A stretch of DNA of 64,000 nucleotides, from contig DUPC01000031.1 in assembly GCA_012838545.1 (NCBI GenBank), forward strand, positions 34,148 through 98,147, given 5' to 3'. The notes under the pieces were generated by a model. It searched no databases, was not told the origin of the DNA, and saw nothing but the letters and a program-made list of their open reading frames with translations. Made by a program: the position numbers and the translations under genes. This DNA is from Acholeplasmataceae bacterium (GTDB lineage Bacteria > Bacillota_I > Bacilli_A > ML615J-28 > CAG-313). This document shows positions 1 to 64,000 of the stretch, in pieces; positions within the stretch are counted from its first letter, which is position 1, and every line of letters begins with the position of its first letter.

Positions 1-545
1 CTGCCGGCGGTGTCAAAGGGATTCAAATTGACAGAGGACATCACGCCATCGGCATGGTTGTTGTCAACAGCGAAGACGAAGAAATCATGATAATTACTAC
101 CAACGGTTACGGAAAACGAACCAGCGTCAAAGAATTCAAATCGAAAGGACGCAACGGAAAAGGCGTTAAATTTATCGATATCACCGAAAAGAACGGTCAA
201 CCTGCCTGCATGAAGTTGGTTCAAGGCGAAGATGACTTGATTGTTATAACCGATAATGGAATGGTTATCCGCACCAATCTTGAACAAATATCGACCATTG
301 GACGAGATACGCAAGGAGTAAGGATTATCACCCTCAATGAAGGCAATACCGTAGCATCGATTGCGATAGTTCCTAAGAACGATGACAATAACCGCGAAGA
401 GGAAGATGAAGAAAACGAAGAAGATCTTCACATTCTGGAAAGTATTCGCCACCTTGATGAAGTGGATGACGGAACAGACGATCATAACGGATACGAAGAT
501 TATACTGAAGAAAAATCCGAGGAACAAGAAGATATTTCCGAATAA
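1..545 (+). CDS. gyrA: DNA gyrase subunit A, C-terminal part (5' end lies outside the window)
   Basis: The frame is open from the window start. The beta-pinwheel CTD motifs GYGKRTS and QGVRII are followed by a long acidic Glu/Asp tail. The gene sits upstream of serS. Confidence 0.8.
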   Translation, partial: AGGVKGIQIDRGHHAIGMVVVNSEDEEIMIITTNGYGKRTSVKEFKSKGRNGKGVKFIDITEKNGQPACMKLVQGEDDLIVITDNGMVIRTNLEQISTIGRDTQGVRIITLNEGNTVASIAIVPKNDDNNREEEDEENEEDLHILESIRHLDEVDDGTDDHNGYEDYTEEKSEEQEDISE

Positions 546-575
546 GCCAAAAATGCTGATTCGCGGATTAAATCC

Positions 576-604
576 TTGACATCCGAAACAAAAGGTTATA
601 TAAT
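576..604 (+). promoter_or_regulatory. sigma-A type promoter for the serS leader
   Basis: TTGACA at 576-581, a 17-nt spacer, then TATAAT at 599-604. Confidence 0.5.
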
Positions 605-855
605 TTAACAAACCGAAGAAGTGGATAAGTAGCGAAAGAATCGTTTTTTAAGAGAGTCAGTGGTTGGTGGAAACTGATATAACGGCTTTTGGCGAATCTA
701 CCACGGAGGCGAACTCGAAAGATGTTCCGGCCGCAAACCGTTATCTTTGTTAAAGGCGAGAATAGATTTTTTTAAAAACTATTCTAACCAGGGTGGTACC
801 GCGGATTTTAAAAGTTCGTCCCTGTGCAAGTCGTTTGCACAGGGTTTTTTTGTAT
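600..855 (+). promoter_or_regulatory. T-box riboswitch leader (tRNA-sensing antiterminator) of serS
   Basis: An AGAGAG box lies near 651 and a GGTGGAAACTGA distal-loop-like element near 668. The conserved T-box sequence AACCAGGGTGGTACCGCGG is at 786-804. It is followed by the intrinsic terminator hairpin CCCTGTGCAAgtcgTTTGCACAGGG plus a T-run at 819-853. A candidate Ser specifier codon AGC is at 631-633. Confidence 0.7.
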
Positions 856-899
856 TTAATTTCCGTAATCAGCAAAAATAAGAAAAGGAGTGAGTGTCA

Positions 900-2177
900 A
901 TGGTAGATATTAAGTTAATCAGAGAAGATGTAGAAACAGTCATTAAAAGATTGGAAACCCGTGGCGGAGACTACAATTATTTAAGAACGGTTTATCAGCT
1001 GGATGAAGAAAGAAGAAAACTTTTAACAAAAGTCGAAACTTTGAAAAACGAACGGAACGAAAAAAGCCGTTTGATTGGAATCATGAAACGCGAAAAACAA
1101 GATACCAGTGAAATAATGGCAAGCGTGGGAACTATCGGCGAAGTAATCAAAGTAATGGAAGAAAAAGTCAAAAATCTGGAAAAACAGATTTATGATTTTA
1201 TGATGATTACACCGAATTTGGTTTCCGAAACCGTGAAAATCGGCAAAGATGAAACAGAGAATCGGGAAGTACGCCGTTTCTTGGAACCGACTAAGTTTGA
1301 TTTTACTCCTGCAGATCACACCACATTGGGCGAAAAATTGGATATCCTTGATTTTTCCCGCGCCGCAAAAATCACCGGAACGCGTTTCGTCGTTTATAAA
1401 GGTCTTGGCGCAAGACTCGAAAGAGCTTTGATTCAATTTATGATGGATTTGCATGCCAACAAGCAAAACTACGTGGAAATTATTCCACCGTTTATCGTCA
1501 ACCGGGCCAGCATGCTCGGAACCGGACAATTCCCAAAATTCGAAGAAGACGCGTTTGCGGTGGGGGAAAAAGAACTGGATTGGTTCTTGAATCCGACAGC
1601 GGAGGTTCCGACAATCAATATGCATCGCGATGAAATTATTGACGGTGCAGTGCTTCCTTTGAAATACACTTCCTTTACCACGGCTTTTCGCGCCGAAGCG
1701 GGAAGTGCCGGAAAAGATACCCGGGGTATTTTAAGACAACACCAATTCAACAAAGTCGAATTGATTAAAATTACCAAACCGGAAGAATCTTACGAGGAAC
1801 TCGAAAAAATGTTGTTGGATTCCGAAGAAGTACTGAAATTATTGGAAATACCTTATCGGGTTGTGGAACTTTGCACAGGCGACATGGGATTTGCCATGGC
1901 CAAAACCTATGATATTGAAGTATGGTTGCCCGGACAAAACACTTATCGCGAAATCGGATCGATTAGCAATGCGGAAGACTATCAGGCAAGACGGTCCAAC
2001 ATCCGTTTCCGTCGCACCAAGGACAGCAAAACCGAATATGTTCATACATTGAACGGCTCCGGATTGGCGGTTGGAAGAACCGTAATAGCGGTAATGGAAA
2101 ATTACCAACAAGCCGACGGCACCATCAAGGTTCCTAAAGTCTTGGTTCCATATATGGGTGTTGAATACATCAAATAA
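900..2177 (+). CDS. serS: seryl-tRNA synthetase
   Basis: The protein has the class II aaRS SerS N-terminal coiled coil and catalytic core. The RBS AAAAGGAG is at 883-890. The ORF track starts at GTG 894, but ATG 900 has better spacing. Confidence 0.93.
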   Translation: MVDIKLIREDVETVIKRLETRGGDYNYLRTVYQLDEERRKLLTKVETLKNERNEKSRLIGIMKREKQDTSEIMASVGTIGEVIKVMEEKVKNLEKQIYDFMMITPNLVSETVKIGKDETENREVRRFLEPTKFDFTPADHTTLGEKLDILDFSRAAKITGTRFVVYKGLGARLERALIQFMMDLHANKQNYVEIIPPFIVNRASMLGTGQFPKFEEDAFAVGEKELDWFLNPTAEVPTINMHRDEIIDGAVLPLKYTSFTTAFRAEAGSAGKDTRGILRQHQFNKVELIKITKPEESYEELEKMLLDSEEVLKLLEIPYRVVELCTGDMGFAMAKTYDIEVWLPGQNTYREIGSISNAEDYQARRSNIRFRRTKDSKTEYVHTLNGSGLAVGRTVIAVMENYQQADGTIKVPKVLVPYMGVEYIK

Positions 2178-2206
2178 AAAAAGCCCTGAAAAAGGGCTTT
2201 AATTTG
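2175..2206. terminator. bidirectional intrinsic terminator between serS and the HIT gene
   Basis: Hairpin AAGCCCTgaaaAGGGCTT flanked by an A-run on one side and a T-run on the other. Confidence 0.6.
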
Positions 2207-2614
2207 CTATTTTGCAATATTTTCGTACAGTTTTTTTAGTTCGGCCATATCAGCGGGTTTATGCGGTTTACTAAATGAGATGCCGTCATTTTCATAACGT
2301 GGTAAAATATGCATGTGGAAATGAGGGACTTCTTGTCCTGCAAGAGATCCGCTGTTGTTTAACAAATTAAAATTAGTCACGCCAAGCTTGGTTTTTAAAA
2401 TATTTGTTACTTCAAGGGTAGCTTCAGCTATTTCTTTGGCAATGTCCGGAGTTAGACTTAATAAATCCTGATAGTGTTTTTTGGGAATTACAAGGGTATG
2501 GCCTTTGGTTACTTGCGAAATATCCAAAAAAGCCAGAGTGTTGGATGTCTCATGAATTTTAAAACAAGGAATTTCATTGTTTACAATTTTGCAAAATACA
2601 CACATCGCAATCAA
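2207..2614 (-). CDS. HIT family (histidine triad) nucleotide hydrolase
   Basis: Contains the HIT signature HFHMHILPR, with an N-terminal CVFCKI motif. Confidence 0.85.
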   Translation of the reverse strand: MIAMCVFCKIVNNEIPCFKIHETSNTLAFLDISQVTKGHTLVIPKKHYQDLLSLTPDIAKEIAEATLEVTNILKTKLGVTNFNLLNNSGSLAGQEVPHFHMHILPRYENDGISFSKPHKPADMAELKKLYENIAK

Positions 2615-2695
2615 TCCTTTCTTTTGCTATCGATATAACCATTGTAGCAAAAATCAGCAAAAATATAAAGAATAACGATAAATAGGTGATAAAAA

Positions 2696-3253
2696 ATGCA
2701 TCCAGATAAAAAAATCAAAAATACCATTATAATAGCCTTGTTTATAGCGTTGGGAGCTGTTTTTTCATATTTCGACGGTATTATCTCAAGCGCAATCCTA
2801 AGCCTGATGGGTCCGGTTGCATTTTTGGTACCCAATTTTAAATTTGGTTTTGCCAACATTGTTATTTTGATTCTTTTATATAATTACAAATTTAAAGAAT
2901 GCGTTTTTGCGATTTTTTTAAAAACGATGTTAGTGGCTTTAATTTTAGGACGTGGTCCTTTAAATTTTATACTCAGTTTGTCTGGTTCGATGCTCAGCTT
3001 TTTTGGAATGTGGTTTTTGAAAAAATTATTGCCGGGCGTAAAAAACATGACTTTTGTCAGCGCCATGGGAGGTTTTTTGCATATAATCGGTCAATTAGGA
3101 GCAATTTTTTTAATTTTGGATCCAGCTAATTTTGAGACGATTTTGATATATTCTCCGACATTCATTTTATCCGGTTTCTTAACCGGAATACTTGTGGGAA
3201 TCTTGACCAAAAAAGTAAATGCAAGTGTAATTCAACACTTGCAAAACGACTAA
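2696..3253 (+). CDS. small polytopic membrane protein, probably Gx transporter family (heptaprenyl-diphosphate-synthase-component-I-like)
   Basis: 185 aa with about 5-6 TM segments. The motifs GFANIV, SLSGSML..GMWFLKK and SAMGGFLHIIGQLG recall Gx transporter / ECF S-component-like proteins. The assignment rests on pattern recall only. Confidence 0.4.
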   Translation: MHPDKKIKNTIIIALFIALGAVFSYFDGIISSAILSLMGPVAFLVPNFKFGFANIVILILLYNYKFKECVFAIFLKTMLVALILGRGPLNFILSLSGSMLSFFGMWFLKKLLPGVKNMTFVSAMGGFLHIIGQLGAIFLILDPANFETILIYSPTFILSGFLTGILVGILTKKVNASVIQHLQND

Positions 3254-3256
3254 AAG

Positions 3257-3646
3257 TTAGAAACGGATGTAATCGATGTCCCCTTCAAATGTAACGTAGG
3301 ACAAATAAATCAATAACAAGAGATATGTAGTGTTGGTTTGGTTGTCGCGCAAGATCAAATGATCTCTGCCCGATTCCAAAATTTCGCCTTTGAATATCTT
3401 AGAACCCCATTGACTGCCTTCGAAATTCATGTACACGACGGCAGTTTTTCCGCGATTTAACCGCAAAATATTTTCAATGAACGATTGTTCAAAGAATTGA
3501 GCTCCGCCGATAGGGGGCTGTGGGAATTGTTGGGGAAAAAAAGGAACATTCATGCTGGGAAAAGGTTGACCCGTTTGCGCCCCAAAAGGACTGACCGGAA
3601 TTCCGGGGCCGAATTGACCCCAAGGTTGTTGATAGTTAATCGTCAT
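3257..3646 (-). CDS. gerQ: spore coat protein GerQ-like
   Basis: A Gln/Pro-rich N-terminus (QQPWGQFGPG..PFPSM..FPQQFPQPP) is followed by a C-terminal block IENILRLNRGKTAVVYMNFEGSQWGSKIFKGEILESGRDHLIL..YLLLLIYLSYVTFE typical of GerQ. The gene lies immediately downstream of cwlJ, as in the B. subtilis cwlJ-gerQ operon. Confidence 0.55.
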   Translation of the reverse strand: MTINYQQPWGQFGPGIPVSPFGAQTGQPFPSMNVPFFPQQFPQPPIGGAQFFEQSFIENILRLNRGKTAVVYMNFEGSQWGSKIFKGEILESGRDHLILRDNQTNTTYLLLLIYLSYVTFEGDIDYIRF

Positions 3647-3738
3647 TTTTTCATCGCCTTGAATAATACTTTCAAGTAAACTCCTTTCTTTGTTTGATTA
3701 TTTCGGTAATATATATGTGTATTTAGGTAAAATTATGC

Positions 3739-4161
3739 TTAAGCGAAACACCTTTCGCTTTCGACAGGCGCATAAAAACAGTGGGCTTTATAACGGCCGC
3801 TGTTCCACTGGCCGAACCATTGGGCGGAACAATCCGCGTTCCCTGCATTGTAAAACCACAGCGCGAAGGTTGCGGGGCGAAATTTTTCACCTTGAATGGC
3901 TCTTCTGGCCAACTTGATTTCGTTTTCTCTTGCAGCTTGGTAAAAATAGGAATGAAGCGTGGATTCGAAACCGCCGGGTCGTTGATAGACCATTTGCTGG
4001 ATAGTGCGGATATTGCGAAAATCCAAACAATTGGCCAAGACGCGGTTAACGCCAACGTTAGCCACCATTAACATCCCGAGATTTCCCTCGGCTTCGGCTT
4101 CGGCACGGATTAAGCGCGCCAAAAGCTCGACTTCTTTTTCGTTATGAGCGATAACAGCCAT
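3739..4161 (-). CDS. cwlJ: spore cortex-lytic cell wall hydrolase CwlJ (SleB/CwlJ Hydrolase_2 family)
   Basis: MAVIAHNEKEVELLARLIRAEAEAEG..VANVGVNR resembles the B. subtilis CwlJ N-terminus. Start is taken at the internal Met at 4161, which has the RBS GAAGGAAAA. The ORF track's upstream extension has no RBS. Confidence 0.8.
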   Translation of the reverse strand: MAVIAHNEKEVELLARLIRAEAEAEGNLGMLMVANVGVNRVLANCLDFRNIRTIQQMVYQRPGGFESTLHSYFYQAARENEIKLARRAIQGEKFRPATFALWFYNAGNADCSAQWFGQWNSGRYKAHCFYAPVESERCFA

Positions 4162-4241
4162 TGTTTTCCTTCTTTCTTTTCTTTTTTCTATTAACCATAT
4201 TATGAAAAAAGTCCTTGTATTATGAAATATTTTTACAACAA

Positions 4242-4270
4242 TTGCAATTATTCCCATTTTAACGTATACT
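4242..4270 (+). promoter_or_regulatory. sigma-A type promoter for ppa
   Basis: TTGCAA at 4242-4247, a 17-nt spacer, then TATACT at 4265-4270. Confidence 0.4.
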
Positions 4271-4302
4271 TATTATAGTGAATTTAAAAGTGAGGTAAGA
4301 TT

Positions 4303-4851
4303 ATGAATATTTGGCACGACATGAGAGAAGAAAGAATTACCCCTGAAAGTTTTATTGCGGTGATAGAAATATCCAAAGGCAGTAAAAAGAAATATGAGTT
4401 GGACAAAGAAACCGGTCTTTTGATTTTGGACCGAATCCTTTATACTTCAACCCATTATCCCGCAAACTACGGCTTTATTCCGCGCACTTATGCCAAGGAC
4501 TTGGATCCACTTGATGTCTTGGTTTTATGCAGCGAGGAATTGGAACCGTTAAGCATGGTCAGATGCTATCCGGTGGGAGTAATCAGAATGATTGACGAAG
4601 AACAGGAGGACCATAAAATAATTGCGATACCGTTTGATGACCCAAACTGGAACTATTATCACGAATTAATCGAACTTCCTCCGCATTTAAGTCAAGAGGT
4701 TGAACATTTTTTTCAGGTATATAAAAATTTGGAACACAAAGAAACCACCGGTTTTGAAGTATTAGGAAGAAAAGAAGCCCTTCGGATTATCGAAGAAAGT
4801 ATTGTAAGTTACCAAAATGTATTTGTTAAAAATCAAAAAAACGGAAAATAA
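4303..4851 (+). CDS. ppa: inorganic pyrophosphatase (family I)
   Basis: Family I PPase motifs are present: ISKGSKKKYELDKETG and DPLDVLVL. Confidence 0.9.
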   Translation: MNIWHDMREERITPESFIAVIEISKGSKKKYELDKETGLLILDRILYTSTHYPANYGFIPRTYAKDLDPLDVLVLCSEELEPLSMVRCYPVGVIRMIDEEQEDHKIIAIPFDDPNWNYYHELIELPPHLSQEVEHFFQVYKNLEHKETTGFEVLGRKEALRIIEESIVSYQNVFVKNQKNGK

Positions 4852-4871
4852 ATTTTAAGGGAGGAAAAACA

Positions 4872-6539
4872 ATGCGTTCCGATATTGAAATAGCGAACAG
4901 CGCCAAAATGGAAAAAATCTCTCACATTGCCCATAAGATTGGAATCGGTGAGGATGAAATCGAACTATACGGGAGTAACAAAGCCAAACTAAGCACAGGT
5001 TTGTTAAAACGTATTGAAAACAATTCTGACGGCAACTTGATTTTGGTTAGTGCGATGACGCCGACTCCGCTGGGGGAAGGAAAATCAACTACCACGGTTG
5101 GGTTGGTCGATGCACTATGGAAACTAGGTAAAAAAACGATTGGCACCTTAAGAGAACCGTCTTTGGGACCGGTATTCGGGTTAAAAGGCGGTGCAGCGGG
5201 CGGTGGATTTGCCCAAGTCAATCCGATGGTTGATTTGAATCTTCATTTTACCGGCGATTTGCATGCCATTACTTGCGCCAATAATTTAATCAGTGCTTGC
5301 ATTGACAATCATATATACCAAGGCAATGAATTGGGAATCGATCCCAAACGCATCGTTTGGCAACGTTGCATGGATTTAAACGACCGGGCGCTGAGAAACG
5401 TAATTGTGGGCTTAGGCGCCCCTACCGACGGAGTGGTACGTCCGGAACGGTTTAATATTACTGTAGCAAGCGAAATCATGGCTATATTGTGTTTGGCCCG
5501 CGACATTGACGATTTACGTTCGCGAGTCGACCGTTTAATTATCGGCTACACCTATGATAGAAAACAGGTCACTGTAAAAGATTTGGGAATCACGGGTTCG
5601 GTATTGGTGGTTTTGAAAGACGCGATGAAACCGAATCTTGTGCAAACCTTGGAAAACAATCCGGTTTTGGTCCACGGGGGACCGTTTGCGAATATTGCTC
5701 ACGGCTGCAATTCGATTATAGCTACCAAAGCGGCTTTGAAATTGGCTGATTACGTGGTGACGGAAGCCGGTTTCGGTGCAGACTTGGGTGCGGAAAAGTT
5801 TTTAGATATTAAATGTCGGGTTGCCGGGGTCAAACCAAGCGCAGTTGTTATCGTCGCAACTATCAAAGCCTTAAAATACCATGGCAAAGTCAAAGTGCAA
5901 GACGTTCAAAAAGAAAACGTCGAAGCAATGATGCAAGGACTAGCCAATTTGGAAAAACATATTGATACGATTAAACAATTCAATCTTCCGTATGTCATAT
6001 CACTTAACCGTTTTTCCAGCGATACCCCTTGGGAAATCAATCAATTGCTCGAATGGGCAAATAACAACAATCATCCGCTTGCCATCAGCGAAGTGTGGGC
6101 AAAAGGCGGAGAGGGCGGCATCGATTTGGCAAAAAAAGTATTGGAAGCATGCGACAAAAACCAAACTTACGAACCGCTTTATACGCTTGACGAAAGTGTC
6201 AAAGAAAAGATTCAAAAAATTGCCTATACTTGTTATGGCGCCAACAAAGTAGTCTTTACCGACGAAGCCGAAAAAGTAATCAAACAAGTTAAAAACACTG
6301 ATTATCAAAACTTCTATATATGTATGGCTAAAACACCGTTATCCTTAACGGACAATCCTAAACTGGTTGGAGCGCCCAAAGGGTTTACCGTAACAATCAG
6401 AGAAATTAGAATTTCCGCGGGAGCACAGTTTTTGGTTTGTTTAACGGGCGACGTCATGACGATGCCGGGACTTCCGAAAAAACCTAATGCCATCAAAATC
6501 GATATCGACAACAATTACGAAATATACAATTTATCTTAA
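4872..6539 (+). CDS. fhs: formate--tetrahydrofolate ligase
   Basis: 555 aa. Contains the FTHFS P-loop TPLGEGKSTTTVGL and is homologous along its full length. Confidence 0.95.
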   Translation: MRSDIEIANSAKMEKISHIAHKIGIGEDEIELYGSNKAKLSTGLLKRIENNSDGNLILVSAMTPTPLGEGKSTTTVGLVDALWKLGKKTIGTLREPSLGPVFGLKGGAAGGGFAQVNPMVDLNLHFTGDLHAITCANNLISACIDNHIYQGNELGIDPKRIVWQRCMDLNDRALRNVIVGLGAPTDGVVRPERFNITVASEIMAILCLARDIDDLRSRVDRLIIGYTYDRKQVTVKDLGITGSVLVVLKDAMKPNLVQTLENNPVLVHGGPFANIAHGCNSIIATKAALKLADYVVTEAGFGADLGAEKFLDIKCRVAGVKPSAVVIVATIKALKYHGKVKVQDVQKENVEAMMQGLANLEKHIDTIKQFNLPYVISLNRFSSDTPWEINQLLEWANNNNHPLAISEVWAKGGEGGIDLAKKVLEACDKNQTYEPLYTLDESVKEKIQKIAYTCYGANKVVFTDEAEKVIKQVKNTDYQNFYICMAKTPLSLTDNPKLVGAPKGFTVTIREIRISAGAQFLVCLTGDVMTMPGLPKKPNAIKIDIDNNYEIYNLS

Positions 6540-6550
6540 TGTAGGAGGTT

Positions 6551-7414
6551 ATGATAATGACTATTTTAGACGGAAAATCCTTAAGCAACAAAATCAAAGG
6601 CGAACTAAAAGCCAAAGTTAGCGCTTTGGTGGAACAGTACCAAGTAAAACCAGGTATGGCGATTGTCGAAGTTGGCAATGATACAGCCAGCGAAATATAT
6701 GTGCGAAACAAAGTAAGAGCCGCAAACTTCGTCGGCATTAACGCTCGATTAATTAAGAAGGACTCCTCCATTTCGCAGGAAGAATTGTTGAAATTAATTG
6801 ACGAACTGAACGCCGACGAAGGGATTCACGGAATAATTGTGCAGTTGCCGCTTCCCAAACACATGGACGAAAGAGTCGTAATAGACAGAATCGATCCAAA
6901 TAAGGATATTGACGGATTCGGCATTTTAAACAAAGGCAAACTATTTAGCGGAATGAAATGTTTTCAACCGGCTACGCCCCTCGGAATCATTAAATTGCTT
7001 GACGCTTACAATATCGAATTAAAAGGCAAAGAAGCCGTTGTGGTGGGAAGAAGCAATATTGTGGGTAAACCGATGGGTATGATGCTTTTGTTGCGTGATG
7101 CCACTGTGACGATTGCGCACCGCTATACTGTGGATTTGAAAAAAATCACCAAAGAAGCCGATATATTGGTTGTGGCGGTAGGAAAGAAAGATTTGATTAC
7201 TGCCGACATGGTTAAACCCCGCGCTGTAATCGTGGATGTGGGAATCAACCGCGACGGAGACAAGATTTGCGGGGACGTGGATTTTGAAAATGTTTCGAAG
7301 GTTGCTTCATATATCACTCCCGTTCCGGGAGGTGTGGGACCGTTGACGATTGCGGCGTTGCTTGATAACACGGTGAAAGCCTACGAACAAAAGATGCAAG
7401 GGTTAACTTTATGA
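6551..7414 (+). CDS. folD: bifunctional 5,10-methylene-THF dehydrogenase/cyclohydrolase
   Basis: 287 aa. FolD motifs are present (ILDGK, GRSNIVGKPM), and the gene is adjacent to fhs. Confidence 0.95.
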   Translation: MIMTILDGKSLSNKIKGELKAKVSALVEQYQVKPGMAIVEVGNDTASEIYVRNKVRAANFVGINARLIKKDSSISQEELLKLIDELNADEGIHGIIVQLPLPKHMDERVVIDRIDPNKDIDGFGILNKGKLFSGMKCFQPATPLGIIKLLDAYNIELKGKEAVVVGRSNIVGKPMGMMLLLRDATVTIAHRYTVDLKKITKEADILVVAVGKKDLITADMVKPRAVIVDVGINRDGDKICGDVDFENVSKVASYITPVPGGVGPLTIAALLDNTVKAYEQKMQGLTL

Positions 7415-7965
7415 TAGTTGTCGGACTAGGTAATCCGGGCAAAGAATATGCCCAAACCCGTCACAATGTCGGTTTTATGTTTGTTGACAGGATTGCCAAA
7501 TATTACAATTGGACCTTTAAATTAGAAAAAAAATTTCAAAGTTTCATCTCAACCGGAACGCTTAATGGTGAAAAAATCATTTTGGTAAAGCCAATCACAT
7601 ATATGAACAATTCCGGATTGGCCGTAAGAAGCATAGTTGATTATCATAAGGCTACGCCGGATGATGTTTTGGTTGTTTATGACGATATGGATTTGCCGCT
7701 TGCGATAATCAGAATCCGCTTAAGCGGATCAAGCGGCGGCCACAAAGGCATGAAATCGGTGATCGAACATATGGGAACGGAAGAAATCAAACGGATTCGT
7801 CTTGGAATCAGCTATGACCACAGCGATGTTATCGATTATGTTTTAACTCCCTTTTCCAAAACCGAATTTTCCCAAATGGAATCTGTTTTGGATAAAGCCC
7901 CTTTAATCATTGCAGACTATTTGGAAAAAGGAATAGATTTTGTAATGAACAATTATAATGGATAG
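7411..7965 (+). CDS. pth: peptidyl-tRNA hydrolase
   Basis: VGLGNPGKEY..HNVGF motif. Gene order pth-mfd-spoVT matches B. subtilis. Confidence 0.95.
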   Translation: MIVVGLGNPGKEYAQTRHNVGFMFVDRIAKYYNWTFKLEKKFQSFISTGTLNGEKIILVKPITYMNNSGLAVRSIVDYHKATPDDVLVVYDDMDLPLAIIRIRLSGSSGGHKGMKSVIEHMGTEEIKRIRLGISYDHSDVIDYVLTPFSKTEFSQMESVLDKAPLIIADYLEKGIDFVMNNYNG

Positions 7966-7971
7966 TGAACT

Positions 7972-10900
7972 ATGTTAAACTATATATATCAACAAAAGAA
8001 ATACAAAAAAGTGATAGACGATATCGTAAAAATCGAGGGTACTGCAAAAAGTACCTCTTTTTGCGTTGGTGTGGATAATGCAACCGATAATGCGTTATTG
8101 TTTTTGCTTGCGGGAATATATAAACAAACCAATAAAACAGTAGTATATGTTTTACCGACCATATATGATGCCACCAAAAACTATGAACGTTTAATGAATA
8201 TTTTGTCCCCTGAGGAAGTGTGTTTTTTCCCGGGTGAAGAACCAATTGCCAGTGTATTGGTTGCCAGCAGCAACACTTACCGTTTGGCGAGGGTGGCTAC
8301 AATCGAAGCGCTTTTGGAAAAAACACCCAGAATTATTGTGACCAACACCGAAGGCGTTACGAGAAACCTAATGTCCAAAGAGCGTTTATTGTCAACGTTA
8401 TTGCATTTCCAAACAAAAGATATTATCGGACGCGACGAGTTAATCGAAAATCTAATCACCAGAGGATATAAAAAAGTAGCTATTACCGAATCACCCGGGA
8501 CTTTCAGTGTTCGGGGGAGCGTCATAGATATATATGGCGTTAATTTGGCTGAACCGATACGGTTAAGTTTTTTTGACGATGGAATTGAATCGATTAAATA
8601 TTTTTCCGTAGAAACCCAAAAAAGCAACGGCGCGACGGATAAGGTAACCATATATCCCTTGTACGAAATGCATTATTCGACAAACGAATTGGAAGGAATT
8701 ATCAAACGTGTTTTGGAAAGGAATTCTTTGAACGAAAAGATTTCCCAAGACATCGAATCCTTGAAATCATTCCAAAACTTGGATCAATTATATATGTATT
8801 TGCCTTACATCGACCAAAATTATGTAAGGTTTTTGGATGCCATCGACCAAAAGATTGTTATTTACAACGACTTCTCACGTATTTTAGATAAAGAACAATT
8901 GAACATTTTGGAAACAAGCGATTACTTTACCAAAGTGGATTTTGTTGGCGATTCCCTATTTTATGCTTCTATCAAAGAAACGGTACCCACTCAAGGCCTT
9001 GTGATGTTTGTTGCCAATCATTCGGTGTACATTGAAGGTATCCAATTGCAAAAAAAGTGGGATTTGAAAACCACCAACAATTACGATTATAACAACAATC
9101 TCAAACATTTACTGGAAGATATTCGCCTTAACAAAGGAAAAACATATATAATCACAAGTTTGAATGAACGCCGTCAGGATGCCATGACAGATTTGCTTTT
9201 CACGAGTGGCATACCTTTTAAAGTTATTGAAAAAATGACGGATTATCAAGAAAGAATCGTCAACCTCACAATCAACGAACAAGCTTACGGTTTTATCGAT
9301 TATGAATTGAATATCGAAATTATTACTCCGAACGAAATGGCCAAGGGCATTATTCCCCCTTCCAAAAAAATGCAGGCGATTTACAAGGAAACCGTCAAGA
9401 TATATTCCAAGGAGGATATCTTAATCGGCGATTATGTGGTTCATCCTGATTACGGAATCGGCAAATACCAAGGAATCAAATCGGTAAAGCTCAAAGACGT
9501 TGTTAACGATTATGTTCTTGTGGAATACGCGGAAGACAACAAACTCTACATTCCGGTCGAAAACATTTCCGTTTTGGAAAAGTACGTGGGAACCAAAGAT
9601 GTGCAACCGAAGCTTAGTAAGTTTGGCAGCAAGGAATGGGAAAAGAAAAAGGCGAAGATTAAGGAAAAAGTTAACGAAATCGCCAAAATGTTGGTTATAA
9701 CCCAAGCCCAGAGAGAGCTTCTCCAAGGTTATCAATATCCTAAGGATTCAGAAGAACAGTGGCAATTTGAACGCGATTTCGGATACATCGAAACCGAAGG
9801 TCAACTAAAAGCGATTGCGGAACTGAAGAAAGACTTGGAAAGTCCGCGTCCGGTGGACAGGTTGCTTTGTGGGGATGTCGGATACGGAAAAACCGAAGTA
9901 GCGATGCGCGGTGCTTTCAAGGTTGTAGAAGCGGGAAAACAAGTAGCCTATCTTGCCCCGACGACCGTGCTTGCAAGACAACATTATTACACCTTTAAAG
10001 AACGGTTTGAAAAATATGGAATCAGAGTGGAATTATTGAGCCGTTTTGTCGATTATCATGTAATTAAAACCACCTTGGAAGGATTAAGAAATGGGTATGT
10101 CGATATCGTGATCGGAACGCACCGCTTATTGTCAAGCGATGTCAAATTCAAAGATTTGGGTTTGTTGATTATCGACGAAGAACACCGTTTTGGGGTCGAA
10201 CACAAAGAACGGATTAAAGCAATGAAAGCCAACGTTGATGTCCTGTCCTTAAGCGCAACCCCAATCCCAAGGACGCTTCAGATGGCTTTAACGGGATTAA
10301 GGGATTTGAGTTTGATTGAAACGCCGCCGTTTAATCGGTTAAGCGTTCAAACATATGTGTTGGAAACCAACGATTCGGTTATCAGAGAAGCTATCAGAAG
10401 AGAATTGGGCAGAGGCGGACAGGTTTTCTATTTGCTTAACAGAATCAGCCAACTCAATTTGATTGAAAGGAAACTTAAGCGTCTTGTCCCGGAAGCCCAT
10501 TTTACTATCATCCACGGAAAAATGTCCAAAGACCAAATCGAAGAAGCAATCAATGACTTCATTGACCGGAGATACGATATCCTAATTTGCACAACTATCA
10601 TCGAAACCGGAATCGATATCCCGAATGCCAACACGATTATCATCGAAAAAGCGGATATCCTGGGACTTGCCCAATTGTATCAAATCAGAGGACGGGTCGG
10701 AAGAAGCGACAGAATCGCTTATGCTTACCTTATGTACGATAAAGGTCGTATTTTGACCGAAAGCGCGCAAAAACGATTGGATACCATCAAGGAATTTACC
10801 GCTTTGGGAAGCGGATACAAGATTGCGATGAGGGACCTTTCCATTCGGGGCGCGGGGGATATTTTGGGAAGCGAGCAATCGGGTTTTATTGATGCGGTGG

Positions 10901-11427
10901 GGATTGAACTTTATTTGAAAATGTTAAACGAAGCAATCCAGGAAGAAAAAGGATTAGTCGTCAAAGAAGACAAAAAACAATTTGATGTCAGGATATCCAA
11001 GCACATAAACGAAGCTTACGTTAGCGACGATATTGTCCGAATCGAAATGCATAAATCAATTAATAAAGTAAAGAGCCGGGAAGAAGCGGAAAACATCAGA
11101 AGAGAGTTTGCGGACAGATACGGTAAAATCACCCAGGAAATCGATTTATATATCGAAGGGAAATATTTGACTTTCCTTTTGAAATCAAAGGGAGTTGCTT
11201 CTTTCAAAGAATCCGATAAAAAGGTTGACTTTCATTTTGACCAGGATAGATCTAATCAAATCACCTACAAAGATTTGCAACGCATAAATACACTTACCAA
11301 TTTAAAATTGGAGTTTGGTTATAAGAATTATCAGATATATATAACCATCCACTTAACCGAAGAAAACAAGAATATCGGAAAAGACAACTATATTTATCAA
11401 CTCACAAAACTACTTGAAAATGTTTAA
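7972..11427 (+). CDS. mfd: transcription-repair coupling factor
   Basis: 1151 aa. Has the UvrB-like N-terminus and DEAD/DEAH helicase motifs (GDVGYGKTEVA, DEEHRFG), and TRCF architecture. Confidence 0.95.
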   Translation: MLNYIYQQKKYKKVIDDIVKIEGTAKSTSFCVGVDNATDNALLFLLAGIYKQTNKTVVYVLPTIYDATKNYERLMNILSPEEVCFFPGEEPIASVLVASSNTYRLARVATIEALLEKTPRIIVTNTEGVTRNLMSKERLLSTLLHFQTKDIIGRDELIENLITRGYKKVAITESPGTFSVRGSVIDIYGVNLAEPIRLSFFDDGIESIKYFSVETQKSNGATDKVTIYPLYEMHYSTNELEGIIKRVLERNSLNEKISQDIESLKSFQNLDQLYMYLPYIDQNYVRFLDAIDQKIVIYNDFSRILDKEQLNILETSDYFTKVDFVGDSLFYASIKETVPTQGLVMFVANHSVYIEGIQLQKKWDLKTTNNYDYNNNLKHLLEDIRLNKGKTYIITSLNERRQDAMTDLLFTSGIPFKVIEKMTDYQERIVNLTINEQAYGFIDYELNIEIITPNEMAKGIIPPSKKMQAIYKETVKIYSKEDILIGDYVVHPDYGIGKYQGIKSVKLKDVVNDYVLVEYAEDNKLYIPVENISVLEKYVGTKDVQPKLSKFGSKEWEKKKAKIKEKVNEIAKMLVITQAQRELLQGYQYPKDSEEQWQFERDFGYIETEGQLKAIAELKKDLESPRPVDRLLCGDVGYGKTEVAMRGAFKVVEAGKQVAYLAPTTVLARQHYYTFKERFEKYGIRVELLSRFVDYHVIKTTLEGLRNGYVDIVIGTHRLLSSDVKFKDLGLLIIDEEHRFGVEHKERIKAMKANVDVLSLSATPIPRTLQMALTGLRDLSLIETPPFNRLSVQTYVLETNDSVIREAIRRELGRGGQVFYLLNRISQLNLIERKLKRLVPEAHFTIIHGKMSKDQIEEAINDFIDRRYDILICTTIIETGIDIPNANTIIIEKADILGLAQLYQIRGRVGRSDRIAYAYLMYDKGRILTESAQKRLDTIKEFTALGSGYKIAMRDLSIRGAGDILGSEQSGFIDAVGIELYLKMLNEAIQEEKGLVVKEDKKQFDVRISKHINEAYVSDDIVRIEMHKSINKVKSREEAENIRREFADRYGKITQEIDLYIEGKYLTFLLKSKGVASFKESDKKVDFHFDQDRSNQITYKDLQRINTLTNLKLEFGYKNYQIYITIHLTEENKNIGKDNYIYQLTKLLENV

Positions 11428-11499
11428 ATATGCAAAAAATGGTGTATATACGCATACCTTTTTTGTCATAATAAAGGTAGAATTTGTGAGGTGAAAGTT

Positions 11500-12030
11500 G
11501 TGAAAGCAACAGGCGTAGTTAGACGAATCGATGATTTAGGAAGAATAGTGATACCTAAAGAATTAAGACGGACCATGAGAATCAAAGAAGGCGATTCGCT
11601 GGAAATCTTCATTGAAGGAAGCGATCGCATTATCTTAAAAAAATACTCTCCGGTTCAAAACGTTAACGAATTTATTGTTGAGTTTGTCGAAAGCATATAT
11701 AACTCCAATCATCGTGACATAATTATTACCGACAATGAACGAGTTACCGCAGTCGCCGGTTCCATCAGAAAAGACATTGTCGGTAAGAAAATTTCCATGC
11801 GATTGGAAGAGCGCATCTCCAAAAGATCAACCCAAATCCTGGAACGCGGCGAGGGGTTGGAAATATGCGAAAACTTTGAAATCAAAAAAGCCGCGGTAAT
11901 CAAACCCATCAATGTCTTTGGCGATATCCTTGGCTGTGTAATCGTCATGGCGGAAGCCGAAGTAATGGATGTCGAAAAGTCGTTGGCTGAATTCAGCGGC
12001 GTTTTCATGAGCAGGTATCTGGAAGGGTAG
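11500..12030 (+). CDS. spoVT: stage V sporulation protein T (AbrB-family N-domain plus GAF domain)
   Basis: MKATGVVRRIDDLGRIVIPKELRRT is the AbrB/SpoVT swapped-hairpin domain. The gene follows mfd, as in B. subtilis. GTG 11500 has the RBS GAGGTG; the alternative start is GTG 11491. Confidence 0.8.
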   Translation: MKATGVVRRIDDLGRIVIPKELRRTMRIKEGDSLEIFIEGSDRIILKKYSPVQNVNEFIVEFVESIYNSNHRDIIITDNERVTAVAGSIRKDIVGKKISMRLEERISKRSTQILERGEGLEICENFEIKKAAVIKPINVFGDILGCVIVMAEAEVMDVEKSLAEFSGVFMSRYLEG

Positions 12031-12041
12031 TTATTAACAAA

Positions 12042-12096
12042 AAAAAGCAGTTTAAGGGGTGAAAAAGCAACCTTTTAAAAACTGCTTTTTATTTTT
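12042..12096 (+). terminator. intrinsic terminator after spoVT
   Basis: AAAAGCAGTTT...AAACTGCTTTTTATTTTT composite hairpin followed by a T-run. Confidence 0.5.
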
Positions 12097-12130
12097 GGTT
12101 CTAAATAAACCAATTATTAATATTCTTTCT

Positions 12131-12159
12131 TTGAAATAATTTATTCATTATGGTATACT
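12131..12159 (+). promoter_or_regulatory. sigma-A promoter with extended -10 for degV
   Basis: TTGAAA at 12131-12136, a 17-nt spacer, then TGgTATACT at 12151-12159. Confidence 0.45.
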
Positions 12160-12177
12160 TATTTACTGGAGGGTTTT

Positions 12178-13041
12178 ATGAAAATAGCAATAATGACTGA
12201 TGTCAATGCCGGACTAGATTATGTCGGTTATGATACCGGAATAACCTGTTTGCGTTCGACGGTAAATTTCAAAAACGAGGTCTTGGTTGACGGCATTGAT
12301 ATAAAAGCAGATGAGTTTTATCGAAGGATTTCCCAAATCACGAATGCGTCCGACATTCCGTCAACAAGCGCCCCTTCTTTGGGCGATATATATGATGCAA
12401 TCGATAATTTCATTGAACAAGGATATACGGACGTAATCCATTTTCCTATTTCGTTTCAATTAAGCGCTACCGGTCCAACCGTTCAACAAGTGGCCAAAGA
12501 GTATCACGGAAGAATCAGAATTCATGTAATCGATACCAAACTTGCAACCTATATGCAAGGTTATTTGGCCGTGAATGCCAAGCAAATGGTTGAAAACGGC
12601 GCCAGCGTAGAAGAAATAATTGAACGGACCCAATTTTTGATTAATAATTTTAAAGCTTTTTTCGTTGTTGACGATTTGAGCTACCTTGTGAAAAACGGCC
12701 GGTTAAGTAATGCTGCGGGCTTTTTGGCCGGATTGCTGCGGATCAAACCGGTGCTTGAATTGACGAGTGACGGAAAAATCGTCACCAAAGAAAAAATCAA
12801 AGTATATAAGAATGCGGTTGAACGCGCACTTGAATTGATGTTTGAATTTTTGAACGGAAAAACCAATGTTAAAGTCTTTTTGTTCCATTCCTTGCGTGAA
12901 GATGTGATTAAAAAGATGTTGGAACGTTTCCGCGAAGTACGCCCGGATATTCAAGGAATTGAAATTCATTACATTACCCCGGCGGTCGGTGCCCATATCG
13001 GCGCAGGAGTTGTTGGTGTCGGAGCATTTTTATTAGAATAG
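12178..13041 (+). CDS. DegV family fatty-acid-binding protein
   Basis: 287 aa with a DegV/EDD fold N-terminus ([13 protein letters not shown]...). Confidence 0.85.
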
Positions 13042-13060
13042 AAAGTTGAGGAAAATATTT

Positions 13061-13915
13061 ATGCCATTAGTAAATATGACAAATATGTTAACCAAAGCCA
13101 AAGAGGGGAAATATGCGGTAGGGCAATTCAATATCAACAATTTGGAATGGACCAAAGCCATTTTGAATGTTGCCCAAGCAACCAATTCGCCGTTAATTTT
13201 AGGTGTATCCGAAGGAGCCGCAAAATACATGGGGGGGTTTTATACCGCAGTTATGATGGTAAAAGGCCTAATGCACGATCTTGGTATTACTGTTGATGTT
13301 GCCATTCATTTGGACCATGGTTCATCGGTGGAAAAATGCATTGAAGCAATTGATGCGGGATTTACTTCCGTGATGATTGACGCTTCGCACTATCCTCTTG
13401 AAACCAATATTGAAATGACCAAAAAAGTCGTGGAATACGCTCATGCCCGAGGCGTAAGCGTCGAAGCGGAACTAGGCACCGTGGGCGGTCAGGAAGAACA
13501 TGTGTCCGGATCGATAAAATATGCTGATAGGGATGAGTGCGTCCGTTTGGTAAAAGAAACAGGTATCGATGCGCTTGCTCCGGCCTTGGGAAGCGTACAC
13601 GGACCTTATCAAGGTGAGCCTGTTTTAGGTTTTAAAGAAATGAAAGGAATTCAAGAAGCTACCGATATGCCATTGGTGCTTCACGGCGGAACCGGCATTC
13701 CAGACAATATGATTCAAAAAGCAATTTCTTGCGGCACATGCAAGATTAACGTCAATACCGAATGTCAAATGGCATTTTCCAAGATTTTAAGAGAAGTGCT
13801 TGCCAAGGATTCAAAAGTTTATGACCCAAGAAAGATTATTGGTCCGGCATCTAAGGGCATTGAGAATGCGGTAAGAGAAAAGATTAAGGTGTTTGGCACG
13901 GCCAACAAAAACTAA
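13061..13915 (+). CDS. fba: fructose-bisphosphate aldolase, class II
   Basis: [27 protein letters not shown]; the HLDHG motif supplies the Zn ligands. RBS GAGG lies 8 nt before ATG 13061. Confidence 0.9.
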
Positions 13916-13924
13916 GATATATAT

Positions 13925-13970
13925 AACCAGAATAATAGAAACCGGATTTATTCTGGTTTCTTATTTTTTA
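13925..13970 (+). terminator. intrinsic terminator after fba
   Basis: An 11-bp stem AACCAGAATAA / TTATTCTGGTT followed by a T-run. Confidence 0.55.
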
Positions 13971-14026
13971 AAACCAAATAAGGGTTGTTTTTTGATATAA
14001 TATATATGTGTTGGGAGGAATCAAAA

Positions 14027-15226
14027 ATGATTTCTTTAAAGAAAATAGTTAAAGCTCAAACTGCTATCGCTCCTTATATTCAAACGACTTCGTTAGTCCG
14101 GGTCGATTACTTAAGCGAACTAACCCAAATGAACGTGTTTTTGAAATTGGAAAACATGCAATATACGGGATCGTTTAAATTGCGGGGAGCCATGAATAAA
14201 ATCGCGCAACTCTCTCCGGAAGAAAAAGCGCGAGGAGTCGTAGCCGCAAGCGCCGGCAACCATGCTCAAGGTGTGGCCAGAAGCGCGAAAATCTTTGGCG
14301 TCAAAGCCACCATCGTAATGCCTACCATTACGCCTATTATTAAGGTTAAAGCGACCAAAGACTATGGCGCGGAAGTAATTCTTTACGGCGACAATTACGA
14401 CGAAGCCTGCAACAAAGCTCTGAAAATCTGCCGAGAAAGAGGAGCGGTGTTTGTTCACCCCTTTAACGACGAAGCGGTAATCTGCGGCCAAGGAACCATC
14501 GGTTTGGAAATCATGACGCAACTTAGAAATATTGATGCGGTTGTGGTGCCAGTCGGAGGAGGCGGTTTAATCGCCGGAGTTGCCAAAGCCGCGAAGAGCT
14601 TAAATCCAAACGTTAAGGTAATCGGGGTGGAAGCCGCAAATGCTCCATGCGTAAAAGAATCGATGGAAGCGGGCAGAGTGCTTACGGTTTGCTGCACGCC
14701 GACAATTGCCGAAGGGATTGCGGTGGCATGTCCGGGAGAACTTACATTCAAATTGATTCAAGAATATGTCGATGATATTGTTGCGGTTGACGAAGACGAA
14801 ATCGCCAGTGCCCTTCTTTCTCTTTTGGAAAAACAAAAAATTGTTGTTGAAGGAAGCGGCGCAACACCAGTTGCCGCGCTTTTGAATCATAAACTTGATT
14901 ATTTGCAAGGAAAAAACGTGGTTTGCGTAATAAGCGGCGGAAATATCGATATCAATATGGTGGAAACAATTATCAACAGCGGCTTGATGAAAGACGGACG
15001 CAGGTTCAATCTCCAAGTCAAATTGAAACACAAAGCCGGCGAATTGCAAAAACTTTTGTCGTTAATTTCCAAGGTGGGGGGCAATATTTTATCCATTGAA
15101 CAAACGCGCTATGCCAATCAATTGGAACTAACCGAACAATTCGTGCATTTGGTCATAGAAGCCTATGACATAGACCACAAAGAACGGATCTTGTCCGAAT
15201 TAAGAAGCAATAATTATGCGGTGTAG
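14027..15226 (+). CDS. ilvA: threonine ammonia-lyase (PLP-dependent, with C-terminal ACT-like regulatory domain)
   Basis: The PLP lysine motif SFKLRGA is present, the glycine loop GGGGL is at 14560, and there is a C-terminal regulatory domain. RBS GGAGG precedes ATG 14027. Confidence 0.85.
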   Translation: MISLKKIVKAQTAIAPYIQTTSLVRVDYLSELTQMNVFLKLENMQYTGSFKLRGAMNKIAQLSPEEKARGVVAASAGNHAQGVARSAKIFGVKATIVMPTITPIIKVKATKDYGAEVILYGDNYDEACNKALKICRERGAVFVHPFNDEAVICGQGTIGLEIMTQLRNIDAVVVPVGGGGLIAGVAKAAKSLNPNVKVIGVEAANAPCVKESMEAGRVLTVCCTPTIAEGIAVACPGELTFKLIQEYVDDIVAVDEDEIASALLSLLEKQKIVVEGSGATPVAALLNHKLDYLQGKNVVCVISGGNIDINMVETIINSGLMKDGRRFNLQVKLKHKAGELQKLLSLISKVGGNILSIEQTRYANQLELTEQFVHLVIEAYDIDHKERILSELRSNNYAV

Positions 15227-15229
15227 GGT

Positions 15230-16096
15230 ATGAAGATAATAGCGGGACTTATTATCAATAAAAAAATTCTTTCTCAAGAAGCAATCGAAACACATGCCAA
15301 AGACATTGAAACATATATATCGCATGTCGACAAATTGGTTATTCTCAATACAACTGGGCACAAACTCAAAGAGTTTTTTCAAGCAATCATCCGGCACAAA
15401 AATATCGAATACAGCGAATGCGAGGATTTTGGACAAGAAAACAATTATTCATTGATTTACGACCACGCCTTGAGGTTGGAAGCTGATTATGCGATGGTGT
15501 TGGAACAAGGTTTCTTTTACGAAGAAGGCGCCTTTTTGGAAATGAAGCGCTATCTGATTGAAGCAAAGGAAAAACCATCGGTTTTGACTCCCATGCCTTT
15601 ATATACCTGCCTTGACAAAAAAGCTTCGGATTTAACCGTAAGACCGATTAAGGGATGCAGGTTAACGGGGGCACTGCTCAATTTACAGTATTATAAGGAG
15701 TCGGAAGGCTTTGTCAGAGAATATTATCAAACCACTTTTGATTACGATTACTGTATTACCGAGCGTTTAAAAAACCATCAGATTCTGTTAATGCCCAACC
15801 TAGTACTTAGAAATCGCAATTTTACCGTGATTGAAAGAAGAGTTTTTGGTATTTTTAAGAAAAGTTCGTTTGATTGGGATTTACTGGATGTATATTACGA
15901 AACCAGGAATCGTTTGTATTTATGGAAAAAATTCGAAACCCTTGATCCGGAATACGTCCGGCTCGACAAAAAACTGTTTAAAAAGGAAAAACGCGAAATG
16001 CGTTTGGGCGATCCCAATTATCAGGACAAATTGGTTATGATGATGCAAGCCAAAGAAGATTTTGCCCAAGGAAAAATGGGGAAAATTCAATACTAG
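15230..16096 (+). CDS. hypothetical protein (288 aa), weakly GT-A-glycosyltransferase-like
   Basis: The ORF begins 3 nt after the ilvA stop, so it is likely co-transcribed, and a terminator follows it. No confident family could be assigned. Confidence 0.45.
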   Translation: MKIIAGLIINKKILSQEAIETHAKDIETYISHVDKLVILNTTGHKLKEFFQAIIRHKNIEYSECEDFGQENNYSLIYDHALRLEADYAMVLEQGFFYEEGAFLEMKRYLIEAKEKPSVLTPMPLYTCLDKKASDLTVRPIKGCRLTGALLNLQYYKESEGFVREYYQTTFDYDYCITERLKNHQILLMPNLVLRNRNFTVIERRVFGIFKKSSFDWDLLDVYYETRNRLYLWKKFETLDPEYVRLDKKLFKKEKREMRLGDPNYQDKLVMMMQAKEDFAQGKMGKIQY

Positions 16097-16207
16097 ATAT
16101 TATATTACATAAAGGCACCCAAGATAAAAAGGGTGTTTTTTGTTTTGATAAAAGAAGTATCAAGTTTTTCTTTTTTGGAGAAAATAAGTTATTAAGGAGG
16201 TGTTTAA

Positions 16208-16468
16208 ATGAAAAGACAAAACGATACTTTGGTCGGCTTGTTATCCTTTGTCGGTTTAATATTAGCTACTTTGTTTTATTTGTTTTCCGTTCTTGACGGC
16301 AGATACGAAATGCTATACACCATCAGTTATATATGTTTGTTGATTGTGGTGTTCTATACCGCTTGGGAATTTGTTCGGAAAAGACACGTCATGTGGCGTT
16401 TCGTTTATTATGTAATTGTTGTATTGGTATTGCTTGGTTTTGTTTTGGGCAATTTCGATATCTTGTAA
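16208..16468 (+). CDS. small membrane protein (86 aa, about 3 TM)
   Basis: Hydrophobic ORF with the RBS AAGGAGG 6 nt upstream. It lies between a terminator and the S10 promoter. Confidence 0.4.
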   Translation: MKRQNDTLVGLLSFVGLILATLFYLFSVLDGRYEMLYTISYICLLIVVFYTAWEFVRKRHVMWRFVYYVIVVLVLLGFVLGNFDIL

Positions 16469-16553
16469 CCCCTTATTTTGAAAACATTTAGGAAATAAGT
16501 TTGGAAAAACGAAAAAAGTTTTTAAAAAGTGCAAATTTTATTTACCATATCGC

Positions 16554-16582
16554 TTGCATTGTTTTAGTAAAACGTGTATAAT
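16554..16582 (+). promoter_or_regulatory. sigma-A promoter of the S10 ribosomal-protein operon
   Basis: TTGCAT at 16554-16559, a 17-nt spacer, then TATAAT at 16577-16582. A ~125-nt leader runs to rpsJ. Confidence 0.55.
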
Positions 16583-16708
16583 AGCACAGGCTAAAAGAAG
16601 GCGATGATATGCAAGGTTGCTGATACACACGGAAGAGTTGCCATTGCCGTGTTTCAGGTAATTTGCATGGAGTCGAAAAGCTTTTATAAAAAGTTAAAGG
16701 AGGCTAAT

Positions 16709-17017
16709 ATGGCAAAAGAAAGAAAATTAAGAATCAGATTATTATCTTATGATCACAGATTATTGGATGAATCTGCAAAGAAAATCGTTGAAACGGCAAA
16801 AAGAACCGGAGCAACCGTTTCTGGTCCAATTCCGCTTCCAACGGACAAGGAAGTATTTACGATTATCCGTTCACCGCACAAACACAAAGATAGCCGTGAA
16901 CAATTTGAACGTCGCACCCACAAACGTTTAATCGATATCGTCAATATTAATCCTAAAACTATGGATGCTCTAGTTCATCTAGAATTACCATCCGGTGTCG
17001 AAATCGTTTTGAAATAA
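16709..17017 (+). CDS. rpsJ: 30S ribosomal protein S10
   Basis: [11 protein letters not shown]...; RBS AAAGGAGG. The ORF track's upstream extension is 5' UTR. Confidence 0.95.
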
Positions 17018-17038
17018 TGAGAAAATGGAGGTGTACTC

Positions 17039-17698
17039 ATGGCCAAAGGAATCTTAGGTAAGAAAATCGGAATGACACAAATTTTTTCTGAAACTGGCGT
17101 ATTAATTCCAGTAACAGTAATTGACGTAACTCCGAACGTAGTATTACAAAAAAAGACAGTAGAAACTGATGGATATGAAGCTGTTCAATTAGGTTATTGC
17201 GAAAAACCAGAACGTTTAGCAAATAAACCTGAAAAAGGACATGCAACCAAAGCTAATACTGCCCCTAAGCGCTTCGTTAGAGAAATCGCTGGGAAAGAAA
17301 TGCTGGCGTTTGAAGTTGGACAAGAGGTGAAAGGAAACATCTTCGCAGTGGGTGAATTAGTAGATGTAACCGGAATCTCCAAGGGTAAAGGCTACCAAGG
17401 AGTCGTCAAAAGATATAATCATCATATTGGACCTATGTCGCATGGTTCTGGATACCATCGTCAAATCGGTTCAATGGGCGACGTTGGCGTAGCCCGCATC
17501 AAACCAGGCAAAAAAATGGCTGGACGCATGGGCGGCGAAACCAAAACAATTCAAAATCTTGAATTTATCAAGTATGATCCAGAAAATAATGTAGTTCTTA
17601 TTAAGGGCAGCGTTCCCGGCGCAAGAAAGTCTTATGTAGTAATTACCAATGCGGCTAAAGGGAACAGCACGGCGCTTAATCCAGAGAGCTTAGCATAG
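17039..17698 (+). CDS. rplC: 50S ribosomal protein L3
   Basis: [16 protein letters not shown]... Confidence 0.95.
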
Positions 17699-17710
17699 GA
17701 GGAATAAGTC

Positions 17711-18334
17711 ATGCCTAATGTACAATTATTAAATCAACAAGGGGCTGTGATTGGTGAACTTCAATTAAGCGAAGATATCTTCGGCGTACCGGTTCATCAA
17801 CAAGTGATTTTTGATGCAGTGGTTGCTGAAAGAGCAGGAATGCGTCAAGGATCGCAAAAAGCCAAAACAAGAGCAGAAGTTCGCGGCGGCGGAAGAAAAC
17901 CATGGCGTCAAAAAGGTACAGGACGCGCTCGGCAAGGTTCAATCCGTGCACCACAATGGCGTGGCGGCGGTGTTGTCTTTGCGCCGACTCCTAGATCGCA
18001 TGCAATCAAAGTCAACAAAAAAGTCGTTCGCTTAGCCATGAAAAGCGTATTAAGCGAAAAAGTGCGTGAAAATGCCTTTATTGTATTAGACAAAATTGAA
18101 CTTGATAACTTCAAAACCAAATCATTTGTCGAAGTATTGAACAATGTAAAAGCCGAAGGCAAAATCTTGGTTGTCTTGAATGAAACAAATCCGAATGTGG
18201 AATTGGCGGGAAGAAATTTACCGAACGTTATTATCCACAATGCAAACCATATTTCGGTATACCAAGTACTAAATGCCGATTGCTTATTGCTTACGCAAGA
18301 TGTAGTATCTCACTACGAGGAGGTGCTTAAATAA
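17711..18334 (+). CDS. rplD: 50S ribosomal protein L4
   Basis: Placed by S10-operon synteny; the protein carries the L4 KGTGRAR motif. Confidence 0.95.
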   Translation: MPNVQLLNQQGAVIGELQLSEDIFGVPVHQQVIFDAVVAERAGMRQGSQKAKTRAEVRGGGRKPWRQKGTGRARQGSIRAPQWRGGGVVFAPTPRSHAIKVNKKVVRLAMKSVLSEKVRENAFIVLDKIELDNFKTKSFVEVLNNVKAEGKILVVLNETNPNVELAGRNLPNVIIHNANHISVYQVLNADCLLLTQDVVSHYEEVLK

Positions 18335-18621
18335 TGAAATCCGCATACGATATTATTATTAAGCCAATTATCACAGAAAAAACCACAAGTTTAGCCAACA
18401 ACAAACTTCAATACACTTTTGCGGTTGATCCAAAGGCTAACAAAGTGGAAATCAAAAAAGCCATTGAAGAAATCTTTGAGGTTAAAGTTGTTGCAGTCAG
18501 AACAATCAATGTTCGCAGAAAACCAAAAAGAATGCAAAAATTTGAAGGGTTTAAACCAGCATATAAAAAAGCCATCGTTCGCTTGATGCCGGGTCAAACC
18601 ATTTCAGTCTTCGAAGTGTAA
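18334..18621 (+). CDS. rplW: 50S ribosomal protein L23
   Basis: Synteny and sequence. Confidence 0.95.
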   Translation: MKSAYDIIIKPIITEKTTSLANNKLQYTFAVDPKANKVEIKKAIEEIFEVKVVAVRTINVRRKPKRMQKFEGFKPAYKKAIVRLMPGQTISVFEV

Positions 18622-18635
18622 AGGAGGAGTAAATC

Positions 18636-19466
18636 ATGGCGATTAAAAAATATAAACCAACGACCAATGGTCGTCGCAATATGACTGCCCTAACATATGA
18701 AGAAGTCACAACAACTAAGCCAGAGAAAAGTTTGCTAGCTCCTTTAACTAAGAGTGGAGGACGTAACTCAACTGGCCGAATCACCGTTCGTCATATCGGC
18801 GGCGGGGCAAAGCGTAAATATCGGATTATTGATTTTAAACGCGATAAAGACGGTATTGCAGGCAAAGTTGCAACAATCGAATATGATCCAAACCGCAGCG
18901 CCAATATTGCTTTGATTAATTATGTAGACGGCGAAAAACGTTATATTCTTGCACCGCACGAATTACATGTCGGAAGCACAATCATGTCGGGCGAAAATGC
19001 GGATATCCGCGTTGGCAATGCGTTACCTTTAAATAAAATTCCAGTTGGTACAATGGTTCACAACATTGAATTATATCCCGGTCACGGCGGCCAATTGGTT
19101 CGTGCTGCCGGTGGAAGCGCCCAAATACTTGGACGCGAAGAAAAATACGTTTTACTGCGTTTAACAAGCGGCGAAGTTCGCAGAATCCTTGGCAATTGCC
19201 GGGCAACCATCGGTGTTGTCGGAAATGCCGACTATTCCCTTGTTAACCTTGGTAAAGCAGGTCGCAAACGTCATATGGGAATTCGCCCAACCGTTAGAGG
19301 TTCTGTTATGAACCCTAACGATCACCCTCACGGTGGTGGTGAAGGACGCACGCCAGTCGGACGAAATGCGCCTAGAACACCTTGGGGTAAGATTGCCCTT
19401 GGTATGAAGACAAGGAAAACTAAGAAAAAGAGCAGCGGACTAATCGTTCGTCGTCGTAATGGATAG
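18636..19466 (+). CDS. rplB: 50S ribosomal protein L2
   Basis: L2 motifs are present, including [11 protein letters not shown]. Confidence 0.95.
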
Positions 19467-19479
19467 GAGGAACTAATTA

Positions 19480-19758
19480 ATGGCACGTTCACTTAAAAAA
19501 GGACCTTTTTGCGATGAACATCTTCTCAAAAAAGTCATTAAATTAAACGAAAAGAATTCCAAGAAAGTTATTCAAACTTGGTCAAGAAGATCTACTATCT
19601 TTCCTGAATTTGTCGGCCATACAGTTGCAGTTCATAACGGCAAAGTTCATCTTCCTGTTTATGTGACGGAAGATATGGTTGGTCATAAGTTTGGCGAATT
19701 CGCACCAACAAGAACTTATCGCGGACACGGTAAAGACAAGAAAGTTGCTAAGAAATAG
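19480..19758 (+). CDS. rpsS: 30S ribosomal protein S19
   Basis: [10 protein letters not shown]... Confidence 0.95.
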
Positions 19759-19767
19759 GTGATGGAA

Positions 19768-20103
19768 ATGGAAGCAAAAGCTATTGCAAAATCAGTTAGA
19801 ATATCTCCTCGCAAGGGTAGATTAGTAGCCGACCTTATTCGCGGCAAATCAATTGGAACTGCTCTCGCCATTCTTTACAATGTTGAAAGTACCGTTAAGG
19901 AAAGTATCTTAAAAGTCGTAAATTCAGCTGTTGCAAATGCTGAAAACAATCACGATATGGATGTAGAAAAACTATACATTAAAGAAATATATATTAATCC
20001 AGGAGCCACTTTGAAACGTTTCCGCGCGCGTGCAAAAGGCAGTGGCAATCGTATCTTGAAAAGAACTAGTCACATCACAGTAGTTGTGGCAGAAAAACTA
20101 TAG
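19768..20103 (+). CDS. rplV: 50S ribosomal protein L22
   Basis: [19 protein letters not shown]. Start is taken at ATG 19768, which has the RBS AGGTGA. The ORF track's GTG 19759 start is too close to the RBS. Confidence 0.9.
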
Positions 20104-20114
20104 GAGGTAACAAA

Positions 20115-20768
20115 ATGGGACAAAAAGTTAATCCAGTAGGAATGCGGATTGGTATCATCAGAGATTGGGACGCTAATTGGTATGCGCCAAAATCGAAAGT
20201 CGCCGATTTTTTGCATGAAGACCTAAAGATTCGTTCATTTATTAATTCCTTCTATAAAACAGCTTATATCTCTCGCGTGGAAATTAAAAGAACAGGCAAA
20301 AGAATAATCGTTATTATTTGGACTGCAAAACCAGGCGCCGTTATCGGCCGAGAAGGTTCAAGAAAAAACGAAGCGGTTAAAGAGTTGGAAAAACTTACGA
20401 AGAAAAATGTTTTCTTAACAATCGCCGAAATCAAAAACCCAGATTTGGATGCAACATTAGTTGCCAGAAAAATTGCCGAAGACTTGGAAAACCGTGCTTC
20501 GTTCCGCCGTGTTCAAAAAATGGCAATCCAACGTGCTCTAAGAGCCAGCGCCAAAGGAATCAGAACTATTGTTTCCGGCCGTTTGGGCGGAGCCGAAATT
20601 GCGCGCAGTGAAGGTTATATCGAAGGCAGTGTTCCACTACACACGCTTCGTGCCAACATTGACTATGCAACGGCAGAAGCTATGACAACTTACGGTAAAC
20701 TTGGTGTTAAAGTTTGGATCAACAAAGGTGAAATTTTAACCGAAAAACAAAAGAAGGAGGGCCGATAA
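20115..20768 (+). CDS. rpsC: 30S ribosomal protein S3
   Basis: [13 protein letters not shown]... Confidence 0.95.
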
Positions 20769-20770
20769 GC

Positions 20771-21187
20771 ATGTTAATGCCTAAAAGAACTAAATATCGC
20801 CGCCCTCATCGAATCAGTTATGAGGGAAAAGCGAAAGGCGGCAAGAAAGTTAGTTTTGGCGAATATGGCCTTCAATCACTTGATGGCGCATGGATTACCG
20901 ATCGTCAAATCGAAGCAGCCCGTATCGCAATGACACGTTATATGAAACGTGACGGTAAAGTGTGGATCAATATCTTCCCGCACTTGATTAAAACCAAAAA
21001 ACCGCTTGAAGTTCGGATGGGTTCTGGTAAAGGTGCTCCTGACGGATATGTTGCGGTTGTAAAAACAGGCACAATTATGTTTGAAATTGCCGGCGTATCA
21101 GAAGAAATTGCTCGCGAAGCGCTCAGACTTGCTTCTCACAAATTGCCGGTGAGAACAAAATTTGTGGTAAGAGAAAGTGGTGAATAA
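20771..21187 (+). CDS. rplP: 50S ribosomal protein L16
   Basis: [11 protein letters not shown]... Confidence 0.95.
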
Positions 21188-21189
21188 CT

Positions 21190-21498
21190 ATGCCAAAAGA
21201 AAAGAAAACCGAAGCTGTAGTTGAAACTAAAAAGTCAACTAAAGGAAAAGCGTCTGTAACCACTAAAGTTGATAAAAAAGCGCCAAAGAAGTTATCTTCT
21301 GTCCAAAAAATAAGAGAACTTGAAAATCAAGAAATTGAAAACAAAATCAAGGAATTGAAGCAAGAACTCTTTAACCTTCGTTTTCAAGCTGCTGTTGGTA
21401 AATTAGAAAACACTGCTCAATTACGTAAAGTTAAAAAGGATATTGCCCGCGCATATACTGTTCTTACGGAACGCGCCAAGGCAAGCGTCCAAGGATAG
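21190..21498 (+). CDS. rpmC: 50S ribosomal protein L29 with a ~36-aa lysine-rich N-terminal extension
   Basis: The L29 core [26 protein letters not shown] begins at about residue 37. ATG 21190 has a strong RBS (AGTGGTGA). No alternative start codon lies near the core. Confidence 0.85.
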
Positions 21499-21510
21499 GA
21501 GGCCAAGACA

Positions 21511-21777
21511 ATGGAAAAAACCAGAAACAGTCGTAAAACATATATAGGTACTGTTGTGTCTGATGTTAATGACAAAACAATCACGGTATTAGTTGAAACA
21601 CATCGTAAGCACCCTATCTATGGTAAAAACATTAAAGTAAGCAAAAAATTCACTGCACACGATGAGCAAAATCTTGCTAAGAACGGTGATATCGTTGAAA
21701 TCATGGAAACGCGTCCGTTATCCAGAACGAAACGTTATCGCTTAGTTAGGATTGTTCAAAAGGCAGTCATAGTATAA
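21511..21777 (+). CDS. rpsQ: 30S ribosomal protein S17
   Basis: Synteny and sequence. Confidence 0.95.
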
Positions 21778-21791
21778 TCAGGAGGTGTCTT

Positions 21792-22160
21792 ATGCTTCAA
21801 CAAGAAAGTAGAGTCAATGTTGCTGATAATACCGGTGCCAAAGAACTTTTGATTATCCGAATCTTAGGAGGTTCACATCGTCGTTCTGCCAATATTGGTG
21901 ACATCGTAGTCGCAACAGTCAAATCAGCTACACCCGGCGGACAAGTTAAAAAGGGTGAAGTTATTAAAGCCGTCATCGTACGGACAAAAAAAGGATTACG
22001 GAGAACAGATGGTTCCTATATCAAATTTGATGATAATGCAGCAGTAATCATAAAAGAAGACAAAAACCCGCGCGGTACACGTATCTTCGGACCTGTTGCA
22101 AGGGAATTGCGTGAAAAAGATTTCATGAAAATTGTTTCTCTCGCTCCAGAAGTGTTATAG
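21792..22160 (+). CDS. rplN: 50S ribosomal protein L14
   Basis: [18 protein letters not shown]... Confidence 0.95.
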
Positions 22161-22169
22161 GAGGTCGCT

Positions 22170-22496
22170 ATGAAGATTAAAAAAGGTGACGTAGTTGTTG
22201 TAACAACAGGTAAACACAAACCATCCCGGGGAAATCAAACAACTGGTGAAGTTCTAGCGGTTTATCCAAAAACAAATCGAGTAGTAGTAAAAGGCGTTAA
22301 TATCGCCACCAAACACTCCCGTCCATCTCAAGCTAATCCTGATGGCGGAATCATTAAAACGGAAGCGCCAATTCATATTTCGAATGTGGCAATTCTTGAC
22401 CCGGTAACAAAAAAACCGACAAAAGTTGGATATAAATTAGTAGATGGCAAAAAGGTTCGCTTTGCGAAAGCATCCGGAACCGTACTTGACAAGTAG
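22170..22496 (+). CDS. rplX: 50S ribosomal protein L24
   Basis: [11 protein letters not shown].. has the KOW motif. Confidence 0.95.
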
Positions 22497-22510
22497 GAAG
22501 GAGATTGCAG

Positions 22511-23050
22511 ATGAATCGATTATTAGCGAAATACAAAGAACAAGTAGTTCCAAAGTTAATGGAAAAATTCGGTTATAGCACTGTAATGGAAGTTCCGAAG
22601 ATTGAAAAAATCGTTGTCAATATGGGTATCGGGGATGCCATCACCAATTCCAAATTGCTTGATGCAGCTGTCGAAGATTTAGCAACCATTACTGGTCAAA
22701 AACCAATCGTAACCAAAGCAAAGAAATCAATTGCGGTATTTAAAATTCGCGAAAAGATGCCAATCGGCGCTAAAGTCACTTTGCGTGGTGAAAGAATGTA
22801 CGAGTTTTTGGATAAATTGGTAACTATTTCACTACCTCGCGTTAGGGACTTTAGAGGAGTAAATCCTAATTCCTTTGATGGACGCGGCAATTTCTCCCTC
22901 GGTGTCAAAGAACAATTGATTTTCCCTGAAATCAACTATGATAAGGTATTGAAAATTCGTGGTATGGATATTGTAATTGTCACTACCGCAAAAACAGACG
23001 AAGAGGGCCGAGCATTGTTAAGTATGCTTGGAATGCCTTTCAAAAGGTAG
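22511..23050 (+). CDS. rplE: 50S ribosomal protein L5
   Basis: [22 protein letters not shown]. Start at ATG 22511 has the RBS GGAAGGAG. The ORF track started at an upstream TTG. Confidence 0.93.
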
Positions 23051-23065
23051 TGGAGGTAAGATATT

Positions 23066-23251
23066 ATGGCAAAAACTTCATTAAAAGTTAAAAGCAAACG
23101 TAAACCAAAATTTAGCGTAAGACAATACACTCGTTGCGAACGTTGTGGTCGTCCTCATGCAGTTTACCGCAAATTCAAAGTATGCCGGATTTGCTTCAGA
23201 GAACTTGCATATCGAGGATTAATTCCTGGCGTTAAAAAATCGAGTTGGTAA
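23066..23251 (+). CDS. rpsZ: 30S ribosomal protein S14 type Z (zinc-binding)
   Basis: 61 aa with the CxxC...CxxC zinc-binding pattern. Position is between L5 and S8. Confidence 0.93.
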
Positions 23252-23269
23252 GAAAGGGAGGTCTATACA

Positions 23270-23665
23270 ATGGTAATGACTGATCCAATTGCTGATATGC
23301 TTACAAGGATTCGCAATGCGAGTCAAATGAAACACCCTAAGGTTTCTATGCCTGCTTCCAAAATTAAAATGGAAGTTCTTCGGGTATTGAAAGAAGAAGG
23401 CTATATTAGCGATTATGAAAAAATAGAAGACAGCAAACAAGGGATTATCAATGTAACTCTTCGTTATGTCGATAAAGTGCGTGCAATAACTGGTATCAAA
23501 AGAATTTCCAAACCTGGACTAAGAGTATATGCCAAAAGCGATGAATTGCCAAAAGTATTAAACGGTTTAGGAATCGCAATTGTTTCAACTTCAAGCGGAT
23601 TAATGACAGACAGAGAAGCCCGTCAGAGAAAACTCGGCGGAGAAATCATCGCTTTCGTTTGGTAA
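23270..23665 (+). CDS. rpsH: 30S ribosomal protein S8
   Basis: [13 protein letters not shown] motif. Confidence 0.95.
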
Positions 23666-23678
23666 GAGGTATACATAT

Positions 23679-24215
23679 ATGTCAAGAATAGGCAATAAAG
23701 AAATCCTCGTTCCTGCGGGAGTTACAATCAATCAAAATGAACAAACCCTTGAAGTTATTGGTCCAAAAGGCAAAATGGAATATACTTTTGATGAAAATGT
23801 TGTTATCGAAATTCAAGATAACAAAATCAAATTAACCCGTCTTGGTGATGAAAAATACCAACGCGCAATTCACGGAACTAGTAGAGCCCTCCTAAATAAT
23901 ATGATTACAGGTGTTACTACCGGTTTCAAAAAAACCCTTGAAATTCACGGAACAGGTTTTAGAGCTCAATTGCAAGGCAATGCGCTTGTACTTAACCTTG
24001 GTTTCTCTCATCAAATTGTGATGGAAATACCAAACGGAGTAAAAGTCGAAGTTCCGAATCCCACTGAAATAAATGTTTCAGGATACGATAAACAAGTAGT
24101 TGGCCAATTTGCGGCTGAAATTCGCAAGAACAGAAAACCTGAACCTTATAAAGGCAAAGGTGTTCGTTATCGCGGTGAATATGTACGTCGCAAAGAAGGC
24201 AAGAAAGCTAAGTAG
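23679..24215 (+). CDS. rplF: 50S ribosomal protein L6
   Basis: MSRIGNKEI... Confidence 0.95.
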
Positions 24216-24235
24216 AAAGGAGACTAAAAGACGAT

Positions 24236-24598
24236 ATGATTATTAAAGAATCAAAATCAAAAGCACGCCAAGTCCGTCATCAAAGAATTCGTCAAACCTT
24301 AAGCGGAACTAGTGAACGTCCTAGACTTGCGGTATTCAGATCAACCAAAAACATCGCTGCTCAAATCATCGATGATGTTAAGTCGATTACTTTAGTTTCT
24401 GCATCTACAATTGAAAACGGCAATCGTATTGAACCTGGATCAAACATTGAAGCAGCAAAACAAGTTGGTACAAGAATTGCTCAAAGAGCTCTCGAAAAAG
24501 GTATCACAGAAGTAGTATTTGACCGTGCAGGAAATCAATACCACGGCAGAATTAAGGCACTTGCAGATGCAGCACGCGATGCTGGTCTCAAGTTTTAG
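24236..24598 (+). CDS. rplR: 50S ribosomal protein L18
   Basis: Synteny and sequence. Confidence 0.95.
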
Positions 24599-24609
24599 GA
24601 GGATACGTC

Positions 24610-25116
24610 ATGCGTGAAAAGAATAGAGTAACCGAAGAAAAAGTACTTGACGAACGCGTTGTCACGATAAACCGCGTAACGAAAGTTGTTAAAGGCGGAA
24701 GACGTTTCCGTTTCTCGGCACTTGTAGTTGTCGGCGATTACAAAGGAAATGTTGGATTTGGCCGCGGTAAAGCGCAAGAAGTTCCTGAAGCTATCAAAAA
24801 AGCCATTGAAGATGCGAAGAAAAACATGATTAGTGTTCCAATCGTCAAAACAACAATTCCTCATGAAGTTGTCGGCGAATATGGCGCAGGAAAAGTGTTC
24901 TTAAGACCAGCACAGGCCGGTACCGGAGTTGTTGCTGGTGGTGTTGTCAGAAGTGTTGTTGAGCTTGCAGGTATTCAAGATATTACGACCAAATGTTTGG
25001 GTTCAACTACACCTATCAATATTGTCAGAGCAACATTTGAAGGTTTGAAAGCATTAAGAACGGTTGAACAAGTGGCTCGTTTACGTGGTAAGACACCTGA
25101 AGAGATTGTGAGGTAG
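24610..25116 (+). CDS. rpsE: 30S ribosomal protein S5
   Basis: Has the S5 dsRBD and C-terminal domain ([18 protein letters not shown]). Confidence 0.95.
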
Positions 25117-25122
25117 AATACT

Positions 25123-25305
25123 ATGGAAAAGACATTAACAATTAAATTAGTTAAGAGTTCTATAACCGCACCTAAAAATCAAAAAGACACATTAAAAGCA
25201 CTAGGCTTAACTAAGATTAATAAAACCGTTGTTAAAGTAGATAATCCGCAAATCCGCGGAATGATTAGAACAGTAGCACACTTAGTAAGTGTCGAAGAAG
25301 CTTAG
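25123..25305 (+). CDS. rpmD: 50S ribosomal protein L30
   Basis: 60 aa, lying between S5 and L15. Confidence 0.93.
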
Positions 25306-25317
25306 GAGGTGCGAACG

Positions 25318-25758
25318 ATGAAATTACATGAATTAAAATCGGTTCCGGGAGCAAGACACGCTAAAAAACGCGTCGGTCGCGGAATAGGTAGCGGTACGGG
25401 TAAAACCGCAACCCGCGGTCATAAAGGCCAAAACGCCCGTTCCGGCGGCGGGGTTCGCTTGGGATTTGAAGGTGGTCAAACACCATTATTCAAACGTCTT
25501 CCAAAAAGAGGATTCACCAATTTAACCCGTAAAGAATACGCTATCGTCAATGTTGAAGATTTAAACGTGTTTGCGCCAGGAACAGTGGTGGATGCAGATG
25601 CACTAAGAAAAGTTGGATTAATAAATAAAGAATACGAGGGAGTGAAAATATTAGGCAACGGTGACTTAAATGTCGCTTTAACCATTAAGGCGAAGAAGTT
25701 CTCCAAATCCGCAATCGAAAAAATCAGCAACGCTGGTGGAACATACGAGGTGGCTTAA
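25318..25758 (+). CDS. rplO: 50S ribosomal protein L15
   Basis: [14 protein letters not shown]. The RBS AGGAGGTG precedes ATG 25318. The ORF track's GTG 25309 start lies inside the RBS. Confidence 0.93.
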
Positions 25759-25760
25759 TT

Positions 25761-27068
25761 ATGAAAAAGTTCTTTAGCAAAAATAAGAAACTGATTCTGA
25801 TGATTCTATTCACTCTTGCAGCATTATTAATTTGGAGAATTGCTGTATATATTAAAATACCTTTCTTCAACGTTGAAATGCCCGAAGGGGACAAGGAAGC
25901 TAATTTAATCGGTTTTTTGGATATCTTTACTGGAGGAGCTTTATCTCAATTTTCAATAGTTGCCCTCGGCGTAAGCCCATATATCACTGCTTCCATCGTT
26001 GTCCAATTGTTGCAAATGGACATTGTTCCGCAGTTTAAAGAATGGGCCGAAGAAGGCGAATCGGGAAAAGCAAAACTAAACCAATGGACACGTTACATCG
26101 CTTTATTCCTCGCCTTTGTTCAAGCCTTGACATTCATTATTACTTACATTAGAAATTATGGTACATATATCTTAAATGTATATGAAATTACCCCATTCGA
26201 TTATGTTTATATGGCTTTGACAGTCACGGCGGGAACCGCTTTTGTCTTATGGTTATCAGATCAGATATCCATGAAAGGTATCGGAAACGGCGCTTCGATG
26301 ATGATTGTTGCGGGAATAATTGCCGGTTTCCCTGGCATGGTAAATTCGTTGATTTCCGGTTTATTAAAACCTGATACTGAAACAGGTTTTGTTCCGGGAA
26401 CAAAAGAATATATAATATTTGCCGTAGTAATAGTCGTATTATTATTGGTGGTTGTCGGAGTTGTATTTATGGAAGGTTTGCAACGCAAAATTCCGATTCA
26501 ATATGCAAATCGTCCGGCTGCCGCACAAGTTCGCGGAAAACAAGATTCCAATATTCCAATCAAACTTAATTCCGCATCCGTTATTCCGGTTATTTTTTCG
26601 GCTACATTATTAAGTTTACCGATGACCGTAATCAATTTGCTAAATATTCAAAACGAGAATCTTGCATTTTGGTTAGAAGTTGTCTTTAGTTACCGAAAAC
26701 CAATTGGTTTTGCTTTATATATTATTTTAATTTTCCTATTTGCTTTCTTCTATTCCTTCTTACAAATTAATCCAGATAAGATGAGCGAAAACCTGAAGAA
26801 ACAAAACGCCTATATCCCAGGGGTTAAACCAGGGGAAGATACGGCGGCTTATATTTCGAAAGTATTATTTAAAATAACCGTGTTGGGTGCAACTTATCTT
26901 GCGCTGCTTGCATCCTTGCCGATTATTTTAGGTAATGTCTTCGGTTTGCCGGAATCGGTTCAAATCGGAGGAACCAGTATCATGATCGTTGTCGGTGTCG
27001 CTATCGAAACCGCTAAACAAATCAAAACTCAAACCCAATCCCAAGAATATCGGGGATTCTTAAGATAG
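25761..27068 (+). CDS. secY: preprotein translocase subunit SecY
   Basis: 435 aa with 10 TM segments and SecY motifs. Confidence 0.95.
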   Translation: MKKFFSKNKKLILMILFTLAALLIWRIAVYIKIPFFNVEMPEGDKEANLIGFLDIFTGGALSQFSIVALGVSPYITASIVVQLLQMDIVPQFKEWAEEGESGKAKLNQWTRYIALFLAFVQALTFIITYIRNYGTYILNVYEITPFDYVYMALTVTAGTAFVLWLSDQISMKGIGNGASMMIVAGIIAGFPGMVNSLISGLLKPDTETGFVPGTKEYIIFAVVIVVLLLVVVGVVFMEGLQRKIPIQYANRPAAAQVRGKQDSNIPIKLNSASVIPVIFSATLLSLPMTVINLLNIQNENLAFWLEVVFSYRKPIGFALYIILIFLFAFFYSFLQINPDKMSENLKKQNAYIPGVKPGEDTAAYISKVLFKITVLGATYLALLASLPIILGNVFGLPESVQIGGTSIMIVVGVAIETAKQIKTQTQSQEYRGFLR

Positions 27069-27078
27069 GGGCTCATCC

Positions 27079-27726
27079 ATGCGTTTATTAATCATGGGAG
27101 CTCCCGGAACAGGAAAGGGGACATATGCCGAAGGAATCGAAAAACACTTTGGCATTCCCCATATTTCCACGGGCGAAATTTTTCGCGAAGCCATTAGTCA
27201 AAAAACGCCGCTTGGCATTCTTGCGCAAAGTTTTATTGATGACGGACATTTGGTGCCGGACGATGTAACGGTTCAAATTGTCAGAGAAAGGATTCAACAA
27301 CCGGATTGCCAAAACGGCTTTGTTTTGGATGGTTTTCCAAGAACGCTTAATCAAGCCGAAAATTTTACCCGAATTTTAAAAGAATTGAACATCCAATTGG
27401 ATTTAGTTATTAATTTGCTTGCCGATGAAGAATTAATCATTCGGCGTATTACCAATCGTCGCTTGTGTTCGAAATGCGGAAAAGGATATAATCTTATTAC
27501 GATTCCGCCGAAAAAAGAAGGCATTTGCGATGATTGCGGAGGAGCTATATATCAAAGAAAAGACGACTCCGAAGAAGTGATTCGGGAACGCCTTGAAGTC
27601 TATCATCGTCAAACAAAACCGTTGATAGATTATTATGAAGCTCAAGGCAATATAATACATATGGATGGCGCAGGAGAGATTAATGAAGTCACAAATGTAA
27701 TAATTGCTATGTTGGAGGCAAGATGA
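27079..27726 (+). CDS. adk: adenylate kinase (with zinc-binding lid, CxxC...CxxC)
   Basis: P-loop GAPGTGKGT. The lid contains CSKCG...CDDCGG. Confidence 0.95.
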
Positions 27727-28487
27727 TTACAATTAAAAGTGAACGCGAAATTGCTTTAATGCGCGAAGCGGGAAATATCGTCGCTTTAACATTAAAGGAA
27801 ATAGAGAAATCCATCAGACCAGGGATATCAACCAAAGAATTAGATAAAATTGCTTATGATGTTATTACATCTTGCGGAGCAATCCCTTCCTTTCTCAATT
27901 ACAATGGTTTCCCTGGGTCGATTTGCGCCTCAATTAACGAAGTTGTGATTCATGGCATTCCCAAAAGCCATGCAATATTAAGAGATGGTGATATTATATC
28001 TATCGATGTCGGTGCCAAATACAAAGGCTACCACGGAGATAGCGCAAAAACATTTTTGGTCGGAAATGTTACCGAAGCCAAACGCCGTTTGGTGGAAGTA
28101 ACCGAAGCCGCATTATTCCAAGGATTGAAACAGGCACGTCCGAATAATCATTTATCAGACATTTCACATGCAATTCAAGCTTATGTTGAAAGTGCCGGCT
28201 ATTCGGTAGTAAAACTCTTTACTGGTCACGGTATTGGCCGCGCTTTACATGAAGATCCTGCTGTTCCGAACTTTGGCAATCCTGGCAGAGGCCCAATTCT
28301 AAAAGTGGGAATGACTCTGGCCATCGAACCAATGGTAAACATGGGAACATCAGATGTGGAAATTCTACACGATAACTGGACAACTGTAACAGTTGACCGT
28401 AAAGATAGCGCTCATTTCGAGCACACAATTGTTATTACTGAGAATGGTTATGAAATTTTAACAAAAATTAAAGGAGAAGAAATGTAG
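27723..28487 (+). CDS. map: methionine aminopeptidase type I
   Basis: MetAP metal-ligand motifs are present. Confidence 0.95.
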
Positions 28488-28706
28488 ATGTCAAAAGATG
28501 ATGTTTTTGAAGTTGAAGGAACAGTTGAAGAAGTGTTGCCCAATACTATCTTTAAAGTAAAGTTAGTCAACGGCCACCTCATTACTGCCCACGTTTCTGG
28601 TAAAATTCGTATGCACACAATTCGCATTTTACCAGGTGATCGAGTAACTGTTGAAATATCACCATATGATGTAACACGTGGACGCATTACTTATCGACAT
28701 AAGTAA
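28488..28706 (+). CDS. infA: translation initiation factor IF-1
   Basis: 72 aa with the S1-like OB fold. Confidence 0.95.
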
Positions 28707-28752
28707 TTCAAAATCCAACAATAAATTGTTCTTATATATTAGGAGGTTCAAA

Positions 28753-28869
28753 ATGAAGGTTAGACCATCGGTTAAACCTATATGTGATAAATGCAAAGTT
28801 ATCAAAAGAAAAGGCCGTGTAATGGTAATCTGTTCAGCTTACCCAAAACACAAGCAAAGACAAGGATAA
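28753..28869 (+). CDS. rpmJ: 50S ribosomal protein L36
   Basis: [27 protein letters not shown] is a Zn ribbon. RBS AGGAGG precedes ATG 28753. The ORF track's upstream extension is spurious. Confidence 0.93.
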
Positions 28870-28884
28870 TAGGAGGAACATTAG

Positions 28885-29250
28885 ATGGCACGTATAGCTG
28901 GTGTAGATATCCCGAACGATAAACGCGTCGTGATATCACTTACATATATCTTTGGTATTGGCAAACCTACTGCCCAAAAGATTTTGGCTAGTTGCAATAT
29001 CGACGAAAATAAAAGAGTTAAAAATTTAACTGAAGAAGAATTAACATTAATTCGACAAGAAATAGCGAATTATCATGTCGAAGGAGACTTGCGCCGTGAA
29101 ATTGCGATGAATATCAAGCGACTAATGGAAATTGGTTGCTATCGCGGTTTACGTCATCGGAGAGGGTTGCCCGTTCGCGGACAAAGAACAAGAACTAATG
29201 CCCGTACCCGTAAAGGTCCTGTCAAGACAGTCGCTAATAAGAAGAAGTAG
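28885..29250 (+). CDS. rpsM: 30S ribosomal protein S13
   Basis: [10 protein letters not shown]... Confidence 0.95.
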
Positions 29251-29259
29251 GAGGACATT

Positions 29260-29646
29260 ATGGCTCGTAAAACAGTACGTAAACGTCGTGTAAAAAAGAA
29301 TATACCTCAGGGTATTGCGCATATTCATTCCACTTTTAACAATACCATCATCACGATTACTGACCCAGCAGGCAACGTAGTTGCATGGAGCAGTGCCGGG
29401 GTGGTAGGTTTTAAAGGCAGCAAGAAGTCCACTCCGTTTGCGGCGCAAATGGCCTCGGAAGCTTGCGCAAAAGCAGCGATGGAAAATGGAATGCGTAAAG
29501 TAGAAGTAACCGTTAAAGGCCCAGGCCCAGGACGGGAAGCTGCCATTCGCTCGCTCCAAGTTGCAGGACTTGAAATCGCATCGATTCAAGACGTTACTCC
29601 TGTACCTCATAATGGTTGTCGTCCTCCAAAAAGACCTCGCGGATAA
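29260..29646 (+). CDS. rpsK: 30S ribosomal protein S11
   Basis: Synteny and sequence. Confidence 0.95.
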
Positions 29647-29692
29647 TGACTTTTTCAACGACAAACCATTGTAAAATTCAATAAGGAGGAAA

Positions 29693-31012
29693 ATGATGAG
29701 AAAATTGACATTTATCCAACCTAAATTACATATAGAAGAGGATAACAACGATCCGAACTATTGTAAGTTAAAGATATATCCTCTTGAACGCGGATACGGA
29801 ATGACAATTGGAAATGCCCTTCGCCGTGTCATGTTATCATCTTTACCGGGAGCAGCGATTGTAACGGTCTCGATTGAGGGTGTCGAACATGAATTTACCG
29901 GAATCCCATATATTTACGAAGATGTAACCGAAATCATCTTAAATCTTAAAAACATCATCCTAACCATTAACGATGACAAAAACGCTAAAGGCGATTATGG
30001 TGATGAAATAGTAACTTACCGTTTGGAATTAATCGAAGAATTGCCTTCTTTAAGCGAACAAAGAAAAAAAGGCATCTCGGAAGATAAATTAGTCCACTCA
30101 AAAGAAATTACCGCCGCACATATATCTACGACTTCCTCGGAAATCATTCGCATCGTTAACCCTGAACAAAAGATTTGCACGCTTTTGGCAGGCGGAAAAA
30201 TCAAGATGGAATTATTTGCCCGTAACGGCGTAGGTTATGTCAATGCAGACGACAACAAACGCTTTTGCAAAGAAGGTTCAAGCCGGGTTATCAACCGTTT
30301 ACCGATTGACTCGATTTTCACCCCAATCAAAAGGTGTCGTTACGATGTGGTTAAATCGCGTTACGAAGACAATTTCGATATCGACGAATTAATTTTTGAA
30401 GTTTGGACAAACGGTTCAATCAAACCAACAAACGCCGTATCACTAGCAGCGCATTTCTTAGTAGAGCATTTCCAAATTCTTGAAGACTTAAATGTCTATA
30501 TCAAGGAACGTGCATACATTATGCAAAAAGAGGAAAAAGTATCCAATAAGAAGTTGGATAAAAAGATTGAAGATCTCGACCTTTCAGTCCGTTCTTACAA
30601 CTGTTTAAAACGGGCTAATATCAATACCGTTGGCGAATTGACGCAAAAGACGGTTGAAGAAATGATGAAAGTCCGCAACTTAGGCCGTAAATCATTGAAA
30701 GAAGTAATTGAAAAATTGCGTGACATTGGTTTAAGCTTAAAGAGCGATGACGGATACAATGATTTTGCTGAAGGCGACGATAAAGATGTAACCGATAAGG
30801 ATGAACAAGATTTGGACGAAAACGCTCCGCCTCTTGATACAGGCTTATCCGTAGGTTTATACAATGCACTTAAGAGACAAAACATCAATACTATTGGCGA
30901 CTTGACAAGCAAAACAGTTGCTGAACTTAAAGAAGAATTTGGCTTTGATGCAAAACAAATAAAAGAAATCGAAAACATGCTCAAAGCTAAAGGTTTATCT
31001 TTAAGCGACTAA
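29693..31012 (+). CDS. rpoA: DNA-directed RNA polymerase alpha subunit, unusually long (439 aa) with a duplicated C-terminal domain
   Basis: The NTD (ERGYGMTIGNALRRVMLSSLPG) is followed by a canonical alpha-CTD (LDLSVRSYNCLKRANINTVGELTQKTVEEMMKVRNLGRKSL), then an acidic linker, then a second CTD-like HhH (LSVGLYNALKRQNINTIGDLTSKTVAELKEEF...GLSL). No stop codon separates them. Confidence 0.9.
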   Translation: MMRKLTFIQPKLHIEEDNNDPNYCKLKIYPLERGYGMTIGNALRRVMLSSLPGAAIVTVSIEGVEHEFTGIPYIYEDVTEIILNLKNIILTINDDKNAKGDYGDEIVTYRLELIEELPSLSEQRKKGISEDKLVHSKEITAAHISTTSSEIIRIVNPEQKICTLLAGGKIKMELFARNGVGYVNADDNKRFCKEGSSRVINRLPIDSIFTPIKRCRYDVVKSRYEDNFDIDELIFEVWTNGSIKPTNAVSLAAHFLVEHFQILEDLNVYIKERAYIMQKEEKVSNKKLDKKIEDLDLSVRSYNCLKRANINTVGELTQKTVEEMMKVRNLGRKSLKEVIEKLRDIGLSLKSDDGYNDFAEGDDKDVTDKDEQDLDENAPPLDTGLSVGLYNALKRQNINTIGDLTSKTVAELKEEFGFDAKQIKEIENMLKAKGLSLSD

Positions 31013-31048
31013 GAAACCATATAACTTGAAATAAAGGAGATTACTCAT

Positions 31049-31411
31049 ATGGCATTAGGATATCGTAAATTAAGCAGAAAGAGCCATCAAAGAAAAGCTT
31101 TATTTCGGGATTTAATCACAGATTTAATTTTGAACGGTCGAATTGAAACTACCGAAGCAAAAGCGAAAGAGTTGAAAAGGATTGCCGACAAAATGGTAAC
31201 CCTAGGCAAAAGAGGAGACTTGCATTCCCGCCGTCTCGCCGCTCAACTCATCCGTTTCGAAACGCTTGAAGACGGTCAATACGCCCTTCAAAAATTATTC
31301 AACGAGATTGCCCCGAAATATCAATCACGCAACGGCGGTTACACTAGAGTGTTGAAACTAGGAACACGTCGCGGCGATGCAGCTCCGATGGCGATTATCG
31401 AATTTGTTTAA
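31049..31411 (+). CDS. rplQ: 50S ribosomal protein L17
   Basis: Synteny and sequence. Confidence 0.95.
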
Positions 31412-31424
31412 TTAGGCAAAAATG

Positions 31425-31455
31425 AACACCGGTCAAGGTGTTTATTTTTCTTTTT
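31425..31455 (+). terminator. intrinsic terminator after rplQ
   Basis: AACACCggtcaaGGTGTT hairpin followed by a T-run. Confidence 0.55.
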
Positions 31456-31510
31456 GTCGGTCAAATAAAAAAGTAAACATTTGCCCAAAATAAGATATAT
31501 ATTCATCCGT

Positions 31511-31545
31511 TTGCAAAAGATATCAAAAAATGATAAAATTAGTTT
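31511..31545 (+). promoter_or_regulatory. sigma-A promoter (extended -10) for the NusG-II-like gene and ecf operon
   Basis: TTGCAA, a 17-nt spacer, then TGaTAAAAT. Confidence 0.4.
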
Positions 31546-31569
31546 ATAGTTTTAAGGATGGTGGGACTT

Positions 31570-32037
31570 ATGTCCAGACTAAATACCTTGTTTTTAGTAT
31601 CGAAACAAGTGCTCGTAATAATTTTGTGTAGCGTGGTTGTTGTTGTTTCAGTCGGTTTTGCCTCATTTTTTTCCTTGCGCGCAAACTTCGAATTGCGAAA
31701 AGCCAAAAAGGAAGCCTTGGAAAACGGCCAAGTGTTATATGTCGTTATTGAACAACACGAAGTGTTTAATTTTAATTTTAAACCCGGCGGTTCGGTTAAA
31801 GTATTGTACGAAGCCAAATTTACTGACGATTTATATCACTATCATCGTTACGAAAACGAATATGGTTACAACACGGTCGAAATAAAGAATGGCGAAGCCA
31901 AAGTAATTGAGGCGGATTGCCGGGATGGCAGATGCAAAAACTACTTAATCACCAACGGTTTGCGTTGGTTTGAATCGCCAGATATAAGTTGTTATCCCCA
32001 TGGCATCAAAATCAGATGGGAGGCCAGATCCTCATGA
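31570..32037 (+). CDS. membrane-anchored NusG domain II-containing (DUF1312-like) protein
   Basis: An N-terminal TM segment is followed by the motif CRDGRCKNYLITNGLRWF....ISCYPHGIKI, typical of NusG_II proteins. The stop overlaps the ecfA1 start (ATGA). The alternative start is ATG 31558. Confidence 0.5.
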   Translation: MSRLNTLFLVSKQVLVIILCSVVVVVSVGFASFFSLRANFELRKAKKEALENGQVLYVVIEQHEVFNFNFKPGGSVKVLYEAKFTDDLYHYHRYENEYGYNTVEIKNGEAKVIEADCRDGRCKNYLITNGLRWFESPDISCYPHGIKIRWEARSS

Positions 32038-32843
32038 GCATCGAATTCAAAAACGTAACCTTCGGATACACGAAAGAAATCGAAGTATTGAAAGATTTTA
32101 ATCTAAAGATCGAAGACGGACAAATGGTCTCGATTATCGGACATAACGGCAGCGGAAAAAGCACCTTAGCCAAGCTAATCGTCGGTCTGGTGGAAGCTTG
32201 CTCAGGCGAGGTTTGCATCGACGGTGTTAACTTAACCCCGGAAAACATCGACGAATTTCGATTAAAGATGGGTATTATTTTTCAAAATCCCGATAATCAA
32301 TTTGTCGGGGTAACGGTAAAAGACGATATTGCCTTTGGATTGGAAAACCATAATGTGCCAAGGGAAGAAATGATTAAAAAAATTGCCCACTACGCAAAAC
32401 TCGTCAACATGGAAGACTATTTGGAAGCAAACCCCGAAAACTTATCCGGCGGTCAAAAGCAAAGGGTAGCGATTGCGGGGGTGTTGGCGATGGAAACGGA
32501 AATCATTATCTTTGACGAAGCCACTTCGATGCTTGACCCAAAAGGCACAAAAGAAATTATCGAAACCATTAAGAATTTAAAAAGAAACGAAAATAAAACC
32601 ATAATTATGATTACCCATAATTTAGAAGAAGTCGTGTTTTCGGACCGGGTGATTGTTCTAAACGAAGGAAAGATTGTTTTGGACGGAACACCTAAGGAAG
32701 TATTGAGAAAACGGGAAATTTTGGAAGAAAGCGGTCTGGCCGTAATCGACAGCATTCAACTAATATCGGAAATTGAAAGCAGCAATCTACCTAACAAACA
32801 AGCATTAGTGGAGGCCTTATGGGAATTAACTTTCGCAATGTAA
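32034..32843 (+). CDS. ecfA1: ECF transporter ATPase component EcfA1
   Basis: MSIEFKNVTFGY; Walker A GHNGSGKST; ABC signature LSGGQKQR. Follows rplQ, as the ECF module does in B. subtilis. Confidence 0.9.
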   Translation: MSIEFKNVTFGYTKEIEVLKDFNLKIEDGQMVSIIGHNGSGKSTLAKLIVGLVEACSGEVCIDGVNLTPENIDEFRLKMGIIFQNPDNQFVGVTVKDDIAFGLENHNVPREEMIKKIAHYAKLVNMEDYLEANPENLSGGQKQRVAIAGVLAMETEIIIFDEATSMLDPKGTKEIIETIKNLKRNENKTIIMITHNLEEVVFSDRVIVLNEGKIVLDGTPKEVLRKREILEESGLAVIDSIQLISEIESSNLPNKQALVEALWELTFAM

Positions 32844-33682
32844 GTTTTCGTTACAACAAAAAAGCGTCCAAACCGACTTTGGACAATATAACGCTCGATA
32901 TTTTTAAAAAAAGCGAGTTCATCACGATTTTGGGTCATACCGGAAGCGGAAAGAGCACCCTTGTGCAACACATGAATGCACTCCTTCTTCCCGATGAAGG
33001 CGAAGTCGAAATCTTCGGAAAACACATTACCAAAAAATACAAAGACAAACTGAAAGACACCAGAAAAAAAGTCGGACTCGTATTTCAATTTCCTGAATAC
33101 CAATTGTTTGAAGAAACTGTTCTGAAAGACATTATGTTTGGTCCCAAGAATTTTGGTTTAAGCGACCAAGAGGCTAAAAGCAAAGCTATTGAAGCCTGCA
33201 AACAAGTCGGTTTAGGCGAAGAACTTTGGACCCGTTCGCCTTTTACCTTAAGTGGCGGACAAATGAGAAGAGTGGCGATTGCGGGGATATTAGCCAGCGA
33301 ACCGGATGTTTTAATTCTTGATGAACCGACCGTGGGACTTGACCCCGTCGGTAAAAAAGAATTGCTGAATTTGCTGGAAGATATTAGAATCAATACCGGC
33401 AAGACAATAGTCATTATTTCGCACGACATGAATGTCGTCGCCAAACACGCAACCCGAGTAATTGTCCTAAATGACGGCAAAGTTGTCTATAATGGCCCAA
33501 AATTGCCCTTATTTTCGGATTTGGAGCGTCTTCGCTCGTTTAATCTGGATTTGCCTGACTCTGCACGGATTGCCATCGAATTAAAGGAAAAAGGTCTAAT
33601 CGATTTTGATGAGCTTCCTTTAGCTTTGGAAGAACTAAGGAAACACTTAAAATTAAACCTTCAGGGTGCCGGTTATGAATAA
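32819..33682 (+). CDS. ecfA2: ECF transporter ATPase component EcfA2
   Basis: Walker A GHTGSGKST; signature LSGGQMRR. Overlaps ecfA1 by 25 nt. Confidence 0.9.
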   Translation: MGINFRNVSFRYNKKASKPTLDNITLDIFKKSEFITILGHTGSGKSTLVQHMNALLLPDEGEVEIFGKHITKKYKDKLKDTRKKVGLVFQFPEYQLFEETVLKDIMFGPKNFGLSDQEAKSKAIEACKQVGLGEELWTRSPFTLSGGQMRRVAIAGILASEPDVLILDEPTVGLDPVGKKELLNLLEDIRINTGKTIVIISHDMNVVAKHATRVIVLNDGKVVYNGPKLPLFSDLERLRSFNLDLPDSARIAIELKEKGLIDFDELPLALEELRKHLKLNLQGAGYE

Positions 33683-34652
33683 AATCGCTTTTGGTCAGTA
33701 TTATCATACCGATAGTTTTATTCATCGTTTAGACCCAAGAACCAAGATAATTTCCTTGATTTTGATGATGGTGTTTATCTTTGTTATTCCCAAAAACCAA
33801 TTTGTTGTTTTAGGCTTTTCGGTTGCGCTTTTATTGGCAGTGGTTTTTTTAACCAAAGTGCCGTTAATCCGTTATTTGAAAAGTTTAAAGCAAATCATGT
33901 TTTTGCTAATTTTTTCCTTTTTCTTTCAAGCTTTGTTCAATAATAGCGGCGATTTGCTTTTGACAATCAATCAAAACATTTCGATTGCCAATATCGCTTT
34001 GGGTGTTGTTTTAATCGTTTTATATTTGTTTTTCAGGAAATACTTACCGTTAAAGTTTCTTTGGTTGATTTTGTTGGTTATTGCCATTATATATATATTC
34101 CAATATCCGATTATCGGCCAAAGCCTCAAATCCTATCAACTAAAAGTATACCGAGACGGTGTGGTTACCGGTTTCTTTATCATCGTAAGAATCATGCTTT
34201 TGATTGTATTTTCGTCGATTTTGACCCTAACCACCAAACCGACGGATTTAAACAATGCCTTGGAATGGTTGATGAGACCGCTTGAATGGGTTAAAATCCC
34301 TACGAGCGTCCTCGCTATGATGATATCCATTTCTCTTCGCTTCATCCCAACGCTCTTTTTGGAAACCGAACGAATCTTGAAAGCGCAAGCCTCGCGGGGA
34401 GTGGATTTTAAAGAGGGAAAAGTTAAAGCCAAAATCACGCAAATAATTTCCCTTTTGATTCCGATGTTTATTATATCCTTTAAAAGGGCTTTCGATTTGG
34501 CCGACGCCATGGAAGCAAGGGGATATATTCCTGGTGCCAAAAGAACGAAACTGGCTTTACTGAAATTTGGTTTAAGCGATTATTTTGTGTTAATCTTTGC
34601 CTTGGGAATTGTTATAGGATTAATTGTTTTAAGGGTGAACCATGCGCTATAA
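33666..34652 (+). CDS. ecfT: ECF transporter transmembrane component EcfT
   Basis: Polytopic membrane protein with the EcfT N-terminal motif (YHTDSFIHRLDPRTK) and the conserved ARG coupling-motif region. Confidence 0.88.
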   Translation: MPVMNKIAFGQYYHTDSFIHRLDPRTKIISLILMMVFIFVIPKNQFVVLGFSVALLLAVVFLTKVPLIRYLKSLKQIMFLLIFSFFFQALFNNSGDLLLTINQNISIANIALGVVLIVLYLFFRKYLPLKFLWLILLVIAIIYIFQYPIIGQSLKSYQLKVYRDGVVTGFFIIVRIMLLIVFSSILTLTTKPTDLNNALEWLMRPLEWVKIPTSVLAMMISISLRFIPTLFLETERILKAQASRGVDFKEGKVKAKITQIISLLIPMFIISFKRAFDLADAMEARGYIPGAKRTKLALLKFGLSDYFVLIFALGIVIGLIVLRVNHAL

Positions 34653-35370
34653 AATGATAATCAGTTACGATGGCAGTTACTTTCACGGTTTTCAAAGACA
34701 AAAGGATTATTTGACTGTTCAGGAAATCTTGGAAAAAGCTATTTCGGAAATTGCCAAAGAAACGGTTACTGTAAAAAGTTCGGGAAGAACCGATACTGGG
34801 GTTCATGCTTTGGGGCAAGTCATTCATTTTGACATATTGAATAAAATACCGCCCAAAAATTTTGCCAAGGTATTAAACAAAAAACTTTATCCCCACATAT
34901 ATATCAAAGAAGCTCAAATTGTGGACGATTTGTTTCATGCGCGGAAACTGGCTGTCAAGAAAGAATATCACTATATCGTTTCTTTAAATGAATTCAATCC
35001 GCTTGAAGCCATGTACAAGCACTTTTTCCACAACCGTATCGATATTGCCAAAATCAAAGAAGCGATGACCTACATTGTGGGAAAACACGATTTCAAAACC
35101 TTCAACAAAAACAAGCAAATCAAGAATACGGTAAGGACAATCGAATCGTTTGAACTGGAAGCAAAAAACAACGAACTGATCTTTAAAATCGTTGGAGACG
35201 GTTTCATGCATAATATGGTGCGGATAATCATTGCCTTGATGTTAAAGGTGGGCGAAGGAAAATATGAACCAAGCGAAGTAAAACAAATGATTGAAGGAAG
35301 AAACAGGAAACTTGTTCCTTACGTTGCCCCCGCAAACGGTCTATATTTGGTAAAAGTATATTACGACTAA
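34642..35370 (+). CDS. truA: tRNA pseudouridine(38-40) synthase
   Basis: MRYKMIISYDGSYFHGFQRQ..GRTDTGVHA. It is the last gene of the alpha/ECF cluster. Confidence 0.93.
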   Translation: MRYKMIISYDGSYFHGFQRQKDYLTVQEILEKAISEIAKETVTVKSSGRTDTGVHALGQVIHFDILNKIPPKNFAKVLNKKLYPHIYIKEAQIVDDLFHARKLAVKKEYHYIVSLNEFNPLEAMYKHFFHNRIDIAKIKEAMTYIVGKHDFKTFNKNKQIKNTVRTIESFELEAKNNELIFKIVGDGFMHNMVRIIIALMLKVGEGKYEPSEVKQMIEGRNRKLVPYVAPANGLYLVKVYYD

Positions 35371-35403
35371 AAAAGTTTAGGTATCGGCCTAAACTTTTTT
35401 TAT
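35371..35403 (+). terminator. intrinsic terminator after truA
   Basis: AAAGTTTAGGtatcggCCTAAACTTT followed by a T-run. Confidence 0.65.
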
Positions 35404-35490
35404 AAAATATATATATGAAAAAAGAAATACTTGCAATTTAACGAAATAAACTGTATAATAAATTTATATTATACGAGGAGGGAAGCGATA

Positions 35491-35907
35491 ATGATAAAAA
35501 GAATTGGCATGGCCTTTTTAACCGTTTTAATGTTTTTATCGCTTTCTTCGTATTTCCCCGCTGCTTCTGCCAAAAGCTCTTTGGATAATACTTATTATTA
35601 TTTAGAAGAAATATACGATAATTTATTGTTGACGGAACAGGACTTAAAAAGGATGAAAAAGCACTTAAAAAAGAAAGATAAGAGGAGTCGCAATTTCTTG
35701 AAAAGGATTGATGACAAAATCAAGAAACTTTGTTTAAAACATTTTAAGACCGAAAAAGCAAAAGATGTTGCCATCTTGGAAAAATACGGTTTAGCCGGAG
35801 AATCGGTTGGAATCTATTTTAACAAAGATTCCAAGGGTAAAGAAAATAAAAGCGTTTTGATAATCGATTACCGCGAAAAAGAATTGTATACTTGGATTGA
35901 TTTATAA
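35491..35907 (+). CDS. secreted lysine-rich coiled-coil protein (hypothetical)
   Basis: The signal peptide MIKRIGMAFLTVLMFLSLSSYFPAASA is followed by a K/R-rich helical region. The RBS GAGGAGGG precedes ATG 35491. Confidence 0.5.
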   Translation: MIKRIGMAFLTVLMFLSLSSYFPAASAKSSLDNTYYYLEEIYDNLLLTEQDLKRMKKHLKKKDKRSRNFLKRIDDKIKKLCLKHFKTEKAKDVAILEKYGLAGESVGIYFNKDSKGKENKSVLIIDYREKELYTWIDL

Positions 35908-35909
35908 AA

Positions 35910-35945
35910 AACAACCAGATATTTGTTTTATCTGGTTGTTTTTGT
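35910..35945. terminator. bidirectional terminator between convergent genes
   Basis: A 12-bp stem AACAACCAGATA / TATCTGGTTGTT with T/A runs on both sides. Confidence 0.65.
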
Positions 35946-35946
35946 T

Positions 35947-36171
35947 TTATTCGCTTTTTTTAGGTGGTTTTTTTTGATATTTTTCCATCAGCATTTTTTC
36001 GCCCATTGCTACTTGTTGTTTTGTTTTTAACCCGCCCATAAGCGGAAGTTCCCCCAAGGTTTCCGGTTCAATGCTTAAGTCTTTGCCGAACTCGGTATCC
36101 TTTTTTAGCTTTTGTTTGATATCGCGGGTTGTCGGTTTGTTCTTTAGGTTGGAATTTGGGTTGTTGTTCAT
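35947..36171 (-). CDS. small hydrophilic basic protein (74 aa, hypothetical)
   Basis: The RBS AAAGGAGG lies 7 nt before ATG 36171. The protein is low-complexity and K-rich, and a terminator follows it. Confidence 0.45.
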   Translation of the reverse strand: MNNNPNSNLKNKPTTRDIKQKLKKDTEFGKDLSIEPETLGELPLMGGLKTKQQVAMGEKMLMEKYQKKPPKKSE

Positions 36172-36267
36172 CACGGCACCTCCTTTTTATATTATCGATC
36201 GCTTCTTCAAAATATATACATTCAAAAATAAAATTTAAAAGGATGAAGTTTTAAAATATGCTATCAA

Positions 36268-36296
36268 TTGAAAACGGGGGCGGTTTATGGTATAAT
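36268..36296 (+). promoter_or_regulatory. sigma-A promoter (extended -10) for lipoprotein amidase 1
   Basis: TTGAAA, a 17-nt spacer, then TGgTATAAT. Confidence 0.45.
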
Positions 36297-36318
36297 TTTC
36301 ACAGTGGAGGACAGGAAG

Positions 36319-38004
36319 ATGAAAGCTATAAAAATACGGTATTTTTTATTTATGATAGGTTTGGCATTTTGTTTGACCGGATGTAAGCCTTCAGTCAATT
36401 ATGACGAAATCGGACAAACACTTCTTGGCGATTTACCGGATTTAATCTTCGCCAATGAATTTCAATATGATTTTCCTGAAGAATACCAAGGTCATAAGAT
36501 TACTTGGGAGTTTTCGAAAAGCGATTATATCGATGAAAGCGGGAAGTTTATTGAACCGCCATTTCACGATGCGACGTTAAAACTGAGCGTTTTTGTGGAC
36601 GGCGAAAAAGCCGGAACCAAGAACATCACTTTATCGAGAAATTTAACCAACTATTTTAGCGAAATCGAAAAATATGTCAAAAGCTTTATCAAAGACCGCG
36701 CCCGCGGCGATGTCAGACTGATGACAACCTATTACGATATCGAGGGAATTGAAATCGGCTATACTTCTTCAAAGCCCGAGATTGTCGATAACACCGGTAA
36801 ATATTATAATCACGAGTATGATGAGGAAATCATCTTTGATGTTTCGGTATCATTTCGGGGAAAAACCCACGAATTTCAAGTCAAACATATATCCGTGGGA
36901 ATTCCCGACATGGAAAAAGTCGTCAAAATCGATGAATGGTTGCAAGAAGAACTCGCCAACATGACTTTCGTCGATGGAATGGAACTTCCTCAGACTCATC
37001 CTCTTTACGGGGGCAGAATCCGTTGGATAGCGGAAGACCCGTTTGTGGTTTTGAACAATAAGGATTTCTTCTTGCCGATGGATGAAGGCACATATATGTT
37101 GATGGCGGAAATCAATTATCCCGGGGCTTTTGAATATTTCCGATATTTTGTAGATTTGCAAGCAACCGAAATCAAAGACCCGTTAGAACGCGCCAAATGC
37201 TTTATTGAAGTGGCAACCCCGAAAGAAATCGAAGAATTTATCGTTTTGTATAATGGCGAGGGTGCGAATATTACGCGAAACATAATCGGCGATGATGTCA
37301 ATTGGCAAGTGCACGGAGGGACTAAACCCGAAGTTCCTCAAAACGTTTTGGACAGCAGAATGTATGAAGGGTACACCATGCCGAACGAAGATAATGTTTT
37401 ATGGATTGTCGTCCACGAAACAGGAATGAAATTGACGGGATTGTTTGCGGAGGCGTTTGACAAGGTTCAATGGGACCGGGCAACCGGAGACACAAAACCT
37501 GACAGCGTATCTTGGCATTATACCGTTGACGACCACCAAATCATTCAAAACTATGAAGACGACATTGCCTGTTGGCATGCAGGTGACGGCAGCGCAATCG
37601 GCGGCGGAAATAAAAACGGCATCGGTATCGAAATGTGTATCAATCCGGACGGAAAATACGATGCTTCTTTCCGAAACGACGCAAGACTTGTGGCATCACT
37701 TTTGATCAGACACAACTTGAATATGGCAAATGTCAAAAGACATCGCGACTTTATGTCCAAAGATTGTCCAGAAACAATGATTAAAGAAAGACGCTGGTTT
37801 GAATTCTTGGATTTGGTCGCCAAAGAATATATATCTCAAACTCTTTTGTCGCAATTCGAGATAACTTATGAAATCAACTCAGAAGCTTTGGCAACATGGC
37901 CAATCGCCGGAGTTTATCAAAAAGTTGATGGCTTTACGGAAGATATCACCGTTATTGCCAAAATTGCAAGCGAAGAGTTAAGCCTTGCGATAAAATTGAA
38001 TTAA
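36319..38004 (+). CDS. lipoprotein with unknown N-terminal domains and a C-terminal N-acetylmuramoyl-L-alanine amidase (Amidase_2/PGRP) domain
   Basis: The lipobox LTGC follows the signal peptide. The C-terminus reads VVHETG...WHYTVDD...WHAGDG..IGIEMC..KRHRDF..CPET, giving Zn-amidase His/His/Cys ligands. The RBS is GTGGAGGA. Confidence 0.75.
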   Translation: MKAIKIRYFLFMIGLAFCLTGCKPSVNYDEIGQTLLGDLPDLIFANEFQYDFPEEYQGHKITWEFSKSDYIDESGKFIEPPFHDATLKLSVFVDGEKAGTKNITLSRNLTNYFSEIEKYVKSFIKDRARGDVRLMTTYYDIEGIEIGYTSSKPEIVDNTGKYYNHEYDEEIIFDVSVSFRGKTHEFQVKHISVGIPDMEKVVKIDEWLQEELANMTFVDGMELPQTHPLYGGRIRWIAEDPFVVLNNKDFFLPMDEGTYMLMAEINYPGAFEYFRYFVDLQATEIKDPLERAKCFIEVATPKEIEEFIVLYNGEGANITRNIIGDDVNWQVHGGTKPEVPQNVLDSRMYEGYTMPNEDNVLWIVVHETGMKLTGLFAEAFDKVQWDRATGDTKPDSVSWHYTVDDHQIIQNYEDDIACWHAGDGSAIGGGNKNGIGIEMCINPDGKYDASFRNDARLVASLLIRHNLNMANVKRHRDFMSKDCPETMIKERRWFEFLDLVAKEYISQTLLSQFEITYEINSEALATWPIAGVYQKVDGFTEDITVIAKIASEELSLAIKLN

Positions 38005-38017
38005 TCAAATAAATACC

Positions 38018-38055
38018 GAAAGGAGAAAAACAGTTGTTCTTTTTCTCCTTTTTGT
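38018..38055 (+). terminator. intrinsic terminator between the two amidase paralogs
   Basis: GAAAGGAGAAAAAcagttgttcTTTTTCTCCTTTT. Confidence 0.55.
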
Positions 38056-38130
38056 TTTCATTGGCAATTGGGTAATATTTTATGGTATACTTGTTCTTGT
38101 ATAATATTAAAAAAGCAAAGAGGAAGATAT

Positions 38131-39813
38131 ATGGTAAAGAAAGTTTACGCCAATTTCGGAAAAATAATGGTTTTATTTATTTTGTTGTTTATGCTTGCGG
38201 GATGCAAATCCGAAATAACCGAAGAAAAAATCGAAGAATTGAAAACACAAATCCCCGACATGATTTTTTTAAATGATTTAATAAGTCTACCTTCCGAAAT
38301 AAAGGGAAATAAAATTACTTTCAGTGTTAATAAAGCGGGGTATATCGACGAAAGCGGTAAAGTTGTCAAAGCTGAAACCCATGACGTATCTTTGATATTT
38401 ACCGTATTTGCAAACGAAAAGCCCTTGTTTGAGAAAAAAGTAATTCTATCGCAAAAAATAGACGTCTTATTTAATGAGATTGAGAAATATGTTCGTTCAT
38501 TCATCCGCCATCGGACCGGCAACAATATCTATTTGGTTTCCAAATATTATGATTACGATGATATTTCTTTTGTTTATCAATCCAATCGAGTCGATATTAT
38601 CGATCATGACGGAACGCATCATTCCCATGAATATGACGAACCGGTTGTAATTGACGTTACGGTTAACGCCAGGGGGAGGACGCATCAATTTTCCATTGAG
38701 GTGGAAGCGGTTGGTGTACCGGATTACGAAAAATTAAACCGCGTTCAAACTTGGCTTGACGAATACATGGAAACAGTTGGATTTTTTGATGACATGGAAT
38801 TGCCAAAAACCCACCCTCAGTACGGAGGAATTATCAAATGGATTGCATCGGACCCTTTGGTGGTTATCGGACACAACCGATTTTTTTTGCCTAAGGAAGC
38901 CAAAAGGGTTGCTTTAATGGCGGAAATCACTTTTCCCGGCGGGGATAAGAAAAGCGAATATCTTTTCGATTTGCCGAGTTCTTCAATTGACGATTTGACC
39001 CGCGCTCAAAGATTTTTGGAAATTTGCTTTGAGGAAGATATGAACGAATTTTTCGTTTTATATGAGGGCACATCACCAAATATCACCCAAAATCTTCTTG
39101 AAGGAAATCCCAAAAACAAGCTTTACGGAGAAAAAAGGGAAGAACTGGATTTAGCGAATTTGGACAAATGGTTCTATCCGGGTTATGTAAAACCAAACGA
39201 GGATAATTTATTATTTATTGTAGTTCATGAAACCGGTATCAGAACTCCGGAAAAAAACGCTCAGTTTTATAGCGAATTTCAATATAATAAAGCTTATGTT
39301 GTGGATGAAGTGGATGCTTGGACTTCGTGGCACTATACCGTGGATGACCATTCCATATATCAAAGTTATCAAGATCAAACCGAATGTTGGCATGCAGGAA
39401 ACGGGGATATATATGGAATCGGCGTGGAAATGTGTATCAACTCGGACGGAAATTACAACGCATCTGTAATCAACAATGCCAGATTAATCGCTTCGCTTTT
39501 AATCAAACACAATTTAGGAATGAAAAGTTTGAAAAAGCATAATGATTACTCGAATAAACCGTGCCCGGAAACAATGCTTCAAAACAGACTTTGGTTTAAA
39601 TTCCAGAAATTGATAAGCCATGAGTATGTTTCGCAAGTTCTCCTTTCCCAGTTTGACATAACTTACACATTTGAATTAATCGAGGGGTTAACCGCCTGGC
39701 CGATCAATCAAGTTATATATAATGAAGGCGTAACAGCGGATTCAGTTCAAAATATTTCGGTAAACATTGAGGGAATCGAACTTGCATTTAAGATCGTAGT
39801 TCAAGCGAAGTGA
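38131..39813 (+). CDS. lipoprotein amidase paralog (Amidase_2 C-terminal domain)
   Basis: The lipobox LAGC follows the signal peptide. The protein is collinear with, and clearly homologous to, the 36319..38004 product: it shares the segments KYV.SFI, HEYDE, ELP.THP.YGG.I.WIA.DP, WHYTVDDH and CPETM. Confidence 0.75.
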   Translation: MVKKVYANFGKIMVLFILLFMLAGCKSEITEEKIEELKTQIPDMIFLNDLISLPSEIKGNKITFSVNKAGYIDESGKVVKAETHDVSLIFTVFANEKPLFEKKVILSQKIDVLFNEIEKYVRSFIRHRTGNNIYLVSKYYDYDDISFVYQSNRVDIIDHDGTHHSHEYDEPVVIDVTVNARGRTHQFSIEVEAVGVPDYEKLNRVQTWLDEYMETVGFFDDMELPKTHPQYGGIIKWIASDPLVVIGHNRFFLPKEAKRVALMAEITFPGGDKKSEYLFDLPSSSIDDLTRAQRFLEICFEEDMNEFFVLYEGTSPNITQNLLEGNPKNKLYGEKREELDLANLDKWFYPGYVKPNEDNLLFIVVHETGIRTPEKNAQFYSEFQYNKAYVVDEVDAWTSWHYTVDDHSIYQSYQDQTECWHAGNGDIYGIGVEMCINSDGNYNASVINNARLIASLLIKHNLGMKSLKKHNDYSNKPCPETMLQNRLWFKFQKLISHEYVSQVLLSQFDITYTFELIEGLTAWPINQVIYNEGVTADSVQNISVNIEGIELAFKIVVQAK

Positions 39814-39878
39814 GGAAATAAACGACTGACAACTAAATCAAGAGAAGTTTTTTTTCAAGTCAAATCCTATTTATTTCT

Positions 39879-39907
39879 TTTACAAAAACCCGTACCTATG
39901 GTATAAT
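39879..39907 (+). promoter_or_regulatory. sigma-A promoter (extended -10) for tmk-holB-ricT operon
   Basis: TTTACA at 39879-39884, a 17-nt spacer, then TGgTATAAT ending at 39907. Confidence 0.45.
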
Positions 39908-39935
39908 TATTGTAATTAGGCGGAGGAATAAAATC

Positions 39936-40577
39936 ATGAACGGATTGTTTATCACCATAGAAGGAAACGACGGAAGCGGTAAAACAACGATAATCAACGG
40001 AATAAAAAAGATGCTTTCCGAAAAAGGCATAGATTATATACAAACCCGGGAACCGGGAGGAAGCGAAATAGCGGAAAAAATCCGTCAGGTTATTTTGGAT
40101 AAAAACAATGACAAGATGGATTCCCGCACCGAAGCTTTGCTTTATGCGGCGAGCCGCCGTCAACATATCGTTGAAGTAGTGCTCCCTGCTTTAAATGCGG
40201 GTAAACTAGTCCTGTGCGATCGATTTGTCGATAGTTCCCTTGCCTATCAAGGATATGCCAGAGGTATCGGAATCGAAGAAGTATATAAAATGAACCAGTT
40301 CGCTACCGAAGGTTTGCTTCCCGATTTGACGATTTACCTAAATGTCTCTCCTCAAGTCGGCATCAAAAGAAAATCCGCCCAAAAAGAATTGGACCGGTTG
40401 GAACAAGAAGGTATCAGCTTTCACGAAAAAGTCTTCCAGGGATATCAAAAAGTGGTGGAAATGTTCCCAAAAAGGATTGTTGCCATTGACGGAGAACGTG
40501 ATGCCCAAGCGGTTATTGATGATACGGTTGTTGTAGTCGAAGGATTTTTAAAACAAAGGATGAACCAAAATGACTAA
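39936..40577 (+). CDS. tmk: thymidylate kinase
   Basis: The P-loop is FITIEGNDGSGKTT. Confidence 0.93.
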   Translation: MNGLFITIEGNDGSGKTTIINGIKKMLSEKGIDYIQTREPGGSEIAEKIRQVILDKNNDKMDSRTEALLYAASRRQHIVEVVLPALNAGKLVLCDRFVDSSLAYQGYARGIGIEEVYKMNQFATEGLLPDLTIYLNVSPQVGIKRKSAQKELDRLEQEGISFHEKVFQGYQKVVEMFPKRIVAIDGERDAQAVIDDTVVVVEGFLKQRMNQND

Positions 40578-41541
40578 CTACGCGAAATTATTTGATTATC
40601 AACCAGAAATCGTATCTGCTTTAACCAAGAGTTTCCGAAAAAAACGTCTTGTTCATGCTTATTTGTTTGAAGGCCAAAAAGGCGCGAGGAAAATGGATGC
40701 GGCGGTGTATCTTTCTTCGTTGCTGCTATGCCAAAGCGATAATCCGCCTTGCGGGGTTTGCCCCAATTGTCAAAAGGTAAACAACCTTTCTCACGGAAAT
40801 ATATATATTATCGAACCGGAAAACGAAATAATCAAAAAAGATCAGATTGAAGCTTTGTTGCACGAACTGTCTTCAACTTCTTTGTTTGACGGCAGCCGTA
40901 TATATATTATTAAGGAAGCTCACTTGATGAATACAGCAGCTTCCAATGCTTTGTTGAAGTTTTTGGAAGAACCTCATCCCCAACATTATTTGATTCTGCT
41001 TTCAACGCAGCCGCACCTTTTGCTTGATACGATTAAATCCAGAGTGCAAACACTCCATTTTAATCCCATCTCAAAGAAAAAGATGACCAAAAATCTAAGG
41101 GACAAGGGAATTGCCAAAGATATCGCTTATTGCCTTGCCCATATCACATCAAGCGAAGAAGAAGCGGATGAATTGATAAAAAGCGGGGAAATCATTGACA
41201 TCGTCGCTTTGGCCAAAGATATTCAAAAAGCCAAAAACAACAAACAAGATAGTTATTTGGTTTTTTTGAAAAAGGGAAGATTTCTGTTTGGCGAAGCGAT
41301 ATCCGTTATGCATCATCAAATGCTTTTTGATGTATTAATGCTTTTGGTAAGAGAAAAAATCAAAGCCGTTCACGGCGACGAGGATTTATTCTTTGTCGAT
41401 TGTTTAAAAAATATCGATAAAGAAAAAGAAACGCCTGAAGGACTGATACGTCAGTTGGAAGTTATGAACAAATACCAGGAACGAATAAAATACCATGTCA
41501 ATATGGAGTTGTTGTACGCGAGTATGTTTCTCGAATTTTAG
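40570..41541 (+). CDS. holB: DNA polymerase III subunit delta-prime
   Basis: AAA+ clamp-loader fold with a Zn-module (CGVCPNCQK). The SRC-like motif is degenerated, as in delta-prime. tmk-holB synteny supports the call. Confidence 0.85.
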   Translation: MTNYAKLFDYQPEIVSALTKSFRKKRLVHAYLFEGQKGARKMDAAVYLSSLLLCQSDNPPCGVCPNCQKVNNLSHGNIYIIEPENEIIKKDQIEALLHELSSTSLFDGSRIYIIKEAHLMNTAASNALLKFLEEPHPQHYLILLSTQPHLLLDTIKSRVQTLHFNPISKKKMTKNLRDKGIAKDIAYCLAHITSSEEEADELIKSGEIIDIVALAKDIQKAKNNKQDSYLVFLKKGRFLFGEAISVMHHQMLFDVLMLLVREKIKAVHGDEDLFFVDCLKNIDKEKETPEGLIRQLEVMNKYQERIKYHVNMELLYASMFLEF

Positions 41542-41550
41542 GAGGTAAAT

Positions 41551-42372
41551 GTGGTTAATATTGTCGGAATTCAATTTAAAGGAGTTGGCCGAATCTATTA
41601 TTTCGATCCTGCCGGCGAGGAATATCAAGTTAACGATTATGTGATTGTAGAAACAGTTCGCGGTTTGGAATTGGGCAAAGTAATTATACCCAATCAATTA
41701 ATTGATGAATCATCGATTGAAAACGAATTGAAACCAATTATACGCAGAGCTACCGAAGAGGATTTTGAACAAGAAAAACGCAACCAAGAACAAGCAATGT
41801 ACAGTTTTGAATTTTTTAAGAATGCGGTGGAAAAATCAGGATTGGAAATGAAGCCTCTGTATTGCGAATATACCATTGACCGCCAGAAAGTTATTTTTTA
41901 TTATACGGCGGACGACCGGGTGGATTTTCGTGATTTGTTAAAAGTTTTAACACCCGAATTTGCCATGAGGGTAGAACTTAGACAAATCGGTCCTAGGGAA
42001 GCTGCGCGTTGCGTGGGCGGTCTCGGAACTTGTGGCAAGCCATTGTGTTGCGCCAGTCATTTGAGGGATTTCAATGTGGTAACCATGAAAATGGCCAAGG
42101 ATCAACAAATGAGTTTGAATACTACTAAAATCAGCGGAGCTTGTGGAAAATTGATGTGTTGCATTGCCTACGAAAACGAACTTTACCAGGAAGCCAAAAA
42201 GGAAATGCCCCCCATCAATTCTTGGGTTAAAACGCCAACCTGCGATGCATGCAAGGTCGTCGGTTTGGACTATTTAAAGAAAACCGTTAAAACCTTGGAA
42301 GGCGAGGCGATTGTTCCTGTAACCCATCAGCTTCACGAAGTAGAATTAATTACCGAAAAAAAAGATAAATGA
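41551..42372 (+). CDS. ricT: PSP1-domain regulator RicT (YaaT)
   Basis: PSP1 C-terminal domain with a Cys cluster (CGKPLCC...CGKLMCC). It lies downstream of holB, as B. subtilis yaaT does. Confidence 0.8.
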   Translation: MVNIVGIQFKGVGRIYYFDPAGEEYQVNDYVIVETVRGLELGKVIIPNQLIDESSIENELKPIIRRATEEDFEQEKRNQEQAMYSFEFFKNAVEKSGLEMKPLYCEYTIDRQKVIFYYTADDRVDFRDLLKVLTPEFAMRVELRQIGPREAARCVGGLGTCGKPLCCASHLRDFNVVTMKMAKDQQMSLNTTKISGACGKLMCCIAYENELYQEAKKEMPPINSWVKTPTCDACKVVGLDYLKKTVKTLEGEAIVPVTHQLHEVELITEKKDK

Positions 42373-43124
42373 GTATGAAAGAAGTAATCAATGATTTATT
42401 AGGATATGAAGGCTTGAAAATCATACAACGGCCGGATATGTTCAATTTTTCCCTTGACTCAACGCTTCTGGCCTCGTTTGTAACGATTAACAAAGCCGAT
42501 AAAATGATTGTTGATTTGGGGTGTGGCAATGCGCCCATTCCCCTTTTTTTGTCTCTTAAGACCAATGCGCATATATATGGTATTGAAATTCAACCGGAAA
42601 TTGTTGATTTGGCGAAACGAAGCGTAGCTGTAAATAAATTGGATTATCAAATAACCATCATTGAAGAAGATATTAAAAACGCCTATCTGAAACTGGGCGT
42701 ATCCAGTTTTGATGTTGTTACTTGCAATCCTCCGTACTTTATTTATAAAGAAACAAGCAACACCAACAAAAACGATTATTTGACCATTGCTCGCCACGAA
42801 GTAAAGATTACTCTTGAAGAAGTGCTTTTAAGCGCCAATCGCTTACTGAAAGAGGGGGGGCGTTTGGCGATGGTTCACCGGACTGACCGGTTAATCGATG
42901 TCCTTGATGCTTTCAGAAAATACGGTATCGAACCGAAACGCTTGCGTTTTGTATATCCTAAGACGTCGTCAAAAGAGAGTTTGATAATATTAATTGAAGG
43001 CATGAAAAGCAAGAAAAAAGGGAACTTGAAAGTGCTCCCTCCGCTTTATGTTTACAAGGAAAACAATACATATACCGACGAAATCTTGGAAATCTTTAGG
43101 TACCGCGGTCGAGGTGGTGAATAA
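42369..43124 (+). CDS. trmN6: tRNA1(Val) (adenine37-N6)-methyltransferase (YabB/TrmN6-like)
   Basis: SAM-binding motif DLGCGNA and the N6-MTase NPPYF motif. Sits in the yabB position by synteny. Confidence 0.6.
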   Translation: MSMKEVINDLLGYEGLKIIQRPDMFNFSLDSTLLASFVTINKADKMIVDLGCGNAPIPLFLSLKTNAHIYGIEIQPEIVDLAKRSVAVNKLDYQITIIEEDIKNAYLKLGVSSFDVVTCNPPYFIYKETSNTNKNDYLTIARHEVKITLEEVLLSANRLLKEGGRLAMVHRTDRLIDVLDAFRKYGIEPKRLRFVYPKTSSKESLIILIEGMKSKKKGNLKVLPPLYVYKENNTYTDEILEIFRYRGRGGE

Positions 43125-43985
43125 ATGAAAAGACAAAAATCATTTGATAACGATAATGCAAAATTATATATTGTTTCCACACCCATCGGCAACCTTGAGG
43201 ATATCACTTTGCGAGCTATCAACACCTTGAAAACGGTGGATTTAATATATTGCGAAGATACCAGAAACACTGTAAAGTTGCTTAACCATTTTGATATCCA
43301 AACAAAAATGAAAAGTTTTCACCTTTTTAATGAAAATGAAATAACTGCCGAGATAATTGAAAAAGTTAAAAGCGGTTTGAACATTGCCTTGGTGAGTGAT
43401 GCGGGGAGCCCATGCATCAGCGATCCCGGATGGATTCTGGTAAACGAAGCCATCAAAAACGAAATTGATGTTATCGTTGTTCCGGGGGTGGTTGCGGGAG
43501 TTATGGCTTTGGTTGGATCTGGTTTATCCACCGAGCGGTTTATGTTTTATGGTTTTTTGCCCCATAAACAAAATAAAAGGTGCGAAGAATTGAAAATTTT
43601 AAAAAACCGCATCGAAACCGTTATTCTATACGAAGCTCCCCATCGCATCAAAGCAACGCTTTCAGATATTGATTCCATCATGCCCGAACGCAGAATCGTG
43701 CTTGCCAGGGAACTTACCAAAAGGTTTGAAGAATACTATCGGGGATATCCCAGAGAAATCCTTGAGGAATTGGATATCGTCAAGGGCGAAATGGTTATAA
43801 TCCTTGAAGGAAACAACGAAAACGAAAAAGACGAGGAATTAAATAATTTAAGCATCGAAGAACATTATCAATTTTATCTAAAACAAGGGTTCGACAGTAA
43901 ACTTGCCTTAAAACAAGTGGCAACCGATCGCGGAATTCCTAAAAGGAATATATATCAAACATTATTTAAAAAAGAAGCTGAGTAA
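43125..43985 (+). CDS. rsmI: 16S rRNA (cytidine1402-2'-O)-methyltransferase
   Basis: LYIVSTPIGNLEDIT..CEDTR tetrapyrrole-methylase fold. Sits in the yabC position. Confidence 0.88.
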   Translation: MKRQKSFDNDNAKLYIVSTPIGNLEDITLRAINTLKTVDLIYCEDTRNTVKLLNHFDIQTKMKSFHLFNENEITAEIIEKVKSGLNIALVSDAGSPCISDPGWILVNEAIKNEIDVIVVPGVVAGVMALVGSGLSTERFMFYGFLPHKQNKRCEELKILKNRIETVILYEAPHRIKATLSDIDSIMPERRIVLARELTKRFEEYYRGYPREILEELDIVKGEMVIILEGNNENEKDEELNNLSIEEHYQFYLKQGFDSKLALKQVATDRGIPKRNIYQTLFKKEAE

Positions 43986-44038
43986 ACATGGACTAGTTCT
44001 ACTGTCAGCTTCTTTTTGTTTTGGTTATATTATTTTTA

Positions 44039-45457
44039 TTATCTTTTATTTATGATTTCGTTAATGCTTTCTATATCGGAATAAGCAATTTTTTCTCCTT
44101 TTTCGGTTTGGGTGGTTTCTCTGCCTTTTCCGGTTACCAAGACGATATCTCCCGGTTTGGACATGGCGATGCCTAAAGAAATGGCGCTTTTTCGGTTCGT
44201 GATTTTGGAATAGTTGGTTTTGGTAACCGAAGAAGTCATCTGGTTTATAATATCCATTGGGTTTTCGTCATAGGGGTCTTCCGTGGTAAATACCACATAA
44301 TCCGCTAGTTCTGTGGCGATTTTTCCCATGAGGGGACGTTTGGTTTGATCTTTGTTTCCGGTTGCTCCACAAACAATAATCAATTGTCCGTCGGTTTTTT
44401 TCCTAACCTCGGTTAGCAAATTGGCGATAGAATTCGGGGTATGCGCAAAATCTATATATATATCCGCTTTGTTGACGGAAGCAATTTTTTCCAACCTTCC
44501 GGGGACGATAGGCGTACTGGCTAACCGTTTTTTTATTAGCGATAAGGGAATGCCTTCTTTTAAAGCAATGATTATTCCCGGCAAAGCATTTAATAAGTTA
44601 TAGGTTTCCGGTTTATTCAGTTTAAACCCTTGATAGATATTATTCTCGGTTTTGATGTCAAAAGTTAGATAGTTTTTTGTGAATTCAATATTTACAGCCT
44701 GAAAAGACGAAGGTTTATTGATACTGAAGGTGATGAGTTTTTTTATATCTCTAAAGCGGTTGGCATATATATCGTCTTGATTTATAATTGCCGCGCCGTG
44801 GGGTTTTAAGTGTTTAAACAATTGAAATTTGGCTGCGAAATACTCATCCATGGTTTTGTGGGTATTAAGGTGTTCATGGCTTAAATTGGTGAAGATTGCA
44901 TAATCGAACCTTATAGTCTCAATCCGTTTTCCGATTATACCTTCCGAAGATACTTCCATAGTGGCATGGGAAATGCCTTGCCTGACAAATTCATTTAAAA
45001 GACGGTACGATTCCGAAAGGAGCGGTGTGGTAAAAAGGTTTGGGTAAGTTTTTTCATTATATATAATTCCGTTTGTCCCTATTAGGGCAGAGTTAAAACG
45101 GCCGTTTAATAAGTGATTGATGATTGCGCATGTGGTGGTTTTTCCGTCGGTTCCCGTTACGCCTGTCAAAACTAGATTTTCGCAAGGATCGCCGTAAAAG
45201 ATTTTTAACAAGCGAAGCAATTCTTTAAAAGAGTTATCTACCACGATTACCGGAACCGTTGCTTGAAAATAGGAAGATTCCAAAATAATGGCGCTTGCTC
45301 CTTTTAGAGTAGCTTCAAGAATAAATTCAACACCTTTAAACTTGCTTCCCGAAAGCGGGACAAACAAAAAACCGGGTTGAACAAAACGCGAGTCTGTTGC
45401 AATTCCGGTAATTTGTGCATCTTGATGTACTTGAGGATACAATTCTTTTAAACGCAC
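44039..45457 (-). CDS. murE: UDP-N-acetylmuramoyl-L-alanyl-D-glutamate--2,6-diaminopimelate (or L-Lys) ligase
   Basis: Mur ligase P-loop GVTGTDGKTTT and the MurE motif DFAHTPNS. The start is GTG, preceded by the RBS GGTGA. Confidence 0.85.
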   Translation of the reverse strand: MRLKELYPQVHQDAQITGIATDSRFVQPGFLFVPLSGSKFKGVEFILEATLKGASAIILESSYFQATVPVIVVDNSFKELLRLLKIFYGDPCENLVLTGVTGTDGKTTTCAIINHLLNGRFNSALIGTNGIIYNEKTYPNLFTTPLLSESYRLLNEFVRQGISHATMEVSSEGIIGKRIETIRFDYAIFTNLSHEHLNTHKTMDEYFAAKFQLFKHLKPHGAAIINQDDIYANRFRDIKKLITFSINKPSSFQAVNIEFTKNYLTFDIKTENNIYQGFKLNKPETYNLLNALPGIIIALKEGIPLSLIKKRLASTPIVPGRLEKIASVNKADIYIDFAHTPNSIANLLTEVRKKTDGQLIIVCGATGNKDQTKRPLMGKIATELADYVVFTTEDPYDENPMDIINQMTSSVTKTNYSKITNRKSAISLGIAMSKPGDIVLVTGKGRETTQTEKGEKIAYSDIESINEIINKR

Positions 45458-45496
45458 AAGATTTCACCATATATATTATATGGGGAAAATAGTGCT

Positions 45497-47134
45497 TTAA
45501 TGTAAAGGAACAAGGAAGGAATAAGCAGAAAAGTTCTTATAAAAACAAATATATGCTTCGTCCTTGCTGGCGACGACAACACTGTTTCTAAAAAAGTCTT
45601 CTTTGGTGAAAGGTTTGATTTTTTCTTCGATTAGAGAGACCAAATCTTTCTTTTCGATTTTTCTAAAATCAATCCACCATTTCTTCGGTCTGGTTTTTGA
45701 TCTATCCAAATAATCTTGGATTACCAAAAACTCCAGTTTTTGAGAATATTCAGATATATTATCTTTTAAAAAGGAAGCAAATAAACGGTATAAACTATCC
45801 CGTTGATAAGAAGAAAAAGAAAATTTGTTGGCTTTCAAATAGTCGTAAAAAGCCAAAAAGAAATGGTAATAGGAATCAATTAAGTTATTTACAAAAATGA
45901 ATAGCAAGGTTTTGGGAAACCATTTGGAATTATAAATTTTGTTCAAGACAAACTCAACTTTTTTGCTTTCCGTTAAGTCGCTTTCCTTTAATAAATCGTT
46001 TCGAGTGATTTCGTAAGGCGGATTTTTACTGTATTTATACCCAAACTCTTCGACCAAATCGAGCATTCTGGTCCCCCTCAAAAACTTCAAAAAGCCTAAT
46101 TGAAGCTCGGTGGGTTGCCAAGAAATGACCTCGTTAAAGGAAGAAATTACCGAATCTTTGGTTTCCGAGGGGAGTCCCACAATGAGATCAAGGTGTAGTT
46201 CAATGTTGGTATTTTGTCTGATTGCTAGGATATTTTCCTTTAGTAATTTTAAGTTTTGTCGGCGATTTACCGCCACATTTACCTCTTCGTTTGTTGATTG
46301 AATGCCGATTTCGAAACGGATAAAACGGGAGTTTACGGTAGATAAATACTCGATTATTTCTTTATCCAAAAGATCCGCAACTATTTCAAATTGGAAAACC
46401 GTAGCAATGTTTTCTTCTTCAATCAGTTTTAGAATTGTTAAAAAATACTTTTTATTGATATTAAAGGTTCGATCCAAAAACTTTACAATCGGAACTCTTT
46501 TTTTGATGGCCTCTTTGATGATTCCCGTAACCTTTTCCAACGGAAAAAACCTAACTCGTTTTTCCAGCGAAGACAAACAGTAACTACAATCAAACGGGCA
46601 ACCCCGGCTTGATTCCAGATACAAAATTCGCTTGTGGTAATCCGTAACGCTTAAAGGAGCAATATTGATTTTGTTTAAGTCGGGCAGTATCATCGGGTTT
46701 TGAATAAACCTATCGTCTCGAAAATAAGATAGAGACGGTACATTCGATAATTCCCCATCGCCATTTAAGGCCATCAGCAGGTTGCTAAAAGCAACTTCCC
46801 CTTCACCACGGATTAAAAAGTCCGCTTTGGTTTCTTTTAAGAAATGGTTGGCGTTGTAGCTTACTTCTGGTCCGCCTAAAACAATTTTGATTTCCGGATG
46901 ATTATTTTTTAAAAGCCGGGATAATTTGATTACGTGAGTGATATTCCACAAATAACAGCTGAAACCGATTAGCTGGGGATTTTCCCCAATTAAGTCGCGG
47001 TAGATTTTGTCAATGCTTTCTTTAATTGTGAATTCTTTGATTTTCACCTCAAATGAGGTGTTGGCTTTTAATTGGTATAAAGCGATTGACGGATGGATGT
47101 ATTTGGCATTGATGCCAACAAGAACGGTTTTCAT
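45497..47134 (-). CDS. B12-binding domain-containing radical SAM protein (DUF4080-type)
   Basis: N-terminal B12-binding region, radical SAM motif CPFDCSYC and a long C-terminal DUF-like extension. Start is at the internal Met at 47134, preceded by the RBS TGAGGT. It ends 39 nt upstream of murE on the same strand. Confidence 0.75.
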   Translation of the reverse strand: MKTVLVGINAKYIHPSIALYQLKANTSFEVKIKEFTIKESIDKIYRDLIGENPQLIGFSCYLWNITHVIKLSRLLKNNHPEIKIVLGGPEVSYNANHFLKETKADFLIRGEGEVAFSNLLMALNGDGELSNVPSLSYFRDDRFIQNPMILPDLNKINIAPLSVTDYHKRILYLESSRGCPFDCSYCLSSLEKRVRFFPLEKVTGIIKEAIKKRVPIVKFLDRTFNINKKYFLTILKLIEEENIATVFQFEIVADLLDKEIIEYLSTVNSRFIRFEIGIQSTNEEVNVAVNRRQNLKLLKENILAIRQNTNIELHLDLIVGLPSETKDSVISSFNEVISWQPTELQLGFLKFLRGTRMLDLVEEFGYKYSKNPPYEITRNDLLKESDLTESKKVEFVLNKIYNSKWFPKTLLFIFVNNLIDSYYHFFLAFYDYLKANKFSFSSYQRDSLYRLFASFLKDNISEYSQKLEFLVIQDYLDRSKTRPKKWWIDFRKIEKKDLVSLIEEKIKPFTKEDFFRNSVVVASKDEAYICFYKNFSAYSFLVPLH

Positions 47135-47295
47135 ACTAATTACCTCAAACATAGTATACCACATTTGTTTCGCCGATTGCCAAAAAAACCAAAAGGGCAA
47201 ATATTCATGATAAAACTTTCAAAATTTGGTTAAAATAATGGAAACGCATTCATAAAAATAGGAAAATTCAAAGGGTAATACATTGATAATATTGT

Positions 47296-47324
47296 TTGCA
47301 TAATATGGTAAGTTGTGCTATAAT
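47296..47324 (+). promoter_or_regulatory. sigma-A promoter (extended -10) for PFOR
   Basis: TTGCAT at 47296-47301, a 17-nt spacer, then TGcTATAAT ending at 47324. Confidence 0.5.
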
Positions 47325-47374
47325 AAGACAGTATACGACTAATGAATAAAAATATATTCGTAAGGAGGAATATA

Positions 47375-50300
47375 ATGTCGAAAAAAGTTTTCCACTCAAT
47401 GGATGGGAATCAAGCAGCGGCGTATGTAGCTTATGCCTTTACTGAGGTAGCAGGTATATATCCTATCACACCATCTTCTCCGATGGCGGAGTATGCGGAC
47501 GAATGGGCGGCCCAAGGAAAGAAAAATCTCTTCGGCGTTCCTGTTAAAATCGTGGAAATGCAATCCGAAGCCGGTGCAGCGGGCACAGTTCACGGTTCGT
47601 TGCAATCGGGAGCATTAACCACAACCTTTACCGCAAGCCAAGGTTTACTGCTTAAAATTCCTAATATGTATAAAATTGCTGGTGAATTATTGCCGGGTGT
47701 CATCCATGTTTCGGCTCGGAGTATCGCAGCACAAGCATTATCGATTTTCGGTGACCACCAAGACGTAATGGCGGCTCGTCAAACCGGATTTGCGATGCTG
47801 GCAACTTCCAGCGTTCAAGAAATCATGGATCTCGCGGCGGTTGCGCACCTTGCCGCAATCAAATCCAGCGTACCGTTTTTACATTTCTTTGATGGTTTCA
47901 GAACCAGCCATGAAATTCAAAAAATCGAAGTTTTGGACTACGAAGTCTTTGACAAATTGTTAGACAAAGAAGCTGTTGCGAAATTCAGACAACGTGCCCT
48001 CAGTTTTGAACATCCGGTAACCAGAGGTTCATCACAAAACGAAGACATATATTTCCAAACACGTGAAGTATCAAATAAATATTATTTAGCAGTTCCCGAT
48101 ATTGTCAATGATTACATGAAGGAACTATCTAAAATCACCGGTCGGAACTATGCGCCATTCGTTTATTACGGCGCAAAAGACGCAACCGACATTATCGTTG
48201 CGATGGGTTCCGTAACCGAAACAATTAAAACTGTTGTCGACTATCTCAACAAACAAGGTCGTAAGACCGGTTGCTTGGTAGTTCATTTGTATCGTCCGTT
48301 CTCAACCAAATATCTATTTGATGTATTGCCAAAAACCGTTGAACGGGTAGCGGTGCTTGACAGAACCAAAGAACCGGGATCAATCGGCGAACCATTATAC
48401 TTAGACGTTAAATCAGCATTCTACAATGTGGAAAATGCTCCGTATATCATTGGCGGACGTTATGGCCTATCCAGCAAAGACACAACTCCGGCCCAGATTT
48501 TTGCGGTGTTTGATCATTTAGCAAAGAAAGGCCATGACAGTTTCACCATCGGTATCAACGATGACGTAACTAACTTGAGCTTGCCTCTCGGAAAAGAAAT
48601 CCGAATCAATGACGATGTTACCGAACTTATTTTCTATGGATTGGGCAGCGACGGTACCGTTGGCGCCAATAAAAATACCATTAAGATTATAGGCGAAAAG
48701 ACTGCTCTTTACGGTCAAGCATACTTTGCTTATGACTCGAAGAAGAGCGGCGGCGTAACAAGATCGCACCTACGCTTCGGCAAAAACCCAATTCAGATGC
48801 CATACCTTGTAACACTTGCCGACTTTATCAGCTGCAGTCTGGATTCATACGTTCGCAAGTACGACATGCTTAAGTACTTAAAAGATGGCGGAACATTCTT
48901 GCTTAATACGGTAAGAAAACCAGAAGAAATCGAAGACTTCTTGCCAAATCATTTCAAGAAACAATTAGCCGAAAAGAATGCGAAGTTGTATATTATTGAT
49001 GCAGTTAACTTAGCTATGGAAATCGGTTTAGATCACCGTACCAATACCATTTTACAATCTGCTTTCTTTAAACTAAACGAACAAATCCTTCCATATAAAC
49101 AAGCAAAAGAAGAAATGAAGAATTTTGCGGAAAAATCATATGGACGCAAAGGTAGAGAAATTGTTGAACTAAACTTCAAAGCTATCGATAAAGGCGCCGA
49201 AGGTTTAGTAGAAGTCCCTGTTAAACCAGAGTGGAAAAACTTACCTGCTGACGACGATTTCGAAAGCGAAGACCGTCCAGATTTTGTCAAGAATGTTGCA
49301 GACGAAATCAATGCGATGAACGGCGGCGAATTGCCGGTTTCGGCTTTCCTTGATTACGATGACGGCACAATGCCTAACGGCGCAGCTGCTTTTGAAAAAC
49401 GCAGTATTGCCAACTTCGTTCCAGAATGGATACCTGACAACTGTATTCAATGTAACCAATGTTCATTTGTTTGTCCGCACGCAGTAATCAGACCGTTCCT
49501 TGCCACTGAAGAAGAAATTCAAAATGCTCCGGAAAGCACAATCGTGCTTAATGCGGTTGGTAAAGGCTTGGAAGGCTTAAAGTACTCAATTCAAATTTCG
49601 ACTTATGACTGCACGGGCTGCGAAACTTGTGTTAACACTTGTCCGGGCAGAAAAGGCGAAAAAGCGCTTAAGATGGTTCCAATCGAAGAAGCTATCGAAA
49701 GACATCAACCGGATAAAGCTCACTTCTTCTTCAATAACGTAACTTATAAAGACTCGTTAGTGGATAAAACCCTAAGCGCTAAGAACAGCCAATTCTCGCA
49801 ACCATTGTTTGAATTCTCCGGCGCTTGCGCAGGGTGCGGTGAAACTACATATATCAAGTTAGCAACGCAACTATTCGGCGACCGGATGGTAATCGCCAAT
49901 GCCACGGGTTGCTCGTCAATCTATGGCGGAAGCTATCCATCAACTGTTTATACCAAAAACGCTCACGGCGTTGGACCTGCATGGGCTAACTCGCTCTTTG
50001 AAGACAATGCCGAATACGGTTTCGGTATGAAGATTGCGGCTGATGCTTTACGCGATCAAATTCAAGTATTAATGGAACAAGCAATCGATAAGAACGAACT
50101 CCCTGAAATGCAACCATTGTTTGAAAAATGGATGCAAAATCGCGAAAATTCGCTAGTTACTAAAGAAGTTCGCGATGAATTGGTTCCGCTTCTGGAAAAA
50201 TCGAAAAACCTAATTGCTAAACGAATTTTTGAACTTAAAGACAATCTTGTCAAACGTTCGCAATGGATTATCGGTGGCGACGGTTGGGCATATGATATCG

Positions 50301-50917
50301 GTTACGGCGGTCTTGACCACGTAATTGCCAATAACGAAGATGTCAACATCTTGGTTCTTGATACCGAAGTATACTCCAACACAGGCGGTCAATCTTCAAA
50401 ATCCAGCCAAACCGGTTCGATAGCCAAATTTACCGCTGCCGGTAAACACGGCAAGAAGAAAGACCTCGCTGCAATCGCCATGAGTTACGGTCATGTATAT
50501 GTTGCCTACATCGCTCACGGAGCCAGCCAAGCTCAAATGCTTAAAGCAATGAAGGAAGCCGAAAGTTATCCGGGTCCATCTCTAATCATTGCCTACTCAC
50601 CATGTATTTCTCATGGTTTGCGTGCAGGCATGGGCAAAGCGCAACAACAAGCCAAGCTTGCGGTTGAATGCGGATATTGGACACTTCTCCGTTATGATCC
50701 ACGTTTGGCCGAAGAAGGCAAGAACCCATTGCAAATTGACTCCAAAGAGCCAAATTGGGAACTATACAATTCCTTCTTAATGAGCGAAACGCGTTATTCG
50801 CAATTAAAACAAATTAATCCAAATCAAGCCGAATACTTATTAGAACATAACATGAAAGAAGCCCAAAAACGCTATAAGAACTATGTTCGTCTAGCTTCTT
50901 TGGATTATTCCAACTAA
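47375..50917 (+). CDS. nifJ: pyruvate:ferredoxin (flavodoxin) oxidoreductase
   Basis: 1180 aa. N-terminus MSKKVFHSMDGNQAAAYVAY. Two 4Fe-4S ferredoxin motifs (CIQCNQCSFVCPH, CTGCETCVNTCP). The TPP-binding domain carries GDGW..D. The RBS is AAGGAGG. Confidence 0.95.
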   Translation: MSKKVFHSMDGNQAAAYVAYAFTEVAGIYPITPSSPMAEYADEWAAQGKKNLFGVPVKIVEMQSEAGAAGTVHGSLQSGALTTTFTASQGLLLKIPNMYKIAGELLPGVIHVSARSIAAQALSIFGDHQDVMAARQTGFAMLATSSVQEIMDLAAVAHLAAIKSSVPFLHFFDGFRTSHEIQKIEVLDYEVFDKLLDKEAVAKFRQRALSFEHPVTRGSSQNEDIYFQTREVSNKYYLAVPDIVNDYMKELSKITGRNYAPFVYYGAKDATDIIVAMGSVTETIKTVVDYLNKQGRKTGCLVVHLYRPFSTKYLFDVLPKTVERVAVLDRTKEPGSIGEPLYLDVKSAFYNVENAPYIIGGRYGLSSKDTTPAQIFAVFDHLAKKGHDSFTIGINDDVTNLSLPLGKEIRINDDVTELIFYGLGSDGTVGANKNTIKIIGEKTALYGQAYFAYDSKKSGGVTRSHLRFGKNPIQMPYLVTLADFISCSLDSYVRKYDMLKYLKDGGTFLLNTVRKPEEIEDFLPNHFKKQLAEKNAKLYIIDAVNLAMEIGLDHRTNTILQSAFFKLNEQILPYKQAKEEMKNFAEKSYGRKGREIVELNFKAIDKGAEGLVEVPVKPEWKNLPADDDFESEDRPDFVKNVADEINAMNGGELPVSAFLDYDDGTMPNGAAAFEKRSIANFVPEWIPDNCIQCNQCSFVCPHAVIRPFLATEEEIQNAPESTIVLNAVGKGLEGLKYSIQISTYDCTGCETCVNTCPGRKGEKALKMVPIEEAIERHQPDKAHFFFNNVTYKDSLVDKTLSAKNSQFSQPLFEFSGACAGCGETTYIKLATQLFGDRMVIANATGCSSIYGGSYPSTVYTKNAHGVGPAWANSLFEDNAEYGFGMKIAADALRDQIQVLMEQAIDKNELPEMQPLFEKWMQNRENSLVTKEVRDELVPLLEKSKNLIAKRIFELKDNLVKRSQWIIGGDGWAYDIGYGGLDHVIANNEDVNILVLDTEVYSNTGGQSSKSSQTGSIAKFTAAGKHGKKKDLAAIAMSYGHVYVAYIAHGASQAQMLKAMKEAESYPGPSLIIAYSPCISHGLRAGMGKAQQQAKLAVECGYWTLLRYDPRLAEEGKNPLQIDSKEPNWELYNSFLMSETRYSQLKQINPNQAEYLLEHNMKEAQKRYKNYVRLASLDYSN

Positions 50918-50923
50918 GGTAAT

Positions 50924-50952
50924 CCCGGGGGTTTAAAAGCCCCCTTTTTTTA
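50924..50952 (+). terminator. intrinsic terminator after PFOR
   Basis: GGGGGtttaaaagCCCCC hairpin followed by a T-run. Confidence 0.6.
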
Positions 50953-51103
50953 TTCTTAAAAAATTGCGTTGGCTTTTTTTAAAAAAAAATAATAAGCAGA
51001 AAAATTAATTGATTTGTTATTTTTTCTTGTTTCGTGTATAATATGGCTATATATAGTCTTATGGCTGTTAAATGAGATATTTAGGACAAAGGAGGTCCAA
51101 AAG

Positions 51104-51397
51104 ATGTTAAAAAGAAAAATTGTCGCAGTTACGCCGCTTGTGGCAACTTTAGTGTTTTTATTGCTTGGGTTTATTTGGGAGGCATGGCATCCGGGTTGGA
51201 TAGTATTTTTGTCAATTCCAATCGTTGGCACAATTGAGAAAATAACCCGTAAAAATATGAAAGCCAAGATTACTTCTTTAACGTTTCTTTTTTGCTTGAT
51301 TACATTCTTTATTTTAGGTTTCGCTTGGGGTGCTTGGCATCCGGGATGGCTTGTGTTCTTTTTGATACCGATTGTGTCGACACTAGTCTATTCGTAG
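51104..51397 (+). CDS. small membrane protein with an internal tandem repeat (97 aa)
   Basis: The RBS AAAGGAGG lies 8 nt before ATG 51104. It contains two copies of G(F/A)W.AWHPGW.VF..IPIV.T, each a TM hairpin. The ORF track's upstream extension lacks an RBS. Confidence 0.55.
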   Translation: MLKRKIVAVTPLVATLVFLLLGFIWEAWHPGWIVFLSIPIVGTIEKITRKNMKAKITSLTFLFCLITFFILGFAWGAWHPGWLVFFLIPIVSTLVYS

Positions 51398-51406
51398 GAT
51401 AGAGAA

Positions 51407-52219
51407 ATGGAACCGTCAAGAAACGATCGACAACTTAACTACGCTTTAAAGAAGAACAAACCGCGCCTTTTATTTCCCATCCTGAATACAGTTTTTGCGG
51501 TTGCGATAGCGGTATTTTTAACGGTTGTCGCGATTAAACAAAAACAACCTGTGTGGGTTTATTTTGTCATTTTTCTCTTTTTGGTGATTTATCCTTTAAG
51601 TAGTTGGTATAACAGTTATTTTTCCAAAAAATATGCCCGAAAAAAAATCTACAACGTTCAAGAAGAAGCCGAACAGATGTTACAATATTCCAAGCATTTG
51701 ATCCACAGAACCAAATATCAATTGACCGAAGAAAGCCGCTTAGCTTTTTTTGTGAATTTCACGGATACAATTAATGAACAAAAGGTAAGCTTCAACAATA
51801 AGACCAAAGAGTTCGAACCGTTAAGCATTGAAAAGAACAAAAAACTTGCGCTTTTAACGATTGGTTTATCGTTTGCGGGGGCGGCGATTGATCCGACCTC
51901 CAAAGAGGTGAAAGGAATCATGGGAATGGTTCCGTGTTCGATTTGGGTTAAGAAAAAACTAAGCCCGCCTCTGGCAGAGCCGGGAACGGTATTGGTTGAT
52001 TTTGGCGATTTTGCGGTGGAGGGGGAAGTTATTTTCCAATATCGCAAAAAGGAAGATATCTATTACGATTCCAAAAGCGGTTGGCTTTGCTTTGGATCAC
52101 GCAAACTTACCAAATTGGATGAAGCGGTAAAAATCGCTGATGAGGTTATTTTGGTTGTTCGAAACAACGATTTGGTATCCATTTGGGTAAAGATTAAAGA
52201 AAACATGGTTTTTAGTTAA
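51407..52219 (+). CDS. membrane-anchored hypothetical protein (270 aa)
   Basis: A gap of 9 nt separates it from the previous gene. An N-terminal TM hairpin is followed by a ~190-aa soluble domain, and a terminator follows. No family could be assigned. Confidence 0.5.
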   Translation: MEPSRNDRQLNYALKKNKPRLLFPILNTVFAVAIAVFLTVVAIKQKQPVWVYFVIFLFLVIYPLSSWYNSYFSKKYARKKIYNVQEEAEQMLQYSKHLIHRTKYQLTEESRLAFFVNFTDTINEQKVSFNNKTKEFEPLSIEKNKKLALLTIGLSFAGAAIDPTSKEVKGIMGMVPCSIWVKKKLSPPLAEPGTVLVDFGDFAVEGEVIFQYRKKEDIYYDSKSGWLCFGSRKLTKLDEAVKIADEVILVVRNNDLVSIWVKIKENMVFS

Positions 52220-52239
52220 AAACAACCCCAAAAGAAATT

Positions 52240-52277
52240 AAGAGGAAGTCAAAAAAGGGCTTCCTCTTATTTGTTTT
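52240..52277 (+). terminator. intrinsic terminator after the two-gene membrane cassette
   Basis: AAGAGGAAG...CTTCCTCTT followed by a T-run. Confidence 0.55.
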
Positions 52278-52343
52278 AATTATGCATATTGAGTGCGTAT
52301 ATTACCTATTTTTGATATAATAATATGTTGAGGTAGATTAACC

Positions 52344-53678
52344 ATGAAAACAATTTTTGCCAAAATAATTATTGCTTTTTTCATTTTTTTACTTATGCCA
52401 ACAGCTTTATCAGTGGATGCGGAAAGCGAGTACCTGTTTAAACAATTTTATTTTTCGGGATATCTTAATACCGAAAGTGTGGTAATGCTTGAATATAATA
52501 AAAACCATTTTGACAATAATGCTTTAACTTCCATTTGGTCAGGAATCGAAGAAATTTTGCTCAAAACGGAAAGAAACTTTTCAATCTCCCAAACACCTTA
52601 TATGGCCAGTTACAAAATTGATAAGTCCAAATTGATGTTAATCAATGAACGAAGCGGAACCGGCGAAAAAACAACCGTCGACCAAGATTTTATCGATTTA
52701 ATAAAATTGGCGGTTGAAGTAGCAGAAGCCACCAACGGAGGGTTCGATCCCACGATTGGACCGCTTACGACCCTATGGAAAATTTCCGAATTGTCCGAGT
52801 ACTGCCGAACCGACAGCATGGATTATGATGCGGAACGCTGCGAAATACCTACGGATGATGAAATTAACAAAGCTATACAAAAAATAGATTACACTTCAAT
52901 TGAAATCGATGAAACAGAAATGACCGTTTATTTGCCGAATCCTGGTATGAAACTGGATTTAGGCGCAATCGCCAAGGGGTTTGCTGCAGACAAGGTTACC
53001 GAATATCTAATCAGCCAAGGATTTCACTTTTTTATGATTAGTCTCGGAGGAAATGCCTATAACTACGGCGAAAGCATACTCTATCCCGGCAAAAGCGAAA
53101 CTGTATTAACCAATCCTTTTGGCGGCGATTATTTGTTAAAACTTTTCGGGAATTCCCAAACCATTGTAACATCCGGTGTTTACGAACGTTACATCGAAGT
53201 AGGCACAGATATATATCACCATCTGTTAAATCCTAAAACTGGTTATCCTTTTGACAATAATTTAATGTCCGTGTCAATTGTTGTGGATTACAAAGAAGGC
53301 TTTTATGCTTCGGCGTTTGCTGATGCGTTTGCCACCGGTATTTTTGCCCTTGGCTTGGAAGAAGGCTTAGCCTATGGGGAAAGCCGGCCTGACATGGAAG
53401 CGATCGCCGTTACGAAAGACAAAAAAGTATACGCCACGAGTAACCTTGATTTTAAAGCTGAAAAAGGATTGACAGAAGACTTTGAGTTATATGTGGGCGG
53501 AGAAAAGATAGATTTAAAACCGGTGCCGGTTGATCCGACCGACCCCGAGGATCCCTCGCCATATGATCCAACGCAGGATTTATTGATTGCCTTAATATTT
53601 ATCGTAATCGGTTTTGGTGCAACCGTTTTGTTAGTATATACTTTAAGAAAACCTAAGAATAAAACAAAAGAGGAATAA
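52344..53678 (+). CDS. apbE: FAD:protein FMN transferase (ApbE/Ftp family) with signal peptide and C-terminal TM anchor
   Basis: ApbE core motif LDLGAIAKGFAADKV. There is an N-terminal signal peptide and a C-terminal hydrophobic segment LLIALIFIVIGFGATVLLV. The stop lies 2 nt before sufC. Confidence 0.75.
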   Translation: MKTIFAKIIIAFFIFLLMPTALSVDAESEYLFKQFYFSGYLNTESVVMLEYNKNHFDNNALTSIWSGIEEILLKTERNFSISQTPYMASYKIDKSKLMLINERSGTGEKTTVDQDFIDLIKLAVEVAEATNGGFDPTIGPLTTLWKISELSEYCRTDSMDYDAERCEIPTDDEINKAIQKIDYTSIEIDETEMTVYLPNPGMKLDLGAIAKGFAADKVTEYLISQGFHFFMISLGGNAYNYGESILYPGKSETVLTNPFGGDYLLKLFGNSQTIVTSGVYERYIEVGTDIYHHLLNPKTGYPFDNNLMSVSIVVDYKEGFYASAFADAFATGIFALGLEEGLAYGESRPDMEAIAVTKDKKVYATSNLDFKAEKGLTEDFELYVGGEKIDLKPVPVDPTDPEDPSPYDPTQDLLIALIFIVIGFGATVLLVYTLRKPKNKTKEE

Positions 53679-53680
53679 AT

Positions 53681-54538
53681 ATGTCCATATTGAAAATAAA
53701 AAACCTTCGCGTTTCGGTTGAAGGCAAAGAAATCTTAAAAGGAATCGACCTAGAAATAAAAACCGGGGAATTCCATGTTATCATGGGGCCCAACGGAACC
53801 GGAAAATCAACGCTTGCTTCGACCATTATGGGACACTTTAAATACGAAGTAACCGATGGCGAAATTGATTTGGACGGCGAAAACCTGTTGGAAATACCGG
53901 TAGACAAACGTTCCCGAAAAGGCTTGTTTTTAGCCATGCAATACCCAAGCGAAATCAGCGGGGTAACGAATGCGGATTTCATCAAGACGGCTCTTCAGGC
54001 GCGTCTTCCGGAAGGCGAACATATACCGCTTTTCAAATTTATCAAAACGCTTGATAAAGCAAGCAATGAGTTGAAAATGCACAGCGATTTGCCACACCGA
54101 TATGTCAACGTCGGTTTTTCTGGCGGTGAAAGAAAACGCAACGAAATTTTGCAAATGAAAATCTTGAAACCGAAATTTGCTATCCTGGATGAAATCGATT
54201 CTGGTCTGGACGTCGATGCTTTGCGGATTGTGGGTGAAAACGTAAGTTCCATGAAAAACAGCGACTTCGGTGCTTTAATCATTACTCACTACGAAAGACT
54301 TTTGGATTACATTGATGTCGATTGTGTCCATGTCATGCTGGACGGACGAATAGTAAAATCAGGCGGAAAAGAACTGATTGCCCAAATCGATGAAAAAGGC
54401 TATGACTGGATAAAAGACGAAGTCGGTTTGGTTGACGAACCAATCAATGTTATCGGAAAAGTAAGCGTAGGCACATGCGCCGTCAAAAACGTCTTGGATA
54501 CGGGAAATGGTACCAATGGCAACAATAAAAATCGATAA
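53681..54538 (+). CDS. sufC: Fe-S cluster assembly ATPase SufC
   Basis: Walker A GPNGTGKST and the ABC signature FSGGERKR. Confidence 0.93.
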   Translation: MSILKIKNLRVSVEGKEILKGIDLEIKTGEFHVIMGPNGTGKSTLASTIMGHFKYEVTDGEIDLDGENLLEIPVDKRSRKGLFLAMQYPSEISGVTNADFIKTALQARLPEGEHIPLFKFIKTLDKASNELKMHSDLPHRYVNVGFSGGERKRNEILQMKILKPKFAILDEIDSGLDVDALRIVGENVSSMKNSDFGALIITHYERLLDYIDVDCVHVMLDGRIVKSGGKELIAQIDEKGYDWIKDEVGLVDEPINVIGKVSVGTCAVKNVLDTGNGTNGNNKNR

Positions 54539-55295
54539 ACCCGCACCAAATCCCATCGTTATCGAGGATAGCGACGAGAAGCAATTAATTCATGTTTTGC
54601 CCTTACAAAACGCCACCCTTTATCATAAGAATAATAACGGTATTAAGCATGTAATCATTACTTTGGAAAAAGCCGCCAAGTTAACATATCTTCTGTGGCA
54701 AAAAGCAGGCGAACTAAATGTTCGTTATGATATATATTTAAAACAAGACGCTGAGCTTACCTTTTATTCGATGACTTCTTCCAACGAAAACATTTTGATG
54801 AACCCCACGGTTTACTTGCAGGAACAAGGTGCCAAAGTTCAAATCATGAATGTCTTTTTGGCTTTAGGCAAAGCGGAAGTGTCTTGCGATTCGAATATCT
54901 TGCACGAACAAGGCAGTACCATCAGCAACCACGAAAGTTATATCATTGCTTTGGACCAAGCGGTTGTCAAAGTCAACAATAATTCGAAAATTGTAAAAGG
55001 TGCTAAAGGAAGCAATGCCAATCAAGTGACTAAGGGGCTTAACATCGGCGACAATAGTCAAATAATAGCCGACCCTAATCTGTTTATCGAGGAACACGAT
55101 GTCATCGCCCACCACGGTGCCGCAATCGGTTCGTTGAACAAAGACGAATTGTTCTATTTGATGAGCCGCGGTTTAACCGAAGAACAAGCCTCCAAAATCA
55201 TCATTATGGGGTTCTTGCAACCGTTGCTTGACCACATAACCGATGAATTAACCAAAACAGAAATCAAAGAGGATTTCGAACATAAATTAAAGTAG
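54507..55295 (+). CDS. sufD: Fe-S cluster assembly protein SufD (short form, 262 aa)
   Basis: Beta-helix repeats. The C-terminal motif [14 protein letters not shown] is shared with SufB. Confidence 0.8.
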   Translation: MVPMATIKIDKPAPNPIVIEDSDEKQLIHVLPLQNATLYHKNNNGIKHVIITLEKAAKLTYLLWQKAGELNVRYDIYLKQDAELTFYSMTSSNENILMNPTVYLQEQGAKVQIMNVFLALGKAEVSCDSNILHEQGSTISNHESYIIALDQAVVKVNNNSKIVKGAKGSNANQVTKGLNIGDNSQIIADPNLFIEEHDVIAHHGAAIGSLNKDELFYLMSRGLTEEQASKIIIMGFLQPLLDHITDELTKTEIKEDFEHKLK

Positions 55296-56510
55296 GTGAT
55301 ATTTTTGTTAAATAAATCGATTAAAAACGATTTTCCCGTTTTAGTCAATAACCCCGATTTATGTTATTTGGACAGCGGGGCTACTTCGCTAAAAATAAAA
55401 GCCGTGATTGACAAGATGAAGGAATATTACGAATATTACGGCGTCAATATCCATCGCGGCGTCTATCAATTGAGCCATCAGGCAACTACCGAATACGAAG
55501 AAACAAGAGACGTTGTGGCTAGGTTCATCAATGCCAAACCCGAAGAAATCATTTACACCAAAGGAACTACCAACGCTTTAAACATGGTAGCTTCCATCTT
55601 AAGCAAAACTTTATCCTCGGGAGACGAAATCATTGTTTCGGAACTCGAACACCACAGCAGCGTCCTTCCTTGGCAACATATTGCGGCAGAGAAGGGATTG
55701 ATGCTTCGCTATGTCGATTTAACTGTCGATGGCAGGATTACTTTAGAAAACTTCAAAGCAACAATATCACCGAAAACCAAAGTCGTGGCCATTACATATG
55801 TTTCCAATGTAATGGGTTATATTACCCCTTTAAAAGAAATCATCCAAGAAGCCCATAAAGTTGGGGCGGTAGTGATTGTGGATGCGGCGCAAGCGGCTCC
55901 TCACATTAAAATCGATGTAAAAGATTTGGATTGCGACTTTTTGGCGTTTTCCGCTCATAAAATGCTGGGACCGACCGGTTTTGGCATTCTATACGGAAAA
56001 ATGCGGATATTGGATTATTTGGATCCTTATGAATACGGAGGCGATATGAATGACGACGTTTGTTTGTTTGAAGCAACATATCGCGATGTACCGTACAAAT
56101 ATGAAGCGGGAACCATGCCGATTGCCGAAGCGATTGCCTTTAAAGAAGCCATCAAATATATAGAAAAAATCAAAATAGATAAAATTCACGAACATGAAAA
56201 AGCCTTAATCGCTTATGCAATGCCTAAACTTTTGGCAATCAAAGGAGTCGAAGTATATAATCCGACAACGGATACCGGAATCATCGCCTTCAATATCAAA
56301 GGCGTCCATCCCCATGATGCGGCTACGCTGTTTGACCAAAACAATGTCGCGCTTCGTGCCGGCCACCACTGTGCGCAGTTAATCACCAAGTGGTTGGGGG
56401 TTTCCGGAACTTTACGAGCAAGTTTTTACCTTTACAATACGATTGAAGATGTCGATCGCTTCCTTGAAGCGGTGAAAGCAACCGTTTCGTTTTTTGAAAG
56501 GATTGGATAA
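55296..56510 (+). CDS. sufS: cysteine desulfurase SufS
   Basis: PLP fold type I. The SufS motif RAGHHCAQ (catalytic Cys) is present. Confidence 0.9.
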   Translation: MIFLLNKSIKNDFPVLVNNPDLCYLDSGATSLKIKAVIDKMKEYYEYYGVNIHRGVYQLSHQATTEYEETRDVVARFINAKPEEIIYTKGTTNALNMVASILSKTLSSGDEIIVSELEHHSSVLPWQHIAAEKGLMLRYVDLTVDGRITLENFKATISPKTKVVAITYVSNVMGYITPLKEIIQEAHKVGAVVIVDAAQAAPHIKIDVKDLDCDFLAFSAHKMLGPTGFGILYGKMRILDYLDPYEYGGDMNDDVCLFEATYRDVPYKYEAGTMPIAEAIAFKEAIKYIEKIKIDKIHEHEKALIAYAMPKLLAIKGVEVYNPTTDTGIIAFNIKGVHPHDAATLFDQNNVALRAGHHCAQLITKWLGVSGTLRASFYLYNTIEDVDRFLEAVKATVSFFERIG

Positions 56511-56513
56511 AAA

Positions 56514-56972
56514 ATGAGAACCGTTGAACAATTGTATCGCCAAGTTATCATGGAACACTACAAAAACCCCCGAAATAAAGGTTTAAAAGAAGAAGCGGGA
56601 TATAAGAAATTAAGACTAAAAAATCCTAGCTGCGGCGACGACGTAACAATTCAAATTAACTTAAAAGACGGAAAATTATTGGATATCCGCCATGTCGGAA
56701 CGGGCTGTTCCATCTGCTGCGCATCGGCTTCAATCATGAGCGAATTAATGAAAAACAAAACCACTGCCGAAGCTAATGCTTTAATCGAAGATTATTATCA
56801 TTTGATAAAGGGCGAAGAACCAAGCGACATGGACGCTTTGGAAGAAGCGCAAGTCTTTTCGGGAGTTGCGCAATTCCCTGCCCGCACTAAATGTGCGACC
56901 ATTGCCTGGCGCGCCCTTGATACTTTAATCAACGGCAGTTCGGAAGAGGATAACGAATATGAGCAATCTTGA
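56514..56972 (+). CDS. sufU: sulfur-transfer / scaffold protein SufU
   Basis: NifU/IscU-like with Cys residues in [15 protein letters not shown] and KCATIA. Confidence 0.88.
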
Positions 56973-58356
56973 TAAAATCGGTTCAGAATACAAATACGGT
57001 TTTAAAACCGAAGCTCCTACCGTATTCGATACCGGAAAAGGGATATCCGAAGAAATAGTCAAAAAGATATCCGCTTTTAAAAATGAACCAAAGTGGATGG
57101 AAGAAAATCGTTTAAAAGCTTACCATGAATTTGCCAAAATGAGATGGCCATCCTTTGGTCCCGATTTATCCAGCTTGACTTTTGATGAATATATCTATTA
57201 CATCAAATCAAGCGAAAAAACTGTAAATCGCTGGGACGAAGTGCCCGAATCAATTAAAAAAACCTTTGACCAATTGGGTATCCGGGAAGCCGAACAAAAG
57301 TATTTGGCAGGTGTATCCACCCAATTCGAATCAGAAGTCGTATATCATAACACCATCAAGGAATTGGAAGAATTGGGTGTGTTATTCTGCGACACCGACA
57401 CTGCGGTAAGGTTATACCCTGATTTGGTCAAAGAATATTTCGGAAAAATCGTTCCTGCCGCGGACAATATGTTTGCCGCACTGAATACCGCTGTTTGGAG
57501 CGGGGGTTCGTTTATCTATGTTCCCAAGGGAGTAAAAATCGAAAAACCGCTACAATCATACTTTAGAATCAACACCGAACAAATGGGGCAATTCGAAAGG
57601 ACGTTAATCATTGTCGACGAAGGCGCAAGTCTCCACTATGTTGAAGGCTGCACCGCGCCGATTTATTCCAAAGATTCGCTTCATGCGGCGGTGGTGGAGA
57701 TTTATGTCAAAAAAGGCGGGTATTGTCGTTATTCCACCGTGCAAAATTGGTCTAAGAATATTGTCAATTTGGTAACCAAAAGAACTTGGGTGGAAGAAAA
57801 CGCCCAAATGGAATGGATTGACGGTAACATCGGTTCCAATATCAACATGAAGTACCCCGCTTGTATTTTGGCAGGTCCTTATGCCAAAGGCACAACCATT
57901 TCGATTGCCTTCGCCAGCGACGGCCAAATTCAGGATACCGGCGCCAAGATGATTCATCTGGCCCCATATACTTCCAGCCAAATTATCTCCAAATCGATTT
58001 CGCGCGGAACCGGGAAAGTCAATTACCGGGGGCTTGTGCGTCATAACAAAAACGCACTATATGCTAAAAGCCATATTGAATGCGATACTTTGATGCTTGA
58101 CGAAAAGTCTTTAAGCGACACCATTCCTACCAATATCGTGCAAAACTCAACATCTTTCATCGAACATGAAGCCTCGGTCTCCAAAGTCAACGAAGAACAA
58201 TTGTTCTACCTGATGAGCAGAGGTTTGACCGAAGAACAGGCAACGGAAATGATCATCATGGGATTCATCGAACCGTTTGCCAAAGAACTTCCGATGGAGT
58301 ATGCGGTAGAGTTGAACCAATTAATCAAATTGGAAATGAAAGGTTCAATCGGTTAA
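56959..58356 (+). CDS. sufB: Fe-S cluster assembly protein SufB
   Basis: 465 aa. SufB beta-helix with the C-terminal [13 protein letters not shown] motif. Confidence 0.93.
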
Positions 58357-58363
58357 AAAAATT

Positions 58364-58411
58364 AGTTCCTATTTAGTTTGCTTTTGGCAAATTAACTAGG
58401 AACTTTTTTTA
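58364..58411 (+). terminator. intrinsic terminator after sufB
   Basis: AGTTCCTA...TAGGAACT stem with an inner small hairpin, followed by a 7-T run. Confidence 0.55.
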
Positions 58412-58832
58412 TTAAAAAGACAAGTAAACAGGAACACCCATTTACTTGCCCTACGGAGGTGATAAATAAAGAAAAGTTAGAGCGTTTTGAAAACTAAAGG
58501 GAAGAGATTTCCTTAAGAAAGAGAATTGTTTCGTCAAGGAGTTCCCTTAATCTTTGAAAAAAATATAGGGAATTTTCAATAGGGTTTTGACATGCAAAAA
58601 TATGAATGGTAAAAGTCAGTCTACCGTATTTTAGTTAAGGAAATCTCTCTATTTTATTTTAACATACTTTTGACGATTTGCCAAGAAATATGCCAAAAAA
58701 AATGGTGCCTATAGGCTTCATGAAAGGAAAATAATTTCATAATAGTTGCATTACTATTGTAAATATTTTGCAATTATTATAATATATCTGTAACAACCTG
58801 TTGGTTGAACGTTCCTATTAAAGGAGGAAACC

Positions 58833-59420
58833 GTGAATAAAAAGATTATCAGTTTCGGAAGTATTGTTTTTATTGTCTTGTTGGTAATTGCCATTATTTT
58901 AATTGTCGGATATAATTCTTTAGTTGATCGCAAAGAAGAAATTGTTGCCAAAGAAAGTCAAGTATTGAATCGTTTAAGCCAAAGAGACGCAACGATTTAC
59001 CAACTCCTTGGAGCAGTGGAAGGTTTACAAGAGCATGCAGAAAACATATATGAAATGATAACGGATGCCAGAAAAGCTTTTAACGATGCCAAAGCAGCAG
59101 GCGACACAGAAGGAATGATTGAGGCAGATGCCATGGAAGTTAAAGCCGTAAGGGAATTAATAATTGTTATTGAAGATAACCCCAACGTTAACGCCACACC
59201 CGCCTTTTTGACTTTAATGGACGAGATAACCGCTAACGAAAACGCGATTAGCGTAGCCAGAAAAGACTATAACGATCGGGTTGCCGAATACAATAAATCG
59301 GTGCGCAAATTCCCAACAATTCTTTATGCCAAGTTATTCGGGTTTGAAGCAGATAAACCTTACTGGAAGATGGACGGCAACAATGAAATTCCTAAAATTG
59401 AATTTAACAAAAATGACTAA
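58833..59420 (+). CDS. lemA: LemA family protein
   Basis: An N-terminal TM segment is followed by the LemA helical domain (RKEEIVAKESQV...). The RBS is AAAGGAGG. Confidence 0.88.
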   Translation: MNKKIISFGSIVFIVLLVIAIILIVGYNSLVDRKEEIVAKESQVLNRLSQRDATIYQLLGAVEGLQEHAENIYEMITDARKAFNDAKAAGDTEGMIEADAMEVKAVRELIIVIEDNPNVNATPAFLTLMDEITANENAISVARKDYNDRVAEYNKSVRKFPTILYAKLFGFEADKPYWKMDGNNEIPKIEFNKND

Positions 59421-60213
59421 GTATCTGAAATATATATTTTTTATTTCTTTAATTTTGTTAATGCTAGTAGGTTGCAAATCCGGTAAACTCCCAAGACCTT
59501 CAAGTGAATTTTATGTCAACGATTTTGCGAATGCTTTGTCGTTGGCAACAAAAGAAAACATTGTTTATTATAGTAATGAGGTTTACGAAGACACCAAAAA
59601 AATCAAAGACATCGGCGGAACCCAAATAGTTTTTGCCACTTTCTTGCTTGATGAAAACTTATCAAGCGGAGAAATCGATATCACTGCTTTATATCGCAAG
59701 TGGGGCATCGGCAAGAACGATATGGGAATATTTACGGTATTGTTTTTTGAGCGCGACGATGACGGTTTGTTAACTTTATCCGAAAGTTACATTGAAGTCG
59801 GATATCGAATGGAACAATATTTGACCGCAGGAAAAATGGGAAGGATTTTGGACGAAACCGTAAATAATGCCGATTTTGAATTCGATTACGATTTGGCGGT
59901 TGCCAAACTTTTGTTCGAATACTTAATTATTGTGACCGAAGATATCTATCCCGACTTTTACGAACCGTTTACTTATGATTTGGATGAATTTGTTATCGAA
60001 CGGGACAATAGTTTGGGTATCGATTATTCCTATGGGGATATACCGATGAGTTTCTTTTATTATCTTTTTTCGCCGTATTCAAGCATTTTTGAAAAAATCC
60101 TTCTCGGTTTGTTTTTTACCTTCGTTGTGGGCTTGGGCGGAACGGGATTTTTCATCAAGCGTTCTCGAGGAGGGGGAGGTTCCAGCGGCGGAATGCGCGT
60201 GGGACGTAGGTAA
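59413..60213 (+). CDS. TPM-domain (TLP18.3/Psb32/YgcG-like) lipoprotein with C-terminal TM and Gly-rich tail
   Basis: Signal peptide with the lipobox LVGC. The TPM phosphatase-like domain starts at YVNDFANAL. The C-terminal GGTGFF...GGGGSSGG tail is typical of YgcG. It is downstream of lemA, the common LemA-TPM pairing. The alternative start is ATG 59383. Confidence 0.7.
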   Translation: MTKYLKYIFFISLILLMLVGCKSGKLPRPSSEFYVNDFANALSLATKENIVYYSNEVYEDTKKIKDIGGTQIVFATFLLDENLSSGEIDITALYRKWGIGKNDMGIFTVLFFERDDDGLLTLSESYIEVGYRMEQYLTAGKMGRILDETVNNADFEFDYDLAVAKLLFEYLIIVTEDIYPDFYEPFTYDLDEFVIERDNSLGIDYSYGDIPMSFFYYLFSPYSSIFEKILLGLFFTFVVGLGGTGFFIKRSRGGGGSSGGMRVGRR

Positions 60214-60230
60214 GGTTTATTAAAAAGGGG

Positions 60231-60731
60231 ATGAAGTTTATGAACTTTTACCTGAGGGATTTAAAACCCGGGGATGAGGAAGGAAAAGGATATGTCCATT
60301 ATGCTTCATGGCACGAAACTTATGTTGGTTTAATGCCACAAGAATATCTTGACAAAGTCACTTTGGATTATTGCATCCATATTGCCCGTACTTATCCCCA
60401 AAATACGATTGTCGCGATAGTCGATGAAAAAATCGTCGGTTTTTCCTGCTATATGGAAGAAGCGGAAAATCGCGCATCGAAAAAACCATCCTCGGAGATA
60501 ATGGCGCTTTATGTGTTGAAGGAATATCAAAAACAAGGTATCGGTTATGCTTTGTTGCAAGCGGTTTTAAAACGTTTAACCCCAAAAACAGTTATTTTAT
60601 TTGTGCTCGAAGGAAATGACCGGGCAATTGAATTTTATCAAAAAGCCGGTTTTGTTTTCACGAGACACAAAATAGAAAAACAAATCTCAGGAAAAACTTT
60701 AGTGGAATTGGAAATGGTCTTGTTTTTATAA
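60231..60731 (+). CDS. GNAT family N-acetyltransferase
   Basis: Acetyl-CoA-binding motif QKQGIGYALLQAV. Confidence 0.8.
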   Translation: MKFMNFYLRDLKPGDEEGKGYVHYASWHETYVGLMPQEYLDKVTLDYCIHIARTYPQNTIVAIVDEKIVGFSCYMEEAENRASKKPSSEIMALYVLKEYQKQGIGYALLQAVLKRLTPKTVILFVLEGNDRAIEFYQKAGFVFTRHKIEKQISGKTLVELEMVLFL

Positions 60732-60793
60732 AGGCTTATGGTAATAACCAAAACATGGAAATGCTTTGCTTATTTAAATAAATTTAGGAGAAT

Positions 60794-61147
60794 ATGAAAA
60801 TGGTAAGAAAACTGATGTGCGTAAATATCACATCCAAAGATTCAAAAAGATTGGCGGACTTTTACCGTGCTATCGGTGTTCCCGTTTATGTCAACGATGA
60901 AGATTATGACGGTTGGTTTTTGGGAAATTCCGAAAACGAAGGCTGCGTTACGGTTTGGGATGAGAACAAATGGGGGCCGTCTTGTGCGGGATTTATTACA
61001 ATGGTGTTTGAGGTTGACGATTTGGAAGAAACTTATGAAAAAATCATAAGTCAAGGTATTGCCATTAATCCGCCAAGAACAGCTGATTGGGGCGGACAAG
61101 AACTTACTTTGAAGGACCCAGACGGTAACATCATCATGTTTTTATAG
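60794..61147 (+). CDS. VOC (glyoxalase/bleomycin-resistance) family protein
   Basis: 117 aa with a beta-alpha-beta-beta-beta VOC-like sequence ending in PDGNIIMF. Confidence 0.7.
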   Translation: MKMVRKLMCVNITSKDSKRLADFYRAIGVPVYVNDEDYDGWFLGNSENEGCVTVWDENKWGPSCAGFITMVFEVDDLEETYEKIISQGIAINPPRTADWGGQELTLKDPDGNIIMFL

Positions 61148-61186
61148 TTTTTAAAAAGAACTTTTCTAGCTATGTAAAAGCAATCA

Positions 61187-61210
61187 CCCGAGTCATGAGA
61201 CTCGGGTTTT
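61187..61210. terminator. bidirectional terminator between the VOC gene and sodA
   Basis: A perfect 8-bp stem CCCGAGTCatgaGACTCGGG flanked by A and T runs. Confidence 0.7.
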
Positions 61211-61211
61211 G

Positions 61212-61865
61212 TTATTGTTTAAGGCAATTGACATTTCTAAAAAAAAGATATTGGTATCTTTTGGAAACTTCTTCCCAATTAATTAAATTAAACCAAGCAT
61301 TGACATACTCTTTACGGTTGTTTTGGTATTGAAGATAATAACTGTGTTCCCATAAATCAATTGTTAAAAGCGGGAATAAGCGATACGGCAAAGGGGTGTT
61401 TTGGTTTATTGTTGTCATTAATCTCAGTTCACCGAAGGGACTTGCCACAAGCGTCACATAACCGGAACCGACAAACTCTGTTGTCAATCTTTTAAACAAC
61501 TCCTCAAAACCCTCCATTGACCCAAAATAGTTATTGAGAGCTTTATGAAGCAAATTGTCTTTGATTTGTTGATTATAAGGCGTCATGGTGGCAAAGTATA
61601 GTTCGTGGTTATATACTCCCCCCGCATTCACCCAAACTTGGTTTTGAATTTCCAAAGGCAGTTGATAGATGTTCAAAATTAAATCATACAGCGTCCAATG
61701 ATGATATCGAGGAAAGGTATTTAGTGTTTCATTCAGTTTGTTGATATACGATTTATAGTGTTTTTCGTAATGAGTTGAAACGACTTCCTCGCTTAAGTAC
61801 GGTTCCAATTCGTTGAAACGGTATCTTAAAGGCATCGGCGTAAACGGGTAAGTTAATTTAGTCAT
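61212..61865 (-). CDS. sodA: superoxide dismutase (Fe/Mn family)
   Basis: Fe/Mn SOD N-terminal helical hairpin (FNELEPYLSEEVVSTHYEKHYKSY) and the C-terminal DLWEHSYY motif. Confidence 0.9.
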   Translation of the reverse strand: MTKLTYPFTPMPLRYRFNELEPYLSEEVVSTHYEKHYKSYINKLNETLNTFPRYHHWTLYDLILNIYQLPLEIQNQVWVNAGGVYNHELYFATMTPYNQQIKDNLLHKALNNYFGSMEGFEELFKRLTTEFVGSGYVTLVASPFGELRLMTTINQNTPLPYRLFPLLTIDLWEHSYYLQYQNNRKEYVNAWFNLINWEEVSKRYQYLFFRNVNCLKQ

Positions 61866-61986
61866 GGTATCATTCCTTTCACAATATATATATTGTTATA
61901 AAGGGCAATTCATGATTATTTTAGGTTTCTTAAAAAACATGTTTTTAAAATCATGCGAATAAGATTTAATAAGGATGTGAGTGTAA

Positions 61987-62739
61987 ATGGATTTTAAATT
62001 TCATGATCTGAATGTCCATTATGTGGTGGAAGGAATCGGGAAGCCGGTTATTTTTCTTCATGGTTGGGGAGGAAACCAGAAAACTTTTGATAGAATCGTC
62101 CCCAGCTTAATAAATCATTACACCGTATATCGAATCGATTTGCCGGGGTTTGGGCAAAGCGATGCTTTAATCAAATCCTTTGCGCTTGACGATTACACCG
62201 CCTTTTTAGAAAACTTTATTAGGAAACTAAAATTGGATAGTCCGATTTTAATCGGCCACTCTTTCGGGGGAAAAATCATTTTGTCCTATTTAATTAAAAA
62301 CACCGATGTAAAAAAAGCGATTCTAATATCAAGTTCCGGGATAAAACACCCCTTAAGCTTAAAGAAACGCTTGCAGGTTGCATGGTTTAAGATAAGAAAA
62401 AGGTGGTACATATATAGAAAAGACGGAGTTGCTTTACAAAAACTATATGAAAGATCCGGAAGCGAAGACTATCGAAATGCGGGCTTGGTAATGAAAGAAA
62501 CACTATCTAAAATTGTCGCCAAAGGTTTACAACAAGAATTAAAGAAAATCAAACAAGAAGTTTTGTTAATTTGGGGGAAGCTCGATAAAACCACGCCTTA
62601 TCGCGATGCTTTGATAATGAATAAAAGAATCAAAAACAGCGGGCTTGTAACGTTCGAGGAAGCGGGACATTTTCCCTACTTGGAAGATCCTGTGCGGTTT
62701 TGTTACGTCCTAAAGAATTATTTGGAAATAACGGATTGA
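61987..62739 (+). CDS. alpha/beta hydrolase
   Basis: HGWGG oxyanion region and the nucleophile elbow GHSFGG. Confidence 0.85.
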   Translation: MDFKFHDLNVHYVVEGIGKPVIFLHGWGGNQKTFDRIVPSLINHYTVYRIDLPGFGQSDALIKSFALDDYTAFLENFIRKLKLDSPILIGHSFGGKIILSYLIKNTDVKKAILISSSGIKHPLSLKKRLQVAWFKIRKRWYIYRKDGVALQKLYERSGSEDYRNAGLVMKETLSKIVAKGLQQELKKIKQEVLLIWGKLDKTTPYRDALIMNKRIKNSGLVTFEEAGHFPYLEDPVRFCYVLKNYLEITD

Positions 62740-62743
62740 TTCT

Positions 62744-64000
62744 ATGGATATTTTAACCTTTATTTATGTATTTGGCTGTTTAGTGGTTATGGTTCCATTT
62801 TCCTACGAATGTTTTCTTCTTTTCCAACAAGAACATTATTCCGTTAAAAAAACAATTAATTCTCTTTATTTCCGTTATTTAAGGAATAAAGCCGTTTATG
62901 CCTTATATAGCGCTATTTTTTGGGCGCTTTTGGTTGCTTTTAATTTACCAACATATTTGTACCTAGGAACGGTTGTTTGCTTTCTTTGGTACATATATTT
63001 AATTCCCAAAGCTATTGTGCCTTTAAAAATAACCCCCCGCATTATCCGCTTAATGATTACACATTCTTTGTTAATAGTTTTGGTGCTTTTGCTTTTACTT
63101 GGGTTTTCATTTTTCTTGGGTTTTTCTTTATGCATAATAGTGCTACCTTTTTTGATGTTTTTTGCAAATACAATCAATTATCCAATAGAACAATTGATTC
63201 GGGGATATTACCTTAGAAAAGCAAGGAATAAATTAGGCAAAATGCGTCACTTAATTAAAGTTGGAATTACGGGCAGTTTCGGAAAAACTTCAACAAAGAA
63301 TATTCTTTCTCAACTTCTGAGTGATGCGTTTTTGGTTTTCTCGACTCCAAAATCATTCAATACTCCATTGGGGATTGCTTTAACGGTAAACAACATGCTT
63401 CCGAGTTATGCGGAGGTATTTATTACGGAAATGGGGGCGTTTCGGTTAAAAGAAATCAAATACTTGGCTGAATTTGTGAAACCGCAAATATCAATTATCA
63501 CCGACATCGGTCCTCAGCACTTATCCACTTTTAAAACCATGGATAACATTGTTAAAGCCAAAACGGAAATCTTGGAAAATAACAATCCCCCATTGATTGG
63601 GATTATTAATTCCAATTCAGCTTATTTGGTTGACTATTTGAAAGAAAAAACAAATTCCAAAACCGAACTGATTTGGGTTGGAGTCGAAAATGAGAAAGCC
63701 AATATATATGCATCCAATATTCAGATAACCAATAAAGACACTTCTTTTGATATCTACATCGACGGAGTATTAAAGGCAAATGTGCAAACGAAACTATTGG
63801 GCAGACACAACATCTACAATATTCTTTTTGGAGTGGCAGGAATAATTGCTTTGCAAAACTTAGGTTACGATTTTGACTTAACCAACTTAAGTGAAAAAAT
63901 CATAAACCTAATACCGATTGAACATCGGCTTGAATTCCAAAGGTGGGGTAACTGGGATGTATACGATGACAGTTACAATTCAAACATTCAAGGATTTTTA
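62744..64000 (+). CDS. murF: MurF-type Mur ligase (UDP-MurNAc-tripeptide--D-Ala-D-Ala ligase) fused to a ~165-aa N-terminal polytopic membrane region; 3' end lies outside the window
   Basis: Frame 2 is open from ATG 62744 to the window end. The first ~135 aa are hydrophobic, with about 4-5 TM segments. These are followed by the pre-P-loop helix, the P-loop GITGSFGKTSTK at 63266, and the MurF motif HRLE....YDDSYNSN near 63925. Confidence 0.7.
   Translation, partial: MDILTFIYVFGCLVVMVPFSYECFLLFQQEHYSVKKTINSLYFRYLRNKAVYALYSAIFWALLVAFNLPTYLYLGTVVCFLWYIYLIPKAIVPLKITPRIIRLMITHSLLIVLVLLLLLGFSFFLGFSLCIIVLPFLMFFANTINYPIEQLIRGYYLRKARNKLGKMRHLIKVGITGSFGKTSTKNILSQLLSDAFLVFSTPKSFNTPLGIALTVNNMLPSYAEVFITEMGAFRLKEIKYLAEFVKPQISIITDIGPQHLSTFKTMDNIVKAKTEILENNNPPLIGIINSNSAYLVDYLKEKTNSKTELIWVGVENEKANIYASNIQITNKDTSFDIYIDGVLKANVQTKLLGRHNIYNILFGVAGIIALQNLGYDFDLTNLSEKIINLIPIEHRLEFQRWGNWDVYDDSYNSNIQGFL

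Follow-up and report, generated by a model that had tools for sequence, protein, structure and literature searches.

The DNA analysed here (the window, 64,000 nucleotides in all) comes from a MAG of the Bacilli order ML615J-28, family CAG-313, that represents an uncultured gut or digester bacterium. Between truA and tmk it holds two tandem genes, A and B, for predicted lipid-anchored cell-wall amidases, together with two small genes and the following expression and export signals:

35491–35907, plus strand: 138-aa secreted lysine-rich protein, conserved only in the closest relative, UBA1427
35947–36171, minus strand: 74-aa basic protein, conserved only in UBA1427
36268–36296, plus strand: sigma-A-like promoter of A, TTGAAA-17 nt-TGgTATAAT (extended -10), a consensus match only
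36319–38004, plus strand: gene A, 561-aa lipoprotein N-acetylmuramoyl-L-alanine amidase (AF2 model, pLDDT 92.7, pTM 0.83)
36319–36384, plus strand: signal peptide and lipobox L-T-G-C (Cys22) of A, from the model (helix 2–20) and the alignment
38018–38060, plus strand: intrinsic-terminator-like hairpin between A and B, with a 13-bp A/U-rich stem and a U-run
38083–38091, plus strand: extended -10 element TGgTATACT before gene B, read from the sequence and below the scan threshold
38131–39813, plus strand: gene B, 560-aa paralogous lipoprotein amidase with the domain order of A

Public gene calls on identical contigs give identical starts and lengths for both genes (561 and 560 aa), and the two proteins share 43% identity across 553 aa (E = 5e-163), far beyond chance. 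The first-pass annotation had described a tandem pair of paralogous lipoprotein Amidase_2 genes, lipoboxes LTGC and LAGC, an extended -10 promoter for each gene, an intrinsic terminator between them, and truA, a K-rich secreted protein, a small basic protein and tmk as neighbours, and we found all of these elements in place. The promoter of A agrees with the consensus at 11 of 12 positions, TG included, and is followed by a ribosome-binding site (GGAGGA, 36307–36312); upstream of B, TTGGCA lies 19 nt before the -10 element and GAGGAAG occupies 38120–38126. These are consensus matches, and the promoter scan total was no higher than in shuffled sequence (15 found, 14.1 expected). The hairpin between the genes (dG -14.7 kcal/mol, z -2.58) does not appear in the list of the simple terminator scan. 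Another hairpin, at 35907–35943, is the point on which the genes for the 74-aa basic protein and the K-rich protein converge.

Both lipoboxes (Cys25 in B) follow a hydrophobic helix and fit the pattern [LVI][ASTVI][GAS]C. Their cysteine is invariant in 60 of 60 aligned family members, with atypical residues at -1 or -2 in a few relatives (LNSC, LTNC). A and B are predicted to be exported and, through the lipobox cysteine, to stay anchored on the outside of the cytoplasmic membrane. Unlike many wall-binding autolysins, they are acidic in their mature form (pI 4.6–4.9). NCBIfam assigned neither the amidases nor the two small neighbours to a meaningful family, and PADLOC gave no match. The K-rich protein is probably not a functional partner of the amidases, because it is conserved only in the closest relative, and the idea that the 74-aa protein is an alpha/beta SASP was rejected on a BLASTP comparison with B. 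subtilis SspA (E = 11).

Domain architecture of the two amidases

Both proteins consist of three N-terminal repeats, a short linker, an Amidase_2 domain and a small aBig-like beta domain, which fall on the DNA as follows:

36388–36642, plus strand: A repeat 1, aa 24–108, aBig_2-like (helix and strands; weak Pfam aBig_2 match at aa 56–100)
36643–36900, plus strand: A repeat 2, aa 109–194, aBig_2-like, with the family-wide motif GKxxxHEYDE
36901–37167, plus strand: A repeat 3, aa 195–283, aBig_2-like, with the motif LPxTHPxYGGxIxW
37168–37353, plus strand: linker, or N-terminal extension of the catalytic domain, aa 284–345 of A (helix and short strands)
37354–37842, plus strand: Amidase_2 catalytic domain of A, aa 346–508 (Pfam, 2.5e-17)
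37843–38004, plus strand: small C-terminal beta domain of A, aa 509–561 plus stop (five strands in the model)
39211–39570, plus strand: Amidase_2 Pfam match of B, aa 361–480 (2.6e-13, 50.9 bits)

The catalytic domain is the best defined of these units. Amidase_2 (PF01510) scores 63.9 bits in A and 50.9 in B against a cut-off of 26, and it matches all 60 of 60 family members. The zinc ligands of A are H366, H475 and C483 and its catalytic residues E438, K481 and Y401, the set of the T7 lysozyme/PlyL type; five of these (H366, E438, H475, K481 and C483) are invariant in the 60 sequences and Y401 is kept in at least 90%, while B carries the same set according to the alignment, so that the zinc amidase with intact catalytic residues proposed initially is present in both proteins. 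The sequence match to XlyA (3rdr/3hmb; E = 2e-20) places the HxT, IGIExC and HxxxxxKxCP motifs in register, and Foldseek aligns the model of A with the same structures (E = 8e-13, TM 0.86–0.87). Relative to A, protein B lacks 6 aa in the DGxxxGGGNxNG loop, beside the active site. The linker has no similarity to the repeats, and its pLDDT drops to about 60 when it is modelled without the amidase. A search of PDB sequences with the C-terminal 53 aa returned nothing; hhalign relates this domain to repeat 1 (60%, E = 8.6e-5), and it is possibly a degenerate aBig-like unit that has no helix. The whole-protein pTM of 0.83 suggests a defined inter-domain geometry in the predicted structure of A.

The N-terminal halves had been described as collinear and homologous, with an I-x-W/Y-x-S repeat motif, and as not assignable to a named family. 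The first part stands: residues 24–283 of A are three homologous repeats of about 85 aa, each with a helix and three long beta-strands, which hhalign relates to one another with high probability (97.5% for repeats 1 and 2, 93.3% for 1 and 3, 95.8% for 2 and 3). The second does not, since the repeats are three diverged copies of aBig_2 (PF20578, atrophied bacterial Ig domain), a question that we regard as mostly solved. Against the Pfam cut-off of 27 bits A reaches 21 (aa 56–100) and B has no match; among the aligned homologs, however, 48 of 60 match at E ≤ 0.01 (best E = 1.2e-21). All nine homologs scanned singly exceed the cut-off at the position of repeat 1 or repeat 2. For A and B themselves the proposed assignment draws on transitive homology and on the modelled fold, which agrees with aBig_2 in being a reduced Ig-like unit of few long antiparallel strands and a helix, and whose closest solved counterpart is the hinge Domain 3 of arabinanase AbnA. 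A profile of repeat 2 gave chance-level matches only against PDB sequences, and a BFVD search with the N-terminal model returned just generic Ig-array tail or decoration proteins at low TM. The family thus has a name, though not a well-characterised function, and our literature search on aBig_2/PF20578 and on lipoprotein Amidase_2 enzymes that carry Ig-like domains turned up no paper on this architecture.

When aa 23–340 alone are used in phmmer, they find proteins with 6–9 aBig_2 repeats joined to Endonuclease_1, SLH, LRR or Amidase_2. As the N-terminal half retrieves such varied partners, it would be a generic extracellular spacer, and it resembles a generic stalk more closely than a domain for specific binding to the wall. 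Two polar motifs are nevertheless strongly conserved, HEYDE in repeat 2, where the pN minimum of protein A falls, and THPxYGGRIRW in repeat 3. They exceed the needs of a passive spacer and may point to a site for a ligand or a metal, or to a regulatory interface. Because the N-terminal half is three copies of a named Ig-like domain, the pair is a variant of an ordinary enzyme kind: A and B are uncharacterised, predicted lipid-anchored cell-wall amidases.

Conserved genomic context and gene history

At least 9 related genomes have an amidase of this family between truA and tmk, and the order truA-amidase-tmk-holB-ricT is kept in loci L005–L008, L010–L012, L016 and L035. A second subfamily adjoins psuG in 33 loci. 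UBA1427, UMGS1109 and UMGS75 all belong to ML615J-28/CAG-313. Among the genes beside family members we sought a conserved partner, for example an activator of the FtsEX or LytM kind, and found none; an apparent ‘ABC’ neighbour cluster was an artefact of ECF ATPase similarity and one lineage-specific ABC-FtsX fusion. The clades of A and B are sister groups, and other species too have single contigs that carry an A/B pair. The duplication is old and has been retained in several species under purifying selection; in both copies, and in each domain, pN is far lower than pS.

A further idea is that A and B are domesticated prophage endolysins or mobile-element cargo inserted between truA and tmk, which we consider largely refuted and very improbable. 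Their catalytic domain does match endolysin PHROGs (phrog_3088, 1.8e-33) and the prophage enzymes XlyA and PlyL, and GC content is 0.43 over gene A against about 0.36–0.40 nearby. However, phage records match aa 339–520 only, at 29–35% identity, and none extends beyond the catalytic third; the lipoprotein signal and the aBig_2 array have no PHROG match; no phage gene, integrase or tRNA lies near A and B, where scans with Rfam and for tRNAs turned up neither a regulatory RNA nor an integration site; and the position is kept across genomes whose housekeeping proteins are just 52–67% identical. Neither the truA-tmk nor the psuG subfamily is prophage-borne. As candidates for phage or prophage endolysins, A and B were rejected on their conserved housekeeping flanks, the missing lysis cassette and the lipobox.

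One or both enzymes could instead serve sporulation or germination, acting on septal, cortex or mother-cell peptidoglycan, and could make up for the reduction in ML615J-28 of SpoIID and of other functions in engulfment or lysis. We judge this unlikely, even though the window holds gerQ and a cwlJ-type hydrolase, as the first-pass annotation had pointed out, and about 25 sporulation genes are kept in about 90% of CAG-313 genomes, in which spoIID is reduced or absent. Two long-retained paralogs would also suit one vegetative and one sporulation copy, and B. subtilis has sporulation-phase Amidase_2 enzymes, for example CwlH. By contrast, both genes are preceded by a sigma-A-type extended -10, with no sigma-E/F/G/K-like motif noted upstream; most related genomes have a single copy at the truA-tmk position; and the dedicated amidases CwlD, CwlC (Amidase_3) and SpoIIP belong to other families, Pfam and NCBIfam having detected Amidase_2 alone in A and B and neither Amidase_3 nor SpoIIP domains. 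Two roles had been offered at the outset, spore or germination enzymes and cell-separation autolysins with a novel targeting module. The autolysin role lies closer to the evidence, the sporulation role loses ground to the sigma-A-like promoters and the conserved housekeeping position, and the targeting function gives way to a module more like a generic stalk.

Possible roles in a thin-walled lineage

The uncultured Bacilli ML615J-28, RF39 and RFN20, which live in guts and digesters and have reduced genomes, stand between walled Firmicutes and wall-less Mollicutes, and genome surveys report the loss of most classical autolysins, PBPs and sortases in them. ML615J-28/CAG-313 is predicted to be walled, with a thin wall; sortases are predicted to be absent from it and most of its lytX/cwlX hydrolases to have been lost (Field et al. 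2024). We propose that A and B are probably membrane-tethered housekeeping autolysins on a rigid Ig-like stalk, because a lipid anchor would replace sortase display in a lineage that has lost sortases and most lyt/cwl hydrolases. The enzymes would cleave the MurNAc-L-Ala bond of peptidoglycan, and the rigid array would be a stalk or hinge that fixes the distance of the catalytic domain from the membrane inside a thin wall (the pTM of the model is the sole guide to whether A would be extended or compact). The anchor would stand in for wall-binding repeats as well as for sortase display. In this way A and B may serve wall turnover and the separation of daughter cells; they would be transcribed separately from sigma-A-type promoters, the old duplication having sub-functionalised them.

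The same tethered amidases might, less probably, be surface scavenging or bacteriolytic enzymes that cut the peptidoglycan or muropeptides of neighbouring or dead bacteria. They would then feed a reduced-genome host unable to make all its wall precursors, by analogy with surface nucleases on aBig_2 stalks. In favour of this rather doubtful possibility, these orders have been predicted to make wall precursors incompletely and to need scavenged muropeptides (Field et al. 2024), Endonuclease_1 sits on the same aBig_2 stalk in P0123, genomes can hold several copies (L005 and L032 in UBA1427), the catalytic domain is nearest to lytic endolysins, and some matches come from MAGs labelled Acholeplasmataceae or Anaeroplasma. 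Yet those MAGs carry NCBI labels that cannot be relied on, near-identical match coordinates recurring in a locus labelled Prevotella, and the three genomes that can be placed are all CAG-313 and predicted to be walled. Moreover, the genes conserved beside the amidase include no transporter and none for MurNAc/peptide catabolism, and a tether beneath the cell’s own wall restricts access to foreign sacculi.

Going beyond the housekeeping autolysin reading, we tentatively suggest, as an idea with a fairly small chance of being right, that aBig_2-Amidase_2 lipoproteins are the ‘unidentified’ wall hydrolases that took the place of autolysins of the LytC/E/F/CwlO type, lost in ML615J-28 and its reduced-genome Bacilli relatives, and perhaps also of septal thinning that depends on SpoIID. 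The polar motifs of repeats 2 and 3 would form a regulatory or substrate-measuring interface in place of a passive stalk, and A and B might divide their duties between vegetative growth and sporulation, or between the cell’s own wall and scavenging. A lipid-anchored amidase family kept under purifying selection at two syntenic core-genome positions is a candidate wall-remodelling or splitting enzyme in these lineages and offers a handle on the wall biology of bacteria that lost classical autolysins. For its part, aBig_2 is placed in a defined setting, that of a stalk carrying surface hydrolases.

Relation to known systems

The enzymology is ordinary, that of a zinc amidase freeing stem peptides from glycan, and no new kind of system is involved. 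A and B share the Amidase_2 fold and the zinc and catalytic residues with B. subtilis XlyA (PBSX prophage; 3rdr, 3hmb) and B. anthracis PlyL/PlyG, and XlyA-type catalytic domains are about 30% identical to that of A. XlyA, PlyL and PlyG, however, lack a signal peptide and are cytoplasmic lysins of phages or prophages whose C-terminal domains bind the wall, whereas in A and B a lipoprotein signal and three aBig_2 repeats precede the amidase and the locus is a chromosomal housekeeping one. E. coli AmiD is a lipid-anchored Amidase_2 enzyme outside the cytoplasmic membrane, as is predicted for A and B; it differs in being anchored in the Gram-negative outer membrane and in its C-terminal PG_binding domain, which a Pfam scan did not find in A or B, and to our knowledge AmiD has no Ig-like stalk. 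Modular Gram-positive autolysins are among the Foldseek fold matches of A, and S. aureus Atl AmiA (4knl), S. pneumoniae LytA (4ivv) and Listeria Ami likewise combine Amidase_2 with non-catalytic repeats. Theirs (R1-R2/GW, choline-binding) bind teichoic acids and lie C-terminal to the catalytic domain; in A and B, by contrast, the aBig_2 repeats are N-terminal to the amidase, in an acidic protein with a predicted lipid anchor. Finally, Domain 3 of G. stearothermophilus AbnA (5ho0) is one aBig_2 copy with a GH43 catalytic unit on one side and a CBM on the other, whereas A and B carry three tandem, diverged copies, all N-terminal to the amidase.

Two paralogous lipoprotein amidases

Our analysis bears out the first-pass annotation in its description of tandem paralogous lipoprotein amidases. 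Two open reading frames on the same strand of the window, hereafter A and B, coincide exactly with the genes called in four public versions of the same contig (GCA_028702815.1 JAQVOC010000002.1, labelled 'MAG: Bacilli bacterium' at NCBI; JGI 3300002898; and two Logan assemblies), and their products share 43% identity across 553 aa (E 5e-163). Both proteins start with a hydrophobic helix leading to a lipobox (LTGC in A, with its Cys at 22; LAGC in B, Cys25) whose Cys is invariant across a 60-member family alignment, and both match the Pfam family Amidase_2 (PF01510; A, aa 359-485, 63.9 bits; B, aa 361-480, 50.9 bits; cut-off 26). The nearest solved sequences to the catalytic domain are the B. 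subtilis XlyA catalytic domain (3rdr/3hmb, E 2e-20) and B. anthracis PlyL/PlyG. The HxT, IGIExC and HxxxxxKxCP motifs lie in register with XlyA, and H366, E438, H475, K481 and C483 are invariant in the family alignment, Y401 nearly so. Together they make up the complete set of zinc ligands and catalytic residues of the enzyme class, a set whose presence the first-pass annotation had left to a proper alignment. In NCBI the product already bears the name N-acetylmuramoyl-L-alanine amidase.

Features of the window
607-826 (+): T-box leader (RF00230, 128.6 bits), upstream of serS (894-2177)
3257-3646 (-): gerQ (PF09671, 3.5e-32)
3739-4257 (-): adjoining cwlJ/sleB-type Hydrolase_2 gene
35491-35907 (+): secreted Lys-rich 138-aa protein, no family match
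35907-35943: 15-bp bidirectional terminator-like hairpin on which the Lys-rich and small basic genes converge
35947-36171 (-): basic 74-aa protein, no family match
36268-36296: promoter-like TTGAAA-17-TGgTATAAT with GGAGGA RBS upstream of A (consensus match)
36319..38004 (+): gene A, 561 aa
Between A and B: hairpin with a 13-bp A/U-rich stem, then UUUUUGUUUUC (fold -14.7 kcal/mol, z = -2.6)
38083-38091: extended -10 TGgTATACT upstream of B, with GAGGAAG RBS (consensus match)
38131..39813 (+): gene B, 560 aa
39370-39400 region (aa about 420-428): deleted loop in B (B-clade alignment)

The signals ahead of A and of B, as consensus matches alone, fit separate sigma-A-type transcription of the two genes; promoter-like sites in the region are not more numerous than in shuffled sequence. 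The hairpin between the genes is absent from the list of a simple terminator scan. Rfam and tRNA scans detected no family or tRNA near the pair, the T-box leader being the sole Rfam family in the window. Neither small neighbouring protein has a match in Pfam, NCBIfam, PHROG or PADLOC, and likeness of the basic one to alpha/beta SASPs was not detectable (BLASTP E = 11).

The N-terminal module and its variation

The N-terminal halves, which the first-pass annotation could not assign to any family, turn out not to be a novel module. A confident AlphaFold2 model of A, built from the 60-sequence alignment (pLDDT 92.7, pTM 0.83), divides the protein as follows.

Domains of A in the AlphaFold2 model
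Residues 2-20: signal helix
Residues 28-106: repeat unit 1 (R1), helix and three or four strands
Residues 110-192: repeat unit 2 (R2), helix and three long strands
Residues 197-280: repeat unit 3 (R3), helix and three long strands
Residues 284-345: linker, helix and short strands
Residues about 346-508: amidase domain
Residues 515-560: C-terminal beta domain, five strands

Profile-profile comparison across the family relates R1 to R2 with 97.5% probability (E 5e-12), R2 to R3 with 95.8% and R1 to R3 with 93.3%, showing the three units to be homologous repeats. By the same method the C-terminal domain bears a weak likeness to the beta part of R1 (60%, E 8.6e-5), and the linker resembles neither R1-R3 nor the C-terminal domain. 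The family to which the repeats can be assigned is aBig_2 (PF20578, 'atrophied bacterial Ig domain'). It remains below threshold in A (21 bits vs 27, aa 56-100) and has no Pfam match in B, which explains why the module could not be named from these two proteins. Nevertheless, it is matched in 48 of the 60 family members (best E 1.2e-21), nine homologs scanned singly carry it above the cut-off at places that correspond to repeat 1 or 2 (with four copies in one relative), and public databases already record PF01510 and PF20578 together for most relatives. The 'unknown module' thus consists of three diverged aBig_2 repeats.

A search with aa 23-340 of A alone (phmmer, 1.84 billion representative proteins) retrieved only 71 clusters, in which the proteins lacking the simple architecture of A and B are multi-repeat aBig_2 proteins. 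They include nine copies alone, eight copies with SLH and F5/8-type-C domains, four copies with LRR and Listeria-Bacteroides repeats, Big_2 with aBig_2 and Amidase_2, and P0123, a metagenomic protein of 904 aa that combines six copies with Endonuclease_1, so that the same stalk serves a surface nuclease. An aBig domain also occurs in some arabinanases, according to a review (PMC11813348). aBig_2 is therefore a generic extracellular spacer or hinge that Firmicutes-type organisms put on many surface enzymes. Full-text searches of the literature yielded no study of aBig_2 function beyond the arabinanase AbnA, and none of the architecture of lipoprotein, three aBig_2, Amidase_2 and aBig-like tail.

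Conservation is very strong at two motifs, GKxxxHEYDE in repeat 2 (HEYDE at aa 165-169) and LPxTHPxYGGRIRW in repeat 3 (THPxYGGRIRW at aa 225-236), and no other part of A evolves as slowly as repeat 2. Neither observation fits a purely passive stalk; the motifs may bind a ligand or a metal, or may contact the catalytic domain. Members of the B clade (family proteins P0006-P0013) share a conserved deletion that removes 6-8 residues from the DGxxxGGGNxNG loop, which borders the active site, and three of its members (P0011-P0013) have WNA in place of the WHA motif. These changes are consistent with sub-functionalisation of the pair, and B may have a changed substrate range or regulation. Other relatives (L010 7764-9386, P0022, P0045 and P0094) carry, after the lipobox and in place of repeat 1, Cys/His-rich inserts in which H-x-H-x-[FY]-x(3-5)-C-x-C-G motifs recur (e.g., HIHKYVNDFCECG, HQHSFNNGECICG, HVHEYINGSCVCG), which may represent an extracellular metal-binding or disulfide module.

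Genomic context and evolution

The amidase locus is no island confined to the window genome. When the window proteins were compared by tblastn with 80 related loci in genomes of GTDB species, they revealed the order ecfT-truA-amidase-tmk-holB-ricT in L005, L007, L008 and L011; L010, L012 and L016 keep the order from ecfT to ricT with extra unrelated genes inserted, and in L006 and L035 one flank is visible before a contig end cuts the locus. Housekeeping proteins in the syntenic genomes are 52-67% identical to those of the window (38-46% for the faster-evolving HolB). The locus lies at the junction of the ribosomal-protein/rpoA/rplQ/ecfA-A'-T/truA and tmk-holB-ricT-methyltransferase-rsmI clusters (window about 16600-43985), which are distant from each other in B. 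subtilis and here are parted by the amidase insert alone. This junction is kept in at least seven related genomes. An origin as a prophage endolysin or from another mobile element, to which the resemblance to PlyL/PlyG might point, is essentially excluded: phage records reach aa 339-520 at most, with 29-35% identity, and PHROG matches are confined to the catalytic domain. A search for defence systems gave no matches.

The tandem pair with its two small neighbours is common only to the closest relative, UBA1427 (L005; 83% identity for A, 76% for B), the sole genome to keep the Lys-rich and small basic genes. In a neighbour-joining tree the A and B clades are sisters, and A/B pairs occur on single contigs elsewhere (P0003 with P0007, P0004 with P0013), implying that the duplication is old and that more than one species has kept it. 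Compared with UBA1427, the window genes show few non-synonymous changes in any domain (pN 0.09 for A, 0.14 for B; pS 0.61 and 0.74), and both are under purifying selection, although synonymous sites are near saturation. Proteins with this architecture also form a second subfamily, more distant at 27-31% identity (L013-L047, e.g., L032 8001-9750 and L034 8644-9672). Its genes are followed in 33 loci by psuG (pseudouridine-5'-phosphate glycosidase, Indigoidine_A, 1e-134), and 26 loci have a 278-aa membrane protein without annotation after the amidase gene. Since UBA1427 has a copy of this subfamily besides A and B (L032, Amidase_2 with aBig_2 at 49.6 bits), the window organism is likely to carry three or more paralogs.

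Lineage and possible role

UBA1427, UMGS1109 (L007) and UMGS75 (L015) are placed in GTDB c__Bacilli; o__ML615J-28; f__CAG-313 (Field, Bowerman, Hugenholtz 2024 supplementary table, PMC10868615), making the window organism a CAG-313 member near genus UBA1427. The NCBI taxonomic labels of related MAGs are unreliable: L027 and L030, whose amidase matches have the same coordinates and almost equal scores, bear the incompatible names 'Prevotella sp.' and 'Anaeroplasma bactoclasticum', and other relatives appear as Staphylococcaceae or Muribaculaceae. CAG-313 is predicted to have a thin, Erysipelotrichales-like peptidoglycan; the RFN20/RF39/ML615J-28 common ancestor is predicted to have lost most PBPs and most lytX/cwlX hydrolases, ML615J-28 is predicted to be without sortases, teichoic-acid synthesis is predicted to be incomplete, and some species may need scavenged muropeptides (PMC10868615).

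Computation thus shows A and B to have an export signal ending in a lipobox Cys, followed by three aBig_2 repeats and an intact zinc amidase of the XlyA type, in genes that are syntenic in the core genome and under purifying selection. We propose that the enzymes would be anchored at the membrane's outer leaflet, with a rigid Ig-like stalk holding out the catalytic domain (the pTM of the model argues for fixed inter-domain geometry), and would cut MurNAc-L-Ala bonds in the thin wall of the cell itself, serving wall turnover and the separation of daughter cells. Lipid anchor and stalk would be a sensible way of positioning a hydrolase in a lineage without sortases, teichoic-acid-binding autolysins and most lyt/cwl enzymes. 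Scavenging or bacteriolysis is a less likely role: it would agree with the predicted muropeptide dependence and with the use of the same stalk by a surface nuclease, but uptake or catabolic genes are not linked to the pair, and a wall is predicted for the genomes that could be placed.

About 25 sporulation genes are kept in about 90% of CAG-313 genomes, with spoIID reduced or absent (PMC10868615). The gerQ-Hydrolase_2 pair of the window fits this reduced set and indicates that the organism retains some, if not all, of its spore germination apparatus. With spore genes retained and SpoIID missing, participation of A and B in sporulation or germination is possible, but it finds no positive support and we do not favour it, given their sigma-A-like promoters (as consensus matches), the single copy at the truA-tmk position in most relatives, and an Amidase_2 domain that sets them apart from CwlD, CwlC and SpoIIP, which belong to other catalytic families. 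In our preferred reading as wall-turnover enzymes, A and B are of value mainly because they offer a candidate for the autolysin that is missing from gut Bacilli with reduced genomes. All their components come from known families, and they are best filed as an uncharacterised variant of the modular cell-wall amidase/autolysin.

What the first reader, a model, noticed from the sequence alone, without database searches (positions are those of the whole stretch)
51014..52277. Self-contained two-gene membrane cassette with an internally duplicated small protein
The cassette lies between the PFOR terminator and the apbE-suf operon. It has its own promoter (about 51015-51042) and terminator (52240-52277). 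Gene 1 (51104..51397, 97 aa) is essentially two copies of a ~30-aa TM hairpin. The hairpin motif G(F/A)W(E/G)AWHPGW(I/L)VF(L/F).IPIV(G/S)T is conserved, as LVFLLLGFIWEAWHPGWIVFLSIPIVGT and FFILGFAWGAWHPGWLVFFLIPIVST. Gene 2 starts 9 nt later (270 aa). It has a TM hairpin plus a ~190-aa soluble domain with no recognisable motifs. The strict WHPGW repeat suggests a functional site for ion or ligand binding at the membrane interface. The cassette could be a small transport, sensor or stress module of unknown type.
Basis: seen in the sequence. Interest (0 to 1): 0.5.

Follow-up and report, generated by a model that had tools for sequence, protein, structure and literature searches.

The report
Two-gene membrane docking/sensor cassette
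Two small membrane proteins made from one transcript: one is a free-standing copy of a widespread but unnamed membrane "sensor hairpin" normally attached to gene regulators, and the other tethers a toxin-immunity-type binding domain to the inside of the membrane, so the pair most likely holds or senses something at the membrane and does not transport anything.

Summary
Window 51104-51397 (97 aa) and 51407-52219 (270 aa) form a self-contained unit. It has a promoter-like site, a strong Shine-Dalgarno sequence, flanking terminators and a 9-nt gap between the genes. Gene 1 is a significant internal duplication (z about 20). Both genes are under purifying selection (dN/dS about 0.1).

Neither protein matches a curated family, but both belong to real families.
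- Gene 1 is a two-hairpin, stand-alone member of a large family (at least 1,441 clusters) of WHPGW membrane-hairpin repeats. Among the environmental loci retrieved with this query, most copies are fused to a HAAS domain behind a PadR regulator. Some are fused to XRE-type HTH domains, and one to a bactofilin.
- Gene 2 is a two-helix anchor carrying a cytoplasmic beta-sandwich. Its only structural match is the immunity protein CdiI(EC869). Its free ~150-aa relatives sit in polymorphic-toxin islands.

In sister lineages the pair is the distal half of a tight four-gene operon: DUF4004(BacR)-bactofilin-gene1-gene2.

Best reading: the membrane end of a sub-membrane docking or regulator-sequestration module. 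The pairing holds in only one clade. WHPGW is not conserved in the nearest operon-linked orthologs. The function is inferred, not shown. Moderately interesting; a new variant of a known kind.

The parts
50927..50944 (+). Intrinsic terminator of the upstream PFOR gene; the 5' boundary of the cassette
   Evidence: 7-bp stem with 5 GC pairs, followed by TTTTTTTATT.
51014..51042 (+). Sigma-70-type promoter-like site (TTGTTA-17-TATAAT)
   Evidence: 10 of 12 matches. The number of such sites in the region is not above the shuffle expectation, so this is a consensus match only.
51090..51095 (+). Shine-Dalgarno AGGAGG, 8 nt upstream of the gene 1 ATG
   Evidence: Read directly from the sequence.
51104..51397 (+). 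Gene 1: 97-aa four-helix membrane protein made of two WHPGW hairpins; a stand-alone member of the unnamed WHPGW hairpin-repeat family
   Evidence: homologs; at least 1,441 clusters with the profile; repeat z about 20; model pLDDT 85.2; dN/dS 0.09.
51107..51235 (+). Hairpin repeat 1 (residues 2-44); WHPGW at 51185-51199
   Evidence: alignment; one search turn at residues 25-29.
51257..51385 (+). Hairpin repeat 2 (residues 52-94); WHPGW at 51335-51349
   Evidence: alignment; one search turn at residues 76-79.
51407..52219 (+). Gene 2: 270-aa protein with termini predicted N-in and C-in; a two-helix membrane anchor, a long juxtamembrane helix and a cytoplasmic beta-sandwich
   Evidence: 29 homologs, mean column identity 60%; model pLDDT 86.3; charge distribution; dN/dS 0.11.
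51470..51616 (+). Gene 2 membrane hairpin (about residues 22-70), flanked by the most conserved motifs KNKPxLxxPIxN and SSWYNSYFSKK on the cytoplasmic side
   Evidence: invariant P19, P24, I25, N27, W67, Y68, F72, S73, K74; helices 22-45 and 49-98.
51704..52201 (+). Gene 2 cytoplasmic beta-domain (about residues 100-265), immunity-protein-like with the CdiI(EC869) fold
52239..52269 (+). Intrinsic terminator of the cassette; the 3' boundary, separating it from apbE-suf
   Evidence: 12-bp stem, then TTTGTTTTAA.

Best explanation
The cassette encodes two small cytoplasmic-membrane proteins that together form the membrane end of a sub-membrane docking or signalling module.

Gene 1 is a free-standing, two-hairpin copy of a membrane-embedded module. 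In other bacteria that module is the transmembrane part of regulators that work by holding a transcription factor or scaffold at the membrane: HAAS-PadR dyads, XRE-type HTH one-component proteins, and bactofilin-BacR(DUF4004) pairs. Its tryptophan-rich turns lie at the outer face of the membrane, where they could report the state of the outer leaflet or envelope.

Gene 2 is anchored by its own helical hairpin. It presents to the cytoplasm a beta-sandwich that descends from a family of toxin-immunity proteins, which are tight protein binders. Here it is proposed to capture a cytoplasmic partner at the membrane.

In sister lineages the two genes are translationally packed behind bacR and a bactofilin gene. 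In this lineage those two genes are not within the 64-kb window, and gene 1 has lost the roughly 45-aa N-terminal cytoplasmic extension that the type B orthologs carry.

Shown: family memberships, architectures, topology logic, operon structures, and one fusion with bactofilin. Inferred: that gene 1 and gene 2 interact, what gene 2 binds, and that the output is regulatory.
For: (1) The gene 1 profile finds at least 1,441 clusters.

(2) In 71 metagenome loci with a called WHPGW gene, 41 proteins carry an N-terminal HAAS domain and 4 carry HTH_3. At least 26 upstream neighbours are PadR and 3 are bactofilin. L008 shows PadR followed by HAAS::WHPGWx4.

(3) The N-terminal HAAS and HTH domains must be cytoplasmic, and the positive charges lie at the N-terminus (3 K/R) and the inter-hairpin loop (5 K/R). 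Both place the WHPGW turns outside the cell.

(4) Operons of the form DUF4004-bactofilin-gene1-gene2 with gaps of -8 to +12 nt occur in L003-L006, L013-15, L017, L019 and L020. In L005 a promoter-like site precedes the DUF4004 gene and a terminator sits at the gene 2 stop.

(5) L098 encodes a single protein: a bactofilin-like domain (E 3e-33) fused to gene 1 (46% identity, E 2e-30).

(6) Published experiments show that B. subtilis BacR (DUF4004) binds DNA, is held at the membrane by the bactofilins BacE and BacF, and moves to the nucleoid on vancomycin treatment (PMC13649987). HAAS-PadR has been proposed as a membrane-signal to transcription-factor dyad fused to 'uncharacterized 6TM, 4TM, 2TM domains' (PMC11237479).

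(8) On the gene 2 tree, all 12 members of the A+B clade keep gene 1 immediately upstream.
Against: - No regulator, bactofilin, HAAS or PadR gene lies in the 64-kb window, so in this organism the proposed output is missing or encoded elsewhere.
- Gene 2 occurs without gene 1 in 26 of 33 species loci. Gene 1 relatives occur without gene 2 in 79 of 80 metagenome loci.
- L072 and L093 carry an unrelated fourth gene in place of gene 2.
- No interaction between gene 1 and gene 2 was modelled or measured.
- The L098 fusion comes from a contig with only about 3x coverage.
- The BacR mechanism was shown in B. subtilis, which lacks these two genes next to yhbDEF.
Confidence: 0.45

Rival explanations
1. 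Gene 2 is a true immunity protein, vertically fixed in the lineage. It is tethered to the inner face of the membrane and neutralises an incoming interbacterial toxin as the toxin enters. Gene 1 is an accessory membrane partner or simply a co-transcribed neighbour.
For: - The only structural relative is the immunity protein CdiI(EC869).
- Stand-alone homologs lie in a C. butyricum island reading Toxin-deaminase, Imm3, orphan genes, Ntox50 fragment, IS66.
- One stand-alone homolog is a triple tandem that follows a HEPN-like protein.
- Homologous candidate toxin cassettes sit directly upstream in two unrelated loci (58% identity).
- The organisms that carry gene 2 live in dense gut communities.
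Against: - There is no toxin gene, mobile element or immunity array beside gene 2 in the window or in any of the 33 species loci. Its neighbours are PFOR, ApbE, suf and lipoproteins.
- It keeps the same chromosomal position across a clade whose members have diverged to 30-80% identity. Conservation is high (mean column identity 60%, dN/dS 0.11), unlike typical immunity genes.
- The best-conserved residues are the juxtamembrane motifs.
Confidence: 0.2
2. The pair has a structural or membrane-organising role with no signalling output, for example hairpin proteins that organise lipid or protein domains or stabilise the membrane of a reduced-genome bacterium.
For: - In the window, gene 1 has no cytoplasmic domain, and the hydrophobic part of the return helix of each hairpin is short.
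- Many family members are stand-alone with no constant neighbours (L007, L009, L010).
- No regulator lies in the window.
Against: In the retrieved sample, family members that carry extra domains are mostly attached to transcription-factor-linked domains: HAAS 41, HTH 4, bactofilin 1. Gene 2 carries a protein-binding fold, not a lipid-binding one.
Confidence: 0.15
3. Gene 2 acts in Fe-S cluster, flavin or redox biology at the membrane, linked to the neighbouring suf, apbE and PFOR genes.
For: - Gene 2 lies next to sufCDSUB in nearly all 33 species loci, even though ApbE, PFOR, lipoproteins and PckA are shuffled around it.
- One stand-alone-domain relative is fused to flavodoxin-like and 2x[4Fe-4S] domains (P0281).
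- One Cys is invariant across the membrane-anchored and free forms.
Against: - A terminator and a separate promoter-like site divide gene 2 from apbE-suf in the window and in L005.
- Other genes intervene in several lineages.
- There are no metal- or cofactor-binding motifs, and the single Cys sits in a hydrophobic strand motif, GW(L/I)C(F/I)G.
- The adjacency could be inherited synteny within one clade.
Confidence: 0.1
4. The pair is a small transporter or ion channel, with WHPGW as the ion or ligand site.
For: - It is multi-helix and membrane-embedded, with a repeated His-containing motif at the interface.
- There is a weak, sub-threshold similarity to one AcrB/RND TM segment in 6 of 36 relatives.
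Against: - No transporter family matches.
- His-Pro-Gly is replaced in the operon-linked orthologs.
- The family's fusions are to regulators, not to transport domains.
- There are no polar or charged residues within the helices that could line a pore (sequence).
Confidence: 0.05

Closest known systems
HAAS-PadR-like wHTH signalling dyads (Ravi et al. 2024, PMC11237479); DUF1700/HAAS membrane proteins
   Same: The gene 1 hairpin repeat is the same module that forms the C-terminal membrane region of many HAAS proteins encoded directly after PadR. Examples are P0048 in L008, and 41 HAAS plus 26 PadR among 71 metagenome loci.
   Different: Gene 1 in the window has no HAAS domain and no PadR neighbour. 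It is only the membrane module, with two hairpins instead of 3-6. The paper does not name this TM module and refers only to 'uncharacterized 6TM, 4TM, 2TM domains'.
BacR (YhbD, DUF4004)-bactofilin BacE/BacF partner-switch module of Bacillus subtilis (PMC13649987)
   Same: In sister lineages gene 1 and gene 2 are the third and fourth genes of a packed operon that starts with a DUF4004 gene and a bactofilin gene. One protein fuses the bactofilin-like domain to gene 1.
   Different: The window has neither DUF4004 nor bactofilin. B. subtilis yhbDEF has no gene 1 or gene 2 equivalent described. No experiment links these membrane proteins to BacR.
CdiI(EC869) immunity protein, PDB 7VMC chain C (PMC9071432), and polymorphic-toxin immunity proteins in general
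   Different: Identity to CdiI is only 11%, with no sequence-profile link. Gene 2 is membrane-anchored, has no adjacent toxin, is vertically inherited at a fixed locus and is strongly conserved.
LiaI/LiaF-TM, PspC and Toastrack envelope-stress modules
   Same: The general logic is shared: small multi-TM proteins combined with a sub-membrane beta-rich platform and a transcription factor.
   Different: Neither protein has detectable sequence similarity to PspC, LiaI-LiaF-TM or Toastrack models. The beta-rich partner here is a bactofilin or a CdiI-like sandwich, not Toastrack.

Membership tests
WHPGW hairpin-repeat membrane module (unnamed; not in Pfam or NCBIfam) | Tandem TM hairpins of about 45-50 aa with the core G-F-x4-W-H-P-G-W-[LIV]-[VI]-F-L-x-I-P | tested here: met
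   Two copies are present, with invariant G22, W28, W32, F35, P39 and G72, W78, H79, P80, W82, P89.
WHPGW hairpin-repeat membrane module (unnamed; not in Pfam or NCBIfam) | Significant profile-level homology to other members | tested here: met
   Single-sequence hits reach 1e-9 to 1e-19 at 36-55% identity. The profile finds at least 1,441 clusters and at least 550 metagenome loci.
HAAS-PadR signalling dyad | HAAS domain (PF22564) in the membrane protein | tested here: not met
   Gene 1 has no HAAS hit, and the 97-aa protein has no room for one.
HAAS-PadR signalling dyad | Stand-alone PadR-like wHTH gene immediately upstream | tested here: not met
   The upstream gene is PFOR, followed by a terminator.
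BacR(DUF4004)-bactofilin module | DUF4004 and bactofilin genes in the same operon | tested here: not met
   tblastn of the type B DUF4004 and bactofilin proteins against the whole window gave nothing better than E 0.48. The feature is met in sister lineages. The rest of this genome could not be searched.
Polymorphic-toxin immunity proteins (CdiI(EC869)-like fold) | Fold similarity to a solved immunity protein | tested here: met
Polymorphic-toxin immunity proteins (CdiI(EC869)-like fold) | Sequence homology to proteins encoded in toxin-immunity loci | tested here: met
   Stand-alone ~150-aa homologs score E 1e-8 to 1e-20. P0193 lies in the C. butyricum Toxin-deaminase/Imm3/Ntox50 island.
Polymorphic-toxin immunity proteins (CdiI(EC869)-like fold) | Cognate toxin gene immediately upstream, or location in a variable toxin-immunity island | tested here: not met
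   Neighbours are gene 1, PFOR and ApbE-suf in the window, and housekeeping genes or lipoproteins in all 33 species loci.
Polymorphic-toxin immunity proteins (CdiI(EC869)-like fold) | Neutralises a toxin | not testable with these tools
   Requires co-expression or binding experiments.
   No Pfam, NCBIfam or PHROG hit to these families at E <= 1 for either protein, nor for 36 gene 1 relatives.

The most novel reading that the evidence does not exclude
Gene 1 and gene 2 are the missing membrane receptor of the bactofilin-BacR partner switch. Under this reading:
- The WHPGW hairpins sense envelope or outer-leaflet perturbation.
- An immunity-protein fold has been domesticated as a membrane-tethered clamp that holds the bactofilin-regulator complex, or another cytoplasmic client.
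- The WHPGW module would then be a general, previously unnamed membrane sensor domain shared by three different systems that sequester transcription factors: HAAS-PadR, XRE-HTH and BacR-bactofilin.
Probability: 0.3. Interest if true: 0.6.

Novelty: new variant of a known kind. Interest (0 to 1): 0.42.

Why it matters
Two practical points follow.

First, this work delineates a large, unnamed membrane domain family. It has at least 1,441 protein clusters and is common in Acholeplasma-like and other Bacillota. In the retrieved sample it is mostly the transmembrane part of HAAS-PadR systems. Naming and modelling it would annotate many 'hypothetical' proteins. It would also give a concrete sensor candidate for a signalling system that so far has only been predicted.

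Second, the four-gene operons and the bactofilin::hairpin fusion suggest which proteins might tie bactofilins and the regulator BacR to the membrane. The recent B. subtilis study left that question open.

The membrane-anchored, vertically inherited copy of an immunity-protein fold is also a candidate example of such a binder being reused for a housekeeping role.

None of this is established for the organism in the window, which is uncultured.

Tried and rejected
- Curated libraries: Pfam, NCBIfam, PHROGs and PADLOC gave no significant family for either protein. Per-member scans of 35 stand-alone beta-domain proteins and 36 gene 1 relatives also gave nothing. The exception is a short sub-threshold ACR_tran similarity (6 of 36, best E 2e-6, below the gathering score), which I treat as hydrophobic-segment resemblance.
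- PDB sequence searches with three profiles found nothing meaningful.
- The afdb50 fold library was unavailable.
- Pattern-based locus retrieval with the divergent stand-alone beta-domain alignment failed.
- Rfam found no RNA element in or around the cassette.
- A literature search for the motif string found nothing relevant.
- The candidate toxin cassette upstream of the stand-alone relatives has no Pfam family.
- The P-type ATPase next to the A. palmae homolog has no heavy-metal CPC motif, so a metal link was not pursued.
- The 127-aa ORF starting at TTG 51014 and the antisense ORFs (50956-51267 and 51718-52047) were rejected as mechanical ORFs.
Full report
OBSERVATION

The region holds two same-strand ORFs. 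Gene 1 runs from ATG 51104 to 51397 (97 aa), with AGGAGG 8 nt upstream. Gene 2 runs from 51407 to 52219 (270 aa) and starts 9 nt after the gene 1 stop.

A promoter-like site (TTGTTA-17-TATAAT, 51014-51042) precedes the pair. Terminator-like hairpins bracket the unit at 50927-50944 and 52239-52269. The promoter match is only a consensus match in AT-rich DNA (4 sites found, 4.6 expected). Terminators are enriched (4 found, 1.2 expected).

The two halves of gene 1 align without gaps over 43 residues, scoring 137 against 25.9 +/- 5.5 for shuffles (z about 20). Identical proteins exist in public data: P0001 (97 aa, on 72 contigs, the longest 706 kb, named 'MAG: Bacilli bacterium') and P0017. Against the closest species-level relative (L012, Bacillales bacterium UBA1427), dN/dS is 0.09 for gene 1 and 0.11 for gene 2.

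GENE 1

No curated library recognises gene 1. A single-sequence search finds 16 relatives. A profile search finds at least 1,441 clusters, and a metagenome scan finds at least 550 loci from gut, marine, lake, sludge and sediment samples.

The unit is a TM hairpin of about 45-50 aa with the core G-F-x4-W-H-P-G-W-[LIV]-V-F-L-x-I-P. Proteins carry 2 to 6 copies. The AlphaFold model (pLDDT 85.2) is a four-helix bundle with the W..WHPGW residues forming each tight turn.

Topology follows from two independent arguments. Lys and Arg cluster at the N-terminus and in the inter-hairpin loop. In fused relatives the N-terminal domains are DNA-binding or HAAS domains, which must be cytoplasmic. The Trp-rich turns therefore sit at the outer face of the membrane.

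Architecture and context were tested on 71 metagenome loci with a called WHPGW gene. These come from the 80 best matches to this query, so they are not a random sample of the family. Of them, 46 proteins have a long N-terminal region: 41 are HAAS (PF22564) and 4 are XRE-type HTH_3. At least 26 immediate upstream neighbours are PadR, typically overlapping by 4-11 nt, and three neighbours are bactofilins.

L008, from a complete Mycoplasmatota genome, shows PadR, then HAAS::WHPGWx4, then an MFS gene. The paper that defined HAAS-PadR as an alternative two-component system mentions only 'various uncharacterized 6TM, 4TM, and 2TM domains' fused to HAAS (PMC11237479). So this module is used by a described system but is itself unnamed.

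Stand-alone copies like the one in the window also occur with no constant partner. In Alteracholeplasma palmae one follows a P-type ATPase, and others are isolated.

GENE 2

The model (pLDDT 86.3) shows a short N-terminal helix and a two-helix membrane hairpin whose second helix continues as a long cytoplasmic helix. An all-beta domain follows, from about residue 100 to 265. The N-terminus and the post-TM2 segment are Lys/Arg-rich and the external loop is about 8 residues. I therefore infer that both termini are cytoplasmic.

The most conserved residues are the cytoplasmic juxtamembrane motifs KNKPxLxxPIxN and SSWYNSYFSKK, together with G-x-x-P-x-S-x-W and YYD-x-K-x-GW-L-C-F-G in the beta-domain.

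An exhaustive profile search finds 348 proteins. About 30 are full-length. Most of the rest are ~150-aa soluble proteins without signal peptides that match only the beta-domain, and some are tandem duplications or triplications.

Genomic context supports the structural lead independently. In Clostridium butyricum the stand-alone member P0193 lies in an island with this order: Toxin-deaminase (628 aa), Imm3, several small orphan genes, P0193, an Ntox50 fragment, IS66. The ORF directly upstream of P0193 and the ORF upstream of P0189, in an unrelated contig, are 58% identical. They look like orphan toxin C-terminal cassettes. The triple-tandem P0170 follows a HEPN-like protein.

The gene 2 C-domain therefore belongs to an unnamed immunity-type family.

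THE PAIR AND ITS SURROUNDINGS

A scan of 185,579 species genomes finds gene 2 in 33. All are uncultured, reduced-genome Bacilli or 'Mollicutes'-type MAGs, mostly from guts. There are four arrangements:

- A: PFOR | gene 1, gene 2 | ApbE-suf. This is the form in the window, L001, L012 and L050.
- B: DUF4004, bactofilin-like, gene 1 (with a ~45-aa N-terminal extension), gene 2 | (ApbE) suf.
- C: PFOR | one or two small lipoproteins | gene 2 | suf.
- D: a Gx-type membrane protein, ApbE, gene 2 | lipoproteins | suf.

A gene 1 profile detects gene 1 in 7 of the 33 loci. On a gene 2 tree, A and B form one clade in which the pairing is universal (12 of 12). The C+D clade lacks it. Only 1 of 80 WHPGW loci from metagenomes carries gene 2.

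In type B the four genes are separated by -8 to +12 nt. In L005 they are bracketed by a promoter-like site and a terminator. In L072 and L093 the DUF4004-bactofilin-gene 1 core is followed by an unrelated fourth gene.

In L098 a single 317-aa protein joins a complete bactofilin-like domain (E 3e-33) to gene 1 (46% identity to the window protein). The junction is compact, not a read-through spacer. The contig has only about 3x coverage, so this needs confirmation.

In every type B ortholog WHPGW is replaced by W-x-W-x-W. His-Pro-Gly is therefore not required in the gene 2-linked subfamily.

INTERPRETATION

A September 2026 study shows that the B. subtilis DUF4004 protein BacR binds DNA. It is held at the membrane by the bactofilins BacE and BacF, and it moves to the nucleoid on vancomycin treatment (PMC13649987).

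Three points line up with that mechanism:
- The WHPGW module is the membrane part of HAAS-PadR and XRE-HTH proteins.
- It sits in one operon with BacR and bactofilin.
- In one case it is fused to the bactofilin-like protein.

The best-supported reading is that gene 1 is a membrane-embedded anchor or sensor for sub-membrane assemblies that sequester regulators. Gene 2 adds a membrane-tethered protein-binding domain of immunity-protein ancestry.

In the window's lineage the regulator genes are not adjacent; nothing matched in 64 kb. Gene 1 has also lost its N-terminal extension. I give this mechanism 0.45.

Rivals:
- Gene 2 is a true, fixed immunity protein (0.2). The arguments against it are its fixed housekeeping locus, its strong conservation and the absence of any toxin gene.
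- A purely structural membrane role (0.15).
- A link to Fe-S or flavin biology (0.1). This is suggested by the near-invariant adjacency to sufCDSUB, even though the other neighbours are shuffled, and by one flavodoxin/ferredoxin fusion (P0281). Against it, terminators separate the units and the adjacency may be inherited synteny.
- A transporter or channel (0.05).

VERDICT

The feature is real and coherent. It is not a member of PspC, holin, LiaI/LiaF or any other curated family. It is best described as a new variant of membrane-tethered regulator-docking modules, built from two unnamed domain families. Function in this organism remains inferred. Interest is moderate: useful for annotation and for the bactofilin-BacR and HAAS-PadR questions, but not a resolution of a long-standing problem.

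Noticed in passing
L098:112-1065 (metagenome contig ERZ842401 NODE-23119, about 3x coverage): A single 317-aa ORF fuses a complete bactofilin-like domain (residues 1-186) to a two-hairpin WHPGW/WHPTW protein (residues 187-315). This looks like a Rosetta-stone fusion, but the low coverage means it needs confirmation.
   Followed up: partly
L045:5531-5986 and L011:3-389: Homologous ORFs (58% identity over 135 aa) lie directly upstream of stand-alone members of the gene 2 beta-domain family. They end in ...RPYVENG...PIPDPGG.P.GLRWDVPG...WELV..KDKN.IVHFLFNSK and have no Pfam family. They are a candidate new toxin C-terminal cassette, with the beta-domain protein as cognate immunity.
   Followed up: partly
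Loci L012-L044 (33 species genomes); window 52344-58356: Gene 2 lies beside sufCDSUB in nearly every lineage, while ApbE moves from downstream to directly upstream of it and PFOR, small lipoproteins or PckA are inserted around it. Why gene 2 stays beside suf is unexplained.
   Followed up: partly
Protein P0281 (405 aa, Logan assemblies; no locus fetched): The immunity-like beta-domain is fused C-terminally to a flavodoxin-like domain and a 2x[4Fe-4S] ferredoxin-like region. That architecture is odd for an immunity protein, and it echoes the PFOR and suf neighbourhood of gene 2.
   Followed up: no
window 52344-53678 (ApbE): The window's ApbE is 444 aa. It has an N-terminal signal-like segment, a C-terminal Pro/Asp-rich linker (PVPVDPTDPEDPSPYDPTQD) and a terminal TM helix. 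Relatives in the other loci are ORFs of about 345-370 aa, several with a lipobox-like Cys, so this copy has a different anchoring.
   Followed up: no
L016, L021, L022, L032, L034, L037 (type D loci), about 1.1-1.7 kb upstream of gene 2: A conserved membrane protein of 167-173 aa (MKKE.K..A.L.I.I.LS.VLSYVDSLI...GIKLG.ANI) sits directly upstream of ApbE. From memory it resembles the Gx/heptaprenyl-diphosphate-synthase-component-I type of protein often found beside ApbE; this was not tested.
   Followed up: no
L016-L043, gaps flanking gene 2 (for example L029:5258-5620, L024:5158-5953, L037:6879-7283): At least two families of small (110-135 aa) predicted lipoproteins, with a signal peptide and lipobox Cys, recur beside gene 2 in the lineages that lack gene 1. 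In L029 one of them may be co-transcribed with gene 2.
   Followed up: no
Gene 1 residues 4-41 (window 51113-51226) and relatives P0013, P0014, P0100, P0106, P0151: There is a recurrent sub-threshold similarity of one hairpin to positions about 861-900 of the AcrB/RND (ACR_tran) profile (6 of 36 relatives, best E 2e-6). It is probably resemblance between hydrophobic segments.
   Followed up: partly
L072:1857-2627 and L093:3781-4608: In these DUF4004-bactofilin-gene 1 operons the fourth gene encodes an unrelated 256-275 aa soluble protein of unknown family instead of gene 2. The fourth position of the operon therefore appears to be exchangeable.
   Followed up: no
L007:1666-4366 (Alteracholeplasma palmae-like contig): A two-hairpin WHPGW protein (P0111) starts 17 nt after a 772-aa P-type ATPase that lacks the heavy-metal CPC motif. 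They may be co-transcribed.
   Followed up: partly

Follow-up and report, generated by a model that had tools for sequence, protein, structure and literature searches.

Introduction

Mur ligases are described as soluble three-domain enzymes of the cytoplasm, and MurF is an antibiotic target. PgsB/CapB is an amide ligase of the Mur ligase superfamily with an N-terminal membrane anchor, which in PgsB is a single helix; PgsB has PgsC, PgsA and PgsE as partners and polymerises glutamate. VanT, the membrane-bound serine racemase of a D-Ala-D-Ser resistance operon, has an N-terminal polytopic membrane domain. In the known Mur ligases it is domain 1 that binds the UDP-MurNAc-peptide precursor (PMC10214165). 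Natural chimeras of a Mur enzyme and a membrane protein have been reported, namely MurD-FtsW and MraY-MurG (PMC10214165). The survey of these chimeras screened only Mur proteins of more than 600 aa (PMC10214165), and a membrane MurF family of about 525 aa would therefore have escaped it. A literature search found no paper describing a membrane domain of a MurF-type ligase, and the text of the Bulleidia paper is also without mention of one. Papers on pseudomurein were set aside, because "transmembrane" refers there to other proteins.

The locus described here lies at the end of a window of 64,000 nt, the whole stretch of DNA that was analysed. It holds an ORF that we read, with moderate confidence and from its sequence, as the gene of a membrane-embedded MurF isozyme, the first four-fifths of which lie within the window. 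This isozyme would add D-Ala-D-Ala to the MurNAc-tripeptide precursor.

A single conserved reading frame

The ORF and the gene directly upstream of it are placed as follows.

61987..62739, + strand: alpha/beta-hydrolase gene (250 aa) with a GHSFGG nucleophile elbow, the first gene of the operon; matches Pfam Abhydrolase_1/6 and Hydrolase_4

62744..64000, + strand: putative membrane-embedded MurF-type ligase, codons 1-419 of 525; open frame, with the gene exceeding the window end

The preliminary description of this DNA had frame 2 open from 62744 through the P-loop to a MurF signature. Translation agrees, giving 419 codons without a stop from the ATG at 62744 to the window end at 64000. The P-loop, GITGSFGKTSTK, occupies residues 174-185 (nt 63263-63298) and the C-terminal motifs, HRLEFQRWGNWDVYDDSYNSN, occupy residues 394-414 (nt 63923-63985). 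A near-identical database protein, P0001, supplies the full length of 525 aa. It is listed at 100% identity, with a single mismatch over the 419 shared codons (I387 vs K387). Among the matches listed, more than 100 relatives keep the ORF over its full length.

Could an assembly error or a frameshift have fused a membrane-protein gene to a truncated murF? The architecture is unusual, and nothing else speaks for such an artefact. The same contiguous arrangement occurs in independent assemblies, in MAGs and in complete isolate genomes, so that the idea appears effectively refuted and its remaining probability negligible. As judged from the matches, the architecture is common to thousands of proteins and is no fusion artefact.

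A membrane domain in place of domain 1

The N-terminal part of the protein has the following features.

62744..63178, + strand: N-terminal membrane domain (residues 1-145), five TM helices and one amphipathic cytoplasmic helix

62825..62839, + strand: QQxxY motif (Q28, Q29, Y32) at the cytoplasmic end of TM1, invariant or nearly so in family alignments

63032..63049, + strand: TxRxxR motif (T97, R99, R102) in the cytoplasmic loop preceding TM4, invariant or nearly so in family alignments

63182..63253, + strand: PxE motif (P147, E149) at the cytoplasmic end of TM5, and a basic connecting helix (to about residue 166), from models and conservation

A strongly hydrophobic N-terminus of about 135 residues with four or five TM helices had been proposed, and five are found over residues 1-145. 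Hydrophobic segments on the Kyte-Doolittle scale cover approximately residues 1-24, 49-66, 72-87, 103-119 and 124-145. The full-length AlphaFold2 model (pLDDT 92.8, pTM 0.88) has helices at 3-29, 34-47, 49-65, 72-86, 98-118, 123-132 and 134-166. From these and from the positive-inside pattern, which places all conserved polar residues of the domain on the cytoplasmic side, we infer an N-out, C-in topology. P147 and E149 are 99% conserved. The helix at 134-166, unbroken in both models, joins the membrane domain to the ligase and is the counterpart of the pre-P-loop helix of MurF, as had been anticipated; alignments to the MurF profile and to Thermotoga maritima MurF begin at residues 158-170.

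Known domain families offer no name for this region. Residues 1-170 have no Pfam match, and a fold search with the N-domain found no known fold relative. PF01225 is found neither in the window protein nor among the Pfam domains precomputed for the listed relatives. Alignments to MurF, whether by HMM, against PDB sequences or by fold, all begin at residues 158-173, after the five TM helices. The membrane domain is present in all 85 aligned relatives (31-75% identity), and the earlier proposal that a polytopic membrane domain replaces the MurF N-domain is borne out. The five-helix domain (residues 1-145) stands where MurF has its soluble domain 1.

Searching with the N-terminus separately leads back to the ligase. 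A profile of the domain matches 2316 cluster representatives at E<=1e-3, and the full-length proteins among its best 150 matches all run into a P-loop (60/60). Among the short matches, 51 of 80 extend to the P-loop and most others stop at the junction; most of the short matches look like truncated fragments. In the searches made here, the membrane domain appears fused to this ligase only.

One alternative is that translation begins inside the ORF. In-frame Met codons do exist at residues 138 (63155) and 167 (63242), and initiation at either would give a soluble two-domain ligase, with the hydrophobic part a separate product or untranslated. The conservation pattern argues against this. Over the first 170 codons the protein sequence is conserved, some of its residues are invariant, and pN/pS is about 0.24. 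The separate values are 0.18/0.73 for the membrane part and 0.12/0.70 for the ligase part, which indicates purifying selection on both in this frame. The continuity of helix 134-166 is a second objection. A third is the position of the ATG at 62744, which lies 4 nt past the stop of the upstream hydrolase gene; in relatives the ligase start overlaps or abuts the end of that gene, and such junctions are typical of translational coupling. Finally, with a start at residue 167 the ligase would have no domain left to hold the acceptor by its sugar-nucleotide end. An internal start is therefore very unlikely. The related suggestion of a separate membrane gene next to a MurF truncated at M138 or M167 falls on the same conserved single ORF and continuous helix, and on the profile matches that run into the P-loop. 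When 61700-64000 was scanned for promoters and terminators, promoter-like sites were fewer than in shuffled sequence, and the scan is not informative.

MurF-like ligase domains

Beyond the connecting helix the protein resembles MurF.

63266..63838, + strand: central ATP-binding Mur ligase domain (PF08245, E=1e-40), with P-loop G177-T182, E229, H259 and K273

63923..63985, + strand: start of the C-terminal domain, with HRLE (H394, R395) and DDSYNSN (D408, D409, N414), the MurF-type DxYNANP motif

Mur_ligase_M (residues 175-365) is the sole Pfam match of the whole window protein, and PF02875 is recorded in many family members. The central-domain motifs align residue by residue with Pseudomonas aeruginosa and Escherichia coli MurF, and K273 aligns with the carbamoylated-Lys motif KAKxEI. 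G177-T182, E229, H259, K273, R395 and DDSYN are invariant or nearly so in 85 sequences, and DDSYNSN at residues 408-414 agrees with the MurF consensus DxYNANP. Residues 170-525 are MurF-like and comprise a central and a C-terminal domain in which the ATP and catalytic motifs are preserved.

Assignment to MurF rather than to another Mur ligase follows the same lines. The top NCBIfam model is murF (TIGR01143), which matches from residue 170 with 183-243 bits, vs roughly 50-95 bits for the murC, murD and murE models. The best sequence and fold matches in the PDB are all MurF structures (4cvk, 1gg4, 3zl8, and 4qf5 at E=2e-25), and Foldseek aligns about 380 columns to MurF structures. However, all members tested fall below the curated TIGR01143 cutoff of 288.6 bits (P0001 183.5, P0056 205.8, P0051 231.6 and a Paenibacillus member 243.3 bits), although murF is still the best-scoring model. 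Databases name these proteins MurF. That the family lies under the curated threshold had been missed in the preliminary description.

Comparison with canonical MurF (E. coli 1GG4, Acinetobacter baumannii 4QF5, T. maritima 3ZL8, P. aeruginosa 4CVK) shows what is shared and what is not. The central ATP-binding and C-terminal domains match in sequence and fold. Both enzymes have the P-loop and the KAKxE lysine, a Glu and a His that bind Mg, and the motifs GR(H)N, HR/GR and DxYNxN. Linkage to ddl in the genome is also shared. In contrast, where MurF has a soluble domain 1 of about 70-80 aa, some 145 aa form a five-helix membrane domain here. A further difference is the alpha/beta-hydrolase that most loci co-encode. 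The C-domain also differs. Its GDMxELG loop is replaced by TPG(I/M)(V/I)(D/E)xG, or more generally TPGxxxxG, so that VVGDMAELG of E. coli aligns with ITPGIVDAG; the whole family keeps T436, P437 and G438. The pocket that receives the dipeptide is therefore not identical. A C-terminal L(I/L)ENDLPDxF motif is specific to the family.

The other membrane-associated systems are more distant. As in the Mur chimeras, an enzyme of cytoplasmic wall-precursor synthesis is covalently linked here to a polytopic membrane protein, and this link presumably brings the soluble pathway to the steps at the membrane. The chimeras are end-to-end fusions of two complete enzymes, whereas here the membrane part matches no known protein and substitutes for a domain of the ligase. 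PgsB/CapB is similarly membrane-anchored by its N-terminus, but the partner here is Ddl and the top match is MurF. The PgsB model was absent among NCBIfam matches at E<=0.1, and the neighbouring genes are the hydrolase and ddl, with no pgsC or pgsA. VanT also combines a normally soluble enzyme of the D-amino-acid branch with a membrane domain, but it is of a different enzyme class.

A conserved operon with Ddl and a hydrolase

The operon order is alpha/beta-hydrolase, membrane MurF and D-Ala-D-Ala ligase, and the trio is complete in 60 of the 68 loci with room on both sides. In 66 of the 72 genome loci with room, the gene directly upstream of the ligase is a hydrolase homologue. The best NCBIfam match of the hydrolase is an EstV-family lipase, whose cutoff of 300 bits it misses with 132. 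The preliminary description had overlooked this gene (61987-62739) as a conserved operon partner. The ddl gene lies just past the window end, in a tight operon with the ligase gene, and a Ddl homologue is downstream in 66 of 75 loci with a median gap of 11 nt.

The Lys-Tyr that D-Ala-D-Ala ligases have in the omega loop is kept in each of the 78 partner Ddl sequences. A vancomycin-type module, with an altered dipeptide and a variant MurF, was considered and rejected on this ground and because the partners score best on the D-Ala-D-Ala ligase models. Van models score 100-250 bits on these partner Ddl proteins vs cutoffs of 495-775, and none reaches its cutoff.

As in MurF generally, the linkage extends from Ddl to other genes of wall-precursor synthesis. 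In more than 12 loci MurE, MurC, MurD, cdaA-glmM or mraZ-rsmH-ftsL-PBP is nearby. The window itself holds another gene of the pathway.

44039..45457, - strand: canonical soluble MurE (meso-DAP type), outside the operon; NCBIfam NF001126, 434 bits, above the cutoff of 373

The MurE of the window would supply the UDP-MurNAc-tripeptide acceptor. The window also encodes two Amidase_2 proteins; to judge from these and from the canonical MurE, its organism makes a wall. The murE gene is, as earlier stated, distant from the ligase gene and adjoins a B12/radical-SAM gene (45497-47200). This distance had been taken to mean an unconventional organisation. A murF that adjoins ddl and is away from murE is normal in Firmicutes, for example in Bacillus subtilis, and the ligase gene here is in a tight operon with ddl. 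Of the earlier interpretation, then, a MurF with a membrane domain for its N-domain stands, and the unconventional organisation is not supported.

Distribution and the question of a second MurF

Carriers of the family are Erysipelotrichaceae-like and Mollicutes-related MAGs, Haloplasma, many halo-alkaliphilic Bacillales and some Paenibacillus. An idea that the gene is a mobile resistance gene was dropped, as a tblastn search of plasmids found no membrane-type copy (best coverage 64%).

Bacillales and Paenibacillus are expected to have a canonical MurF, and the presence of the cassette in such genera hints at a specialised second system. Perhaps the hydrolase, membrane ligase and Ddl form a module that is accessory to canonical MurF. 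It might serve a particular growth condition, an envelope polymer or control of the precursor pool, and its acceptor might not be the standard wall precursor. The cassettes of many cultured halo-alkaliphilic Bacillales and a few Paenibacillus (genomes of 4-5.5 Mb) fit this idea, since they lie outside a wall-gene context and among unrelated genes (a nar operon, metH, a Na/H exchanger). At both of the Paenibacillus loci examined there are also a gene of 364-382 aa without assignment and an M15 gene resembling D-Ala-D-Ala dipeptidases; the latter is found only in those two loci and scores 70 bits, below its cutoff of 176. The scores under the MurF cutoff and the altered C-domain loop also fit.

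However, in the Erysipelotrichaceae-like and Mollicutes-related group the modules adjoin mraZ-rsmH-ftsL-PBP, murC/D/E or glmM. The family is very widespread in that group, with 7864 relatives at E<=1e-30 in all, and no second MurF-like gene was found in 80 genome loci within about 10 kb on each side of the gene. Moreover, we infer a canonical MurF alongside for the Bacillales only. For the complete genome of Erysipelothrix rhusiopathiae a single murF, which may or may not be of this type, is listed (PMC9637936, Table 5). On balance an accessory role seems unlikely, if worth keeping in mind.

The acceptor and the proposed reaction

Another question is what the membrane domain holds. The chemistry might be the same with a lipid-linked acceptor, the domain binding undecaprenyl-diphospho-MurNAc-tripeptide (lipid I/II tripeptide). 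D-Ala-D-Ala would then be added past the MraY step, or for repair of trimmed lipid-linked precursors. What lends this some appeal is that an integral membrane domain replaces the domain that holds the UDP end, and that its conserved residues, two invariant Arg among them, sit right at the membrane surface on the cytoplasmic side. The lack of a known fold relative for the N-domain, the scores below the MurF cutoff and the lipase/esterase-like hydrolase co-encoded in most loci point the same way. However, we know of no precedent for a Mur ligase with a lipid-linked acceptor. The conserved Gln-Gln-Tyr and Glu would fit a nucleotide (uracil/ribose) site as well as a bare diphosphate. In addition, canonical soluble MurC, MurD and MurE occur in the same genomes, and the tripeptide is therefore made on UDP. 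We regard a lipid-linked acceptor as improbable. It is just as doubtful that the enzyme uses a lipid-linked tripeptide or other membrane-held carboxylate and forms, with Ddl and the hydrolase, a hitherto unrecognised branch or repair route at the level of the membrane.

For a membrane-embedded MurF isozyme, the reading that we prefer, the reaction would be the ATP-driven joining of D-Ala-D-Ala made by the Ddl of the operon to MurNAc-tripeptide from ordinary MurC, MurD and MurE. The site would be the cytoplasmic face of the membrane. QQxxY, TxRxxR and PxE may take over the task of domain 1 in canonical MurF and hold the acceptor by its UDP/diphosphate end; with domain 1 absent, binding of the UDP substrate is therefore assumed. 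If ligation takes place at the cytoplasmic face, the pentapeptide product would therefore be released beside MraY. In these bacteria, then, wall-precursor synthesis probably has at the membrane the step that is ordinarily its last soluble one.

Implications

A large and coherent family, with thousands of sequence clusters, has given up its acceptor-binding domain for an integral membrane domain. It ranges from Erysipelotrichaceae-like bacteria of the gut and rumen and relatives of the wall-less Mollicutes to cultured halo-alkaliphilic Bacillales. The cultured carriers Evansella cellulosilytica, Gracilibacillus and Paenibacillus make the family experimentally tractable, and the conserved hydrolase flags a further enzyme of this pathway. 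If the protein serves these organisms as their working MurF, the final "cytoplasmic" precursor step would be physically held at the membrane, next to MraY. Substrates must in that case be recognised differently, which would bear on inhibitor design and on annotation of the pathway.

Architecture of the window protein

The ligase gene runs off the end of the window. The features that bear on it are:

62744-64000, + strand: membrane MurF ORF in frame 2, 419 codons without a stop from ATG to the last window base
63263-63298, + strand: P-loop GITGSFGKTSTK, residues 174-185 (translation)
63923-63985, + strand: HRLE...DDSYNSN, residues 394-414 (translation)
Residues 138 and 167, + strand: two internal Met codons (translation)
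61987-62739, + strand: preceding ORF, an alpha/beta-hydrolase of 250 aa, ending 4 nt upstream of the ligase ATG
44039-45457, - strand: murE, with a score that exceeds the curated cutoff
45497-47200, - strand: B12-binding radical-SAM protein, 567 aa, adjoining murE
36268-38004 and 38068-39813, + strand: tandem paralogues of ~580 aa each, with a C-terminal Amidase_2 domain (N-acetylmuramoyl-L-alanine amidase)
51407-52219, + strand: 270-aa ORF between a pyruvate:ferredoxin oxidoreductase gene and apbE, with no match in Pfam

The preliminary description of this ORF is correct in every detail. Translation confirms the open frame and places the P-loop, the HRLE/DDSYNSN signature and the internal Met codons where it had them. 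murE does lie away from the ligase gene and beside a radical SAM gene, and the hydrophobic N-terminus, credited with about 4-5 TM helices, has five by hydropathy and the positive-inside rule.

In a sliding-window hydropathy scan, residues 1-145 show five strongly hydrophobic stretches. Pfam matches the Mur ligase middle domain alone (residues 175-365) and no domain in the first 170 residues. The top NCBIfam model is murF TIGR01143, its match beginning at residue 170. An AlphaFold2 model of the full-length protein, built from an 85-sequence alignment (pLDDT 92.8, pTM 0.88), has helices at residues 3-29, 34-47, 49-65, 72-86, 98-118, 123-132 and 134-166; beyond these come the central and C-terminal domains, both alpha/beta. 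Modelled by itself, the membrane part or N-domain has identical helices (pLDDT 94.2).

Across the family, mean Lys+Arg per sequence is 4.4 after TM1, 5.2 in the TM3-TM4 loop and 6.1 after TM5, and 0.2-0.3 in the N-tail, the TM2-TM3 loop and the TM4-TM5 loop. Read by the positive-inside rule, this distribution predicts five TM helices, an external N-terminus and a cytoplasmic ligase. The sole invariant or near-invariant N-domain residues are Q28, Q29, Y32, T97, R99, R102, P147 and E149, and all eight are predicted to lie on the inferred cytoplasmic face.

A real gene rather than an artefact

A search of 5.8 billion proteins completes the ORF beyond the window. Protein P0001, listed at 100% identity, has 525 aa and a single difference from the window protein (I387 vs K387). 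The same search returns over 100 full-length relatives, 500-540 aa long and covering 94-100% of the query. The fusion also recurs in related genomes: all 85 aligned relatives (31-75% identity) begin with a hydrophobic region 158-202 residues long. Against a 75%-identical orthologue, non-synonymous/synonymous differences per site are 0.18/0.73 for codons 1-165 and 0.12/0.70 for the ligase part. By this measure, the protein sequence encoded in this frame is under constraint in both parts.

Searching the N-terminus separately leads back to the ligase. When a profile built from the first 172 residues is run against 1.84 billion representatives, 2316 proteins match at E<=1e-3, with 1177 still matching at E<=1e-10. 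In 149 of the best 150 matches the N-domain begins within the first ~20 residues (at residue 53 in the remaining one), and all 60 full-length matches among them run on into the P-loop. The P-loop is reached in 51 of the 80 shorter matches; most others stop at the junction, the pattern expected of fragments cut by a contig end or a frameshift. Apart from such apparent fragments, no case was seen of the membrane domain by itself or attached to a different enzyme.

These comparisons show the membrane MurF to be a genuine gene and not the product of an artificial fusion. The alternative first offered, a truncated MurF with an internal start, is effectively excluded by the conserved N-terminal region, the selection on both parts and the helix at 134-166 in the model. 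So is an assembly artefact, given the contiguous architecture in the more than 100 full-length relatives.

Relation to canonical MurF

Among proteins of solved structure, MurF enzymes match the sequence best (P. aeruginosa 4cvk, E=1e-25; E. coli 1gg4; T. maritima 3zl8), and the alignments begin only at query residue 158-173. This bears out the proposal of a MurF with its N-domain replaced by a membrane domain. Foldseek with the full model ranks MurF first (4qf5, E=2e-25, ~380 aligned columns), then MurE, MurC and MurD. The catalytic residues are kept: the P-loop, E229, H259, K273 in the KAKxE motif, GRHN, H394-R395 and DDSYN. However, domain 1, which in known Mur ligases binds UDP-MurNAc-peptide (PMC10214165), is missing from the window protein and the membrane domain stands in its place. 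The GDMxELG loop of the canonical C-domain is TPG(I/M)(V/I)(D/E)xG in the membrane family, and the members tested score 183-243 bits, below the NCBI curated murF cutoff of 288.6.

Operon and neighbourhood

In the contig with the near-identical protein, ddl begins 15 nt past the ligase stop with a good ribosome-binding site ahead; the window therefore ends partway through an operon. With one genome scanned per species, at least 596 species have a relative. Among the best 80 loci, counting those that extend far enough, 66 of 72 have a hydrolase homologue as the immediate upstream neighbour and 66 of 75 have a Ddl homologue as the next gene downstream (median gap 11 nt); both flank the ligase in 60 of 68. 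The ligase start frequently overlaps or abuts the end of the hydrolase gene in relatives. The partner Ddl scores highest on D-Ala-D-Ala models, and all 78 sequences keep, in the omega loop, the Lys-Tyr that is characteristic of D-Ala-D-Ala ligases. Some partner Ddl proteins (loci L005 11611-12816, L014, L089 and L093) are long, at 377-404 aa, with a variable Gly/Lys-rich insertion directly behind this Lys-Tyr. The Ddl beside the near-identical ligase falls just under the NCBIfam Ddl cutoff (243.7 vs 262 bits).

Wall genes recur nearby. mraZ-rsmH-ftsL-PBP follows the cassette (hydrolase, membrane MurF, ddl) immediately in one lineage, MurE, MurC or MurD lies no more than a few kb away in ~8 loci, and cdaA-glmM lies near it in ~8. 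The window itself has genes for a canonical MurE and for two paralogous N-acetylmuramoyl-L-alanine amidases, and its organism therefore makes peptidoglycan.

The N-terminal ~370 residues of both amidase paralogues have no family match. The radical-SAM protein is far under every named-family cutoff (best, KedN5/PhpK-type methyltransferase, ~87 bits). The 270-aa ORF seems to be conserved, because a similarly placed 267-aa gene with no Pfam match occurs in the contig of a 42%-identity relative (L007 1552-2355). Both Paenibacillus loci, from isolates (L090 12795-14615; L091 10802-12663), have two extra genes after the cassette. One is M15 D-Ala-D-Ala-dipeptidase-like (70 bits on the DdpX model vs a cutoff of 176), an odd pairing with a D-Ala-D-Ala ligase gene; the other (364-382 aa) has no family match. 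The Gorillibacterium locus carries, ~4 kb past the cassette, a gene of the Amj family (alternative lipid II flippase; L092 13426-14238), which may be coincidence.

Proposed function

The analysis directly supports the architecture, a catalytic core of MurF type, an operon shared with a ligase of D-Ala-D-Ala type, and the wall-gene neighbourhoods. Read from sequence, the function is most likely the known MurF reaction. At the inner membrane face the enzyme would join D-Ala-D-Ala to the MurNAc-tripeptide precursor, the QQxxY, TxRxxR and PxE cluster would take over the role of domain 1, and the product would be handed over near MraY. We lean modestly towards this combination as a whole. What if the acceptor were lipid-linked instead? 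The geometry of the protein suggests it, and we consider it improbable.

Another scenario, unlikely though less so, is that the module is an accessory paralogue that operates alongside a canonical MurF, in Bacillales at least. The gene table of the complete Erysipelothrix rhusiopathiae genome lists one murF, which may be of the membrane or the canonical type (PMC9637936), an indirect hint against a paralogue. Within ~10 kb, none of the 80 genome loci has another MurF-like gene. The known MurF reaction at the membrane is the reading we prefer.

Distribution and significance

Uncultured Bacilli make up most of the carriers, under the labels Erysipelotrichaceae, Bacilli, Tenericutes or Mycoplasmatota, and Haloplasma is a carrier too; a single Erysipelotrichaceae-type query finds 7864 relatives at E<=1e-30. 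Unexpectedly, a Gracilibacillus query places the family in many cultured halophilic/alkaliphilic Bacillales (Gracilibacillus, Evansella, Alteribacillus, Salibacterium, Alkalicoccus, Geomicrobium, Salipaludibacillus, Salicibibacter, Sinobaca) and a few Paenibacillaceae (Paenibacillus, Gorillibacterium). In Bacillales and Paenibacillaceae genomes the three-gene cassette is set among unrelated genes. A plasmid search did not find the membrane-type cassette. Outside gut/rumen lineages, the halophile/alkaliphile enrichment of cultured carriers is striking (Gracilibacillus, Evansella, Alteribacillus, Salibacterium, Alkalicoccus, Salipaludibacillus, Sporosalibacterium and Haloplasma, including loci L081, L088, L066, L089 and L093). 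Locus GC ranges from 23 to 53%. Six loci (L030, L035, L048, L058, L077, L084) are on contigs labelled Muribaculaceae, Alistipes or Rhodothermales in a family otherwise of Bacillota. Mistakes in binning or naming probably account for some of these labels; L084, with 53% GC and on a contig of 2.2 Mb, may represent a genuinely different lineage.

NCBI names the family MurF, sometimes "Mur ligase family protein". A literature search on MurF with membrane association and on the carrier taxa found no paper describing a membrane-embedded MurF. A survey of Mur chimeras screened only proteins >600 aa, and its membrane-linked chimeras are MurD-FtsW and MraY-MurG (PMC10214165). A recent Erysipelotrichales genome paper presents a MurF tree and does not mention the membrane domain (PMC12786226). 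The proteins are already in databases as MurF, and their membrane-domain feature appears undescribed. A membrane MurF would surprise a peptidoglycan biochemist, and the cultured carriers make direct testing possible.
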